NCBI GenBank assembly: GCA_021613535.1
Contig: CP075497.1
Location: 5,146,001 to 5,210,000, forward strand
Direction: 5' to 3'
Origin: Adineta vaga
Taxonomy: Eukaryota; Animalia; Rotifera
Length of the DNA stretch: 64,000 nucleotides
The position numbers were made by a program, and so were the translations under genes. The first letter of the stretch is position 1. Each line of letters begins with the position of its first letter. Shown here piece by piece: positions 1 through 64,000 of this stretch. Under the pieces are notes generated by a model. The model was not told the DNA's origin, made no database searches, and saw nothing but the letters and a program-made list of their open reading frames with translations.

Positions 1-1147
1 TTTTCATATGCTGGATTTGAAATGCAACAAAAGAAATACTTAAAACCAAAAATTGCTTTACTCAATATCGAATTGGAACTTAAAGCTGAACGAGATAATG
101 CAGAAATTCGTTTAGATAATGTTGCAGTAAATTTTACGAATTACTTTCCATACATTCTTTATGAAATTATTTCAAATTTTTATTATATAGGAATATCAAA
201 AAATTGTCGATGCTGAATGGTCAATTCTCTATGGTAAACTTGAAAAACTTCATGCAGCTGGTGTTAATGTTGTTCTTTCTAAATTACCCATTGGTGATGT
301 TGCAACACAGTATTTTGCTGATCGGTAAAATACGGTTGTGTATTTTCTTTTCAACTGTTACTGTTTGTTGCTGTTGTAGAGATATGTTCTGCGCTGGTCG
401 TGTACAAGAAGATGATCTTAAACGTACACAAAAAGCTTGCGGTGGTGCAATAATAACAACAGTAGAAAACTTGAATGATCCAGCTCAACAAGTATTTGGT
501 ACCTGTGAAATTTTAGAAGAAATGCAAATTGGTTCAGAACGTTATAACTTTTTTACCGGTTGTCCAAAAGCTAGAACAGCAACAATGATCTTACGTGGTG
601 GTGCTGAACAATTCATTGATGAAGTTGAACGTTCATTACATGATGCCATTATGATTGTTCGACGTGCAGTCAAAAATGATTCGATTGTTGCTGGTGGTGG
701 AGCAATTGAAATGGCTTTAAGTCGTACTTTACGAGAATACAGTCGAACAGTAGCTGGTAAAGAACAATTAATCATTGCTGCATATGCTAAAGCATTCGAG
801 GTTATACCAAGACAATTATGTGAAAATGCAGGTTTTGATGCAACAAATATTTTAAATAAACTTCGACAAAAACATGCTGAAAGTAGGAATTACATGACTG
901 AATTTATCTCTTTTTTCTGATTATTTGACTTCTCATAGATAATACTTGGTTCGGTGTTGATATTATGCATGAAGATGTTAGTGACAACTTTGCTGCAGCT
1001 GTTTGGGAACCAGCTGTTGTAAAAATTAATGCTATAACTGCTGCAAGTGAAGCTGCTTGTATGATTTTAAGCGTTGATGAAACAATTAAAGTACCTAAAT
1101 CAACAGGTGAACCATCGAATGCTGCTAAAGCCATGAATATGGTTTAA
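1..1147 (+). CDS. CCT7: T-complex protein 1 subunit eta (CCT7), 3' portion, multi-exon
   Basis: [82 protein letters not shown]; introns about 127-190, 325-379, 883-938; gene begins upstream of window. Confidence 0.95.
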
Positions 1148-1594
1148 ATCAAGATGAATGAATGATGGTGACTTTTGTTATTCTTGTTATAATTGTTAAA
1201 CGGTTTATTAGTCACTTCGTTTGTTTTTTGTAGGCTTCTGTGTGATGTGTGTTTTTTCCCATCTTCTTTTTTTCGAACTACAGTTAAACATGTTACACTT
1301 ATAAAGCAAACGCTTAAGCGTCTAATATCTTCTTTTTTTATTAACAAAAAATATAACCCGATCAAACAAAAAAACGATTCTATTAAATTTTTTCATAAAA
1401 TTTTTAATTTTTTTTAAGGGAATCGTTGAAATGATGTCAGAAAAGTTTTCTTCTATACATAGTCATAAGACAAATATTATCTTTTGTTATTTGAGTAAGA
1501 ATCAAAAGCAAAATAAGAACAAAGACACACATATTTATCATTTGCAAAAGCAAAGATTTTATTTTTGCAGCTTTTTTAGAATACACGAATAGTT

Positions 1595-2420
1595 ATGTCA
1601 ATATGTCTTCCTCATACGATTAAATACCAATTAACCTGTTGTCCATCGGTACATGATGTTCCATCTGAAGTAAATGATTTATTCATTAGAAAGAATATTA
1701 TTATCATTTATATTCTACGAAATTTAGATCAATGCTGCGACAGTCTTCGCTGTATCCGATACTTGTTTACTTCTAATTAATAATGGCATTGATCGACTTC
1801 TTTTATTTGATCTTTCCTTATCTTCATTAAAAATACATGATATCAATTGGCCTAGTGATATTTATGGAGCTATTCGAGACATTTGTTGGGCGAAATATAT
1901 CAATACATTTTTGATCTTAGGAGAAGATGTTCTTTGTTCATATTCTCCTAACTCAAATCAATTAGTAGTTCAAGTAGAAAATCCATCTCTTAACGATCGA
2001 TTTTGGTCATTGACTGTGCTTGATTGTGATGTTTATATTCTACACCGATGTGATACTCTTTATCGATACATACCATCATGGACATTAACACATACATGGT
2101 CACGTGCAGATTTAATTGATGCAAATCATCACGATCAATTTATTGGACAAATTCGTGCACATGCATCAACAGGTGTTATAGCATTACTTATTCGATTGAA
2201 ACGACATCAGCAATGGCGAATTGATTTGTTTGATCGAACAATGCGAAAACTTTATTCGGGAGAAGTTATTCGAATGGCTTCTGCTTATCCCAAACTTTTA
2301 CTTCAATCTTTTGGACGTTATGGACAATGGATATTAATGAGTGAAAACTATATTTGGTTAATCAATTCTAAAGCTCATTTTCTTGAACGTTGTACCCGAC
2401 AACATGAATTAACAGAATAA
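1595..2420 (+). CDS. Uncharacterised protein, possibly beta-propeller-like and lineage-specific
   Basis: ATG 1595, GT-AG intron about 1670-1728, then an open frame (INAATVFAVSDTCLLLINNGIDRLLLFDLSLSS...DICWAKYINTFLILGED...) continuing into ORF 1911-2420; 3' end uncertain. Confidence 0.55.
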
Positions 2421-5400
2421 AGTTGTCGTTTCAAAAATCATGCTTCTATTTTGTTAGAGATGAAATGTCTTGTCAGATGAAGAATATGGTTTTTTGCAAA
2501 TAAATATGAATATGACAAGAGAATTAAGTAACCGTAAAAATAAGTACAAATTTCTTTGCTTTGATATCGTAACTTTCATAATGTACATGTTTTTCTTTGT
2601 TCTTTTTCTGAATTTTTAAAATAAATATTGTCAATGCTAAGATAGGTTGTACTTCGAATAATTTATGATGAGATGATATTTGAGATTATGTAGAATACTT
2701 TACATGAGTGATATTATTCACAGGACAAAGCAAATACATTAGAACATCGGTATTGATAACTTGTAAATATTTACTTTACTAGTATCGATGTTTAGTGTAA
2801 TAATGGTGTTTTATCTTCATTTCAGTATACATCTCCTGCGAAACATACCTGATGGTCAGTACAATAGTTTCTCCATAGAAATTTGTTTCTATGAAACATA
2901 GATTTAATATTACACCTTTGGCGATATTTTTAATTTAGTTAGCTAATATGTTTTGCTGCTTCTTTTTAATCATTATACTGTATTTCGATAGAAACATTTT
3001 TCTCGAAACTGAATTCAAATTTTAATAATCACTATGCAGAAAACACATATACTATGAACGCTTCGAAATCAGTAATATTTTTATTATGAAATCATGTAAA
3101 AGTCATATTACTTTATTGTAATGTATAAATGTAAATGGACAAGTCGCTTACGAAGAATAATGGTAACGATTCAATCTTTTTTTCTGTATGTCTATTTATA
3201 GTATTAGTCTTGTTCGTGTGAAATGTCTCATATAAGCTTATATCAGTCAGAGACGTATAAGTGCTACGTATTTTGATTTGGGCATCTGATGTCGTAACAG
3301 AAAATAGTATGTTGAAAGCGATGATGTCTGTTGTTTTCAGTCTGTATATCTTCTTGATCGTATACAGCCTTCGTTAACGACTGTGCCGTTTTAACCTCGG
3401 ATGTCATATCTATATATTTATTGAGTGCAGCTTGATTAGACAGTAATCTGACGATATCTTTTCTTTGTCTAATCAAAAAGCCATAGCTATGTTAAATATA
3501 TTTTTGAGAACAGTACGTTTGTAGATTCATATAATCCTTCATTTCGGTAAAAGAATTCTGCTATCTGTAGAGAAGTATCAGACCTCCTTTTGAACAATGA
3601 TTCTTTTAGTAATTTCAATAACTTGGGATCTTTTTGTTCGTTTTTGTCCCTATCTTCTTATAATATCTGCCTCTTGTTTTTCTTCTCGTTCTGACATTGA
3701 GAGAATGTTAAGGCAAGTTCATATCATTGAACTGATTAGGATGCCTTGAAAAAAGTAAAGAGAAAAGCAGAAAAATTCTGCATTGACAGAGAGACTCGAA
3801 AAACGGAATAGAGTCGCAACCTGGAGAAAAAGAAAGGAAGGATATATAAGGTGATTCGCTCTTTTATCCTTAGCAGTAATTGGTTTTGATAATATAAAAA
3901 TAAAAAATTGCATTTCAGAGTTGTCCAAACATTGTGAACTTCCTTCTTTCTCACGTTTTACATCTATTAAATTGAACTCATACAACTTTTCCGTTACACA
4001 CTATCCAGGCAAATTGTGATAAAAAATATCATCTTATACTTTATAAAAGTGTAATAAAGTCTTGAATAAACTAATTCAAACTTTACAGAATGATTTGCTG
4101 ATGTTTCTTGAATACGCGAACACGAATCAATAATTTAGTTGGAAAGTTGTTCAATATCGATTTTCAAAATCTGACTCAATGTTTCTTTCTTATAACTTCA
4201 TTTTTTGTGAGACACCAATATACAACGGTGTAACAACTACTATAGTAAAGAATATTTTGTTCTACTGCTTCTCAGAACAGAGGTATTCAACTAAAATCCA
4301 ATTAGACTTTTTATTAAAGGAATTCAAAATGTTTGAACATAAATATATCGTATTATTTTGTTGTTTCCTATAGGAAACATTACTTCGCATTTATTATCTT
4401 ACACTCATCTATTCATTCAAGTATCATTATATTGTGCTCACTAACATAGTGTCGATTACATTCTTAACGCATTGCTATGTTTTTGTGATGCAAGATAAAT
4501 ATGCTGGTTTCATATAATGACTAATTGTATTACGGGACGTATGAAAATGATATCTGGACTTTGCCTTTATTCTATGAATAATATCAAATGTCCTCGTATA
4601 CGGTAAAATGAGATGTTCGATTCGTTGAATACAAACTATTCTCATTAATGTGCACTGAACTAAAAGTATGTGAAATGCAATTTGAAAACGAAACGTCTTT
4701 TCGTTTCTCAATAGTGAAAAAATTTTGTCTTTCTTCTTACTCTTTGATGTAATTTCGCTTTTAATTATCAATAAACTATACAAGAAGAAAACGATGAACA
4801 TTGTCAATTCTTTTTTGACACAAATATAAGGAAGATCTTGAATTTATTTTCAAAAGTGAGACACTTGGTTTGTAAACATCTTATTTATTCAATAAACATT
4901 ATAAGACTACATAAAAATATCATATAAATAAGTTTTGGACATTTGTACTCTTTCATAAATAGTATACTACATGAGACTATGATTGAGTCGGTCGATTTAA
5001 ATCAAAGAATTAAACACCAGAATCTGTTGCATAATGAATTCAGTATAAAATACTTATATCTACTTAGTTGATATTTCCTTATTGCACAGCTGAATACATG
5101 TCATCAGTTTAGATTGTTCTGGAGAGACTCTTCTTTTTTGGGAATTGTAGCAAGGGTTTCGGATTAATGTTTTTCAATGATTCAGTTGGTATAGCGTTTG
5201 ATCGATTAGTACGAAAATTCCAGGATATTCGATAGTAAAACAAAAAAGTAATTCCAACAACTCATGAATACCTTCTTAGTTAACTATCTTCGATCTACTA
5301 TGTGAATAATTCTTTCATTTCGAGAAACATAAAATTTGTAGATACTCATATTTTCTATCCTGCTTTAATTATACTTATCAATAGAGCTTATTAACATGAG

Positions 5401-6890
5401 TACTTAGTTTAGACAGAATGAGTCTGGATATTCACTTTTCAATCTAAGTGGTATACACTAAACGTCAATAAGTAAAGACAAAATGATCATAAGTCTTGGA
5501 TTGATTGATTAGAAGTACACATTATTTTTCGGTTATTTCTTCTAAGAAAAGATTCAATAATATGTTAAACTTGTAATAACTTTGATTTTTATACTTTTTG
5601 GCAGTATGATTAACAATAATATATTTCTTTTAGAAAAAAAGCAACCAAATGTTCACATACAAATTCTATCATGTCAAAAACAATTCGAGAAAATATTCCA
5701 TTTCTTTTATTTATTCACTTAAATATTCCCCATCATCATATCGTCTCAATAATATTTTTTTCTGTTATTGCTCGAAAAGCGAGTAACTATGCTTAGAGAA
5801 TAGAATAAATAACATCATCATTAAAAGAAAAAAAATGATGAGTCTGTGTTGTTTTTACTTATAGATGAAACTATGACACACTTCGAAAGGATTAGAAAAA
5901 AGTTTTTCTTCTTATATATGAGCAATAAATAGCTTATTTAGAAAGAGAATAATCGATGATCAACATTTTTAAGAATGAGTAAAAACTAACAGACGTCTTA
6001 TCGTTCCTTTGATACGAAGAAAAAAGGAATAAAAAAATGTTTTAAAATAACTTTTCTTCCTTTTTTTCTTTCTCGGTAGATTTTTTACCCCTCAAGTGTT
6101 TGTTTTTGTTTCTTTTCTGTCTCAATTTTGTGTAATTCTTTTTACCTCGCATACACATATATCTATATACACATAAAACACGAGTAACTTGTACTCGCTC
6201 TTCTCAACGTCTGTTACTCGAATAAGAAAGAAGGAAGAAAGAAAAGAGAAAAACTTGTGCACATATTCTACACGTGTAACTTTCCTTTTCAGTTACATAT
6301 ACAACTACATTCATTCACTTTCTTCTCATATTCTCTTCGCTCGCATCTTCCTTTTTTTTGTTTGACACGCACACTGTTTCGTGGCTTTTGTGTGTCTTTG
6401 TATCGACGTCTTTTTTATTCTTCTTCTTCTCCTCTTGATTCTCGAGCGCCCAAACACATACGCAAAATCGTCATTTGTATTTTTATGCCCTCATTGCGCT
6501 CTCTTTCTTCTCATTGCTTGTTGACGTTGCTTTGCATTTTTTCTTCTCTTTCTTTTCTCTCTTTCTATCGTGTGTGTGTATTTGCGTGGCCTGTACGCAC
6601 GTTCTTCATCTTCTTTTTCTTCTCTTTTTTTCTCTGATTCTACAATGCCAACATCATGAGCGCCGCCCGACTGATCGACAGTCGACGACTACACGCTTTG
6701 CGTAGTTGAAAGAATCGAATGGCAGTAGTGGCAACAGCAGCAGTAGAAACTCAAAGAAACAACGACATTAACAACTTTACATTCAATCTTTAATACTATA
6801 TAGTTTGATTACTTTTTGTTTTTTATATTCGTGTGTGTATTTCTTTTCTCTCTCTCTCTCCATCTCGCTCTATCTGTTCTTAACCGACTT

Positions 6891-6915
6891 CATCCATCCA
6901 TCCATCCATCCATCC
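6891..6915. repeat. (CATC)n microsatellite upstream of MNT
   Basis: catccatccatccatccatccatcc. Confidence 0.9.
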
Positions 6916-7008
6916 AACCAACGTTATTATTATCATTCGATATCTTTGAAAGAAGAAAAAGAAAATCATTTCGAAATAATATTATTTATCTAAAATCTAA
7001 TCGTCGCG

Positions 7009-10000
7009 ATGATGAATATTGAAACTTTGTTACAAGCGGCACAAATTTTGGAAAGCCAACAATCGATGCCACCTAAAAAACGACTGGCTAGAGGTGAGTA
7101 TGACTCATGTAGTCTTTTTCCTCCTCTGTTTCTCTTCCTCTCCCTTTCTTTTCCTCTTATACTACAAGGACCTAACGTTGTAGAAAATCCCACGTGCATC
7201 ATGAATGACTCGTCCACGTGGTTAACAATCAACTTCTATAAACATATGAAAATAGTTGAAAGATCTTTAAAGAAAAAACGAGCATATTACATAACTGTTT
7301 TCTTTATTGAATAGACTTATGAAAGATTTAATCAGATTTTTTCTTAAATGAATGACAATTGTCCTTGTTTTTCACTTTATGTTAAGGTTGATTGAGCCAG
7401 GTAACTCATGTTTCTCGCAAGCATTTATATGTATGTGCTTCTAACTTGTTTTCGTAGTGACACACTCGATCGATCACACGACTATATTCGTTGTCGTTAT
7501 CGACCTAGCGAAGTAGTGGTAATAGTAAAAAGCAGGAAAGATTCGCTCATGTGTGACGTGCATCGATAGGAGCATTCAATCCAATTTTTTTGCTTGTCGT
7601 CGATTACTCTTTTTCGATAGTAGAAGGATATATTTTACGTTTTCTTCTCAGTCTTATTATATTAAGTACGGAAAACTTGAAATATGCAACATGGAATGAT
7701 ATTGTTCAGAAGTGAGTACCTTATTCTTTGTTAAGTTTTTTCGCCATGTTTTTGTTCCTTCAGAGCGACGAGAGTATTTCTTTTGAAAAGTCAGATTTAA
7801 AAGAAACATGCTTTCACAATGTTCAAAAATATCAAGTAGTTTAAATCAGATATTTTGTTTGTATATAGAAATCTCTGAGATATATACACGCGTGTGCGTG
7901 TTATATTCATTTCCTTCTTCTTCGTTCTTATTCTTCTCCTCTTTCGTCATCGTGTCTGCCTAACGGCTCGCTTATTGAGCCGGACAGACGGCCGTGCATA
8001 TATAGTGAGTGATTTTGAAAGAAAAGACCAAATCGTCACAACAGATACATATATATATATATACTCTTATCTATTTTCTTAACGAGTGCATGTGTATTGC
8101 AATAATGTGGTGGAGTATGTCATTTATTTTCTATCATCGAACTTAATTTTGATTAATATTTTAGGCGATCGCCAAACTCCTACTAATCCTATTCCAACAA
8201 GTGTTCTTTCGTCTACAACAATCAATACAAATCCAACAATACTATCCGCATCGTCACCCCCACCTCCACCACTACCGCCATCATTGTCATTAACTAAAAA
8301 TGAACATCTTGTAGAATATCCGCAACGTGATCTTAATCTTAATTTACATCATCTTAATCATCTTGCTCAACAACAATCACGTTTATCTCAAAAACAACGT
8401 TTTACATCCGATCGAAGTGATATTGGCGATGACGATGATGATGATGATGATGATCCTGATCGAAATATTGATGGAAACAGTGATGCATCAAATCGGTAAT
8501 ATCCCTTACTAGATAAATGAAATTAATTCGATTGATTTTTAATAAAATTTTGTTTCTTTAGTGTCCAAACAGCATGTTTCCGCGATCGAGAAATTCACAA
8601 TCGATTAGAAAAACATCGGTGAGTGACGACATCTATTATTTTCGGTTGATTAAGTCTAAGTTTTTTTTCCTCAATTAAAACTCATTTGCAAATCTTTTGA
8701 ATAGAAAAATCTGAAAAAAATTACTCGAGACTAATTTTAATTGAGCTAATAGGAGTCAGATATATGAAAATATCCATAAAACTTTAGTTAACACTATCAA
8801 TTTTCTGATTCTTTTTCTCTTATGGTATCTCCGAAAGAAACTCGAAGGTATCTAAAGTCTTTCATCGAAAATATACATTTTTTTGTTTTTTGTTTTAGAC
8901 GTGCTCATTTAAAAGGTTGCTTTGATAATCTTAAAGCCGAAGTACCATGTCAACGAGATCGAAAAATAACAAATCTTCAAGTATTAAATCTAGCTATCAA
9001 ATACATTCAAGTAAAACTTTTCATAAATCTCAAATTAATTATCAATATTTATTTCATTGTAGACATTATCACGTAAAGAACGTGAATATGAACATGAAAT
9101 TGCTTTATTAACGGCACGAAATATAGAATTACAACAACGACTTCGTACACTTAAAACTGATTTGAATGCAGAAGGACATAATGTGGATACTTGGCTTGAT
9201 TCCTGTCCAGATGTTGATCGTTCAGTATCAACTCGTACAGCTTCCGAAGCAGAAATGTATCGAACATTTGATGATGCCGATGATGATTATGATGATATGA
9301 ATTCTTCAACATTCGAAAATAAATTAATGAATGGACATGATGATTTAGATCCCAATAATAATCATCCTGGTATTCGAACAAATCTAAACAATACATGTGA
9401 GTGTTTCGCTTTTACTATTTGCTAAAAAATGTGCTTTGCTTTTGCTTTGTTTTGTTTGCAAATAAACAGCGAAATGCTTTAGCTGCTTCTTTAATCATAT
9501 CTTTTCGAGAATAGGAAAAAAAAGAATAAATGTCTGATATTTTTTTCTTCAGATACGATCGATTCCAAAATCTTATTAAATAATCGAAAATCTTCAACAC
9601 GTCAACGACCAAGGCCATCCAAGAGAAAATTATCTTCAATTCCAACTACAAACCTTTTACAAACTTTAGCAACATCAATCCCAACACGTTCAGAAAATTT
9701 ATTGGATTATAATATTGCACGACATCTTCGTCTCGATCAACCATGTAATTTATTAACATCAGTTCAAGATAATTTTTCTTCAACAGCAGCATTAACACCA
9801 ATAACTGATATTCGATATGAAATTGTTGATCTATTTACAAAAGGTACAAATTCACATATACAGCAACATCAACAACAACAAAGTTCGCCATTACCGTCCA
9901 TAGCAAGTTTAATGAATAGACATTCATCACCTATTGTTTCACCTACAAAACAAACAATTGGCATTAATACGGATCCTTTAACAACATCGACAACCAATAT

Positions 10001-10028
10001 TTTACATCAACCTGTTGCTACATCGTGA
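7009..10028 (+). CDS. MNT: MAX-binding protein MNT (Sin3-interaction domain + bHLH-Zip repressor), about 6 exons
   Basis: N-terminal SID MNIETLLQAAQILE; spliced bHLHZ REIHNRLEKHRRAHLKGCFDNLKAEVP...NLQVLNLAIKYIQTLSRKEREYEHEIALL; exons about 7009-7093, 8165-8496, 8561-8618, 8899-9009, 9063-9396, 9553-10028. Confidence 0.9.
7191..7220. promoter_or_regulatory. Paired canonical E-boxes (CACGTG) in MNT intron 1
   Basis: CACGTG at 7191-7196 and 7215-7220; a third at 6271-6276 upstream of the gene. Confidence 0.45.
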
Positions 10029-10343
10029 TCATATTATTTTTTTTTCTTGTTTCCTCTTTTCTTTTTCTCCTTGGCTTGTCTTCTAATGTTTTAATTCCTT
10101 TTCTTTTTTCGAAGTACATATATCTATATAGATATACTTATATACATATATATCAGTGAGCCATCAGAAAAATAAAATGAACTGTAATTATATAATAAAC
10201 GATATGAAATATTTGAATATTTGCAAATGAAAAACCAAACTTTTCTTTTTTCTTCTATAACTAAAGATTCTATGTAAATATTATTGTGATTCTACCAAGA
10301 ATATACGAGGAAAGGAAAGAACAAAAAAATAAAAAGAGAAGAG

Positions 10344-10414
10344 TGCACTGGCCGGGAATCGGACCCGGGTCGCCCGCGTGGCAAGCGAGCATTCTACCAC
10401 TGAACCACCAGTGC
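10344..10414 (-). tRNA. tRNA-Gly(GCC) with variant T-loop
   Basis: GCACTGGTGGTTCAGTGGTAGAATGCTCGCTTGCCACGCGGGCGACCCGGGTCCGATTCCCGGCCAGTGCA folds as a cloverleaf with anticodon GCC; oligo-T Pol III terminator just downstream. Confidence 0.93.
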
Positions 10415-10777
10415 TTGATATTAACTGACATATATTTGTATTTTAATCCAACTGAAAGCGATATTTTAAAAATAGATTTCTTAAAAAATGAAGTGAATCG
10501 TTGCTTCATACTGTATAGAATATGATTATATCGAAAGAATTTCATGTAAATTGTCAATGTAAAAACAAGTCAGACGTTGAGTTGTTCTTTATCATTTGAA
10601 ATTTGATGTTTAGGTACTTTTTACGATTAATCGAATATCTTTTCTTATTCTTTTCCTTCTATTTGATAAGAATTAACAAACAAAAGTTATCTGATCGTCT
10701 TAAGAACACCTCGCGAAAGGTGAAAAAGAAGAATACTGACATTTTCAATCTTTTTTTCTTCAGTTGTGTTGCTCGCT

Positions 10778-12727
10778 ATGTCGTCAAAAAACTATTCAGC
10801 AAAATTAACTCAGAATAGAGAATATGGGACAGCTCAAGCTATGTTATATGCAACTGGTCTTACTGAACGAGATATGGATCGACCACAAGTTGGCATTGTT
10901 TCAATGTGGTACGAAGGAAATCCATGTAATATGCATTTAGCTCGTTTAGCAGATTATGTAAAAGCATCAATGCAAGAAACGATAGATCAAAATAATCTTG
11001 TTGGAATGCGTTTTAATACGATCGGTGTTAGTGATGCTATATCTATGGGTACAGATGGTATGTCATATTCATTGCCATCACGTGATTTAATTGCTGATTC
11101 AATTGAAACTGTAATGAGTGCACATTGGTATGATGGCTTGGTCACAGTACCTGGTTGTGATAAAAATATGCCTGGATGTGTAATTGCTATGGCTCGACTT
11201 AATCGTCCAGCATTGATGATTTATGGTGGAACTATTGGAGCTGGACATACAACAGTAGGTCCATGTACTCGAACAATTGATATCGAATCAACATTTGAAG
11301 CATATACACAATATGTGAAAAAAGAAATAACTGATGAGCAAAGACAAGATGTTGTCCGACATGCTTGTCCTGGAGGTAAGGTTGATTGTTTTGGAAACTT
11401 CCATCATCGATCATTTTATTTATTCAAAGGGAGCTTGTGGTGGTCTATACACTGCTAATACAATGGCTGTAGCAATTGAATCGATGGGTCTTTCATTGCC
11501 ATATAGTTCTTCAACACCTGCAGCAGATCCATTGAAATTAGATGAATGTAAACGTGCAGTAGAAGCAATACGAATATTACTTGAAAAAGATATTAAACCT
11601 AAAGATATCATGACTCGAAAAGCATTTGAAAATGCTATTACTGTGGTAAGATATGTACTTGTACTAACATTGAGTACATGTTTTCTTTTTGTATGTAATC
11701 AACTAGACAAATGCTCTTGGTGGTTCTACGAATTCAGTTCTTCATTTAATTGCCATGGGTCATGCTGCTGATGTTCCAATAACGTTAGAAGACTTTCAAG
11801 AAATTGCACATCGTACTCCATATATTGCTGATCTTCGTCCATCAGGAAAATATCTAATGGCTGATTTACATTCTATTGGAGGAACACCTGCTGTACTTAA
11901 ATATTTACTATCACAAGGTATTTTTGAAATTGTGATAATATCATATTCTGTATAGAATCCTTTTTTTTCTGCGTGTCTTAGGTAGAATTCATGGTGACAT
12001 AATGACAGTGACGGGCAAGACACTTGCTGAAAATTTAGCTGAATGTCGTGATTTGGGTTTTATCGAAGGTAGACCGTCAACTGTTCGTCCGGGTGTTGGA
12101 CCAGGTAATCAAGATCTTATTCATTCAATTGACCGTCCATTGAAAGCAAGTGGTCATCTTCAAATTCTTCGCGGTAATTTAGCTCCTGATGGTGCTGTAG
12201 CAAAAATCACAGGGAAAGAAGGTCTTTGGTTCGAAGGATGTGCAATTGTCTATGATAGTGAGGAATTAATGATTGAAGGATTATTTCGTGGTGATATTCA
12301 AAAGAATTCAGGTATGAAATATGTCGTTGTAGTTCGATATGAAGGTCCACGTGGTGGTCCTGGTATGCCAGAAATGTTGAAACCAACAGCAATGATTATG
12401 GGTGCAGGTCTTGGTCAAGATTGTGCATTAATTACCGATGGACGATTTAGTGGAGCATCGCATGGATTTATTGTTGGTCATATTTGTCCAGAAGCCGCTG
12501 TTGGTGGACCGATAGCTTTAATACAAAATGGCGATATTATTTCAGTAAAATTAACAACAAATGGTGGTGGTGGTACATTAAATTTACATGTGTCCGATGA
12601 AGAATTGATCGATCGACGTACAAAATGGAAGTTACCTGTCAAAGCTAATATACCTACAAAAGGATATCTACGAAAATATGTACAATGTGTACAATCTGCA
12701 TCAAATGGATGTATTACAGATGGTTAA
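10778..12727 (+). CDS. ilvD: Dihydroxy-acid dehydratase (IlvD/ILV3 family), 4 exons; probable horizontally acquired gene
   Basis: [89 protein letters not shown]; introns about 11381-11429, 11647-11706, 11918-11981. Confidence 0.96.
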
Positions 12728-13001
12728 AAATTTTTGTGATCGTGATTTGATACTTCTTTAAAATATGAATTGTAGAAAATAGTTTCTTTTTTTTTCATCA
12801 AATAAATCATTTCAAAACGAATACATCGCATAGATGCAGAAGAAGTTGCAAATTTTCTGTCTGTCGACTAACACCATCTATGATGCTTGTGATTGGTATG
12901 TGTTTTTTTTATTAGATGTGTCCAGAAAATATTATCTTCTCTTATTTTATTTCATTTTGTTCTGTTTGATCTTGTTTACTAGTTCTAGTTATATATTTTA
13001 G

Positions 13002-13803
13002 ATGCTTCTACGAAAATTATTTAATCGGCAATCAATTGCCATTTCATCTTCACTTGTTAATCGTTGTATTTCGACAAGTTCATATCGATTAGCTTCGGAT
13101 AAAGAATTTGTTCATCGTGATACAAAAAAAAATAATTCCGATGTTAAATTTGATTTTACACCGGAAAATTATAAACGAGTCGAAGCAATTCTTGCTATGT
13201 ACCCCGAAGGACATCAATCAGCAGCAGTTATACCATTGCTCGATCTTGCCCAACGACAACATGATGGTTGGTTACCATTATCAGCAATGAATAAAGTAGC
13301 AGAAGTTCTTAAAATGGCCCGTATGCGTGTTTATGAGGTAAAATTAGTCTTAATAATAATAGAAAGTTTTTATTTAGAAATTATTCATTTAGGTTGCGAC
13401 ATTTTATACGATGTTTAATCGAAATCCTATTGGAAAATATCATATTCAAGTGTGTACAACAACTCCATGTTGGTTATGTAATTCGGATGGAATTTTAAAA
13501 GCAATCGAAAATAAATTAGGTATTCATGTTGGTCAAACAACATCCGATGGTTTATTTACATTATCAGAAGCAGAATGTCTTGGAGCATGTGTCAATGCAC
13601 CAATGTTATCGATTAATGATGATTATTATGAAGATCTTACAGAAAAAGATATCATCGAAGTTTTAGATGAAATTAAAAAAGGTGGTAAACCAAAAGCAGG
13701 TCCACGATCTAAACGTTATGCAGCTGAACCACTTGCTGGACTTACATCGTTAACAGAAGAACCCAAAGGACCTGGTTATCAACTCCGTAAAGAACTCCAA
13801 TAA
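13002..13803 (+). CDS. NDUFV2: NADH dehydrogenase (ubiquinone) flavoprotein 2, 24 kDa subunit
   Basis: Mitochondrial presequence, [30 protein letters not shown] across intron about 13338-13391, CTTTPC and [10 protein letters not shown] [2Fe-2S] ligands. Confidence 0.97.
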
Positions 13804-14894
13804 ATTTCTAACCATTTCTTTTTTATTTATCAGCAAAAAAAGTGTCCGCGTGTGTACAAATATAGTGGATTAGATTATATATATATTGAAAAAAAAACAC
13901 ACCAAAACTAACATCTACCGAATTTGAATTATCATTATTACAAGATCTATATTATCAGGTTTTTCAATAGAACAAATAAGATTCTTTCATAAATATATAT
14001 AAATAATTTTAGTATAATAACTATGTATATTTCTGATAGAACTATATTAAATGTTCAGACTGTATAAAAAAACAGCACATGATTTCTAAATGCTTCATAC
14101 AGAAAGAACAAAATTTATTTTTTCTTTAATATTTCTTCTATGAATAGACAGATATTCATCCTATTTCATAGTTTATTTGATTTTTCAACATCGCTAGTTA
14201 TCTTTATTTATCGATAGATGTTATAATTCTTTCTAGAAGATCATTATTGAGGGTCAATTAATCTATTTGTAAAATAAAACGAATTCACATATATAAAAAA
14301 TAAAACATGAAAATACACGTCGTGTTTGAGTACAAAAATCTGTCAAGTAACAATGTAAAAAAAAAGCAATTATTTGTTCAGAACATGTTGTATTGTTTGT
14401 GCGTGTATGGATTACATTAGAATTGATATTAAAATAAAGTTGTCTTTTGATAGAAAATCATTCATTTTTTCAACCACAAGATCATGTAGAATAGATAGTT
14501 TTCTAAATGAGAACATAACGGAAATGTGTAGTTTCTAGTTCTACAAAGCATGAAGATAAAATCAACGAACTCATCAATTATATTCTATCTAATGTCATGG
14601 AGATAAACAAACAATGTAGAGATCTATTATGGAATGAAGTCAGTCATTTTGATCTTCGCTTTGTAATCTTTACAGAGTTATTCTGCACGAAAAATCATGA
14701 TCATTTGAACAAATTGTTTCTACATGGATCAGTGTGATTCAAAAAGTGAATCGATGATGTTTTCAAAATCAAACTAAATCTTAAAAATAACTTCAATGCA
14801 AATGTATTCTAAGTGATCGAGTTTCTTCTGCAAGAACTTTCGATATTACACTAATGTAATAAAAAGAAAACGAGAGAAGAAACTGACGATCAGA

Positions 14895-16926
14895 TCAATT
14901 TTGTTTGAGAAGACCTAAATTTTTAATTGCTGCATATTGTGAAGGTATTTCCATTAAAGCACGTAGTGCAAAACTTGAATCCGTATAAGCTGATGCTTCC
15001 ACAACACTATTGTAATTAACAAATTGAAAATTATCAAATTGTCGTGTTGGTAAAGAATCGTCGAATTCTTCCATCATATCCCATGGTCCATCACCAACAC
15101 CGATCATTACGATCGATAGCGGATAATTACTTGCTTCCACAATAGCATCTTTTGTTTGCTTTTCATTCGTTACTTGACCATCAGCAACAATAACCAGAAT
15201 ATGATACTAAACAAAATTTGATGATTTATTCCAGAAGATTTCAAACAAATGGCTAATCAATTGTCTACTTTTATATACAACAAAATCAGTTAATGGAGAA
15301 AGTAATTTGGTTAGAGATTTCATACAAAGGTCGTCTGTATGGCACACATAAACAAATGTATGGTTATTATTAGTTAAGTGAAAGATTTATAATATCGACA
15401 GTGGGATAGTAAAAGTTGTAAGATTACCACTATACTGACATCATAGAAAATGAAGATATAAAAGATTCTATTGCAATGTCATTTTGACCGTAGGGAAAAC
15501 AACACCTCGGATAATACTGACATTCACAGACATAGAAATAGTTGTTTTATCACTAGATAAGCTTTTCCAGGGATATTGTTTTCTCTCGAACGCAGAGATC
15601 TATCCTATGTTCTTATGATTCGCTTTCATACGATGAAAAAGATTTACTTGTCTTGTTTTCTTCACGATTCGTAAAGCTTCTCTAATTAATGGTGCAAAAT
15701 TGGTTGGTCCAGACATACGAACTTTCGGAGTGATCTCATTATATGCTTCAAGAACACCACGAAAACCTTTGCAAAAAGACCCATCTGGCTATAAAAAGGA
15801 AATAATTCTAAATCAATTCAATCAAATCAAATTAACATACACGTAATGGAAAAATTTTTCGATCTAATGTAGATCGATCACCGAAACCAAATGCTGGTAT
15901 TAATGTGTCTGAATCATATTTTTCTAGGGTTCGTCCTACAATAGTAATAACCTATGAAGAAAAAGAAGAACATACATTTTTGTTTTCGTTGATAAAAAAA
16001 ACTAGTCTTACACTTTGATATGGATTCAATAAACCATCTTGAATACTATGTAAAGATAAGCCATGAAAAGAATTTTTCCCCGTTTCTAAATTGCTTATAG
16101 TATAATCAATGCCGAATATCAATTGTGAACGTTCAAGACCGACTTCTTTAACAGCATTGTCGATTTCTTCTAAAGATGTAAAGTCATCTCTAATAACATT
16201 CTGATGTGTTAGAGATGATTTACCTAAATAGATTGATGTCTAAATATATTTGACAAGATAAATTAGATTCAAACTTACGAACAATCACCGGTGGAGAAAG
16301 AGTTTCTTCTGTTGTTGATACTTCACTTGTTGGTTTTGCTGGAGTTTGCTCAAATCGTGATCGACGACGTGGATTTATAGTTATAGATTGTTCTTGTTTA
16401 GGTAATAATGATATTCGAACGATATTTTCTATAACAGGATTATTATTTATCGATGATTTTTCTTCTTGTAACGTTGTTGATGATGATGATGAATGATGCG
16501 AGTCATTATCATCTAGTAATAAACGAAATAAATAAAAGAAAATGATCGATGTTAGAATTTCTCATCGATTGACAGACTAGCAATAAAGAGTCAAGGAGAA
16601 AAAATAAGAAATTCTTTAACTACAACCTGCGATAATTGTTGATGGTGTTGTACTTGTTGAATGTCGTAATGGAGTAAATTTACTTTCAGAATTTGATGGA
16701 GATAGTGTCGAAGAATTTTCTTCGACTATAGTTGGTAACGCTGGAGTAGATGATAATCGATATTCCGTAGAATCACGAAGATGACAAGTATCTTCATGAC
16801 TTTGTCGACGTCGTTGTCTATGAAGTTGAGTTTCATTTTGTTTAGAGGACCGTTGTCGATAGACAATATAGATGAGAAGAAGAAGAAGAAGTAAGAAAGC
16901 AGAAGTCAATATCAATATTAATCCAT
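14895..16926 (-). CDS. Copine-type vWA domain protein with N-terminal transmembrane helix and no C2 domains
   Basis: [25 protein letters not shown] segment; spliced copine motifs [76 protein letters not shown]. Confidence 0.85.
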
Positions 16927-18135
16927 TTTCTTGATTGACATATGGTACATATGATGCTAATGAAAGAATCGATTTTTTCTATACAAATAAATATGTTATG
17001 AAATTATTTCGAATTAAAAAAACTACAAACATATGAATCTGACGTATGACGTGAACAGCGATCTCGATAACTTCCCGATGATAAAGATCCAATGGAAGAC
17101 GATCGATACTATAAAAATACATCGAAATAAAATCAACATTGATTTGTTTAAATCTATATAGAAGATCATTTTTTTCTTTTCTTTCAATGATTTAGAGAGT
17201 TTATTTTTCGTGTGAAAAACTATCGTCTTTTTATAGACAAGATGACAAATGTTTCGATATCATACGATTTTGAATATAAATAACAAGATGTGTCTATCCA
17301 CTAAAAACTTTGTCCTTTTCTCCCACTAAGATAATATTTCTTTTAGCCTATACATAAATAGCATATGATGATATGTTAATGCTTATTTTAGTGGGAGGGC
17401 GTACCAAGCTTCCTACAGATGTTCGGTTGGACATCATGTTTTCTTATTTTGCTTTGTTCTTCAATCTAGTACGATATGTAGCAGTTCTTCTTCTTCTCCT
17501 TCTTCTTCATAGATAAAAGAACATTATTGAGAATCGACAATGACAACGACGACAGTACGGCCCTTTTTTTTATCTTTCTATATACATATAATAAGTTGTT
17601 TGTTTTTTTACTATTACTTCCGATTGGAACCGAGAAAATAATGCAAAAAAAAGAAGATATAGATGAGGTTCATATCATCTTGTTATTTATCAAAGAGAAT
17701 AGATAATTGAAAAGATATATAGATGAGATTTTCTTGTTTTCCCCTTATACATTCCTCATAATATGTTCTTTTTTTCTACAATTACTAAACTAAAATATGC
17801 ATCATTGATCTCTCTATTCGTTGACCAATCAATCATGGAATCAATATGAAATAGCATATTCTTCTAAGAACATATATATATATATATTGGCATTTCTCGA
17901 TTTGTCAAAGATGAAACAATCGATTCTGATAATTCACAATGTCTTCGAATTGACGGAAAACTAATAGAAAATATCGAGCAAAAGAAAAGACGATATCAAT
18001 AGAAACAAATTAGAAACTAACCGATGAGTATAGTTATAAACACATCAAAGTCAAATAAACTACTCATTATTATCTCTTTCACAATGTTTTATTGAATTCT
18101 TTGTATTTAGTTTTATGTTTTCTATTATACACATC

Positions 18136-18488
18136 TCAATAACTTTGTGTTGTCCCTGGAGAAGTACATAGAGATAGACAAAGATTTCATCAAATTCTAT
18201 TCATAGAATATTATATATTACCTTACTGGACTTTCTACCATGTCGCCATTGTTCGCACACTAGATCATCTGATGGCCATATTGGTTTAATGCCATATTTA
18301 CCTGAATGTACATGTTGTAAATGTGGTGTATTGGATGATGATCGAAGACGTTGTTGTTCTTTTGTTGATGGTTGTACAATACGTTGTTGAAAATTAATAC
18401 GAGATGGAAAATTGTTGAAAGCATCCGAGGATGAATAGTATACGTTTGGTAATGATTTCGTGTATGGTCGTTTCAAATATGTCTTCAT
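18136..18488 (-). CDS. Small uncharacterised protein (about 94 aa), 2 exons
   Basis: ORF with host-like codon usage; in-phase GTAAGG...CAG intron joins a terminal exon RTTQSY-stop. Confidence 0.5.
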
Positions 18489-20561
18489 TGATAGAATTGA
18501 AATCGACAGTATCCAAAATACATCAGCAAATGTCTATTGATTTGTTTGTGTTCTTGACGGTTAGTTGCTAATATCTGATGTCATTTTCTTTTACTTCTAC
18601 CGTATCTTTTTTCTGAAGTTTTTCTTATTTGTCAGAGATTTTGATGATGCTAAGAGAATAAAACCAATTAACAGTATAGCAAATTAAGGATAGCCAGTCG
18701 TCCGTCAACACAGCGGGTTTTATTCTTTACCAGCCTTCTATTTCTTCTTCTTCGTTTCGTTATGTATCGTTTGTCAGGCGTACACTCTTCTATTTATCAT
18801 TGTATAGATCCAACACTCAGTGATGTAATTCAAGGCGAGTGGGAGAAGAAGAAGAAGGAGAAGAAGAAATAGAAGAATAGAGAAATTCGCTTGACGATAC
18901 TCAATTCTAGTTCTGGTAAATAGTTAGAAATGTATAGAGGAAAGAGAGAATAGAGATACATACATATATATATATATTTCGAAGAAAATACATACAGACA
19001 CAAAATACATTGAGACATATAACAAACAATCTATAATGCATGCTAATTCCATCAAGATATGGATCATTTCAGAGAAGATCATTTTGTGTAATGTTGCTTT
19101 ATTTTTAGTCGATTCAATTTCTTTGATTATTAGAAAATGATAATATAAAGAAATAACGAAGATTCAGTATGCTTCAAGACAACAGACAACATCCGAGGAT
19201 ATTGATTATCGACCAGCTGTCTCAGATTTTCACTATTCTTGTCAGATATAACCTTGGAAAGAGCATATATCAATTGAGTTTTCTGCATGATGAACTCACT
19301 ATTTTCATAGTTAAGTTACTTCGACGACTGCAAAAAATACAATGTCAAAACATTGAGATCAATCTTAGTCGATATTTTTATACATAAATATTGTTCTCAA
19401 GTTGACTACGATCAAAAAAAAATATTCCGAAGGACAAAAAATTTTCTTGATTGAATACATTCATTTTATATGTAGACATCTGGTTTCTTTTGGGTTTCAG
19501 CAATTGGAAAATGTCACATAGAATAAATAAGACATCATATAAAATAACGAACTGTATATTCAATGACAAGATCTTCATTGCGATTCATTTTTTATTCTCC
19601 TGAACTCAATGTACACTGTAATAACAGTATCAAGGCATCAATATATCAATAATAATGATGATGGCGATTCTACGGACACGTATATCTAACAACTTCATCT
19701 AGAATAGATAAGATAAATAGATAAGTTATGGAGAATCCATGTTAAAAATAGAGAAAAGCTATTGTATTGACATGAAATATTGTCCCATGTTGGAATAACT
19801 CTTTCTGTATAGAATTGAGAACTGATAGTATCATTCGATAAAGAATTAAATGAAAAATAAAAACTTGGTATTGCCATCCACTTTCTATGATCAATTTTCA
19901 ATGAATTAATTCATTTTACGTAGGATGTTCATTTTGTCTAAATTATAGATTTTTATGGATAATTTTCAAATACAATATCATGTGACAACATTTGTCATTC
20001 ATAAGATATAATTACTTCGACGTTTTTTTCTTCTTTGGACAACAATGAACGTAATTCAACTATCGGATTGTTCTCTTCTAATAATGGAACATAACAACGA
20101 TTTGTGGTTCAATATCATATTCTGCTTTTACAAAGATTAATTTTCGTAAAATTCTACGTTTTATTCGAGAATATAGTGTGGAAAAATTATCCAATGTTCA
20201 TGCTTCTATTCAACTAGGAATTTCGCTGAGTAACGATATTTTCTCAAAATCTTGATTCTATCCTTTACCTAGTATTAATTATCAATCATAATATGTATTG
20301 CAAAAGATTCATTGTATCAAAAAAAAGTCAATAATAGTGTAATTATCGGTACTGTTTACACAGCACCATATAACCAACTCGATTGTATTCGTTTCATGAC
20401 CTATGACATATTTTCTTCTTCTTTCCTCTCTTCGATCACCACGTGATTCTTCATTTAATTACATTCACTCTCTTCTCTCGCGTTTCTGGCGAAGCCGTGC
20501 GAAAATATGAGATGTGTAGAGACAAAACCAGTATCGAGACTTCGAGAATTATAAAATAGTT

Positions 20562-20751
20562 ATCGCTTCTCGGCCTTTTCGGCTAAGATCAAAGTGTAGT
20601 ATCTGTTCTCGTCGGTTTGAAAGCCGGCGCTGGTCCCATTGGGGCCAGGCTCTTTCAAGCAGATTTTTGGACATGGGCCAGGATCACCCGAGTTCACTCG
20701 GACCTGTGCCACGGATCGTCTCGACACTGCAGTGCCGTCGAGTTCGGTCCA
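20562..20751 (+). ncRNA. RNU2: U2 spliceosomal snRNA
   Basis: ATCGCTTCTCGGCCTTTTCGGCTAAGATCAAAGTGTAGTATCTGTTCT (branch-site region GUAGUA); stems IIa/IIb; Sm site AGATTTTTGG at about 20661; stem IV with CTGCAGT loop. Confidence 0.96.
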
Positions 20752-21366
20752 CTCCCGTTTCTTTCGGGAAACGGGAATCCATTTAAAAAAAACTAAAAAG
20801 AATTTATTTGATTTGATTTTTGGGTTGAATGGTATGCATAAGGACAGAAATGGGACTAGCCCTGTAAAACTAGGAAACTAGTTGCTTATTACAATTGTAC
20901 CAAAAGGTAAATGTCATGAATATCACATCATGGTTGCGATGACGAAATAAAGCGGATAGTAAAGAAATTTACTGTTTGACAGAGCAATCTATTTTTCTGA
21001 ACAATTTAATGATATTGACATTAAGTCAGAAAGAAAAAGCTGGAATATATTTAAGAAATGAAGAAAAAGATTAATTGTATTAATTTGAGCATTCTTTTAG
21101 TTAGGAAAAAAAATAGCTGATTGAATGGTTTAAATACATGTTTGATCTTTCAAACATATATATATATATCGAAATATATTGTTCTGCTAAAAAAAAAGAA
21201 AAAGACACCAGAAGATAATTAAGATGAAAAGTCCGAAAAAATTGCATTATCACAAAAGAAAACCAAAGGACATGCAGATCTGCGAAAGAACGATTGTTAA
21301 GGGAAAATGTTAATATCTAGCAAAAAATATTTTATGTACAGAAATCAGTTATCCATTGGTATAGTC

Positions 21367-22609
21367 TTATTTTCCTGTCGGTTTATAGAAGCATGTAGTA
21401 ACGAATTTTTGTTTATATCGTGTTGTTGTACTTAATACCATGACTCCATCCTAAGAAGAAATAACGATTTATTATATGTATTCAAGTTATGTATTAGAAT
21501 ACTTACTCGAATCGATAATGCGTAGAGATGTTTTAACATAACATGATTAGGTTCAGGTAAAAGTGCAGGCTCATACTAAGAAGATAGATAGAATAGAATA
21601 GGGTATAGTAAAAGAAGAGAAAACTTACATGAGCAGCAGTATCTTTATTGAGAATAATATTAAGTAAATGTGGAGGTAAAAATGGTGGTTTATCAGATGG
21701 TGAAAAATCTTCACGATTTGGTGGTGGCCAAGTTTGATCATAAGAACCTGGCGGTGAACGAGCCATATCAGGATCTTCCGCTATCAATGAAAAGCATAGA
21801 TAATAGAAAATAAAAACGTTGAAAATATTTCACAACTTACATTGTTGTTTATTCATACCAGAATGTTGATTATTAGTTAAAATTGAATCCGATGTGAGAG
21901 CTTCCATAACTTCAAAATCACTCTTTTTAACAGTCACAATATTATTACGACCATTATGACCATCCTCAACCGATGGCTAAAAGTATCAACGATAAAAACG
22001 TAGAAAATATTGAAAAATTTAACTAAAACATTCTCATACTTCATTTAAATCATATTCCCATCGACCATCAATCGAAAATTTATATTCATGTTTACCTTCA
22101 GGTAATTCCAGAATAGCAACAAAATCATTATCACTATAAACAAAAGAAGAGACTCAGTTAAAACATCTTGATATATATGGCGAAAGAATAAGTACCTTTT
22201 AACCATCACGATCGTTTCTTTCCAATTCGTAAATGAACCAACTAGTAAAGCTTCCTTATCCTTTGGTGAAGCAGGATATTTAAATACAACTGGTATTGTT
22301 TTCTTTTCGTTTTGCATTTCTGCTTGAACAGCTTGTTGTGAATGATGGTGTTGCATTTGACGTTGATTACGAATACGAATTGGTAAACTACTATCATGTC
22401 TTGGTGAGATCTATATACATAAATATATATATATATATAATCCATTTTTCTATATGTGATAACATTACTCGTTCGTCAACTGGTAATAAATGATTATTTC
22501 CTGTGCTATCATTGTGATCCAGTGTCACATAACGACCATCTTCACCATCTCGTTCGTAACGTGTATACGTATCACTACGTGTACGACCTGATTGTTGTTG
22601 ATTACCCAT
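21367..22609 (-). CDS. PRKAB1: AMP-activated protein kinase beta subunit
   Basis: N-terminal MGN myristoylation site; glycogen-binding module LVGSFTNWKE...LPEGKHEYKFSIDGRW; PPFLPPHLLNIILNKD; EPALLPEPNHVMLKHLYALSIR; C-terminal YKQKFVTTCFYKP. Confidence 0.95.
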
Positions 22610-23109
22610 TGTGTTGTAGAAATATCTATTTGTCTAAAATGATAATAATCAAACAAATAATCGCATTTTCAAAATGTTTATCATCTTATTCGCTTTTTTT
22701 CAGACATTGAATTTCTTTTTTCTAATATTAACTAGTTTTTTTTTCGTATAATAATGAGAAACAGAAAACAACATTTTTTTTCTTCTCACTCAAACTCTTG
22801 CTTTTCTTTAATACGTATAGATGATATATAATACAAAAAACAGACACTATTGCATCATGCGCGCATACACACACACACACACATATATATATTCACAAAT
22901 ATATCATTTAATCTCTTCATTGTCTTGTCTTTCTTTTTTGTCCATGCAAACAAAAATTGCATTCACCAAACAAATCACTATGAATCTTTGGTTCGTGAAA
23001 AATAGATCCATGAAAAAAGAAAAGATATGTATATATCGATGTGAAACACAAGAATAAATATCTAGGAGACAAGAGATCAAACGAGACAATAAGTTGATAG
23101 TTAGAACAA

Positions 23110-23132
23110 TAGTAGTAGTAGTAGTAGTAGTA
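23110..23132. repeat. (TAG)n microsatellite
   Basis: tagtagtagtagtagtagtagta. Confidence 0.9.
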
Positions 23133-23259
23133 ATACAAAACAACGAGTAGAGTAGAAATATGTATATATACAACATATATCAGAGAGAAAAAACAACTGT
23201 ACAAAGACATACACACACTCACACAGGTACAAAAGACAAAAGAAAAGAAAAGAAAATAA

Positions 23260-25937
23260 TCAACCACAAAATGTGCATGTAAATCCTCCAAGTATTTTAA
23301 TTAATGTTGTCAATTGTGTTGATTCATCAATTGCTGTATCACTGATATAAAAATTACATAGTGAACAACGTTTTGCACGATCTTGGGCAAATATAGGAAG
23401 AAACGTTTTATTACAACGTTGAAAATCATGACCATTTGGACAGGTAACATCGAAAAATGTTCGAATATGTAATGTTTGTCCACATAATGGACAATGAAGA
23501 TATTTTTGATCACATGTTGATAAATATTGACTATTAATTTGTGCTGGAGGTGTTGGTCCATTGGATATTGTTATTGGTGTTGATGTCATATTTGGATTTG
23601 CCATGGCTAATAATGAACCAAATTGTGCAGTTAGATTATTTCCTGTTAAACTAGTATTTGCATTTCCACTTGTATTTGTTGCATTAGCTGATGCTTGTAA
23701 TTGTTGAGTTGAATATTGTAATAATTGTTCACACCAATAAAGGATTGATTTTTCAATCGGAGTTAATTGTAATTGTTGTTCAGTTGCTGGTCGATTTTGA
23801 ACATAATCATATAATTTCTTGATTAAATCAATTGAAATCATTTGAGCAAAAACATCCGCTAGAAATAACATATAGGGAGCTTGTCGTAGACCATTTCCTA
23901 GGCCACTATTATGATATGATAATAAGAGACGACACAATGAATGTACTTTTTTCAATAAACTAACACTAGCTTGATCTGCACAATCAGCAACAGACATAAT
24001 TAAATCTGTTAATGCATTGGATTTATCTGAATAGAGCAAAACACGTAACGCTGCTAGTACATCATTCAAACGAAATGATGGCAATGGATTTGAAAGAAAA
24101 AATGTTATCGTTGATGAAACATCTTTCAAAGAATAAACTGATAATGTTAATATCGCTTCACTACGTTTCATCGTTAGAACAGTACAATGTGTTGGAGTAA
24201 TACCAGCAGCTTGACAATCGCTACCTATCAAACAAATAGAGAATTAATTTCGTTCATTTGTTTTTTGTTTTCAATCTTTCTAACCTGCTGGTAATAATTG
24301 ACAAAATTGTTCAAATCTCGTCGCATGTTGTTGATGATGATGATGATGTGGATCATTAAATTGTTGTGTCACTTGTCTATGTATAAAACCATCTCTACAT
24401 ATTAAATACAAATCTTGTGTATCAGATAAAAAATGCGTTAAGACACTGGAATTTAAAGCATATTCATTGACTGTTTTGATTGTAAATTGTGAACAGGATG
24501 TATTATAACCTGTTGATGTTATATTTAATGTTGCTATAACAATAGAGTCCATTTGAGCAAAAAATAATCGATATTCATTATGTTGTTGATATAAAGCAAT
24601 ATGATGTATTCGTGCACCATTCGAAACGAGATGTGGAGATTCTTGTTTTGTATAAGCAAGTAATGGTGCTAATTCATTCCCAGTTAAAGATATGGATATC
24701 AATGAAACATGACCATGTGATGAACCTAATGCAAGAATACCGGCTGTATCTGATAGTGACAACCATGCCATAGCTGATATAGAATTATGTGGTGATCGAT
24801 ATGGTGCATCAGTTTTAGAATTATGTAGTCCATTGGACATCGGTGGTGAATTGCCAGGTTTTTTTGTACCATTAGCTGTTGCAAATGACGGTTCAGTTGC
24901 ATTAGGTTCTAATAGAGCGGCATATGTTAATGTAAGATTATTTGTTTGTTGCTGTTCAGATAATTGCCATATAGCAACATGACCAGATTCGAGACCACAA
25001 AAGAGAAGAACGAAACGAGATGGTGAATCGCGGCGAAGTACATTGGACCAACCGAGACAAGTGGGAACTAAAATAAAAATAAATGAGTTAATTTATTTCT
25101 CTTTCTCTTTTGCAGATTCTATGCTAAATGATAGTATGTGAGAAAGAAAAAGGGCAAGAATTGTTTTAGTTGTTTTTTCCTCTGCCTGTATTTCTCTTCT
25201 TCTCGAATGCGAAAACAAAATAGACAATCGTGGTTTTCTTTCTTTTCTCTCTATTAGTAGAAAAAGAAAAAGACAGCTGATGATTATTTCGAAAGTCTTT
25301 TTTCTTTTCTCGTTCATAGTAAAAAAAAAGAAAGGAGAGGAAGGAAATCCGCAGTTCTTCTTATTCTTCTATTTTTTTCTATTTCAGACATTCATCTGTT
25401 CACAGAATATATGCAAACATTTTTCTTTCTTTTATTCCTACCAAGCAATGCTTCTTCATCACGTGACAATCCTCCGCCCGTTGATGTTGTTCCATTTGTA
25501 GTTGGTGGTTTTCGTGAAGTTGCTGGATTACTACCATTACGTTCATCTAATTGAGATCGCCATCGTTTCGATACGTTAAATAGAACAACAGGCGATTCTT
25601 GATTTGCATCACATATAACAAGTTGACCTGTCGATGAAGCAACTGCTAATAAACGTGCACCGTCAGGTCGTAAAGAATCTGGACAGAAAAGTGCAAGTGG
25701 TGTGTATGTATAATAACGTAAATCATCTTGTTCAAGATGTTGATCAAGTTGAAACCATGAAACAGTAAATAATTGAACTTTACGTGAAGAATGACCACTG
25801 AAAGTTAATAATGTGAAACCAGTTGAAGATGCAATTGCAAAACGAGACCAATCGGAACAAGAAATAGCGCCATCTTTGAGTGAGTCCGACGTTTGAAAGT
25901 GCTGCTCTTCAAGCAGCGAACAATCAAAGCCGCTCAT
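23260..25937 (-). CDS. GTF3C4: Probable general transcription factor IIIC subunit 4 (TFIIIC-delta/tau60), WD40-like N-terminus plus C-terminal zinc finger; 3 exons
   Basis: WD-like strands (LLAVASSTGQLVIC, LFCGLESGHVAIW, LALGSSHGHVSLI); C-terminal CPLC...CPNGHDFQRCNKT...CSLC...CTFCG-stop matching the zf-TFIIIC pattern; introns about 24229-24283 and 25068-25440. Confidence 0.65.
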
Positions 25938-26861
25938 ATTAATTTAAAATTTTGGCCGCAACTAGAAATATAAATAAACATAGAAGAATCTCATAAATTT
26001 TGACAAGTTACGTAAAGACATATCAATATACGAAAGAAAACTATGAAAAAAATTGATTGTCTTCAATCGATTGAACAATATACCTGATGATAATAATGAT
26101 GAATTTTTCAGATTCTTTGAAAAATATTTCTTTAAACCAAACGGACAGGAAAAAAATCGAAAATTTTTTTCTTTTTTTTTTCTCTTGTCTCGTTCGGCTG
26201 TTGAAGGAATGGATGGATCAGAACGCAAAGAAAAGAATGAGCGACAGCAGGGGGCAGTAGAGAGAAAAAAGAGAGACAATGGTGCTATGGGAAGGAAAAA
26301 GGGCGAAGACGGCGGCGCTACAGAACAAATCACCGCCATTGTTTATTCATGAAGAACTCGATTATATTTACAATAAGAAAAGGAAAAAATAATATTTCGC
26401 TCAAAAATTTTCGTCATATTTCCTTTTGATTAAGATCATTGCTTATCTTATTTAAAAGACAGTTCCAATATTTTGTCAACGAACGTGATAGATGGCGCTC
26501 GAAAAACGATAGATTCAGTTTTAAAAATATTTTAATAATTTTCCTGTTTATTTTAATTTCGATTAAAATTTTTTTTCATTATTATAGGCATTCTGTCGTT
26601 GAACTTACGAAATCAATGAGACATCATACTTGATTAATGGCGTCTATTTTTTTTCTATTTTGAATGTTTGTTCTTATCCTTTTCTTTTTTTCTTCTTTCT
26701 CGTGGTTATTGCTCAAGATATGTCTACGTGGCCAGGTGTGCCACGAGTTCATATTAATCATGCTGACGAAGTTTAAAAACAGAATTTCTTTACATTTTCT
26801 GATTTAGATTTGAACAAATTTAATTTTCTTTTTTGCATTTTACACAAATTTCAATAACTAA

Positions 26862-27693
<832 letters not shown>

Positions 27694-28389
27694 ACATTGA
27701 CAACAACATTACTCTTTAACACATTTCTTTTTTCGTTTTTTTTTCGTTCGTTCTCTGTCTTTTGCAAATATATTCCAACAAGAAAAGTATCATATCTCTC
27801 TTTTTTCATCAACATTCTTTTGAAAAGCAAAATGTAACTATGGAATGGTTATATACATACATACATACATACATGATGTCTTACTTTCTATTTATTTCAT
27901 TCTTATTATTTCAAGGTGTTCTAGTATATGTAAAACAAGCTCTATTTATCTAATGATCACTTTAAGTGTCCGCTGTTTGTTTCCTTTTCTTTTTCTGTTG
28001 TGGAAATCTTCTTTTCTTTCCTTTCTTTTTTTCTTGCGCGTTTATTGTTCGTTGTTATATGAAAAGTTTATTTGCCTGTATTTGTGTCGTATGAGTAAGA
28101 GAAAACCAACAGCAACAGAGAGAAAGATCATTTTCTGAACAAGAAAAAACAAAACATGTGAAAATATTTAGATCAATAAAGATATTAGAAAAATTTTATT
28201 TGTTTCTCTTTTTGTCCTAAGAATTTTTCAGATAAACTGTTTATTTTATTTCGTGAAGAAAAGAAAACGATTGTTGCCATATGATCTTTTAGTCATAGAT
28301 AAGGTCTATATTTGAATAGACCCAGCACTGTTAATTGAATCGAGATAACATTTCTTTTTTATTTCTGTTCTTAGATTAAGTTTTCAAAT

Positions 28390-28821
28390 ATGTCGATTCG
28401 TGATCTATGTCAAACTTATCAGTCGTCGACATCAAAGGGTGATTGGAACGATTGGAAAAAGCACCTTTATCAAATTGCAACCATTCTTGAAGAAGAAAAT
28501 CATTCAGATTCGGGAAATTTTCGGAATGTTGCATATACATTGATGATGAATGATAAACCTGGATATGGGTCTTGGTTAAATAAGAGTATTGTCAAGCTTA
28601 TAAATGATTCTAAAGCACGATTGGATCCACTTCCTGATCTACTTGATTATGATGAGATGAGTAGTAAAGATTTAATTGATAAATATGAATTTGATGATAA
28701 AAATTATTCTCGACAGGAGATTTTAATTGAATTACGGCGAAGATATCCTTCATTGATTGAATCAGATGAAATGAAATCCAATCTTAATCTGAAAGATATC
28801 TTAAAAGAATGTTCTCTTTAA
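28390..28821 (+). CDS. Uncharacterised 143-aa helical protein, intronless
   Basis: Clean ORF with coding-like composition; pyrimidine-AG acceptor about 16 nt upstream of the ATG. Confidence 0.65.
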   Translation: MSIRDLCQTYQSSTSKGDWNDWKKHLYQIATILEEENHSDSGNFRNVAYTLMMNDKPGYGSWLNKSIVKLINDSKARLDPLPDLLDYDEMSSKDLIDKYEFDDKNYSRQEILIELRRRYPSLIESDEMKSNLNLKDILKECSL

Positions 28822-28841
28822 TTTTAGATAGTTATTGAAAG

Positions 28842-29228
28842 ATGAGTATGTCTATCTCTGTATTAACTTTTATTTGTTTTTTTATCATCAAAACAAATGC
28901 ATGTAAGAAAATTGTTTCATCATTAATGTCTATTCACTATATATTTTCCTAGATCGTGGTGATTTTATGACGAGCGTTCGAGATGGTTACAATCGTTATG
29001 ATCCAGATTCTACTCTCAATGGATTTTTTCCATTTTGGGGTTGTATTCTTTTATTATTATCATGTAAATATCACCTTTCAGTTGTCATCAATTTTATTTT
29101 CATTTCGTTGTTTTTTAGTTGTTTTTCTCTTGGTAGCTGGTATAGGTCTTGTTGGTTATTTAATTGGTTGTCGATCACCACCAGATAGTCTTCGTCAACA
29201 ACTTGATCCAGCAACTTTTTATGCTTGA
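28842..29228 (+). CDS. 93-aa single-pass membrane microprotein (signal peptide, RGD, TM helix, short tail); 3 exons
   Basis: Exons 28842-28902, 28953-29063, 29119-29228 join in frame through two GT-AG introns: MSMSISVLTFICFFIIKTNA-YRGDFMTSVRDGYNRYDPDSTLNGFFPFWGCILLLLSFVFLLVAGIGLVGYLIGCRSPPDSLRQQLDPATFYA. Confidence 0.7.
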
Positions 29229-29804
29229 ATAATGTTTTATAATACGAATTCTCAGTGTCAGATCTGAACATGTATAAATATAGATATGTTCTCTTTTTCA
29301 TTTAAAAGTTTTTCTTAGATAATTGTATATCTATCTTATCACATTCCGAATTGAATTTTGTCAGATTTTTGTTTTCTAATCATTCTTTTTATAATAGCAA
29401 TAAAAAGCGCCAGTAGATTTAGTCAATTGATACATTGTTTAAAAGAAAAATACGATATCATATCGATGTTAATCAATGAAAAAGATAATTTGAAAGAAAA
29501 CTGTCTTTGTTTGGGAATTCTGAATGGTTCAGCAAAAAGTTTTACGAAAGTTTATGAAGGTGAACGAAATATACAAATTATAATGATTTGTATTGGTGTA
29601 TTTGCTTTTACGATTATTCAAGATTTCATTCGTGCACTATGGTGTACGTTAAAACATTGAAAAATGAGTCAACACAGTATTGACATTGCGTGATTCAATG
29701 TTTCTTTTTCCCTTTCTCAGATTGCTTTTTTTTTGTCTTACCATAAGTTTTATAAGTGTCGTCTGTTGATAAACAAAATATATCATACTTTTCTTCTTTC
29801 CAAG

Positions 29805-32744
29805 ATGGCCTGTTTTTCCATTCGTGCGCATTGTTTAACTCAACAACAAGAATGGACAAAAGAATATGTAAATATAAGTGATTTAAAACGAGATATATTC
29901 GAACAATTTCGAATATTTAATTTAAATGAAGAATGTTCACTGATTGTCTATTACAATGAACAAGATAAATGTGATCGAATACTTGATAATCTAGATATTC
30001 TACCGACAAATAATAAAACTACTTTTGATGTGTATCTCAAACGAGTAAGTTGTACTTTTTACAAATGAAATTTTCCATTTGATATTTATAATAGATTTGG
30101 ACATGTTGTTGCGTTTGTTTTGGTCCTTTCGATATCATTCCTGATCGTCTTCCACTTGAATGTATCGAGAAATCTTGTAATATTCAATATTGTAGTAAAT
30201 GTGTAGATACTATTTGTAAGTTACATAAGAATCAAACATTTACTTGTATGTTTTGTACGAAGACAAATGATCGACCAAAGCGAAATGTTTTACTTGAGAA
30301 TGTTTTTCTTTGGAAACCTTATACAATGAGATATGGTGCACAGAGTACTGAACGTTTAGAAACAATTTTTAATGGACCAAATTTATCGGATGCAATTCGT
30401 CGAATTGAATCACGTCGAACTCATATTCAAGCATTACAAATGACATTAAAACAAAGTTTAATAACTCTGGGAGATAAAGATACATTGTTGAACAATAATC
30501 CACATTTAATCGAAGCTGAACAATTAAATGAAAAGTTAGATTCATTTATGAAGCAATTAAGATCATGTGAAAGAAAGATAAAGGAACAATCGATAAGTCT
30601 TCGAGGATTGATAAATAACTATCGTACATTATTACGAGATAGTCATTGTAAAAAGTCTTCAAAACAAGAAGCAGCTTCGTTTATTCTTCTCTGTGAAAAA
30701 CTTTCAGCGTCAGATTACAAAGTAATCGAACATATTATGACATCAGATGAACAATCGATTGTTACCAATCCGAATTTGATTTCTTTATATCAAGTAGATC
30801 GATTAAAAAATTTAGTTGTAAAAGAATCTTTAGCATTTGTAAATCATATTCTACAAGATATCGTTTATCGACGAGATATTCTCCAAGAAAAATTACAACA
30901 TGTCACTGATCTCTATCTTAATTCAATAAATCATCCATTTCGTACAATTTTCTCTGAACAACATCAACATGGTCTAACAATGATGTCATCGCTCAATGAA
31001 TATGAAACGAAATTTGGTCTTTTTCGAGATCTTTATAATGATATTACAATAATTATGCGTGAATATAAAGATGAATTAACAACAAAAACAACAGATGAAC
31101 ATCTTCAATCATCTGCATCAGAGCAAATAATAACATTTGAATGTTCACGTTTAATCCTTGTTTCGGAATTATTACGGTCAGAAACAGAAAATATCAATAT
31201 GAGGATTATCTTTCCTCAACTAACTAAACTTGCTCATCAATGGAAACAAAAATCAGATTGTGATCCGAAGATTTACGATTTATTTGCTGCATTGGAACAG
31301 GATCTACTGGCTATATACGAACCAAATCGAAATCCACGGAATCTTATTCCATTTCGAGTTGGATTCATTGGAAATATCAGTGTTGGAAAAAGTTCTTTAG
31401 TTAATCGATTACGTAATCGAAATTCGATATCTTCATCTCTTCATCGAACATTATCTCCAACAGCTGTTAGTCAATCTACGACAGGTTCTTTAGAATTCGA
31501 TGAACAACATCGATGTTCTAACATAGGAATTTAGTCACTATTCGTTATGTTGATATTGAAGGTTATTCAAATTGTAATACACAAGTTCAAGCTGCATCCT
31601 ATTTTGAACAGATTCAAAAAGCTGATTGTGATTTGTATATTATTTTATTCACTGGTCAACAAAGTAGTTTTGAACGTAATTTAGAACAACAAATCAATGA
31701 ACGTCTGAATCGACCATGTTGGTTTGTACGATCAAAAATTGATAAAGAATTTGAAGAACGTTTTCAAGAACAAATAACACGACGAAAATCGGATTATCCA
31801 GATATGATTATTGATAAAAAAGAAGAAATAGAGCTTGTTGAACAATTAATCGAAATGATTCGAGAAGAAACCAAGGAAATATGTCAAATATCATCAGATA
31901 AAATCTTTCTAATCAATTCTATCTATTCGAATATTGAAGAAAATCATAATGAACACTTTCATAGTAAATCATATACATTTGACATAGACATTTTGAGTGA
32001 AGAATTGATCATTTTTGCTCAAAACTTTGATGTACAAGAACGAATTAAACGTATGGCTGCTACGATATGTGCTCGTATTATTGGAACTTGTTTTCGTCAA
32101 CGATGTATTGTTTCATTCATAACTCATCAACTTCGAGCAGGAATTAGTGCAGCATTATTTCCTTGGGGTGATCAAATAGCACTTGTGCATACACGCTTTG
32201 GTATTCGAACGACATTGGGAGTACAAGATCGATCATCGTTAGCTAATCTGTTTTAAAAACAGTTGATACATTAGAAAGTTTACTTCGCAAATATCCTTTA
32301 AATATTGCTGCTAATCAGCTAAAATCAGATCAATTCAATTATTTAAAAACAACACAATCATCATTGATAAACAGTGCGATTTCTGAACAGAATAATTCGC
32401 GAATATCAATGCATCTTGTACAAGAATCTCGACAAAATACGTCGGTACGAACAACTTTATCATCAGCCGTACCAACTGCTACAGTTGCTTGTAGTGTCAT
32501 AGGACAAAAAGTAGCAGCTGCTACAATAGCTGTCAGTACATTAAGTTATGGTATTGGTTTTGGGATTTTAGGTTTGGGTCTTGTTGCTTCGATTCCTATT
32601 GGTTTATGGAAATGGAAAAAAGCAGGAGAGCATATACGGAATTATTTAGATGATATTTGTTCTGATCTCTTAGTTATTTCCGAATATTTAATTGTTGCGA
32701 TTATCAATGCACAAACACATAGCAGCGAGAATGAGTCGACATAA
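29805..32744 (+). CDS. RING-like Zn finger + coiled coil + IRG/IIGP-like P-loop GTPase with C-terminal hydrophobic helices (two apparent 1-nt frameshifts)
   Basis: Intron 30045-30094; CCVC...CIEKSC..CSKC...CMFC; G1 GNISVGKSS, G3 YVDIEG, G4 WFVRSKID; frame breaks at about 31520 and 32252. Confidence 0.7.
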
Positions 32745-33120
32745 AAATAAGACTGTATATTTTGAAAAATGTGTCCATTGATGTAATTTCAGTTGAAATT
32801 TTTCTAGAACGATGAATACATCGTGAATGCGAAATTTTCATATCAACAAATGATTGTTATAGATTGTCATGATTATCATTTATTAAATCATCGAGAAAAT
32901 GCTCTCGCGTCTTTTACTTCGCTGTTGAGGTTTCTTGTTTTCTTCGTTGTAGAAGTCTCCTGATTGAAAATTAAAAAAAGATCAATAGAATTACTGGTAG
33001 ATCGCTGAATCCAACGATTCATTTATTGTCTAATATTTTCTAGAAAAGTACACTCTCATATACAAATTTGAAGTATCACATTCCCTTCTTCACTCCTTTT
33101 CTTATATGAAATAATTAATT

Positions 33121-34253
33121 TCACATTTTTGGTATATTCAATGGTTTTCCATTAGTCATAAATGCATAAATATTTTCTAATGTTGTTTTAGCTATTGAAC
33201 ATAATGCTTCTTGTGTAAGAAAAGCTTGATGTGCAGTGAGAATGACATTTGGAAAAGATAATAATTGTACAAGTATATCATCATCAATAATAGTTGATGA
33301 TAAATCATTAAAAAAATATTTATGTTCATATTCATAGACATCGAGGCCAGCACCTCCAACTTGTCCCGATTTTAGAGCATCAACAAGTGCTTTCGAATCA
33401 ATAAGAGTACCACGAGCTGTATTAACTATAATAACACCCCTTTTCATTTTATCTAGCGATTGAGCATTGATCATATGTTTTGTTTTTTGATCTAATGGTA
33501 AATGAATAGAAATAATATCAGCTTGAGCATAAATATCATCTAATTCTTCATATTCAAAACCCAATGCATTTCGATCATTATCTTTCATTTTATTTAAATC
33601 ATATGCTAACACTCGACAACCAAAACCACGAAAAATTCGAATTGTAAATTGACCAATACGACCTGTACCTAAAGAATGAATCAAATTTATATTGTCTATT
33701 TCTTCATCAGACAATTGCCAGAAGTTATATTACCAAGTACGCCAACAGTTTTCCCATTCATATCAAATCCTACAAGACCATCAAGTCGAAAATCTCCATT
33801 TCGAACACGATCATAAGCTCGATGTAATCGTCGATTAAGAGCCATAACAAGTGCAACGGCATGTTCAGCAATTGCATTTGGAGAATAGCTGGGTACATAA
33901 CCAATTTCAATGGCAAATTCTTCTGCTGCTTTTAAATCAATATTATTAAAACCAGCACAACGTAAAACAATAAGTTTAACATCAATCTGTTTCAATTTTT
34001 CAAGAACTTCTCGTGAACCATCATCATTTACAAATATACAAATACATTCGTAACCGTTCGCTTGTCTAACAGACTCTTTCGACAGACGTTGGTGAGTATA
34101 ATTAATTTCATATTTTTCAGGTTGTTTTAGATCTTTAAGTTTAGAATCAAAAGATATTTTATCATATTCTTTTGAACTATACATTAAAATACGATATGAA
34201 CTATTTGTATCTAATGTATTCGATAATATCGATTCGTTATTTCGACGTTTCAT
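33121..34253 (-). CDS. ldhA: D-lactate dehydrogenase (NAD-dependent D-2-hydroxyacid dehydrogenase, LdhA-like); probable horizontally acquired gene
   Basis: CIFVNDD, LRCAGFNNIDL, VPSYSPNAIAEHAV, GFDMNGKTVGVLG|TGRIG (intron 33669-33733), NTARGTLID, GLDVYEYE, NVILTAHQAFLT. Confidence 0.93.
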
Positions 34254-34764
34254 CGAAGTTTTATGAATATAGAAATAAATTATAAATTAAATTGAGAACT
34301 AGAATAGAATGCATGGCAACCCGCTAAACTTCATTTTAATCTAATTCTCAAATATAAAGAATATAAGATTACGATGATATCGATTAATATCCAATTAAAT
34401 ATTCATATATCTATCCCAGCTTTGAAACGATAAATGAATAAGTCCGTATCATTGAAAACTTCTACACAAGTCTTCCATATGTATCAGTTGCAATGATTAA
34501 TCGTATACATTAATAGTGAACTTTTAAGAATAAAAAGTACATATCATACGAACACTTGAAAACTTTAATATCTGTTTGTTGCTGTTCTTTTTTTTATTTT
34601 AATTTTATTATCGGATCAAATACAACTTGTAGGTGTTTTGTGCATGAATAAGAAAGAAAAGGCACACATGCTGTTCTTAGATTTTGTTTATACGTCAATG
34701 CTCATTCGAAAACAAAAACAAAAACAAACGAGCTATGTTTTATTTTATAGTTCTTCTTTTTCTA

Positions 34765-36006
34765 TTAATAATTTTTGTTACTAACACCAACTGTAAATTT
34801 CTTTGTTGTATTAGCAAGATGATCACTGTATTCTTGAAACGGTGCTTTTGTGTATACTGTATCCTTCCATAGATCAGGTGTTAAATATGAATAAGTCATG
34901 GCCATTGCTGCATAAGTAGCTTTAGCTGTAAAAATAGAAAAAGATTAGTGTGATTTTGAATGAATGTATAATAGAAACAAAAAACGAACCGAAATTGCCA
35001 AGTGTAGCGGTACATCCTTTAGCAGCTGTCCAACAATCTTGAATGCCAGCCATTTGTAAAAGTTTTTTTGGTACTGGAGCACATACAAGACTTGTACCAC
35101 GAGGAGCTGGGATAAGACGTACAAGTACACTACCGCATTCACCTGTGACCTAAATGATGCAAGAAAAACAATAGACATAAATCAATATCTAGTTTTGTAT
35201 TTAAACATACTTTGCATGGTACTGTGTGTGGTGCACCAATTTTGTTACCCCAATAGCCACGTCTTACAGGAATAACGGAAAGTTTAGCAAGAATAATACC
35301 ACCACGAATGGCTGTTGCTACTTCTTTTGAACATTTAACACCAAGACCAATATGACCATTACCATCACCAACGACAACAATAGCCTTGAAACGAGTACGT
35401 TGACCAGCACGGGTTTGTTTCTGTACGGGCATAATTTTAAGAACTTCATCTTTAAGACCAGGTAAAAGACGATCAATAATATCGGCTTCCTAAATGAAAT
35501 TTTTAAATAATGAAATTTTTAAAAACAAACTGCACAAACTTTGATTGGTAATGAAAATAGATAGATTTCTTCTAATGAACGAATTTTGCCATCATTAACT
35601 AATCGACCCAATTTAGTAACAGGGACCCATGCTTTAGTTGATTCTTCTTTTGGTCGTTGACCACGGCGACCACGGCCACGACCGCGACCTTAAAACGATT
35701 ATTCATATGATAATTGTTTTTGAAAAATTAACTTGTTTACATACCTTCACCACGACCACGGCCTCGACCTTCACCTTCGCCACGGAAACCTTCACCGCGA
35801 CCTATATATATATATATATAAATGGATAATTATTTTCATAGAAATCTCTCAGTCTTAAACTGACCTCCTTCACCACGGCCACGACCACCTTCGCCGCCAC
35901 GTCCTAGAATTTCAATAGACATTATCGAAAAACATCTCTAATCCCATCGTCAATACTTACCACCTCGTGTGCCAAAGCCACCTCGAGTTCCGCCACGTTC
36001 CGCCAT
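34765..36006 (-). CDS. RPS2: 40S ribosomal protein S2 (uS5), about 7 exons
   Basis: RGG-rich N-terminus, [63 protein letters not shown]. Confidence 0.98.
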
Positions 36007-36077
36007 ATTTGATCTTTTTATTTAGATATTTATCTGAAAATAAAATAATCCATAACCATATATAAGCAACTAAAAAT

Positions 36078-39000
36078 TCATTGTGCAGAAAAAAATAATC
36101 GTTTTGTATTTAAATAAATTTTTTCACATAATTCATCAAATGATTCTTGTTTACCACGAATTGAATGAATAACTTCACAAATTTGACTAAATACAACGAC
36201 AAATTTCATATACTATGTTAATTTCCATGATTTTACTTACATAATCGTACAAGGTTCATTTCGATCTTTAATCATTTTACCTGCAATCCATTTTTCTTTT
36301 TTGACCATTTCTGTTGTCAATTGTGTTTTAACATGCGAATTTGAAGCATGTGATTGTTTAATACCACACCATGGTGCATCTATATGAATTATCCAATAGA
36401 TTGAATACGAGTTCAAATAAACTTCGTCATACCTGTTTCTACAAGAATATTCTCTAAAGGTAATTGTTTAATAACATCCAAATTAGTCTGTGTTTTCATT
36501 GAACATCCATTTATTCCAATAAAATATCCTAACTGAATGAATTGTAGTGCTTCATCAAGTGTACCATCAAAAGAATGAATCTAATTGATAAATATATTTG
36601 GTTTTATTTTCCTATCACCATATCACTTACCACTCCACCGGCTGTTATTTGATCACGATATTTATATAAAATATCATAGAGATCTTTCGATGCTGCGCGA
36701 TTATGAAGAAATAATGGTTTATTCAATACGATTAAATGTTTGAGCTGAAATTCAAAATAACTAATTAAATATAAAATTGAAAAAAAAACTAATCGATGTT
36801 CATTTCAACTTTTACGTTGCAATATTTACCGTTTTTGTTGATCAATATCACAGAATTGTGTTCGTTCATAATCTAAACCAAATTCACCAATGGCAACAAT
36901 TTTTTCTGAATTCTTTTCAATCAATTCTTTCATTTGATGTAAAATTTCATTTTCATTCGAATCATTAAACTCGTTACATCGAGTCGGATGATAACCGCAC
37001 GTGGTATACAAATTTTCTATTAAATTCAAATCTATATAGAATCATTGAAACATGAAATTTACCATGATTTGTGCACAGTTCCAATGCTTGAACAGTTTCG
37101 TGATGTGTACCAGCTGTAATGATTATCTAAAGCAAGAATAAATAGGAGGGATAATAAAATCGCGACGATCAAGACAAAATGATGGTACCTTATCAAGACC
37201 TGCTTGAAATGCTCTGTTAATGACTTGATCAAGGTCAGCTAAATATTTCATATATAGATACGACGTATATTCAAAGATTCAATATATCCTTACGTTCATG
37301 TTTTTTCGAATTTCCATAGATACCTTGGTACATACTGTCTGCAAAGAATGAATTTTAGTTTAATGAAACCGATTCAACTGTTATTCATACCAGTTAGATT
37401 AGCACCAATGTCTAAGAAAGAGAATATGAAAAAGGTTATTCTTTTTTTGAATATATCAGGCAAATAAATCAAAATATTGAATTTAAATTTCATAGAAATC
37501 TTTTCTCAAACGTTGAGATACAAAGAAGAATTTCTTTTATTTGATATTTTTTGTCAATTCATTAAATGTTTAATCTTCATTGAAGAAATCCCTTCTTGAC
37601 TAATTCTTTGTTTTGCATGTTTTGTATTTCTATTTAACTTCATAGGCGTTCTGTTTCTCCTTGTTTTCTTATCACAAAAAAAAGAAGAAGAAGAAAAAAA
37701 CCCGACTTGTTCTTTCTTTCTTTCTTTTCCTTTCCTATTCAGCACGTAAGAATTGTGTATATGCGCGTATGTGACGAAAAGAGGTGACTTGGCAACAGAA
37801 CAAACACATTCATCACTTCTTTTTAACAACATACACGCACATACGATTGTTAAACGTTGTATTGGTAGTTGTCTTAACATAAAAATAAACCCATTCGAAA
37901 AAAGTTCTCAAGTTATTCTAAAAGAACTAAAATGTTGTATATGCCAGCAACAACGACAACATCGCCACTTGTTCTTCAAGAGACTCAACAACCGCCATTA
38001 CAAGCTTCATCTCGTTATTTTATGTTACAATCTGCTCCGGTTGTTCCTGCCGTTCCAGTACTGAATACAACTTATGTTTATCCACGATATGGCTTTGTAC
38101 CTAAGCCGGTTGAAACATCATTTACAAAGGATGATATTGAGAAATCTCAACCAACACAACTCTTTGAAAGTAAAATTACAGAAAAAAAACATTTCATAGA
38201 AATTGACTTGTTTTTGTTTTCTTTTTACGATTTATTCATTAGTTGCACAACCAGTTCAACATGTTATTCATCATTATACTCAATCATGTTCGACAAAGAC
38301 ATGTCCAGGCTATTGTGAACTGTGTTGTCCATGGATAAATCAGTCGACACATCATCATGTTCATACTGGAGATCGTCAACAGCGAATTTCACGACGAGAT
38401 CAGTTCGAACGAGATGAACTCAATCAAACTGATACATCAAACCAAGAAACCATCGATGAAAAAATTGCACGTATTCGACGTGAATTAGGTCAAAGTACAA
38501 CTGATTATTCCGGTAGAACATCGCCGGTTGTTGTACACCATATTCCTGCTCGATCGCGATCACGATCAAATTCTCGACCTCGCAGTGCATCAGCATCGCG
38601 TGAACCATGGCGACCAACAAATCAAAATGATTATCCATGGCGTGATTCACATTTGCCTGCTTATCGTGAAGCAACATTAGCACAATCTCAAACACCAGTT
38701 GATGAAAGTCGTACGTGGAACGAAACAGCACATGAACGTAGTCATCAAAATACAAGAAATTCAAAATCATATGTTACTAAAAATGATTATGTCTATCGTC
38801 CTAAATCGGAATCTGAAGCACGTAAACATTATACTCAAATGACAGGCAAAGATCCTGATCGAGAAGTTTATCAAGCACTACGTGGTGGTACAACAACATA
38901 TAAATACAATGGCTCATCAGCATCTCATTATGATAAACATCAAAGTGCACGTTATGATCATGGATTTTATTCCAATGTTCCAACAAGTACAAAAACACAT

Positions 39001-39556
39001 TCATTAAGAAAAATTGATTCAACACAACATCATAACCTATATGCATGTAATGAACCATGTTTACATGTTATACCTAAACAAGGCAGTGCAGCTGATCCTC
39101 CGTATGTGAAAATTCTCAATGCACCAGTCACTTATCTTCATTAAATACAATAGAGAACTGATGAAGTTTTATTTTAAAAGAACATTCATTCATTCATTCT
39201 TATTTTTAATGGAAAAATCTTTCTATGTAAGAACTACGAATTGTATTCATAAGACAGATGTATTCTTCTCGTTCTCAAATAGAAACGTGTCATCTATCAA
39301 ATAACCTTCGAGAATAGATCTAGTTTCTGCAAATAATCCGAAGACAGGAAAGCATTTTATTTAAACAGATAAAATTCAATAATAATCAGAGGAGAAAAAG
39401 TTCGATTTACGATAGAATACGAGAGAAATTCATTATTCAATCTGCCTGTTAGATTAACATTTAGGAACAATCGATAATCTCAGCTCTATTTAAAGAAGTG
39501 ACAGCAACCAAAAACGTACCTATAAATCGAAGTGGTCGATCATTTGATTGTGCCAT
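36078..39556 (-). CDS. TATDN1: TatD family DNase (TATDN1), multi-exon with a 2.1-kb first intron
   Basis: Exon 1 39520-39556 MAQSNDRPLRFI joins in phase to micro-exon 37391-37411 DIGANLT; then GYHPT, AIGEFGLDY, LFLHNR, HSFDG, VETDAPWC, DRNEPC. Confidence 0.92.
37932..39144 (+). CDS. Uncharacterised low-complexity protein nested antisense in TATDN1 intron 1
   Basis: Two long ORFs (128 and 313 aa) joined by a GT-AG intron about 38170-38241; coding-like codon usage. Confidence 0.75.
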
Positions 39557-40134
39557 TATATTATTAATAAGAAACTATCTAAAATCTAAAGATAAATATT
39601 ATTTTCGTTTGTTTTGTTATTTTTATCGTTCACGCGTACAAAAACGAAAAGAGTTAGAGAAGAATAGGAATCAAACAAAATGAATTAGAAGAAAGATCGT
39701 AGAAAGAAAAACGCATAACTTTGTTATAGATATACCAGCACGAAAAAAAAACGCAAACCAAACAGTAACCAATGAATAAGTAACTAAACATATGTATCAT
39801 GCGTATGAATTGATAGTATTAAAGATGAAAAGAGAGAAAAAAAAAGAAAATGAAAACTGTTTTCATAGCGATATACATCGTGTAAATGTAAATAAAAAAA
39901 ATTATTGCAACAAAAAGAAAAAGAAACAACGCACACGCACACACACGTATTTGTATATATATAATATATATAGTAATAAAGAGATCTTATAGATCTGACA
40001 GAACTACGATGATCGAAATAAATAAGCTTAGCAATTCGATGGGAGAAGACATGTGTTAAATGTGGAGATTCGTTGAGAAAGGAATGTGATGGATTATAAG
40101 AAAGATAGATAATTGAGCAAATAGATACAGATGA

Positions 40135-41921
40135 TTAGGATAGAATAAGAAGAGATTTGCGTGGTGAATGGATAAATTCAACACTTGCTGATCGACGTAA
40201 TGAGAGAAGTGGTCCAATTGATTTATGATGGGACGGCTTTTGATGGAGGTTTGTAGATGTTTGAGATGGATTTGAACTTATTATTGAATCAGATAACGGT
40301 TGTTGAAGACGATTATTGGTAAGTGATAAAGCCTGAAATGAATATTTAATTGTAGTTGCTTTTCTTTCTTATTCATTAAAAAAAGGAAAAAATTCATTTA
40401 CTTCGAGTTTGATTGCTTTTTCTTTTGTGAGTAATTCATCTGGAAATGAGATTTGATTTTCTTTGGCTATTTGTCGTAAATCAAAATAATATTTTGCGTA
40501 GATTGATGAAGCAACATCAACATTGAATTGGAAGAACTTGAATATATTCACGTTCTAATTCATTCCTACAAAAAAAAGAAGAAGCAATCATATTGATTCT
40601 CTTTTTCTCAATTAAAATATACTTACATATCATTAACAGTAATTTCCTTTAGAATTTGACAAAAATCAACATTCCATACGGCTTGATCATCCCATACTTT
40701 TGATGCTAACATAATAGCACCTACAGATAACATAAATTAATTCAAAATATTTATATCATAGATTACTAACCAAGTACCAGACGTTTCCAATTTATTGGAC
40801 ATAAATCAAGTTCACCATAACTGAGAAAACGTTCCAAATAAATCTTCAAAGTAAAGAAGAAAACTACATATCGAATGAAATCTCCATAACAAATATTTAC
40901 CAATGTTACAATCGCACATTCAGCGGTTAATTGTGCAGCAGTAAAAAGATTTCGCATGAAACGATAGATGATTTTTTGATCTGGTGTTTGTTTATCATAA
41001 TCATCTGGTAAGAGATCTTTCTATAGAACAGAAATAACACGAAAACAAGAAAAAGGTCAGTTTAATGTAAAATATGAATAACATACACTTAATGGATGAA
41101 GTTTTTCATCAAATATACTCATTGATTTATTTGCTTTTCGATGTAGAATATGTGAATGTATAGCAATACTAACACATTTGATCATAGCTCTTAAATTTGG
41201 TTGAGAAACAGTTGAATCATCTACATAAATAGTTGAACATGAATTTGAATGTTTATGTAATTTAGTTGCATTGATTGAACGATTTTGATCCGTTTGATTT
41301 CGTGGTCGACTTGGTGAAACGGATGATGAAGCAATCAAAGGTGCTCTGTATGGTTTTGCACTAGTTGATACATTTGGATCTAAAGTTTGATTATTGGTTG
41401 CACTAGATGATTTTAATACTATATCATCTGAATTTGTCTAAAAATAGAAAGATTATTGAAAGATTAGGATAAATGTCATTGAAAATTACCACAGGTGGAA
41501 ATGGTGGATATTCTGGTTGTGTTGTTTCTTTCGTTGGATCTATTTTTACAAATGAAACTATGAAAGTATCTATGTAGTGAAATAATGAACTCACGTAAAA
41601 TCGATCGAAATATTGTCGATGTTGTAGGATTATCCGATGGAGCAAGTTCATCATCAACATCTAAAAATCGATGATTATAATTGATTATATTAACTTTTTG
41701 TTTTGAACATACTTATTCCATAGATATCCGAAACATGAATTCCACCATTATCATAAGCTTTAGGAGATAATTCATTTACACGCGTCGTTGAATAATTTTC
41801 GCTAATTGGATAGAAAAAAAAACAGAATATTAAATGAAGACACCTATTTATTTTGATTTTACTTGTATTTATGCGATGTTTTATCACAACAAGAACAGCA
41901 GCAACTGATGATGGCACCCAT
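40135..41921 (-). CDS. CCNY: Cyclin Y
   Basis: [12 protein letters not shown] acylation N-terminus; [89 protein letters not shown]. Confidence 0.95.
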
Positions 41922-42593
41922 CGTTGAGCATATTATTAATTATTACTATGTCCAATATAGGCCATGATTTCTATTGATTTTCTAGATGTAAATATAAACA
42001 AATATAGATTTTGATATCAACTGAATGGTAATAGAGAAGAACTATGATTCATTGATAAACGATGGATTGTTAAAAAAGAAATCCTCTCAAAATTCAAAAG
42101 AAAACATTTTCATGCAATCAATCAAATTTTCATCATATATTTTCGATGAAAATTTCTCTTCTACTTTCAAATTAATTGTTTGTTAATTGAAATTTATTAC
42201 AGATGGCGTTAGTCATCATTTCGCACATTTATACTCTTCAATTTAATCTAGGAAAAATTCATTTCCTTTTATTACTTCTTGATATAAAATGATTGATGGA
42301 TAAAATATCCACCTCTATGTAAGAACGAATGACCTTCAAACCTTATATTTCCAAATATTTCTTCGTTTGATCGAATAGTACAACTACTCTTACATACGAA
42401 AATTATTCATCATAGGTACTTCATAAAGAAAAGTGAGCATCCGATAGTCATACACAATATTTTTTTCGCTTTCCTCTTCATGGCTCAGTGCCTTTGGTTA
42501 TTTTCATTTTGTCATTACGTATCTCTCATTTACCTTTACTTCTCTATATCTCACAGAATTTATCAATAAAAAAATCGATCATATAGGCAAACC

Positions 42594-43155
42594 ATGCAAT
42601 ATTGGATTCTTTCGTTCGTTATTTTAATTTTATTAAGTAAGTGTATAACAAAATGAATCACAAATGAATACAATTTTTTCATTCAAATTTAGTTCCATAT
42701 GTAACAAGTTTAAAATGTTACGTTTGCAATTCAAATGAAGATCCCGCTTGTGATTTTGATGATCAACTAAGTAATTTTGCCAAGCAATGTCCTGAAAAGG
42801 AAGATCCATATTGTCGAAAAATCTCCCAAAAAGGTGAACAAAAAAATTCTAAAATCTAATTCTAAACTCTTTTCTTTTATAGTTGATGGATACATGAGTA
42901 TTATACGAGCATGTGGTTCTAAAATTGGATCAAAATTATGTTATAAAACTGCTGGAACACATACTGTATGAAAAATAGTCATATCAATTATATCTATGAC
43001 GTTGTTGTTTGTTTTTCTTTCTTTTACAGGCAAATGTTTGTTCGTGCAATGACGATCTTTGTAATACTGCCGTTACATTTAATGGACCACAACGATTCAT
43101 GACAATTCTTTCATCAGTTGTTGCTATAACAATTACACTGATTCTTCTTCGTTAA
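42594..43155 (+). CDS. Ly6/uPAR three-finger (quiver/sleepless-like) GPI-anchored protein, 4 exons
   Basis: Signal peptide MQYWILSFVILILL; LKCYVCNSNEDPAC...CPEKEDPYCRKISQKVDG...RACGS...CYK...CSCNDDLCN; hydrophobic C-terminal GPI signal. Confidence 0.85.
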
Positions 43156-43396
43156 TTAGTAACAGAAACACATTATGAAATCAATCGAATTTTGTTTAAA
43201 CACCAGTTTTCATAGGACATACATTTCCTCTTCCCCCTTTTTTTCTATTTTTTTTTGATTTGACACTAATTTTTTGTTTGATTGTCTTTATTTTTCATTT
43301 CCTTTTAGTACGAAATTCTTATTATTTTTATTTTTAGAATAGTTTATTCTTTCAGGAATTTTACAAAAGAAAGAATAGATTACATTATTAGTATGT

Positions 43397-44785
43397 TTAG
43401 TATTCAAAGTCTTCATCATATTTTTCATCGTTATTCTGATTAAGAGAATCGAATAATGATGTCGAGACTGGATATCGAAGTATTGCAATACATCCACCGA
43501 AACCAAGTCGAAATTGTTGTCCTTCAGGTGACCGATCGGTAACGATATGTAAACGAATATTCAAGTCTTTATAATGTTCAGTTAGATAATCAATAAAATT
43601 CATTTCATCGATGCATTCGATCTGTTCACGTTCATTTTCTTTTAGATTCATTTTTAATTTCTTTTGTGCTTCTTCTTCATTATTCGCCACGATGACAATG
43701 ATTTCTCCACCACGTTTTTGATAAACATAACGTTTTGTTATTAAATCTTCCCAAATAATAATTCGATCGATTAAACCACTTCCTTCATTAATAATCAATG
43801 AGGTTTCGTCGACACCAATTGCATATGAAACTGTATTGATATCGTTCATTGTTGACGATAAATTGATTTGAGAAAAAATTTCATTAAGTAATTGTCTTTC
43901 TTGTGTTAATTTCATATCAGCAAAGATATCACTACATAAACGAAGTGTTTCTTGTAATCCATTGTCACCACCATAGCTAACATCGATTGTACGAAGAACT
44001 TTATTTTGAATTTGTAAACCAAGAAGTTCACTTTTAATTAATTCATGTTTTAAATTTGCTGAACCACTTAAAATAAACCCATCAACGTTAGTAAGACCAT
44101 GTTGTTGATTGTTTAAAAAGATGGATTTTGCATTTTCAGCGACTTTCGTTAGATAATTATGAATAGCTTCACGACGTAAACGATCGAAACGAAGAGCTGA
44201 TTGTCCACCGCGACCATGTTTTTTAGGTAAACTAATTTGAAAGCGTTTTAAAACTGTTGTACCTTGTTGAGGATCAACTCGAGCAAATAATGATCCATTG
44301 CCATCAATGACTATAATTCCATATCGACGTGAATTGAAATCATTAGCATTATCCATCAATTGTTTTTGGAGAAAATCTGTTATAAAATGTGATTCACATC
44401 GATATAAACCATGTTGTAAAGGTTGTAATGGTTCAATACACATGGAAATTTTACTTTCACGATGTTGTTCTTCATCATAAACAATACCAGAGTACAGAAC
44501 AAGACCATTGGCAGGTAATGTATTTTGTGTGTATAAACGAAGTCGTCCTTGTGCAGATGATAATGCTTGTTGAACATTATGCCGTGTTTGAGATGATTTA
44601 ATACATGATGATAGACCATATTCATCGGTAAGAAGTTTCATTGTTCGTGATAATTGTGATTGAGCTGGAATAATCATGGTTAGTAGAGATGTACCACGAC
44701 CTCGTAATGACGATAAATATTGAATCGTTCGACGAAGTTTCCATTGTTCGATGAGAATATCATCGTTGGGCATTGATGCAGCCAT
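43397..44785 (-). CDS. Divergent eukaryotic class-1 peptide release factor (eRF1-like paralog), intronless
   Basis: GTS loop, DEYGLSSCIKS (TASNIKS equivalent), YRCESHF (YxCxxxF), PKKHGRGGQSALRF, DVSYGGDNG, TDRSPEGQQFRLGFGGCIAILRY, acidic tail. Confidence 0.93.
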   Translation of the reverse strand: MAASMPNDDILIEQWKLRRTIQYLSSLRGRGTSLLTMIIPAQSQLSRTMKLLTDEYGLSSCIKSSQTRHNVQQALSSAQGRLRLYTQNTLPANGLVLYSGIVYDEEQHRESKISMCIEPLQPLQHGLYRCESHFITDFLQKQLMDNANDFNSRRYGIIVIDGNGSLFARVDPQQGTTVLKRFQISLPKKHGRGGQSALRFDRLRREAIHNYLTKVAENAKSIFLNNQQHGLTNVDGFILSGSANLKHELIKSELLGLQIQNKVLRTIDVSYGGDNGLQETLRLCSDIFADMKLTQERQLLNEIFSQINLSSTMNDINTVSYAIGVDETSLIINEGSGLIDRIIIWEDLITKRYVYQKRGGEIIVIVANNEEEAQKKLKMNLKENEREQIECIDEMNFIDYLTEHYKDLNIRLHIVTDRSPEGQQFRLGFGGCIAILRYPVSTSLFDSLNQNNDEKYDEDFEY

Positions 44786-45621
44786 TGAAAAATATAATAA
44801 TTCGATTGATAATTTGTTTTATGATGATAGAACTGATGTTCATCATGCTTTTTTATAGTCGAGAATGAGATCAAGGAATCGTTTAGCACGTGGAATGTAA
44901 TAACAAAATTTCAGAGTTTCATAAGGTGAAATACTTATGAAATTCTCATGTTATATACGGTGAAATGTTATTGCGAAATTATCGTAGAGAACAGAACAAA
45001 AGGAAAGAAGAGGAAAGGAAAATATTTTTATGATTAAAATTTATCGTTCTCTTTACCAGCCGAAATAATTGTAGAAAATACTACAAAAGTACAAATCTTG
45101 CTGAGATTTAGGTTCTATGACGATAGATTTAATGAATTTTACTAAATAATTCCACGTGGTCTATCAACTCGAAGATCTTTCTCAATATTCTAAACATTTC
45201 AGTCAAATAGTTTGTAGTAAAAAAAATTCATTTGAAACTTTAATCAATCTTATCTCTAGATAAAAAAAAGTAGATGAGTACCTCTATAGAATTCCGATGT
45301 GTATCAAATATGCCTAAACTTGAAATTTTAACAGTAACAATCATGCCATTTCTTTTCACGGTTCACAAAAACGAAAAAAAAGAAGCTAGCTGCTGTACAG
45401 ACACACATGACGACAACAACAACAACGACGACGACGACAAGGAAATGGGAAAAGACAAAACCAGAAACCTGAGTTAAAAACAAACAAAACACAAGAGCAC
45501 CAACGGAGAAGAAAAAAGGAGAGAGAGAAACAAAACGAAAGGAATGCATTCTCATCATCGCATTAGTTTGTTTTCAAGATATGAAAGACCATAGTGGAGT
45601 AAATTGAATTTGTTCATTCTC

Positions 45622-47584
45622 TCAAGATTCACTTTTAATTATTGTTGATGATGGTGATGATGTTATCGGTTTTCCGACATCAGTCATGTCCATTGAATAT
45701 GGATGAAAATCATAACGTCGTCGTTGACGTGCAGCACCTCCACTATTCACCATGGTTGGACTTGCTTGTGTATGATACATATGTGTACCTGTATGAACTT
45801 TTAAATTACCTTTAGTTGTAAATGCTCGACCACAAACCTAGGAAACAAAAATGAAACTTTCTTCCTCGAAATTCATCAAAAAAACAAATCTTACTTCACA
45901 TTTATATGGTTTTTCACCCGTATGTGTTCGATTATGTATTTGTAAAGCTGAAGCAGATGAGAAATTTTTTGAGCAAACATTACAAACATGTTGTAAGATT
46001 GATGAGGATCGTCTTAGATGATTTTTTTCATTCGTTCCTAATGATTCATCTATTAACATTTTCGATGACATTGATAGATCTTCTCCATTATCATTCATAC
46101 CATTATCTTTATGTTCATCATGTACGGATGTATTTGAATTATTCAATGCTGCAGCAGCAGCAAGAAATGGAAATGTACTAGCAGCTAGATTTGGAAAGAA
46201 TTGAGGATTAAATAAATTAAATGGTGATAAATGATTTGTTAAGTTTCCATTTGAATATGTTGATGCTGCAGCTGCTATAGCAGCAGCTAATGAATTGGAA
46301 ATTGCCGAAGATTTTGTATCTTCATCTTCTTCAAGTTCATCATTTTTAACTGATTGACTATCACGCTTTTCATGAGAAGAAAAGAAAAATCAAAATTAAA
46401 TTTCAAAATAATTTTGTTTTTCTACATACTTGAATATCGATTTGTGATTCATCATCTGCACTCGATAATGATCGTTCCGAATCAATTGTACGTAAAGCTT
46501 CTTCAGCTAATGATGCATTATTTGGATCAACTAAGAGTAAAACGAAAAACTGATTTTTTATTTTTATAAGAATAAATTGCTCGTATTTACCAAGATGATC
46601 TTTCAAATGTAAACGTAATTGTTCAATATTATTCAATTGTTTTTGACATATTGAACATCGATTAGATTTAATTAAACCATTATCCTCAGCAAGTCGATGA
46701 ACATTCATATGTGTTTTAAGATTTCCTTTAGTAGAAAATGCTCGAGCACATATTCGACACCGAAATGGTCGTTCACCAGTATGTGTACGATAATGCATTT
46801 TTAATGCACTTTGACATGAAAGTATACGTTTACAAACGACACATTCATTCGAATCACTTTTATTTGTTGTTCGCTCAAGTTGATCAATCATATCTTTTAA
46901 TTTTGCCATATTTGGATCTTCTGGTTCACCTTCATGTTCTTCCATTTGAAATTGAATCGATGATGAAATTGGTTGTTCTTCATCAGATTTAATTGAAGTC
47001 GAAGAAAAATGATCACTTGTAGATAAATCTAATGGTGATGTGACAGATCTTTGATCTTCTTCAGTTTGAATTATTAATCCACCTCGATCTTCTTCGTCAT
47101 CATCATCGTCATCTTCCTCCTCTTCTTCATTATTGTTATTATTGTCACCAATATTGTCGTCGTCATCATCATCATCATTATTGTTTTCAATTGAAATAGT
47201 TGATGTTATTTTGGTTAATTTATCTTGATGTTGTTGAAGATGAACTTTTAAATTTGAACGCGAAGTAAATTTTTGCGAACAAATAGTACATGAATATTGT
47301 TGTGATGAAAGATTTTCTAAGAAGAAAACAAGTTAAAATTCAAAATCTACATAAAGATTTAAAAAAAGTCTACCTTCATTTTCAAATTGATTGTGTTTTT
47401 GTTGATAAACTTTCAAATGGTGTTGAAATTGTTTGATCATTAATGTTTGTAAACGTTGTTGTTCTTGTATAGCTGCTAATTGAATTTTTAATTGAAATAA
47501 TTCCGGATCGAGATTTTCGCCTTTTGAATGGTTCATATTTATATCATGTAATGTTTGCATTCGATTATCATTATCATGTGACAT
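45622..47584 (-). CDS. SALL: Spalt-like (SALL) C2H2 zinc-finger transcription factor
   Basis: Q-rich segment; double fingers [45 protein letters not shown] and [45 protein letters not shown] (SAL box); an upstream exon is possible. Confidence 0.9.
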
Positions 47585-50216
47585 TCTATTTTGAGAAAAA
47601 AGTAAACAAAACAAGAAATTAGTCGAGATGTTTTTTGTCTACCTATTATGAAATATTAACGAATCAATAAAAGAAAACATGAGATGAAAAAAAACAACAA
47701 CAACAATAACGAAAAGACGACGAGGAAAATGAAATGAAGAAAAACTAGAGATAGAGACGCGCGATTATTGTTTATTAGAAACGGCCGTCTACTGCTAGAA
47801 GAAAACAGCTGATCTCTTTTTTTTCTTTTCGAACGAGATATGTATATTATATTATATATAGATATATATATGTATATGAAATCCATATCTCGATTTCACA
47901 CGCACATGGTAAACATTCGAGGACAAATATCAAATTGATTTCAATCAGCTGGATGTGTCAATCTCTATTTTAAACATTTTAGAATATTCTCTTTCTCGAT
48001 CGATCCAATCACTAATACTTACATATTCATTCTGATCAAAATAAATGTTTGCATCGCGCCCCTATTACATTATCTTTTTCTATATACATATACATATATA
48101 TATACACCCAAATCTATCTATCTTATTCCTAATGCATGAATTATATTCAATAAAAACATTGTTGGCTCTTTTTCTTCGCTTTTTTTATATCAATGTTCTC
48201 TATCTATGCACATATTATTTTGATTGCGTGTTTCGCCTTCTAGAACGGGCATATAAACGAACGGACGCAAAGAAACAATAATATCTATGAATATAAGCCA
48301 ACAATCGTTTCTTCTTCTTCTTCTTCTTCTTCTCTTGTCTCAAACACTCCATCCAACAACGTAGGAAAGTTTGTTTTCGATTAAAATATCGATACACAAA
48401 CGTATCTCGCTTCGCTTAATAATAATAAAGAAAGAGAGAGAGAGAGAGGAAGAAACTACATTGAAAGGAAAGCAAAAAAAAACTAAAGAAGATTAATCAA
48501 CATATAAAATAGATAATAGCAGTCTAATATCTACTAATGCGATATAATACTACAAATGTATACACGTACCCAGACTAGGAGAATTTACTTGAATAGAAAT
48601 CAATGGACAGCAGCAGCAAAGAACATATGAAAAGGAGAAGAAGAGAAAAAAAGAAAGTCGTTTATAGCCATATGCCTTATATTCCAATCGAGCGAATTTA
48701 TGAAAGCAAATATGAGCATACTCTTCATCTCTACAGACATTTATGATTATGGTATTGCAATGAAATGACAACAACGTCGATTGAGAGAAAGATATATATA
48801 TATATAATTCTTCATCATAATAAGACGAGAAAGAAAGATATAGACATAAAGAGAAACTCATAAAAACATATAAATCAGTCAGAAGAGAGATGATAGATAA
48901 TCGATTTATTAAATCATCGAAATATGTTATACATTTCTATGAAAAAAGAAAAACAGTTTTCTTTTTCTTTTTACTTAATATATATATATATAAACGGAAT
49001 TTTAATAAGAAGAAAATTTTTTATGACTGAATTTTTTTTTCCGAGTAAATATATGATATCACTTAATCGGATAAGAGAATTAATAAAATTTTATTGTTAA
49101 ATATTCTCATTGGGAATTCTTACCTTCTTCTTCTTCTTATTCTTTAATATACCAGAGAAAAAAAATCGTATGCTTCTGTCTCTAAATGCTGACTATTCTC
49201 AATAATATTACAATGATCAATATATATATAGTTATTGTTTTTCGAGACGAAGCAAATGCACACGCGAACTATAATCCATGAATAGTGTATGCATGCGCAA
49301 ACGCTAATAATGTTGATACAAGGCTTTATGAATTGATATATACATACACACGTCGTAGCAAAATTGTATTTATATTTTAGTATCATATCTAGTTGAATAT
49401 CTCCTTAAATGTCATCACAATCTTACCTCATTGATGTGCGAAACTCAAATCAATTCTTGTTTTAGATAGAAATGTTAAGTAATTATGTTGAACATACGAA
49501 ATAGAGAGGAGGAGAAGAAGAAAAAGAAGAGGCTCATCATCAAATACAAAAATGAGGGATAAACGAACTAAAATGCTCAGTAAAAGATTAACATGCTTGT
49601 GCACATTATTTGAAAAAGAGAAAAGAAGAGAAAAAAAAATTTCATTCATCGGCTTTTTTTTGTGTCTTGTTAGAAATGCACGTTCTCTGTTTCTTTCTCT
49701 CTCTCTCTCTTTCTTATTTTATATGTTAACAAGCCTTCGAAACGATCATCTTAATCATTATCATTTGTACAAATTCCTAATTATATTTTACTGATGACTT
49801 TGTCCATATGTTGCCGTTTCATAGATATACATGTAGGAAACAGCATGAGCTTCTGTCCCTTCGTTTTTTTTGCGCTTTAAATACATACCCTAATGCGAAA
49901 AAAATTTTCTTCTGAAAATAAAAAGAAGAAATAATCTATTCTCTATCGTATATGTTCGATGGTCAACAATTGTTTTTCCTCCCTCTCTCTCTTTCCTTTT
50001 TCATCGGTCATTTGCAAATCTGTTGCTGCTTCTCATATATATATATATATGCATATATATGTATATATTTTTTAATATTTAAACAAGAAAGCAAGCAACA
50101 GATGTCGATATGTCCAAGAAGGCGACGATAGCCAATGCCGCTTTCGTTTATATAAATATATATATATATATGCGCATAAATCTAATTATAAATAGAGATG
50201 AGATTTGACAACATAA

Positions 50217-50240
50217 ATATATATATATATATATATATAT
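50217..50240. repeat. (AT)n microsatellite within a repeat-rich non-coding region upstream of SALL
   Basis: atatatatatatatatatatatat; many further (AT), (GA) and (CTT) tracts across 47600-50400. Confidence 0.85.
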
Positions 50241-50856
50241 TCAATAATATGATCTTCAATACATATATGTCTGTTTCATCGTATATTGACATTCGCCTTT
50301 TCTGCGTTCTTTTTTATTTACCGATGGCCTTTGGACGAAGTATATAGAAGAGAAAGAAAAAGATTAATTAGAATGAAGATAGAGATTAATATTTGCGCGT
50401 GCTTGCTTCTACTTTGACAAATCATAATTCATGTTTAATTCAATAAAGGTCATTGCTGTGTATGTATGTTTAAATAAAATGCAAAATAGCTCAATGAACT
50501 TCAGGTCATTTTATCGATAAAATCACAATTGATGACTAATGTACTGAAGTCAGATTGACTCATCTCATACACTTGATGTTATTGAGTTGAAGTGATGAAA
50601 TCTACAAACGCAGTTTGTTTTTGCACAAAAACATTCCTATTCATTACCTTAAGAAAATATGCGTATTACTTTGTAAATACACAGATATCTGATGTAATTG
50701 TTATTCATCGGTATGTCGCGTGTGATTAAACTTGTTGTTTTCTTCACGCTGACAAGATGTCGAGTAACCAAAAGAAACGAACGAAAAAAAACAATATAAA
50801 ATGTACGACAATTTTTATACTGTATTAGTTTCTTTTTGTAATTTACAATAAATCTT

Positions 50857-53059
50857 ATGACAGCGACACAAAAAGATATTCAATTATTAATTGAATGTTG
50901 TATCTGTTGTGATTATTTGACGGATGTTCGTGAAACTCCTTGTTGTCATCAATTGTTTTGTTTAATATGCATACAATCGTGGCTTCAAACATCGACAAAA
51001 ACCTGTCCTAGATGTCGGTCAACAGATTTAACTGAACAAAGTTTAATGAATAATGTTGTTATTCAACGTTTTGTTGATAATTTACAATTTGATTGTCCAC
51101 ATAAACTACAAGGTTGTCCAGCGAAAGTTCCACGATGTGATTTAGTCATACACAAACATGTGCCTATTCTCCAGAAAAAATCGATCATAAACATCGACAA
51201 CGAATCGAAGAATTACGAAATTTATTAAAAGAATATCGATCCAAAAAAAATAAAACAACCGGTCAAATGTTTTATGATTTAGCGAAGTTATTTTATAATG
51301 AACATGAATTGAAATATGCAAGAGAATGTTTACAATTAATTCAGCAAAAAAAACATTTTCCACAAATGATTTTTCTTCAAGCACAAATTGAACGTGATGA
51401 TAATCATTATGAACAAGCATTTGAATTATTCACCGAAGCTTTAACTCGAGCAAATTCGGATTTAAAACGTATTGAAATTCTTTTAGCACAAGGATATTTA
51501 TATGTGAAAAATGCTCGATATAATCAAGCCAAACATTCATTCAAACAAGCACTTGATCTTTTACAAACTGATGATCAATCTCAAACAAAAGCAGAAATTC
51601 TAAATGCTTTTGGTCTTGTAGCAAAAAAATGTTCTGAAGTAAGGAAGACTCTTTGTTTTTGTAGAAAAAAAAACACACACACACAACATTTTCTTATCTT
51701 TTATGTTTGGTTTAAAGTATGATCAAGCTATTATATCGTATAATAACGCACTTGACATAGTTGATATACATTCTGACCTTTGGTCTGATATTATATCTAA
51801 TCTAGCAGGTAAATAATTTCCATAGTTTCACCCATTAATATTATCGAATTAATTTTGAAGATATTCATCGAAAGAAAGGAAATTACAATGAAGCTCGAGA
51901 TTTATATTTAAAATCTCTTGAGCAAATGGAATCTCTCTACGGACAAAATCATCCATCAATTGCTGATATTATGAATAATCTTGGTATGTTATTGAAGAAA
52001 GAAGGCAAATATAATGAAGCATTAGATTATTTCAAACAAGCAGTTAAAATTGCGAAACATTATTATGGACAAGAACATTCAAGTATTGGAATGTATCTAA
52101 CAAATATTGGTGATATACAGCGAAAAGTATGTTTTGTTCTTTTTTTTTATAAAAGATTTCCTGTGATTTTTTTAACTTAAAGCAGCAAGGTGATTATAAA
52201 ACAGCTGAAGCGACTTATAAGGAAGCATTGACTTCGTTAGAAAAATCATTTGGACCAAATCATATTGAAGTTGCTGAAGTTCTTAATTCCATGGGTTTAG
52301 TTTTAAAAAAACGAGCTGATTATACTAATGCTGAACTATATTATAAACGTGCAATTCAAATTGTACATGATACATTTGGTCATGATCAAGAACATTATAA
52401 ATTAGGTATTTATTATAATAATCTTGCTGATTTAGATCGCAAACGAAATCGTTTCTCTGATGCATTACAACTTTATCAACGTGCACTATCGGCTATTGAA
52501 AAACGCTTGGTACAGAACATTCTGAAGCTGCAGAAATTCTACATAATATTGGTCAAGTTCAACATCAACTTGGTTTGTTATTTTTCAATTTTATTTAAAC
52601 TTCTCTTAGAATCTATGAGTCATTTTAGGAAATTATGAACAAGCAATTGAATATATTAATCGTGCATTAGTTATCATACAAAAAGAATTCGGTACTAAAC
52701 ATTACAAATATGGAATGTTTCTTAATTCTCTTGGTTTAGCATATGCTATGTTAAATGATTATGAAACAGCGTATAAACATATGAAAGAAGCATTACAAAT
52801 TTTATTAATTACATTAGGATCTGGACATATTGAAGTTTGTGATGTATATTCGAATCTCGGTGATATATGTATGAAACTTGTAGCTGAATCTGAACAGAAG
52901 AAGTTGAAAAATAATGATAAACAAATGAAATTAGATGAAGCAAGAAAATATTATACTGAAGCACAACGAATTGTTCAAGCAACATTTGGAACAGAACATA
53001 CAAAAGCAAAACAGTTTATGTCACTGCTATTTATTGTTGATAATTATAGTTCTTTTTAA
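50857..53059 (+). CDS. RING finger + TRAF-like Zn finger + kinesin-light-chain-type TPR protein (two apparent 1-nt frameshifts)
   Basis: CCICCDYLTDVRETPCCHQLFCLICIQSWLQTSTKTCPRC; CPHKLQGC..H..C; repeated GxxHP/IADIMNNLG TPRs; frame breaks at about 51156 and 52503. Confidence 0.8.
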
Positions 53060-53241
53060 GAGATAATCAATGAATAAAAATAAACGATCGTAACCTTGAC
53101 AGAAAAATCATATCATATATCATCGAAGCATCTTTTGATGACACTTGGATATCAGAATTCTGATAATAATCTTGAGAAATCATTTCTAATATGTTGCTAT
53201 ATATTTATTTTGTTCTATAGATGAAATAGAAATACATGCAA

Positions 53242-53499
53242 TTAAAAACGTTGTTTATAGAATTGTGTTGTCATTGTTGATGTCGATGTTCGTTTAATTA
53301 AACCGAATTTTTCTAACCAATCTAAACGAATTTGTGGCATTGTTGTCGGTCGTTGATAGGGTGGAGTTATTCTTGTTGTATTCACAAATAGATCATCATG
53401 TTTCTGAATAGTTCGACGAGAATGATTGGGATAAAATACTTTATAAAAACAAGCCAATAATGAATACAAAATAAAAATGACTATACGCCAAATGTTCAT
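53242..53499 (-). CDS. Small protein with N-terminal signal/anchor
   Basis: 85-aa ORF with hydrophobic N-terminus MNIWRIVIFILYSLLACFY. Confidence 0.5.
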   Translation of the reverse strand: MNIWRIVIFILYSLLACFYKVFYPNHSRRTIQKHDDLFVNTTRITPPYQRPTTMPQIRLDWLEKFGLIKRTSTSTMTTQFYKQRF

Positions 53500-53677
53500 T
53501 TTGTTGAAAGTAATCCAATGAAACGAAAAGAATCTCTTATCGAACGTCTATGAAGGTAAGGATAGATAAACACATTCTTGTGAAGAAAATGTCAAGGTAT
53601 CACGTGTTCAAATATCTTATGAATGAATGTTCATCGTCAAGATTTCAAATTTATTAAAGAAGAAAGAAAAAAAAGAG

Positions 53678-53992
53678 TTATATTAATAAATGAATGAGAG
53701 AAAACATGCTTAGAATAATGCACAAAGTGGATAAAGTACGATGAGCATTGGAAGCACAAACTGCTCGTGTTTGACCAGATACGTTGTCTCTTGGACAAAG
53801 TGTCGGATGCCAATTGATACAATCATTTTTTGTACACGAAGTTGTTTCAGAACAGAACCACAAACTATGTGTACCAATTAATGTTGGATTACAATATTGT
53901 GTTGTACAACATTCACATTTACAATCAGCATTGCTCATTGTTTGTTCAACTTTGAAGAGAATTAGTACAAGAAGAATAGGTACAAGACGCAT
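53678..53992 (-). CDS. Small cysteine-rich secreted, probably GPI-anchored protein
   Basis: Signal peptide, 10 Cys in the mature region (CKCECC...C), C-terminal hydrophobic tail after ASNA. Confidence 0.75.
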   Translation of the reverse strand: MRLVPILLVLILFKVEQTMSNADCKCECCTTQYCNPTLIGTHSLWFCSETTSCTKNDCINWHPTLCPRDNVSGQTRAVCASNAHRTLSTLCIILSMFSLIHLLI

Positions 53993-54934
53993 CTTTTAAC
54001 TTTGTGCTCTTTTCTTCTAATTCGTTTTCAAGGTAACGTTTAATCGATGGTGAATGACAATGACAAACATGTTTTGGTACTGCAACGATGAGGAAGAAGA
54101 AGAAGAAGAAAAAAAATCAATGAAAGAAATGATTATGGAGGAGTGTTAAATTGTCATTACAAATGTGGGCTAGAGTATACTTAATTTTCCAAAGACAAAT
54201 AGAGGATAGATACATGTGTGCATTAAAGAAAGAAACAAAAAAAAAGAAGCGAATCGAATTGTAATTGTCAATCCTATTGATTGATTTCTAGTTTCAAGGA
54301 AAATTCATTTTTAAAGTTCGCAGAATTTTACAATTCTTTTCTTATCTGTGGATATTGAATTATGCAAATAAGACAATAACTTTTTTTAACAATACGTTTT
54401 TGACTGAATTGAAAGAACATTGAAAAATTATATATGTAAACTAATTCTGAGATTCTGTACAAGTGAATCATTTCATAAGAAAATCTCAAAGAAGAGTAAA
54501 GAATAGTGCAAATTTTTATTATTATTTTCCATTGTATTTGAGAGATACATGACGTCTATGAATAAGTTCATATTTAATATGTAGTAGAAAATATTCCAAA
54601 GTTAAAATGGTATTTATAATTTTGATTGAGTATCTTAGATTTGTTCAATTCATTATTATGAGCAATAAATTTATACTTTATATATACATTAAAATTGAAT
54701 TTCCGTTTGTTGAGTACATTTCTTTGACGTATTTTAATAAAAATTTAAATATTATTTTCGTGATCTTTTTTTTTCTTTTCGATCTCATAAGTTTTCTTTT
54801 TCTTTTCTTAATAACTATTCTTCAATTGTTAATTCTGATTTCGATCATTCGATTATTTATTTATTTCCAATTTAGAAGAAAGAAATTCTTCACAAAATAA
54901 AAGTTATTGATTGACTTTTTTTCTGAGTATAAAC

Positions 54935-56793
54935 GATGACAACCGTAAACACGAAACCAAATGTAATTAGAGTATCTGAAAACAAATTACCAGTAAGTAG
55001 AAATGAAATGTTATTCAAATCTATTAAATGTATTCTATGTACAATTTAAAGACGATCCAATCCATTAATACTCGTCGTTATCGATCAAAAACTATTTCAC
55101 TTCAAGAACCAAAACCATCAGTGTTTAAGGTTACACGTAAAAGTCAACCGGATATTAATGCATATCTGGCATCAAAAAGGGTATCTGTGAGGCCACTGAA
55201 TGTTAAATCGCCAATTGAAGTAGATGAAGTGTTTTCTTCAATAATCCTTTCATCTATTTTTTTTTCTTTCAAATAAGATCGAAGATATAAAACCTACGAC
55301 TCACTCTAATGATTTTTACCTTTCATTTCCTGGTCAAGGACGTGTTGAACCTTTGAATAACGCGGTGAGTTTTGATTTTGGTTCAGGTTTTTTTTTATTT
55401 TCGAAATAAATTTAGTATAATTATAATTCAAGAAATCATAAAAATGATCCTGGAACATTACAAAAGTATTCTTATTTCTAATTAATGATTGTATTCAATT
55501 AGAATGAACATATTTTAGATCTTACAATGGTTGTAAAATTACAAAAAAAACCTGTTTTTTTCTAATGATAATTGTAATTGCATTGTTTATTATTGTAACT
55601 TTAGCAACTGCACTTAGTCTTACTAGTTTGTATCAAACATTTTATTTATAAAGGTAGAATTTATTATTTATGTACTAATATTATTCTAGTTAAAGACAAG
55701 GAAGAAAAAAAATCAAATACAAGTAAATAAGAACCGTGATACTTTTCTATTCATATCAATGTATCTAAAATATCTTTATAGTTCCATCAGAGACGACAAT
55801 AACGTCCACCTCGACTTCATCGACAAGTATAATTTGCTTTTTCTTATAGTAAAATATTAAGTCTTACTTTATTTCAATTTAGCAACTACAACAACACGTA
55901 AGTAACAACATAATCAAAATTAACATTAATGAAAATGTTATTTTGAGATAGTGAAATATTTATCGTGTCTATAACATTTCAATACTTTACAATTGTATTT
56001 TATATCCTATTTATAGCAACAACAACAAGTACATCAACAACGACAACAAGTACATCGTCATCATCATCATCAACAACAACAAGTACATCATCATCATCAT
56101 CAACAACAACAACAAGTACATCAACAGCAATAACAACTACTGATATATTAACAACACAACCAGCTACACAATCTATTTCTACAACTACTTCAGCAGTTAC
56201 TACATCATCAGTAGTGACCAGTGAATCTGAAAGTACAACTACCATGCAACCAATTAGTATTACGGAATCCGACATTACATCTCAGATAAATACGGTCTTC
56301 GATCTTACGATCACTTCGACAATACCAGAAGCTACGCGTCATTAGATATTTCATTGTCATCCAACTCTGCAACTGATTTACAATCACTTGTCACTGAGAA
56401 TCTGTTGAGTACTATCAATATTTTACTGGTTCTATTCCTGATACATCAAAAGGAACATTAGAATACCTATCTTCAATAGCAGTCACAATGGTTTCTGACA
56501 TTACAATTGTTAGTGACCAAACCTATACTATTGGTTCTCTGTCTACTGTAGAAATTGACACAATTTCGTACAGTAATCAAGATACGTCAGAATTCATAAC
56601 TGCATCGAAAACAAGCGAGATCTTCAACTCAAGAATTTCATCCGAAACAGACAAAACTTCAGTTGATCCATTGCTGAGATCAGTAGCTACGAGTGCATTA
56701 AATTCCGTTTCTACCTATGAAAGCGTTCAAACATCAGATTATTCAATTGTCGAAGAAGAAGATGCTACGATTTCAACTGGCGTAACAATTTGA
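54935..56793 (+). CDS. Type II membrane protein with Ser/Thr-rich mucin-like stalk, many small exons; 3' end uncertain
   Basis: ATG 54935; spliced cytoplasmic exons; TM segment KKTCFFLMIIVIALFIIVTLATALSL at about 55545-55625; micro-exons; S/T-rich ORFs 55965-56345 and 56488-56793. Confidence 0.6.
56017..56125 (+). repeat. Coding tandem repeat (acaacaagtacatc units) producing poly-T/S tracts
   Basis: Four copies of acaacaagtacatc separated by (tca)n/(aca)n runs. Confidence 0.85.
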
Positions 56794-58025
56794 ACAAAAT
56801 GTACCTATTTTAATATTTCCGTTTATATTCATAAAAACATATATAGAGTCTTCTATATTCTATTTTAGAAACATGATTAATATTCCATTCTGAAATTTTT
56901 GTAAGTTATCCAAGCCATTGATTGAAAACTTCTATTTATATATATATATATGTATGTATAGGGTGACAGTCAATTGTATGACATTCTGTATTTTGAACTA
57001 TGAAAACTTAAAAGTATTAGAAAGGTACTGAACACAGAACTTTTTCTTTGTAAAATTTTTGTTTCGTTAATTTATCTATTTTATAAACCTGACGAACAAA
57101 GAGTTTATGATACTTCTTACCTATAGTGAAAACATTCGACGCCGACTGAAGGCTACATTAGATAAATTCTGATATTCACTATTATCAGTCAAGTATCCAA
57201 TCGAATGATTTGTCACACCTTACCTTTCTGATGTTTTCTCTTATATAAATCAAAATCGCAAAAAATTCGGTAGTTTTTCTTGAAACAAACAAAGAAAAAA
57301 GGAACAATAATGTCTTTTTCTAATCTGTCTATATTAAGAATGTAAGAGTACCGATACTAAAAATACTGATACCAATGATATTGGGTTGCATTATTAAATT
57401 TCTAGTATTATGCTGAAAGAATGACGTGGAGAATAATAAACTCTCAAAAAAGATATATCGAAGGATCGAGCGCATTGATACACTGATTTATCTCTAATAA
57501 AGTCATTTTGAAAGTCCATTATTCTCCACCTTTTCTCTGTACTATTTCTATATAAATTGTTTGTTGATATATGCTACTTTCTTCTCAACTCGCATCAAAT
57601 CTAACATGATTCGGTACATTATTCGATGAGAAATCGAATGATAACTTTTTGTTTAAAATAATACATAATTTTTGTAGAGAAGATCGTTACTCAATACTCC
57701 ACAAAACTACATATTTAAAATTTTTATTCTTAAAGATAAATGGTATTCGGAAAAACTTATGAAAATCTAAGAGAACCTTTGTATACTATGGTTGAGATCG
57801 CTTGAAAATACCGTTGAACATAATACTGTGGACCTATTCTATTTAAAACTTATGAAAATAAAAATCGTATAGTTCGAACACTTTGGAAGAAGTGAAATCA
57901 GAAAAAAAAATAACTTGAATATTGAGAATCGAATGAGTAGACTGTCTATTCAGTTTGAGTACTAAATGATATATATAGGTATTGAAATGTCTCTAGCATA
58001 AGAACTTGAGTGAATATTTTGAATT

Positions 58026-59336
58026 TTATCCAGAACTTTGCGAGCTAATTGCTGTATTGATAGCTGAAGCAATCTGAGTACGTGTCAAAGCACCACAATA
58101 TCTAGCGCCGACTTCTATAAAAGAAATAACAACATAAAAAATAAATCAACAGAATTGATAATTTATAATATACATACGACTTGAACTGTATGTTTCACTA
58201 TTCACGGATGAAATTCGATATGCATGACCATCACTTTGATCAGAAACAGAAAATCCTGCATATTGAAAAGTAGCACCTGATGTATTTGTCGATGGATTAG
58301 AAGACCAAACAAGTGTTGAAGACGAAAGCGTTGATAGCCATTGTAGATAAATAACATACCATTATTAGTGGTAATAGTTTGTGTACAACTACCACTCGTA
58401 GTTGTAACAAGACCACTTGAAACACTAATCACACAAGGAACATTCAATAACGCCACTGAGGAATTAAAACATGTGTTAATTCGATTTAAACGTTGTTGGC
58501 GACAAGCACTGTTTTTTTGAGAACTAGAATAGAATAGTCCATGGGATGGTGTAGAATCTAAACAACGAGTCTTGTAATACACGTTTGCTGTGCAACTAAG
58601 TTTATAATATGTTAGAGGTGATGATGCACTTCCAGTTGAATCAGACAAACTAGTCACGATACAGTTAGATAGGAGACATGATGTTAAAAGTTCATCATAG
58701 TGACAAGTTTGCAAAGTTCGATAACACTATGAGTATGACATATAAAAGAATACATTGATGATGATTATTCATGGAACTTACCGCTTCATCAAGGGCATAG
58801 CTATTGAAAACTTTTGCATTTGGGACAGCCGGAGAAATTATAGATTTTAATTGATAAGTGCATAAATCAGTGATAGAAACAGTTTCCGTTGCTGAACCTT
58901 GACATGTTCCGGAAATTGTACATGACCCTGTAGATATCGGCAATCCAACGGTATTCGACGTCAAACTATATGTTCTACTAGCCATTGTATCATTAAATGT
59001 TGCATTATATTCAGGAATTTGAAATCCCACTCTTAAACTATAGTTATTAATACAATAAACTGAAATTCAAATAATTATATCTATTTTAAACATCATGTAA
59101 TTTTCTATTTACATTCACCAAGTGCTTGATATGAATCTTCATTTAAATACAATGGAATAAGAGAAACAACCAAAAGAACAGCGATACTACTCAATGTTGC
59201 ACAAAGTGCACACATACTACTGTATGCTCCGACCACCGTTGCAATTGATTGAATTCTTAAAAAAGAACAATGATGACAAAAAATACTTCACTTTCAATCA
59301 TACTATCTACCGATTGAAGATCCATTGATAAATCAT
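58026..59336 (-). CDS. Lineage-specific type II membrane protein with Cys/Ser/Thr-rich ectodomain
   Basis: Spliced MIYQWIFNR-IQSIATVVGAYSSMCALCATLSSIAVLLVVSLIPLYLNED (TM), then ORFs 58695-59030 and 58202-58714, terminal exon ending SSG-stop; one possible frameshift near 58340. Confidence 0.55.
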
Positions 59337-60960
59337 AATGCCTTGATATTTTGCTCGAAAAACTCTGTAAAACAAAAACACTAGGAAAAAACAGACTCTA
59401 ATGATTACGTGATAATGACTTTTGTGGACGTATTTTTGCAATAAATATTTTATTTCATAACATTAATTTACCTCAATTATCTTCAAGTTAAAAAAAGATT
59501 TGTTTTTATGTAAATAGAATTGCCCAATCAACTTGTACTTATTATGAATAGAATCTGCTGATCTTCATTTTTGTTTTGCTATTTCTGTGGAAAGATCGAT
59601 AGTAGTTATTACAGACAAAGAGTTATTTGTCAGTGAACATTCAACGATGATGTCTGATGTATACTTAATAATGCATGCAACTATCTTTTACAATGCTATC
59701 ACCATTCTTTTATGAATAAAATACAAATCATCAATTTCATGTGTAATATGCATAATGAATCAAATGATATTTTTATTATATCTATTTATATACCCCATAT
59801 ATGTGACGACTAGGATGTTTTGATTGATAGAAATGTCTCGGAAATATACTTCATAAACAGCAAGTTTGCGTGTATTCATTTATAGGAATTCATAAAAGAA
59901 AAGTTCAGTGTACTGTTTACTCAGTAGAAGTAAGAAGAAAATTAAAAGAATAATATTCTATATTCTTATAGAATTAGTAATGATGACTGAGTAATATGAC
60001 AGATGTCTGAAACAGTTTGTCTTAAACCATGATAAATATTTTATACAAAATAAAAACATTAATCTAGTAAAATCTCTCATAGAGTTCAATTTTTTCATGA
60101 CTTTCTATTTTTTAGCTGGAAGGATTATTTCAGCTCCCGTTGCGATGCTATTTTATTAAAAAGAAGGTCGGTGCAGAGTTCATCTCAGTCACGTTTTTAT
60201 GGCACATGTATATGTTTTATTACATGCAATTTCTCTCGTTACAAAGTATTACAACACGAGTATACCTTAAGAATAGTTGCAGTTTTCCTGTAATTACCAA
60301 AAATTATCTCAGTGTAGGCATACAATTAGAGACATTAATGAAAATGTCTAATTGATTTGCTTTTGAAGTTCTAAAATATTCATTAAAAATCTATTTTCAA
60401 ACGTTCTTCAAACAAAAGCATCTACGTTATTAAGAAAAAATTATATATTAAACGAATATTAATACTTCAGTCGATAAAAATTCTTCACCTATATATTTCC
60501 TCTAGTATATAAGAGTATGAAGAATGTCTCATCAAGATTTTCATACTTTATGATACTATTATAAGCTTTTAGAAAGGACGTTTAGTTTATAAACACTTTT
60601 TTGTGTGAGAATACACGATAATTAACACTGAACGACAAGTTTTTTTCCATTTTCTCTTGATTAATAATAAATACATTTATGCACTTCATCGTTATTATAA
60701 ATAATTTAATCTTTTTCAACAATTCTTATAACTGAAGTCAAATACAGATTGATAAATCTCGACAAGTCTGTTTCTCTGTATTATCTTTGTTTTTTTCTAA
60801 AATTTTCATAATTCATGGGTATTTTAATTTGCGCATCAGAAGAATAATTCTTTCATCATGTCATCACGATCTATTAGGAAATGTTTTTATATATTTTCTC
60901 TTCATCTTGAACATCAATATACAAATATGAATAAGACTAAAATGTAAATGAAAACTTTCA

Positions 60961-63428
60961 TCACCGATATGCCGATTTTTCAAGAACTATTTCTCCAATA
61001 TTTTCTTTACATAATTTGTTTACGATAGTGATTGAATCGACAATCTATAGACAGAAGAATGAATAGAAATACATTTTCAATGAATAAATCTACTTGTAAG
61101 ATTTGATCAAATACAGCTTTTGCTTCATCTTCTGTTCGTGTTGTACATAATTGAATATAGAGTGCATACATATAACAATATTTAATAATATGCACACTTT
61201 CGGAATCTACTAATTGATCATCAGGTAAACCAAGAACAATTGGAATGATGAGACTATGTTCAACTTGTGTAATATTTAATCCGTGAAGTCTTTCAGCAAA
61301 TTCATGTAAGGCATCAGTTGTTATCTTTCCGATAATTTGATTCATAAAAAAACGTGTATAATGTAAACCATTAACTGTCATTATATACGATTCATTCTTA
61401 TAAAATAACGGATAATTATAGATCTAAAGTAAGATTGTGTAAATTAAGATGTTATTGTAGAAAAAGAAAATGAATGAAACTTACCATATAGAAATCGAAT
61501 ATCCGATTGTTTAAAATATAAGTGAAATCATGAGTATTCAGTTCATTGAAACCAGGCATCTAATAGAAGGAAAACTTTTGAGCTCTACGAATATTCAGTA
61601 AAAATTATTTCATCTCAAAAATTCTTTTCATTCTTTGAACTACATTGAAGATTAGAACGAATGACACTACACTATCTTCTAATTAATATTCTGTCTAATC
61701 TAACTAAGATTCTTTGAATTACGACTGTAATTTAGCCTATTCATGCTATATGATGCACTAATTTATAATTAAAGCATTATTTCTACACAAAAGTTTAATG
61801 TCAACGTCATAAACTATGAGATTTATCATAAAAATCTGGGAATAGAATGACTATATATACTACGAGAAGTATTTACAATCGTAAAACAACATAATTTCAA
61901 ATATTCTTACATCTCTAGCAAAATTCAGCATAAGAGTTACATCGATTGATATACTTTGCTGTATTCCTTCCCATATTTGATTGACTGTTGCGTTACTACC
62001 AGGATATTCGGTTATCTTGAAATGACAAAAAGAAATGAGATGATTTGATAGAATTTTTCAGTTTCTACATACGCCGAGATTAATGATGCCAAACATTCGT
62101 TCCATAAGTGTTCGTAATCGTTTCGTATGTTTCAAATATGAAGTGAGCATTTTCCAGCGTAAATAACGAAAAAATGAAGTGACTTCAAAATCAAGTTCAT
62201 AGATAAGAAATGGTTGAGCAAGTTTTTGTACGAGATATTTCATTGTTTGAAGAACATTTTTCGAATAACGTAATTCACAATTAAACATATAATCAATTAA
62301 AGTATTTTCACTTAATTTGGAAATATATGTTGCAACTGTCATTTTATTATGACAATTTGAATTTGCTGATAATTGATCATTTTGATTCTCATTTTTCGAT
62401 GAAGATGTTTGCTTAGGTTTCAAAACATCTGGAAATGTTTTTGGTGATGAATATGATTCATAGAAAACTGATGGTAATCGTAATGAAGAAAGATTATGGT
62501 TGAGATTCTCAATTTGAAGATTCGGTGCAGAAATTGTTAGTTCAATCAAATTAACAGTACGAAATGGTTCTTCACAGTCATTGAACAATTCTTAATGAGA
62601 AAGAAAATGAAAATGTCAAAGAAGATAATAGGATAAATAAAGCTTCTTGATTTACTTGAAGGTATATAAATAGTTTCTTGGTTCATATCCATTGATTGTT
62701 GTGTATTGATATTTGAAGTAATTGATGATATAGACGAACGGGATTCTTGAGTAATACTTGTTGTACTAGAATTATCAATTTCTGAATCATCGATATCTCC
62801 AACAGAAGACAAACGTTCATTCGAAATCTTTTCTAATGATACTTGTTTGTTTTGCATTAATTTCTCTTGATATTTCTGATAGCTTCTCAACGCTTTTTCT
62901 TTCACTTTTTTTGGTATTCGACCCATTTTTACACTTTCCATTGCCATACCTCGTTCGAAACATCGTTTTAATCGACATGCTTTACATCGATTACGTGTTT
63001 GAGTATTAATAACACATCTATTACCGAAAAAACATCGGTATATAATATTCTGAGTAATACTTCGTTTGAAGAAACCCTATAATAAACCAAACGAAGTTAT
63101 TCAGTCATATAGACAATGAGTTTTTAAGTAAAAACAAGTAGAACATACTTTACATCCTTCACATGTGATCACACCGTAATGAACTCCTGTCGCTTTATCG
63201 TGACATATTCGACTATAAACAGATCAAGTCAATGAATATTTAAATGGAATTATAAACATACCATTTGCCAAATGGAAATGATAACGTTCCTTTTGGTGTT
63301 TTTTTATTCATAATTATTTCCATTTGATCGTTTTGTTCTTGTTTGAGTTCTTGTTTCACCTGCGTCTGTGAAGCAAACATTGATGAACTAGTATGGAATG
63401 TTTCCATAAAAACCATTTTATTGTTCAT
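60961..63428 (-). CDS. Nuclear hormone receptor, NR1 subfamily (E75/E78/Rev-erb/ROR-like DBD, divergent LBD)
   Basis: Spliced C4 fingers [29 protein letters not shown]...[30 protein letters not shown]; T-box VKMGRIPK; LBD PGFNELN; an upstream exon is possible. Confidence 0.92.
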
Positions 63429-64000
63429 TCGATCAATAATTTCTATGCCTAAAACAAGAAAAAGAAAATAGAAATAAATAAAGAAATTTTCTTCCATACT
63501 ATTAAAAAAATCCCTTTGAATAAAACGCGTTGTTACTCTCTGTGTGTCGTCTTATGCAACTAACGATCATAGACGACTTCAAATAGCTACGACTAGAACG
63601 CAAAAAAAATGTGACGAGGAAAGGAAAGAAAGTTAAAAAAACACAATCTAGAACACAGAATCAACCGATGCTTTTTTTCCTCCTTACATTTTTATGCCAT
63701 ATTTTCTTTTGAAGATGCTGCACTGGAAATCCGTTGACGTCACACCTGTGTTACATCTCGCATGGAAAGTAAAAGAATCTTATGATTATCAGTAAACAAA
63801 TCGAGATTCTATCATACGCTCGAAAACCTAGTCATCTTAGGACTGACAAGAAGAGAATATCATTTCATTTCTGTCATATTGTTACTTTAACGAAAATTAT
63901 AACATTTCAGTTACGAATTATATCGAATAAATAACATTTTATTCGCAACAAAAGTCAGCATAATAAATGAATCTAACAGTGAAGTTTTCTCATCGATGAT

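What the first reader, a model, noticed from the sequence alone, without database searches (positions are those of the whole stretch)
43397..44785. Intronless, highly diverged eRF1 paralog with a rewritten stop-codon recognition motif but intact GGQ
Seen: a full-length 462-aa release factor. The catalytic PKKHGRGGQSALRF (GGQ at about 44201-44209), GTS loop, E55/Y125/C127 equivalents and the eRF3-binding GFGG..ILRY plus acidic tail are kept. The normally near-invariant TASNIKSRVNRLSV reads LSSCIKSSQTRHNV (about 44575-44614) and YLCDNKF reads YRCESHF. It has no introns, unlike the other conserved genes here. Established: animal eRF1 is extremely conserved; TASNIKS, S70 and YxCxxxF decode stops, and changes there accompany altered stop specificity in ciliates; giant viruses also encode divergent eRF1. 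Inference: this is a second, non-canonical release factor (retrocopy or horizontal acquisition). It could read only some stops, act codon-independently in ribosome rescue (e.g. after desiccation damage), or modulate readthrough by titrating eRF3.
Basis: partly seen in the sequence, partly recalled or inferred. Interest (0 to 1): 0.85.

Follow-up and report, generated by a model that had tools for sequence, protein, structure and literature searches.

The report
Conserved divergent eRF1 paralog in bdelloids
Bdelloid rotifers carry, beside their normal stop-codon-reading factor eRF1, a second intronless copy that is transcribed and conserved, keeps the catalytic site, and has a rewritten stop-codon-reading surface, so an animal with a standard genetic code may have a second kind of release factor.

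Summary
Window 43397-44785 (-) is one uninterrupted 462-aa ORF with all three eRF1 domains. GGQ, the GTS loop, E55, I62-K63-S64, R68, V71, Y/C/F of YxCxxxF and GFGG..LRY are kept. TASNIKSRVNRLSV reads LSSCIKSSQTRHNV and YLCDNKF reads YRCESHF.

It is a third eRF1 gene. The canonical eRF1 sits on two other chromosomes as multi-exon genes with unchanged motifs.

The paralog is not decaying:
- Intronless copies exist in Adineta, Rotaria and Didymodactylos; those of Adineta and Rotaria share the window's gene order.
- dN/dS is 0.08-0.26, and 8 of 9 allelic or strain SNPs are synonymous.
- The rewritten motif is fixed across about 40 family members.
- RNA-type contigs from three studies cover it unspliced, at low depth.

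Best reading: a working class-1 release factor with altered stop-codon preference, probably weak on UGA (S70N).

Its origin is unresolved. Trees place it outside Metazoa (AU p=0.016 under LG+C20), but the signal shrinks with better models and vanishes without the N domain. No donor was found.

No paper describes it. I rate it a new variant of a known kind, of moderate to high interest.

The parts
43397..44785 (-). CDS of the divergent eRF1 paralog: 462 aa plus a TAA stop, no intron
43291..44844 (-). Approximate transcript extent: 5' UTR of about 59 nt, 3' end between 43291 and 43396. It abuts or overlaps the 3' end of the convergent QVR-like gene.
   Evidence: RNA-type contigs of runs X1, X5 and X10, table 8
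44351..44785 (-). N (decoding) domain, aa 1-145. It holds 25 of the 47 sites that are invariant in canonical eRF1 but switched and fixed in the paralog.
44687..44695 (-). GTS loop, G31-T32-S33, retained
44573..44614 (-). Rewritten NIKS loop, LSSCIKSSQTRHNV (aa 58-71). I62, K63, S64, R68 and V71 are kept. The changes are T58L, A59S, N61C, R65S, V66Q, N67T, L69H and S70N.
44384..44404 (-). YxCxxxF motif reading YRCESHF (aa 128-134). Y, C and F are kept. The changes are L126R, D128E, N129S and K130H in human numbering.
43919..44350 (-). M domain, aa 146-289, dN/dS 0.07-0.18
44201..44209 (-). Catalytic GGQ (aa 193-195) inside the unchanged stretch PKKHGRGGQS
43400..43918 (-). C domain, aa 290-462, with a paralog-specific insertion (about aa 309-319) and an acidic tail
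43472..43504 (-). GFGGCIAILRY (aa 428-438), the counterpart of the GFGGIGGILRY eRF3-binding motif
   Evidence: the role of GILRY as stated in PMC2613156
42689..43209 (+). Convergent neighbour, a small spliced QVR/Ly6-like gene. It is part of the conserved gene order.
45345..47617 (-). Upstream neighbour, a spliced zf-C2H2 gene. It is part of the conserved gene order.

Best explanation
This is a bdelloid-specific third eRF1 gene. It is old, intronless and single-copy, and it sits among ordinary animal genes. Selection has kept it since before the known bdelloid families split. It most likely still works as a class-1 release factor. In that reading it enters the ribosomal A site with eRF3 (C-domain motif kept, inferred). 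It reads a U-purine-purine stop through the retained GTS, E55, IKS, R68, V71 and Y/C/F scaffold (inferred). It hydrolyses peptidyl-tRNA through its unchanged GGQ loop (inferred). Its decoding surface has been rewritten and then frozen, so its preference among stop codons or their contexts should differ from canonical eRF1. S70N, together with R65S and N67T, points to weaker UGA decoding, that is a UAA/UAG-biased factor. Shown here: existence, paralogy, transcription, conservation, purifying selection and fixation of the new motif. Inferred: ribosome and eRF3 binding, catalysis and the direction of the specificity change.
For: Paralogy:
- Two canonical multi-exon eRF1 loci with intact motifs lie on C2 and C5.

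Conservation:
- Intronless orthologs occur in A. ricciae, A. steineri, Rotaria sp., R. magnacalcarata, R. sordida and Didymodactylos, and in about 30 unnamed environmental sequences.
- The order zf-C2H2 | eRF1-like | QVR | cyclin is shared by the Adineta and Rotaria loci fetched (A. ricciae, A. steineri, Rotaria sp., R. magnacalcarata).
- The window is colinear with A. ricciae over 10 kb.

Selection:
- dN/dS is 0.08-0.26 overall, 0.07-0.22 in N, 0.07-0.18 in M and 0.12-0.36 in C.
- 8 of 9 allelic or strain SNPs are synonymous.

Motifs across 40 family members:
- GGQ is present in 38 of 39 scorable sequences.
- Q66-T67-R68-x-N70-V71 is invariant except in one degenerate copy.
- YRCExHF is nearly invariant.
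- Position 61 is C in 30, S in 4 and N in 4.

Divergence from canonical eRF1:
- Of 194 columns invariant in canonical eRF1, 104 are kept and 47 are switched and fixed. 25 of those 47 lie in the N domain.

Transcription:
- Unspliced RNA-type contigs come from three studies. A DNA run as control covers all bins and shows no splice-type (GT..AG) joint.

Published mutagenesis:
- S70A and S70T selectively lower UGA decoding, and A70 makes Euplotes eRF1 UAR-only (PMC3025575; PMC3632111).
- N61, R65 and N67 matter for all three stops.

Convergent or related case:
- Among about 150 cluster representatives, only the paralog, P0126 and P0142 combine R126, H130, Q66 and a non-N61.
- The P0126 mRNA-like contigs carry an in-frame TGA, so its owner reads UGA as sense.
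Against: - No functional assay exists.
- In human eRF1, R65A and N67D cripple release at all three stops. The paralog could therefore simply be a poor release factor unless compensated.
- P0126 keeps S70, so the shared motif does not map simply onto loss of UGA reading.
- Contig depth is low, 3-14 against 30-170 for the neighbours. Contig depth is a poor measure of expression.
- eRF3 binding was not tested.
- The expression condition or tissue is unknown.
Confidence: 0.5

Rival explanations
1. It is a redundant omnipotent eRF1. It decodes all three stops like the canonical factor and is kept for expression in a particular stage, tissue or stress state (eggs, desiccation recovery), much as many retrogenes are.
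For: The scaffold residues that contact the stop codon are kept: GTS, E55, I62, K63, Y125, C127 and F131. GGQ and the C-domain motif are kept. eRF3 restores much of the activity of some decoding mutants, such as S70A and K63A. Contig depth is low, which fits restricted expression.
Against: 47 canonical-invariant sites are switched and then fixed, more than half of them in the decoding domain. That is not expected from mere subfunctionalisation of expression. R65, N67 and S70, all shown to matter in human eRF1, are replaced in every member.
Confidence: 0.2
2. It is a regulator or competitor. It binds eRF3, ABCE1 or the A site but terminates poorly, and so tunes readthrough, NMD or recoding by titration.
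For: The C-domain eRF3-binding motif and acidic tail are conserved. The NIKS-loop residues needed for efficient release in human eRF1 are changed. Depth is low.
Against: A pure competitor has no need for GGQ. Yet PKKHGRGGQS is identical in 36 of 39 scorable members, and the M domain has dN/dS 0.07-0.18, as low as the N domain and lower than C in every pair. The one copy that lost GGQ (Didymodactylos P0041) also lost GTS, NIKS and C127, and looks degenerate.
Confidence: 0.15
3. It is a codon-independent rescue factor. It releases peptides from stalled or damaged-mRNA ribosomes, like a Pelota with a GGQ or like Vms1/ArfB-type hydrolases.
For: GGQ is kept while the decoding loop is changed. Bdelloids survive desiccation and radiation, which damage mRNA (general knowledge, not tested here).
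Against: Codon-independent relatives (Dom34/Pelota) lack NIKS, YxCxxxF and GGQ altogether (PMC2613156). Here the decoding scaffold is retained and the new motif is under tight constraint, which points to sequence-specific reading. Structural matches to Pelota are far weaker than to eRF1.
Confidence: 0.08
4. It is a decaying retrocopy or annotation artefact without function.
For: It is intronless, single-copy and 41% identical to canonical eRF1.
Against: The ORF is intact in every bdelloid genus sampled, and gene order is conserved in Adineta and Rotaria. dN/dS is 0.08-0.26, 8 of 9 SNPs are synonymous, and it is transcribed.
Confidence: 0.02

Closest known systems
Canonical eukaryotic eRF1 (ETF1/SUP45)
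   Same: It has the same three-domain architecture and fold. GGQ, the GTS loop, E55, I62-K63-S64, R68, V71, Y-x-C-x-x-x-F and GFGG..LRY are all present.
   Different: Identity is only about 40%. TASNIKSRVNRLSV is replaced by LSSCIKSSQTRHNV and YLCDNKF by YRCESHF. There are three small paralog-specific insertions and no introns. It coexists with two canonical copies in the same genome.
Ciliate variant-code eRF1s and ciliate eRF1-2 paralogs (Paramecium, Tetrahymena; Atkinson et al. 2008, PMC2613156)
   Same: These are second, divergent eRF1 copies with a variant NIKS motif but conserved YxCxxxF and GGQ. Tetrahymena eRF1-2 is 31% identical to eRF1-1 and also falls on a long basal branch where long-branch attraction cannot be excluded.
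   Different: The ciliates have reassigned stop codons. I saw no sign of a variant code in the rotifer, and its canonical eRF1 is intact. According to that 2008 paper, only ciliates depart from N-I-K. The bdelloid paralog (CIKS or SIKS) would be such a departure in an animal.
Euplotes and Blepharisma UAR-only eRF1 (Eliseev et al. 2011, PMC3025575)
   Same: The serine at position 70 is replaced. S70 is decisive for UGA recognition. In the paralog, position 70 is N in all members but one.
   Different: Euplotes has A70, not N70, and its NIKS loop is otherwise close to canonical. The effect of N70 has not been measured.
Unnamed environmental eRF1s P0126 and P0142
   Same: They are the only other sequences among about 150 cluster representatives that combine R126, H130, Q66 and a non-N61. 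P0126 is the best ML placement for the paralog clade on the full alignment. The P0126 mRNA-like contigs hold an in-frame TGA.
   Different: P0126 is only 39% identical to the paralog, against 47-50% to ordinary protist eRF1s. The affinity disappears when only the M and C domains are used. P0126 keeps S70. P0142 sits on a gene-dense, intronless, giant-virus-like contig.
Giant-virus eRF1 (Marseillevirus-size genomes and giant-virus MAGs in IMG/VR)
   Same: These are intronless eRF1 genes outside the cellular canonical lineage, 32-37% identical to the paralog.
   Different: All 17 readable viral copies keep NIKSRVNR[LQ][SA]V, and none has the paralog's motif. They are not a plausible source.

Membership tests
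eRF1/aRF1 class-1 release factor family | The three Pfam domains eRF1_1, eRF1_2 and eRF1_3 score above their curated cut-offs | tested here: met
   54.6, 113.6 and 56.6 bits against cut-offs of 23.8, 27.1 and 25.8
eRF1/aRF1 class-1 release factor family | GGQ motif at the tip of the M domain | tested here: met
   PKKHGRGGQS at aa 186-196. It is identical in 36 of 39 scorable family members.
eRF1/aRF1 class-1 release factor family | NIKS motif (N61-I62-K63-S64) within TASNIKS | tested here: not met
   It reads LSSCIKS. I, K and S are kept, while N61 is C in 30 members, S in 4 and N in 4.
eRF1/aRF1 class-1 release factor family | YxCxxxF motif | tested here: met
   YRCESHF fits the pattern, but all four x positions differ from the canonical YLCDNKF.
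eRF1/aRF1 class-1 release factor family | GTS loop and E55 | tested here: met
   G31-T32-S33 and E55 are present and conserved.
eRF1/aRF1 class-1 release factor family | C-terminal GILRY-type eRF3-binding motif | tested here: met
   GFGGCIAILRY. The pattern GFGGC..[LIM]LRY is conserved in the family. Binding itself was not tested.
eRF1/aRF1 class-1 release factor family | eRF1 three-domain fold | tested here: met
   The AF2 model has mean pLDDT 71, with N-domain 10-residue blocks from residue 11 at 72-92 (seven of thirteen at 87 or above). Foldseek TM is 0.81-0.82 to the human N domain, 0.75 to the M domain and 0.69 to 3e1y_A.
eRF1/aRF1 class-1 release factor family | Stop-codon-dependent peptidyl-tRNA hydrolysis on the ribosome | not testable with these tools
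   This needs a reconstituted termination assay.
Canonical metazoan eRF1 orthologs (ETF1) | It is the organism's ortholog of ETF1, with high identity to other animals and nested within Metazoa | tested here: not met
   It is 41% identical to Octopus eRF1, while the loci on C2 and C5 are 60-88% identical per exon. Placement on the Metazoa stem is rejected (AU 8e-6 under LG, 0.005 under C10, 0.016 under C20).
Dom34/Pelota | Lacks GGQ, NIKS and YxCxxxF, and has a different N-domain architecture (PMC2613156) | tested here: not met
   GGQ and YxCxxxF are present. Foldseek TM to Pelota/Dom34 is 0.24-0.35 against 0.41-0.69 to full-length eukaryotic eRF1 chains.
Retrocopy of the host's own eRF1 | Intronless copy of an intron-bearing parent gene | tested here: met
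   The paralog has no intron in any bdelloid copy examined, and its RNA is unspliced. The canonical genes have at least 5 short introns.
Retrocopy of the host's own eRF1 | Branches with the host's (rotifer or metazoan) eRF1 | tested here: inconclusive
   On the full alignment, sister placement to the bdelloid canonical eRF1 costs dlnL 63, 44 and 35 under LG, C10 and C20 (AU 1e-4, 9e-4, 0.002). The penalty shrinks with better models. With the M and C domains alone, the Metazoa stem is not rejected (AU 0.10).
Retrocopy of the host's own eRF1 | Poly(A) remnant or target-site duplication | tested here: inconclusive
   There are A-rich runs downstream of the stop, but nothing diagnostic. None is expected at this age.
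Horizontally acquired gene | Nested inside an identifiable donor clade, with a much better non-metazoan than metazoan match | tested here: not met
   The best non-bdelloid hits are all 38-42% identical and are fungi, plants and animals alike, at 335 against 332 bits. The nearest neighbours in trees are unnamed long branches that change with the data partition. Viral eRF1s do not carry the motif.

The most novel reading that the evidence does not exclude
Bdelloid rotifers use the standard genetic code, yet run two class-1 release factors with different stop-codon ranges. One is the omnipotent canonical eRF1. The other is a UGA-blind or UGA-weak, UAA/UAG-specific paralog, whose decoding surface either converged on, or was acquired from, eRF1s of organisms that read UGA as sense (as P0126's owner does). 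The ratio of the two factors would then set UGA readthrough or recoding genome-wide.
Probability: 0.22. Interest if true: 0.85.

Novelty: new variant of a known kind. Interest (0 to 1): 0.62.

Why it matters
eRF1 is one of the most conserved proteins in eukaryotes. Departures from the NIKS loop have been reported essentially only in ciliates with reassigned stop codons (PMC2613156). Here a whole class of animals has kept, for its entire known radiation, a second eRF1. Its catalytic and partner-binding parts are unchanged, and its decoding surface has been rewritten and then frozen.

If its stop-codon range differs, it is a natural experiment on how eRF1 reads stops. It would also give a regulated way to change termination or readthrough in an animal, and a ready-made N domain for engineering stop-specific release factors, for example for non-canonical amino-acid incorporation. 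The test is a standard one with existing assays.

Tried and rejected
1. **Giant-virus origin.** A scan of IMG/VR with P0142 alone found nothing. A scan with the alignment found 20 viral eRF1 loci; 18 were examined and 17 were readable. All 17 have a canonical NIKS loop and are 32-37% identical, so I rejected them as a source.
2. **P0126 or P0142 as donor lineage.** They share four derived decoding states with the paralog and give the best ML placement. However, P0126 is closer to ordinary eRF1s than to the paralog, and the affinity vanishes with the M and C domains alone. I kept this only as convergence or a weak lead.
3. **treekit AU test.** It did not finish in two 288-s runs, and a free or constrained IQ-TREE search timed out. 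I replaced them with a placement scan over all 74 backbone branches plus AU tests under LG, C10 and C20. The backbone was held fixed, which is a limitation.
4. **ESM Atlas on P0142.** It returned only generic eRF1 clusters and no taxon.
5. **Naming tree neighbours.** Only Amorphochlora, Anaeramoeba, a cercozoan MAG and plant or lichen sequences carried names. The decisive neighbours are unnamed.
6. **A dedicated eRF3 partner.** A Pfam PF03143 search of the genome plus PDB naming found one canonical eRF3 (C3) and one truncated eRF3-like locus (C5). Expression and conservation of the latter could not be checked, so it is not used as evidence.
7. **Literature.** No paper links eRF1 with bdelloids or Adineta.
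8. **Complex prediction.** Not run, because the eRF3 partner is a multi-exon gene and no unjoined reference for it exists.

In the trees, the bdelloid canonical eRF1 is represented by residues 1-247 of the database model P0270 (A. steineri).
Full report
**1. Observation**

The window holds one uninterrupted ORF at 43397..44785 on the minus strand, 462 aa. It passes the curated cut-offs of all three eRF1 Pfam domains. It matches solved eRF1 chains end to end at E about 1e-92 to 1e-94 and about 40% identity. An AlphaFold model built from a 26-sequence alignment has mean pLDDT 71, with the N domain mostly at 80-92. It superposes on the human eRF1 N domain (TM 0.81-0.82), M domain (0.75) and full-length eRF1 (0.69).

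GGQ is aa 193-195 (44201-44209). LSSCIKSSQTRHNV is aa 58-71 (44573-44614). YRCESHF is aa 128-134 (44384-44404). GTS, E55, GFGGCIAILRY and an acidic tail are present.

**2. It is a paralog, not the organism's eRF1**

The genome has 100.8 Mb in 6 contigs, and the window is C6:5.146-5.210 Mb of a 13.9-Mb contig. The nearest named relatives are Adineta species, so this is a bdelloid rotifer, most likely A. vaga (my inference).

Searching the genome with Octopus eRF1 finds two further loci, C5:10678332-10679963 (+) and C2:7693969-7695622 (-). Each is split into at least six exons that are 60-88% identical to Octopus eRF1. The window gene is only 41% identical. The exons of both loci read TASNIKSRVNRLSV, YLCDNKF and GGQ.

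I examined these multi-exon genes exon by exon only, and built no joined protein.

**3. It is transcribed and really intronless**

I laid contigs of four runs on window:41500-47400. Three runs from three studies behave as RNA:
- They show 49-64-nt GT..AG (or CT..AC) joints in the genes on both sides.
- They leave the intergenic stretches 42091-42484 and 44849-45242 uncovered.

A fourth run behaves as DNA, with all bins covered and no splice-type (GT..AG) joint. The RNA-type contigs cover 43291/43396..44844 with no joint inside the gene. Depth there is low, 3-14 against 30-170 for the neighbours. Contig depth is a poor measure of expression level, so I claim only that the gene is transcribed and unspliced.

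**4. It is old, conserved and under purifying selection**

Orthologs at 67-86% identity occur in A. ricciae, A. steineri, Rotaria sp., R. magnacalcarata and R. sordida, and in about 30 unnamed environmental sequences. Didymodactylos carnosus has two copies, at 53% and 42% identity. Every other eukaryotic eRF1 is 38-42% identical. No monogonont or other animal ortholog ranks above the canonical eRF1 background.

All copies examined at DNA level are intronless. In Adineta and Rotaria they share the order zf-C2H2 | eRF1-like | QVR | cyclin. The window is colinear with the A. ricciae contig over about 10 kb.

Nei-Gojobori dN/dS among Adineta and Rotaria is 0.08-0.26. By domain it is 0.07-0.22 for N, 0.07-0.18 for M and 0.12-0.36 for C. 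dS is partly saturated. Of nine allelic or strain differences seen in the reads inside the CDS, eight are synonymous and one is A147V in the N-M linker.

**5. The rewritten decoding surface is a fixed derived state, not drift**

Across 40 family members:
- GGQ is present in 38 of 39 scorable sequences.
- Q66-T67-R68-x-N70-V71 is invariant except in the degenerate second Didymodactylos copy.
- YRCExHF is nearly invariant.
- GFGGC..[LIM]LRY is conserved.
- Only position 61 wanders: C in 30, S in 4, N in 4.

Of 194 alignment columns that are at least 95% invariant in 18 animal, fungal and plant eRF1s, the paralog keeps 104. It has 47 switched to another residue that is itself fixed. 25 of those 47 lie in the N domain, which is 31% of the length.

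The main Didymodactylos copy reads TASCIKSSQTRNNV and YRCDNHF. That is an intermediate state between canonical and the Adineta/Rotaria form.

**6. What the changes mean, from published mutagenesis**

- In human eRF1, N61S/D, R65A, N67D and R68A lower release at all three stops. R65 and R68 are thought to position the factor on rRNA.
- S70A and S70T, and S33A and S33T, lower UGA decoding selectively (PMC3632111).
- A70 is necessary and sufficient for the UAR-only specificity of Euplotes eRF1. Human S70A/G73S is UAR-only (PMC3025575).

The paralog keeps T32, S33, E55, I62, K63, R68, V71, Y125, C127 and F131. It replaces N61, R65, N67, S70, L126, D128, N129 and K130. A retained scaffold with fixed replacements at specificity positions argues for stop reading with a changed preference, most plausibly weaker on UGA. 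Codon-independent action is less likely, because Dom34/Pelota lacks these motifs and GGQ altogether (PMC2613156). Pure titration is also less likely, because it would not need the perfectly conserved GGQ loop. This step is inference, and N70 itself has never been assayed.

**7. A related or convergent case**

Among about 150 representatives of 50%-identity clusters, only the paralog, P0126 and P0142 combine R126, H130, Q66 and a non-asparagine at position 61.

P0126 lies on three independent 1.5-kb mRNA-like contigs. They carry an in-frame TGA and end in TAA, so its owner reads UGA as a sense codon and its eRF1 should not recognise UGA.

P0142 lies on a 16.5-kb gene-dense, intronless contig with LRR paralogs, a DSP phosphatase and ORFans. 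That pattern is giant-virus-like.

This strengthens the idea that this motif combination goes with a changed stop range. However, P0126 keeps S70, and its nearest relative P0387 has a canonical NIKS loop with YRCDSHF.

**8. Origin**

In ML trees the paralog clade has a long stem (0.56 under LG+G4, 0.94 under the mixture model). It falls outside the Metazoa+Fungi+Plants group, among long unnamed branches.

I scanned its placement over all 74 branches of a fixed backbone:
- Sister to P0126 is the best placement.
- The Metazoa stem costs dlnL 55.3 (AU 8e-6) under LG+F+G4, 36.3 (0.005) under C10 and 27.2 (0.016) under C20.
- Sister to the bdelloid canonical eRF1 (represented by P0270 residues 1-247) costs 63, 44 and 35.5 (AU 0.002 under C20).

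The penalty falls steadily as the model improves, which is the signature of long-branch attraction. With the M and C domains alone, the P0126 affinity disappears, many placements are accepted, and the Metazoa stem is not rejected (AU 0.10).

No donor is identifiable. Fungal, plant and animal eRF1s are equidistant, at 335 against 332 bits. P0126 is closer to ordinary eRF1s (47-50%) than to the paralog (39%). The 17 readable giant-virus eRF1s keep the canonical loop.

The gene sits mid-chromosome among ordinary animal genes. I put an old retrocopy with accelerated N-domain evolution at about 50%, horizontal acquisition at about 40% and other routes at about 10%.

**9. Comparison with the known, and novelty**

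The closest described things are the divergent eRF1-2 paralogs of ciliates. They have a variant NIKS, conserved YxCxxxF and GGQ, and a basal long branch (PMC2613156). Also close are the stop-restricted eRF1s of variant-code ciliates.

The bdelloid gene differs in that it is in an animal where nothing seen here suggests a variant code, beside intact canonical copies. It also carries its own motif set.

Databases hold the proteins under automatic names, but full-text searches found no paper on a bdelloid or rotifer eRF1 paralog. The scan's own notes hold nothing on it.

**10. Verdict**

| Question | Verdict |
|---|---|
| Observation | confirmed |
| Conserved, expressed, divergent eRF1 paralog | about 0.9 |
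| Working release factor with altered stop preference | about 0.5 |
| Origin | unresolved |
| Novelty | new variant of a known kind |
| Interest | 0.62 |

Noticed in passing
G000:C5:15436535-15436837 (L060, L062) against G000:C3:4099842-4100144 (L058, L061): The genome has a canonical eRF3 on C3, with a PAM2 motif, a GTP_EFTU domain, and a domain 3 that scores 133 bits to human eRF3A. It also has a second eRF3-like locus on C5. Only domains 2-3 of that locus are recognisable: 68% identity to C3 in domain 2, and domain 3 at 94 bits. The 215-aa open frame just upstream has no GTPase or any other Pfam or PDB match. It may be a truncated eRF3 C-terminal paralog (the eRF1-binding part) or a pseudogene. 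Its expression and conservation were not checked.
   Followed up: partly
P0270 (Adineta steineri database model, 642 aa): The canonical eRF1 of A. steineri is annotated as a fused model of one and a half copies. It reads TAANIRS (S60A, K63R) in both halves. The divergent paralog of the same species is one of the few that keeps NIKS (LSSNIKS, P0014). This could be chance or compensation.
   Followed up: no
L023:6001-7383 (Didymodactylos carnosus, P0041): This is a second Didymodactylos copy of the paralog, next to a Mutator-type transposase gene. It has GGQ changed to GGA and has lost GTS, NIKS, C127 and GFGG. Its ORF is still intact at 460 aa. It is either a degenerating duplicate or one with a new function.
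   Followed up: partly
L026:91-1440 (also L027, L028): This is an orphan eRF1 (P0126) on three mRNA-like environmental contigs, with an in-frame TGA and a TAA stop. Its owner is an unidentified eukaryote that reads UGA as sense. Its eRF1 reads TASSIKSRQTRQSV and YRCDTHF.
   Followed up: partly
L025:8001-9215 and the whole 16.5-kb contig: This eRF1 (P0142) reads SIKS, YRCGSHF and KKHHKGGQ. It sits on a gene-dense, intronless contig of 42% GC with three identical-length 205-aa ORFs, several LRR paralogs, a DSP phosphatase and ORFans. The contig looks like a giant virus, but no IMG/VR relative was found.
   Followed up: partly
window 43180-43396: The 3' ends of the paralog (-) and of the convergent QVR-like gene (+) abut or overlap. 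RNA-type contigs 43180-43320 and 43291-44140 of run X5 overlap by about 30 nt.
   Followed up: no
window 43025 to 46610: Two RNA-type runs (X1, X10) each hold a contig with a joint that skips 3584 bases (AC..TG ends, only 20 letters on the shorter side), jumping from the QVR-like gene into the zf-C2H2 gene. It is probably an assembly chimera, and it remains unexplained.
   Followed up: no
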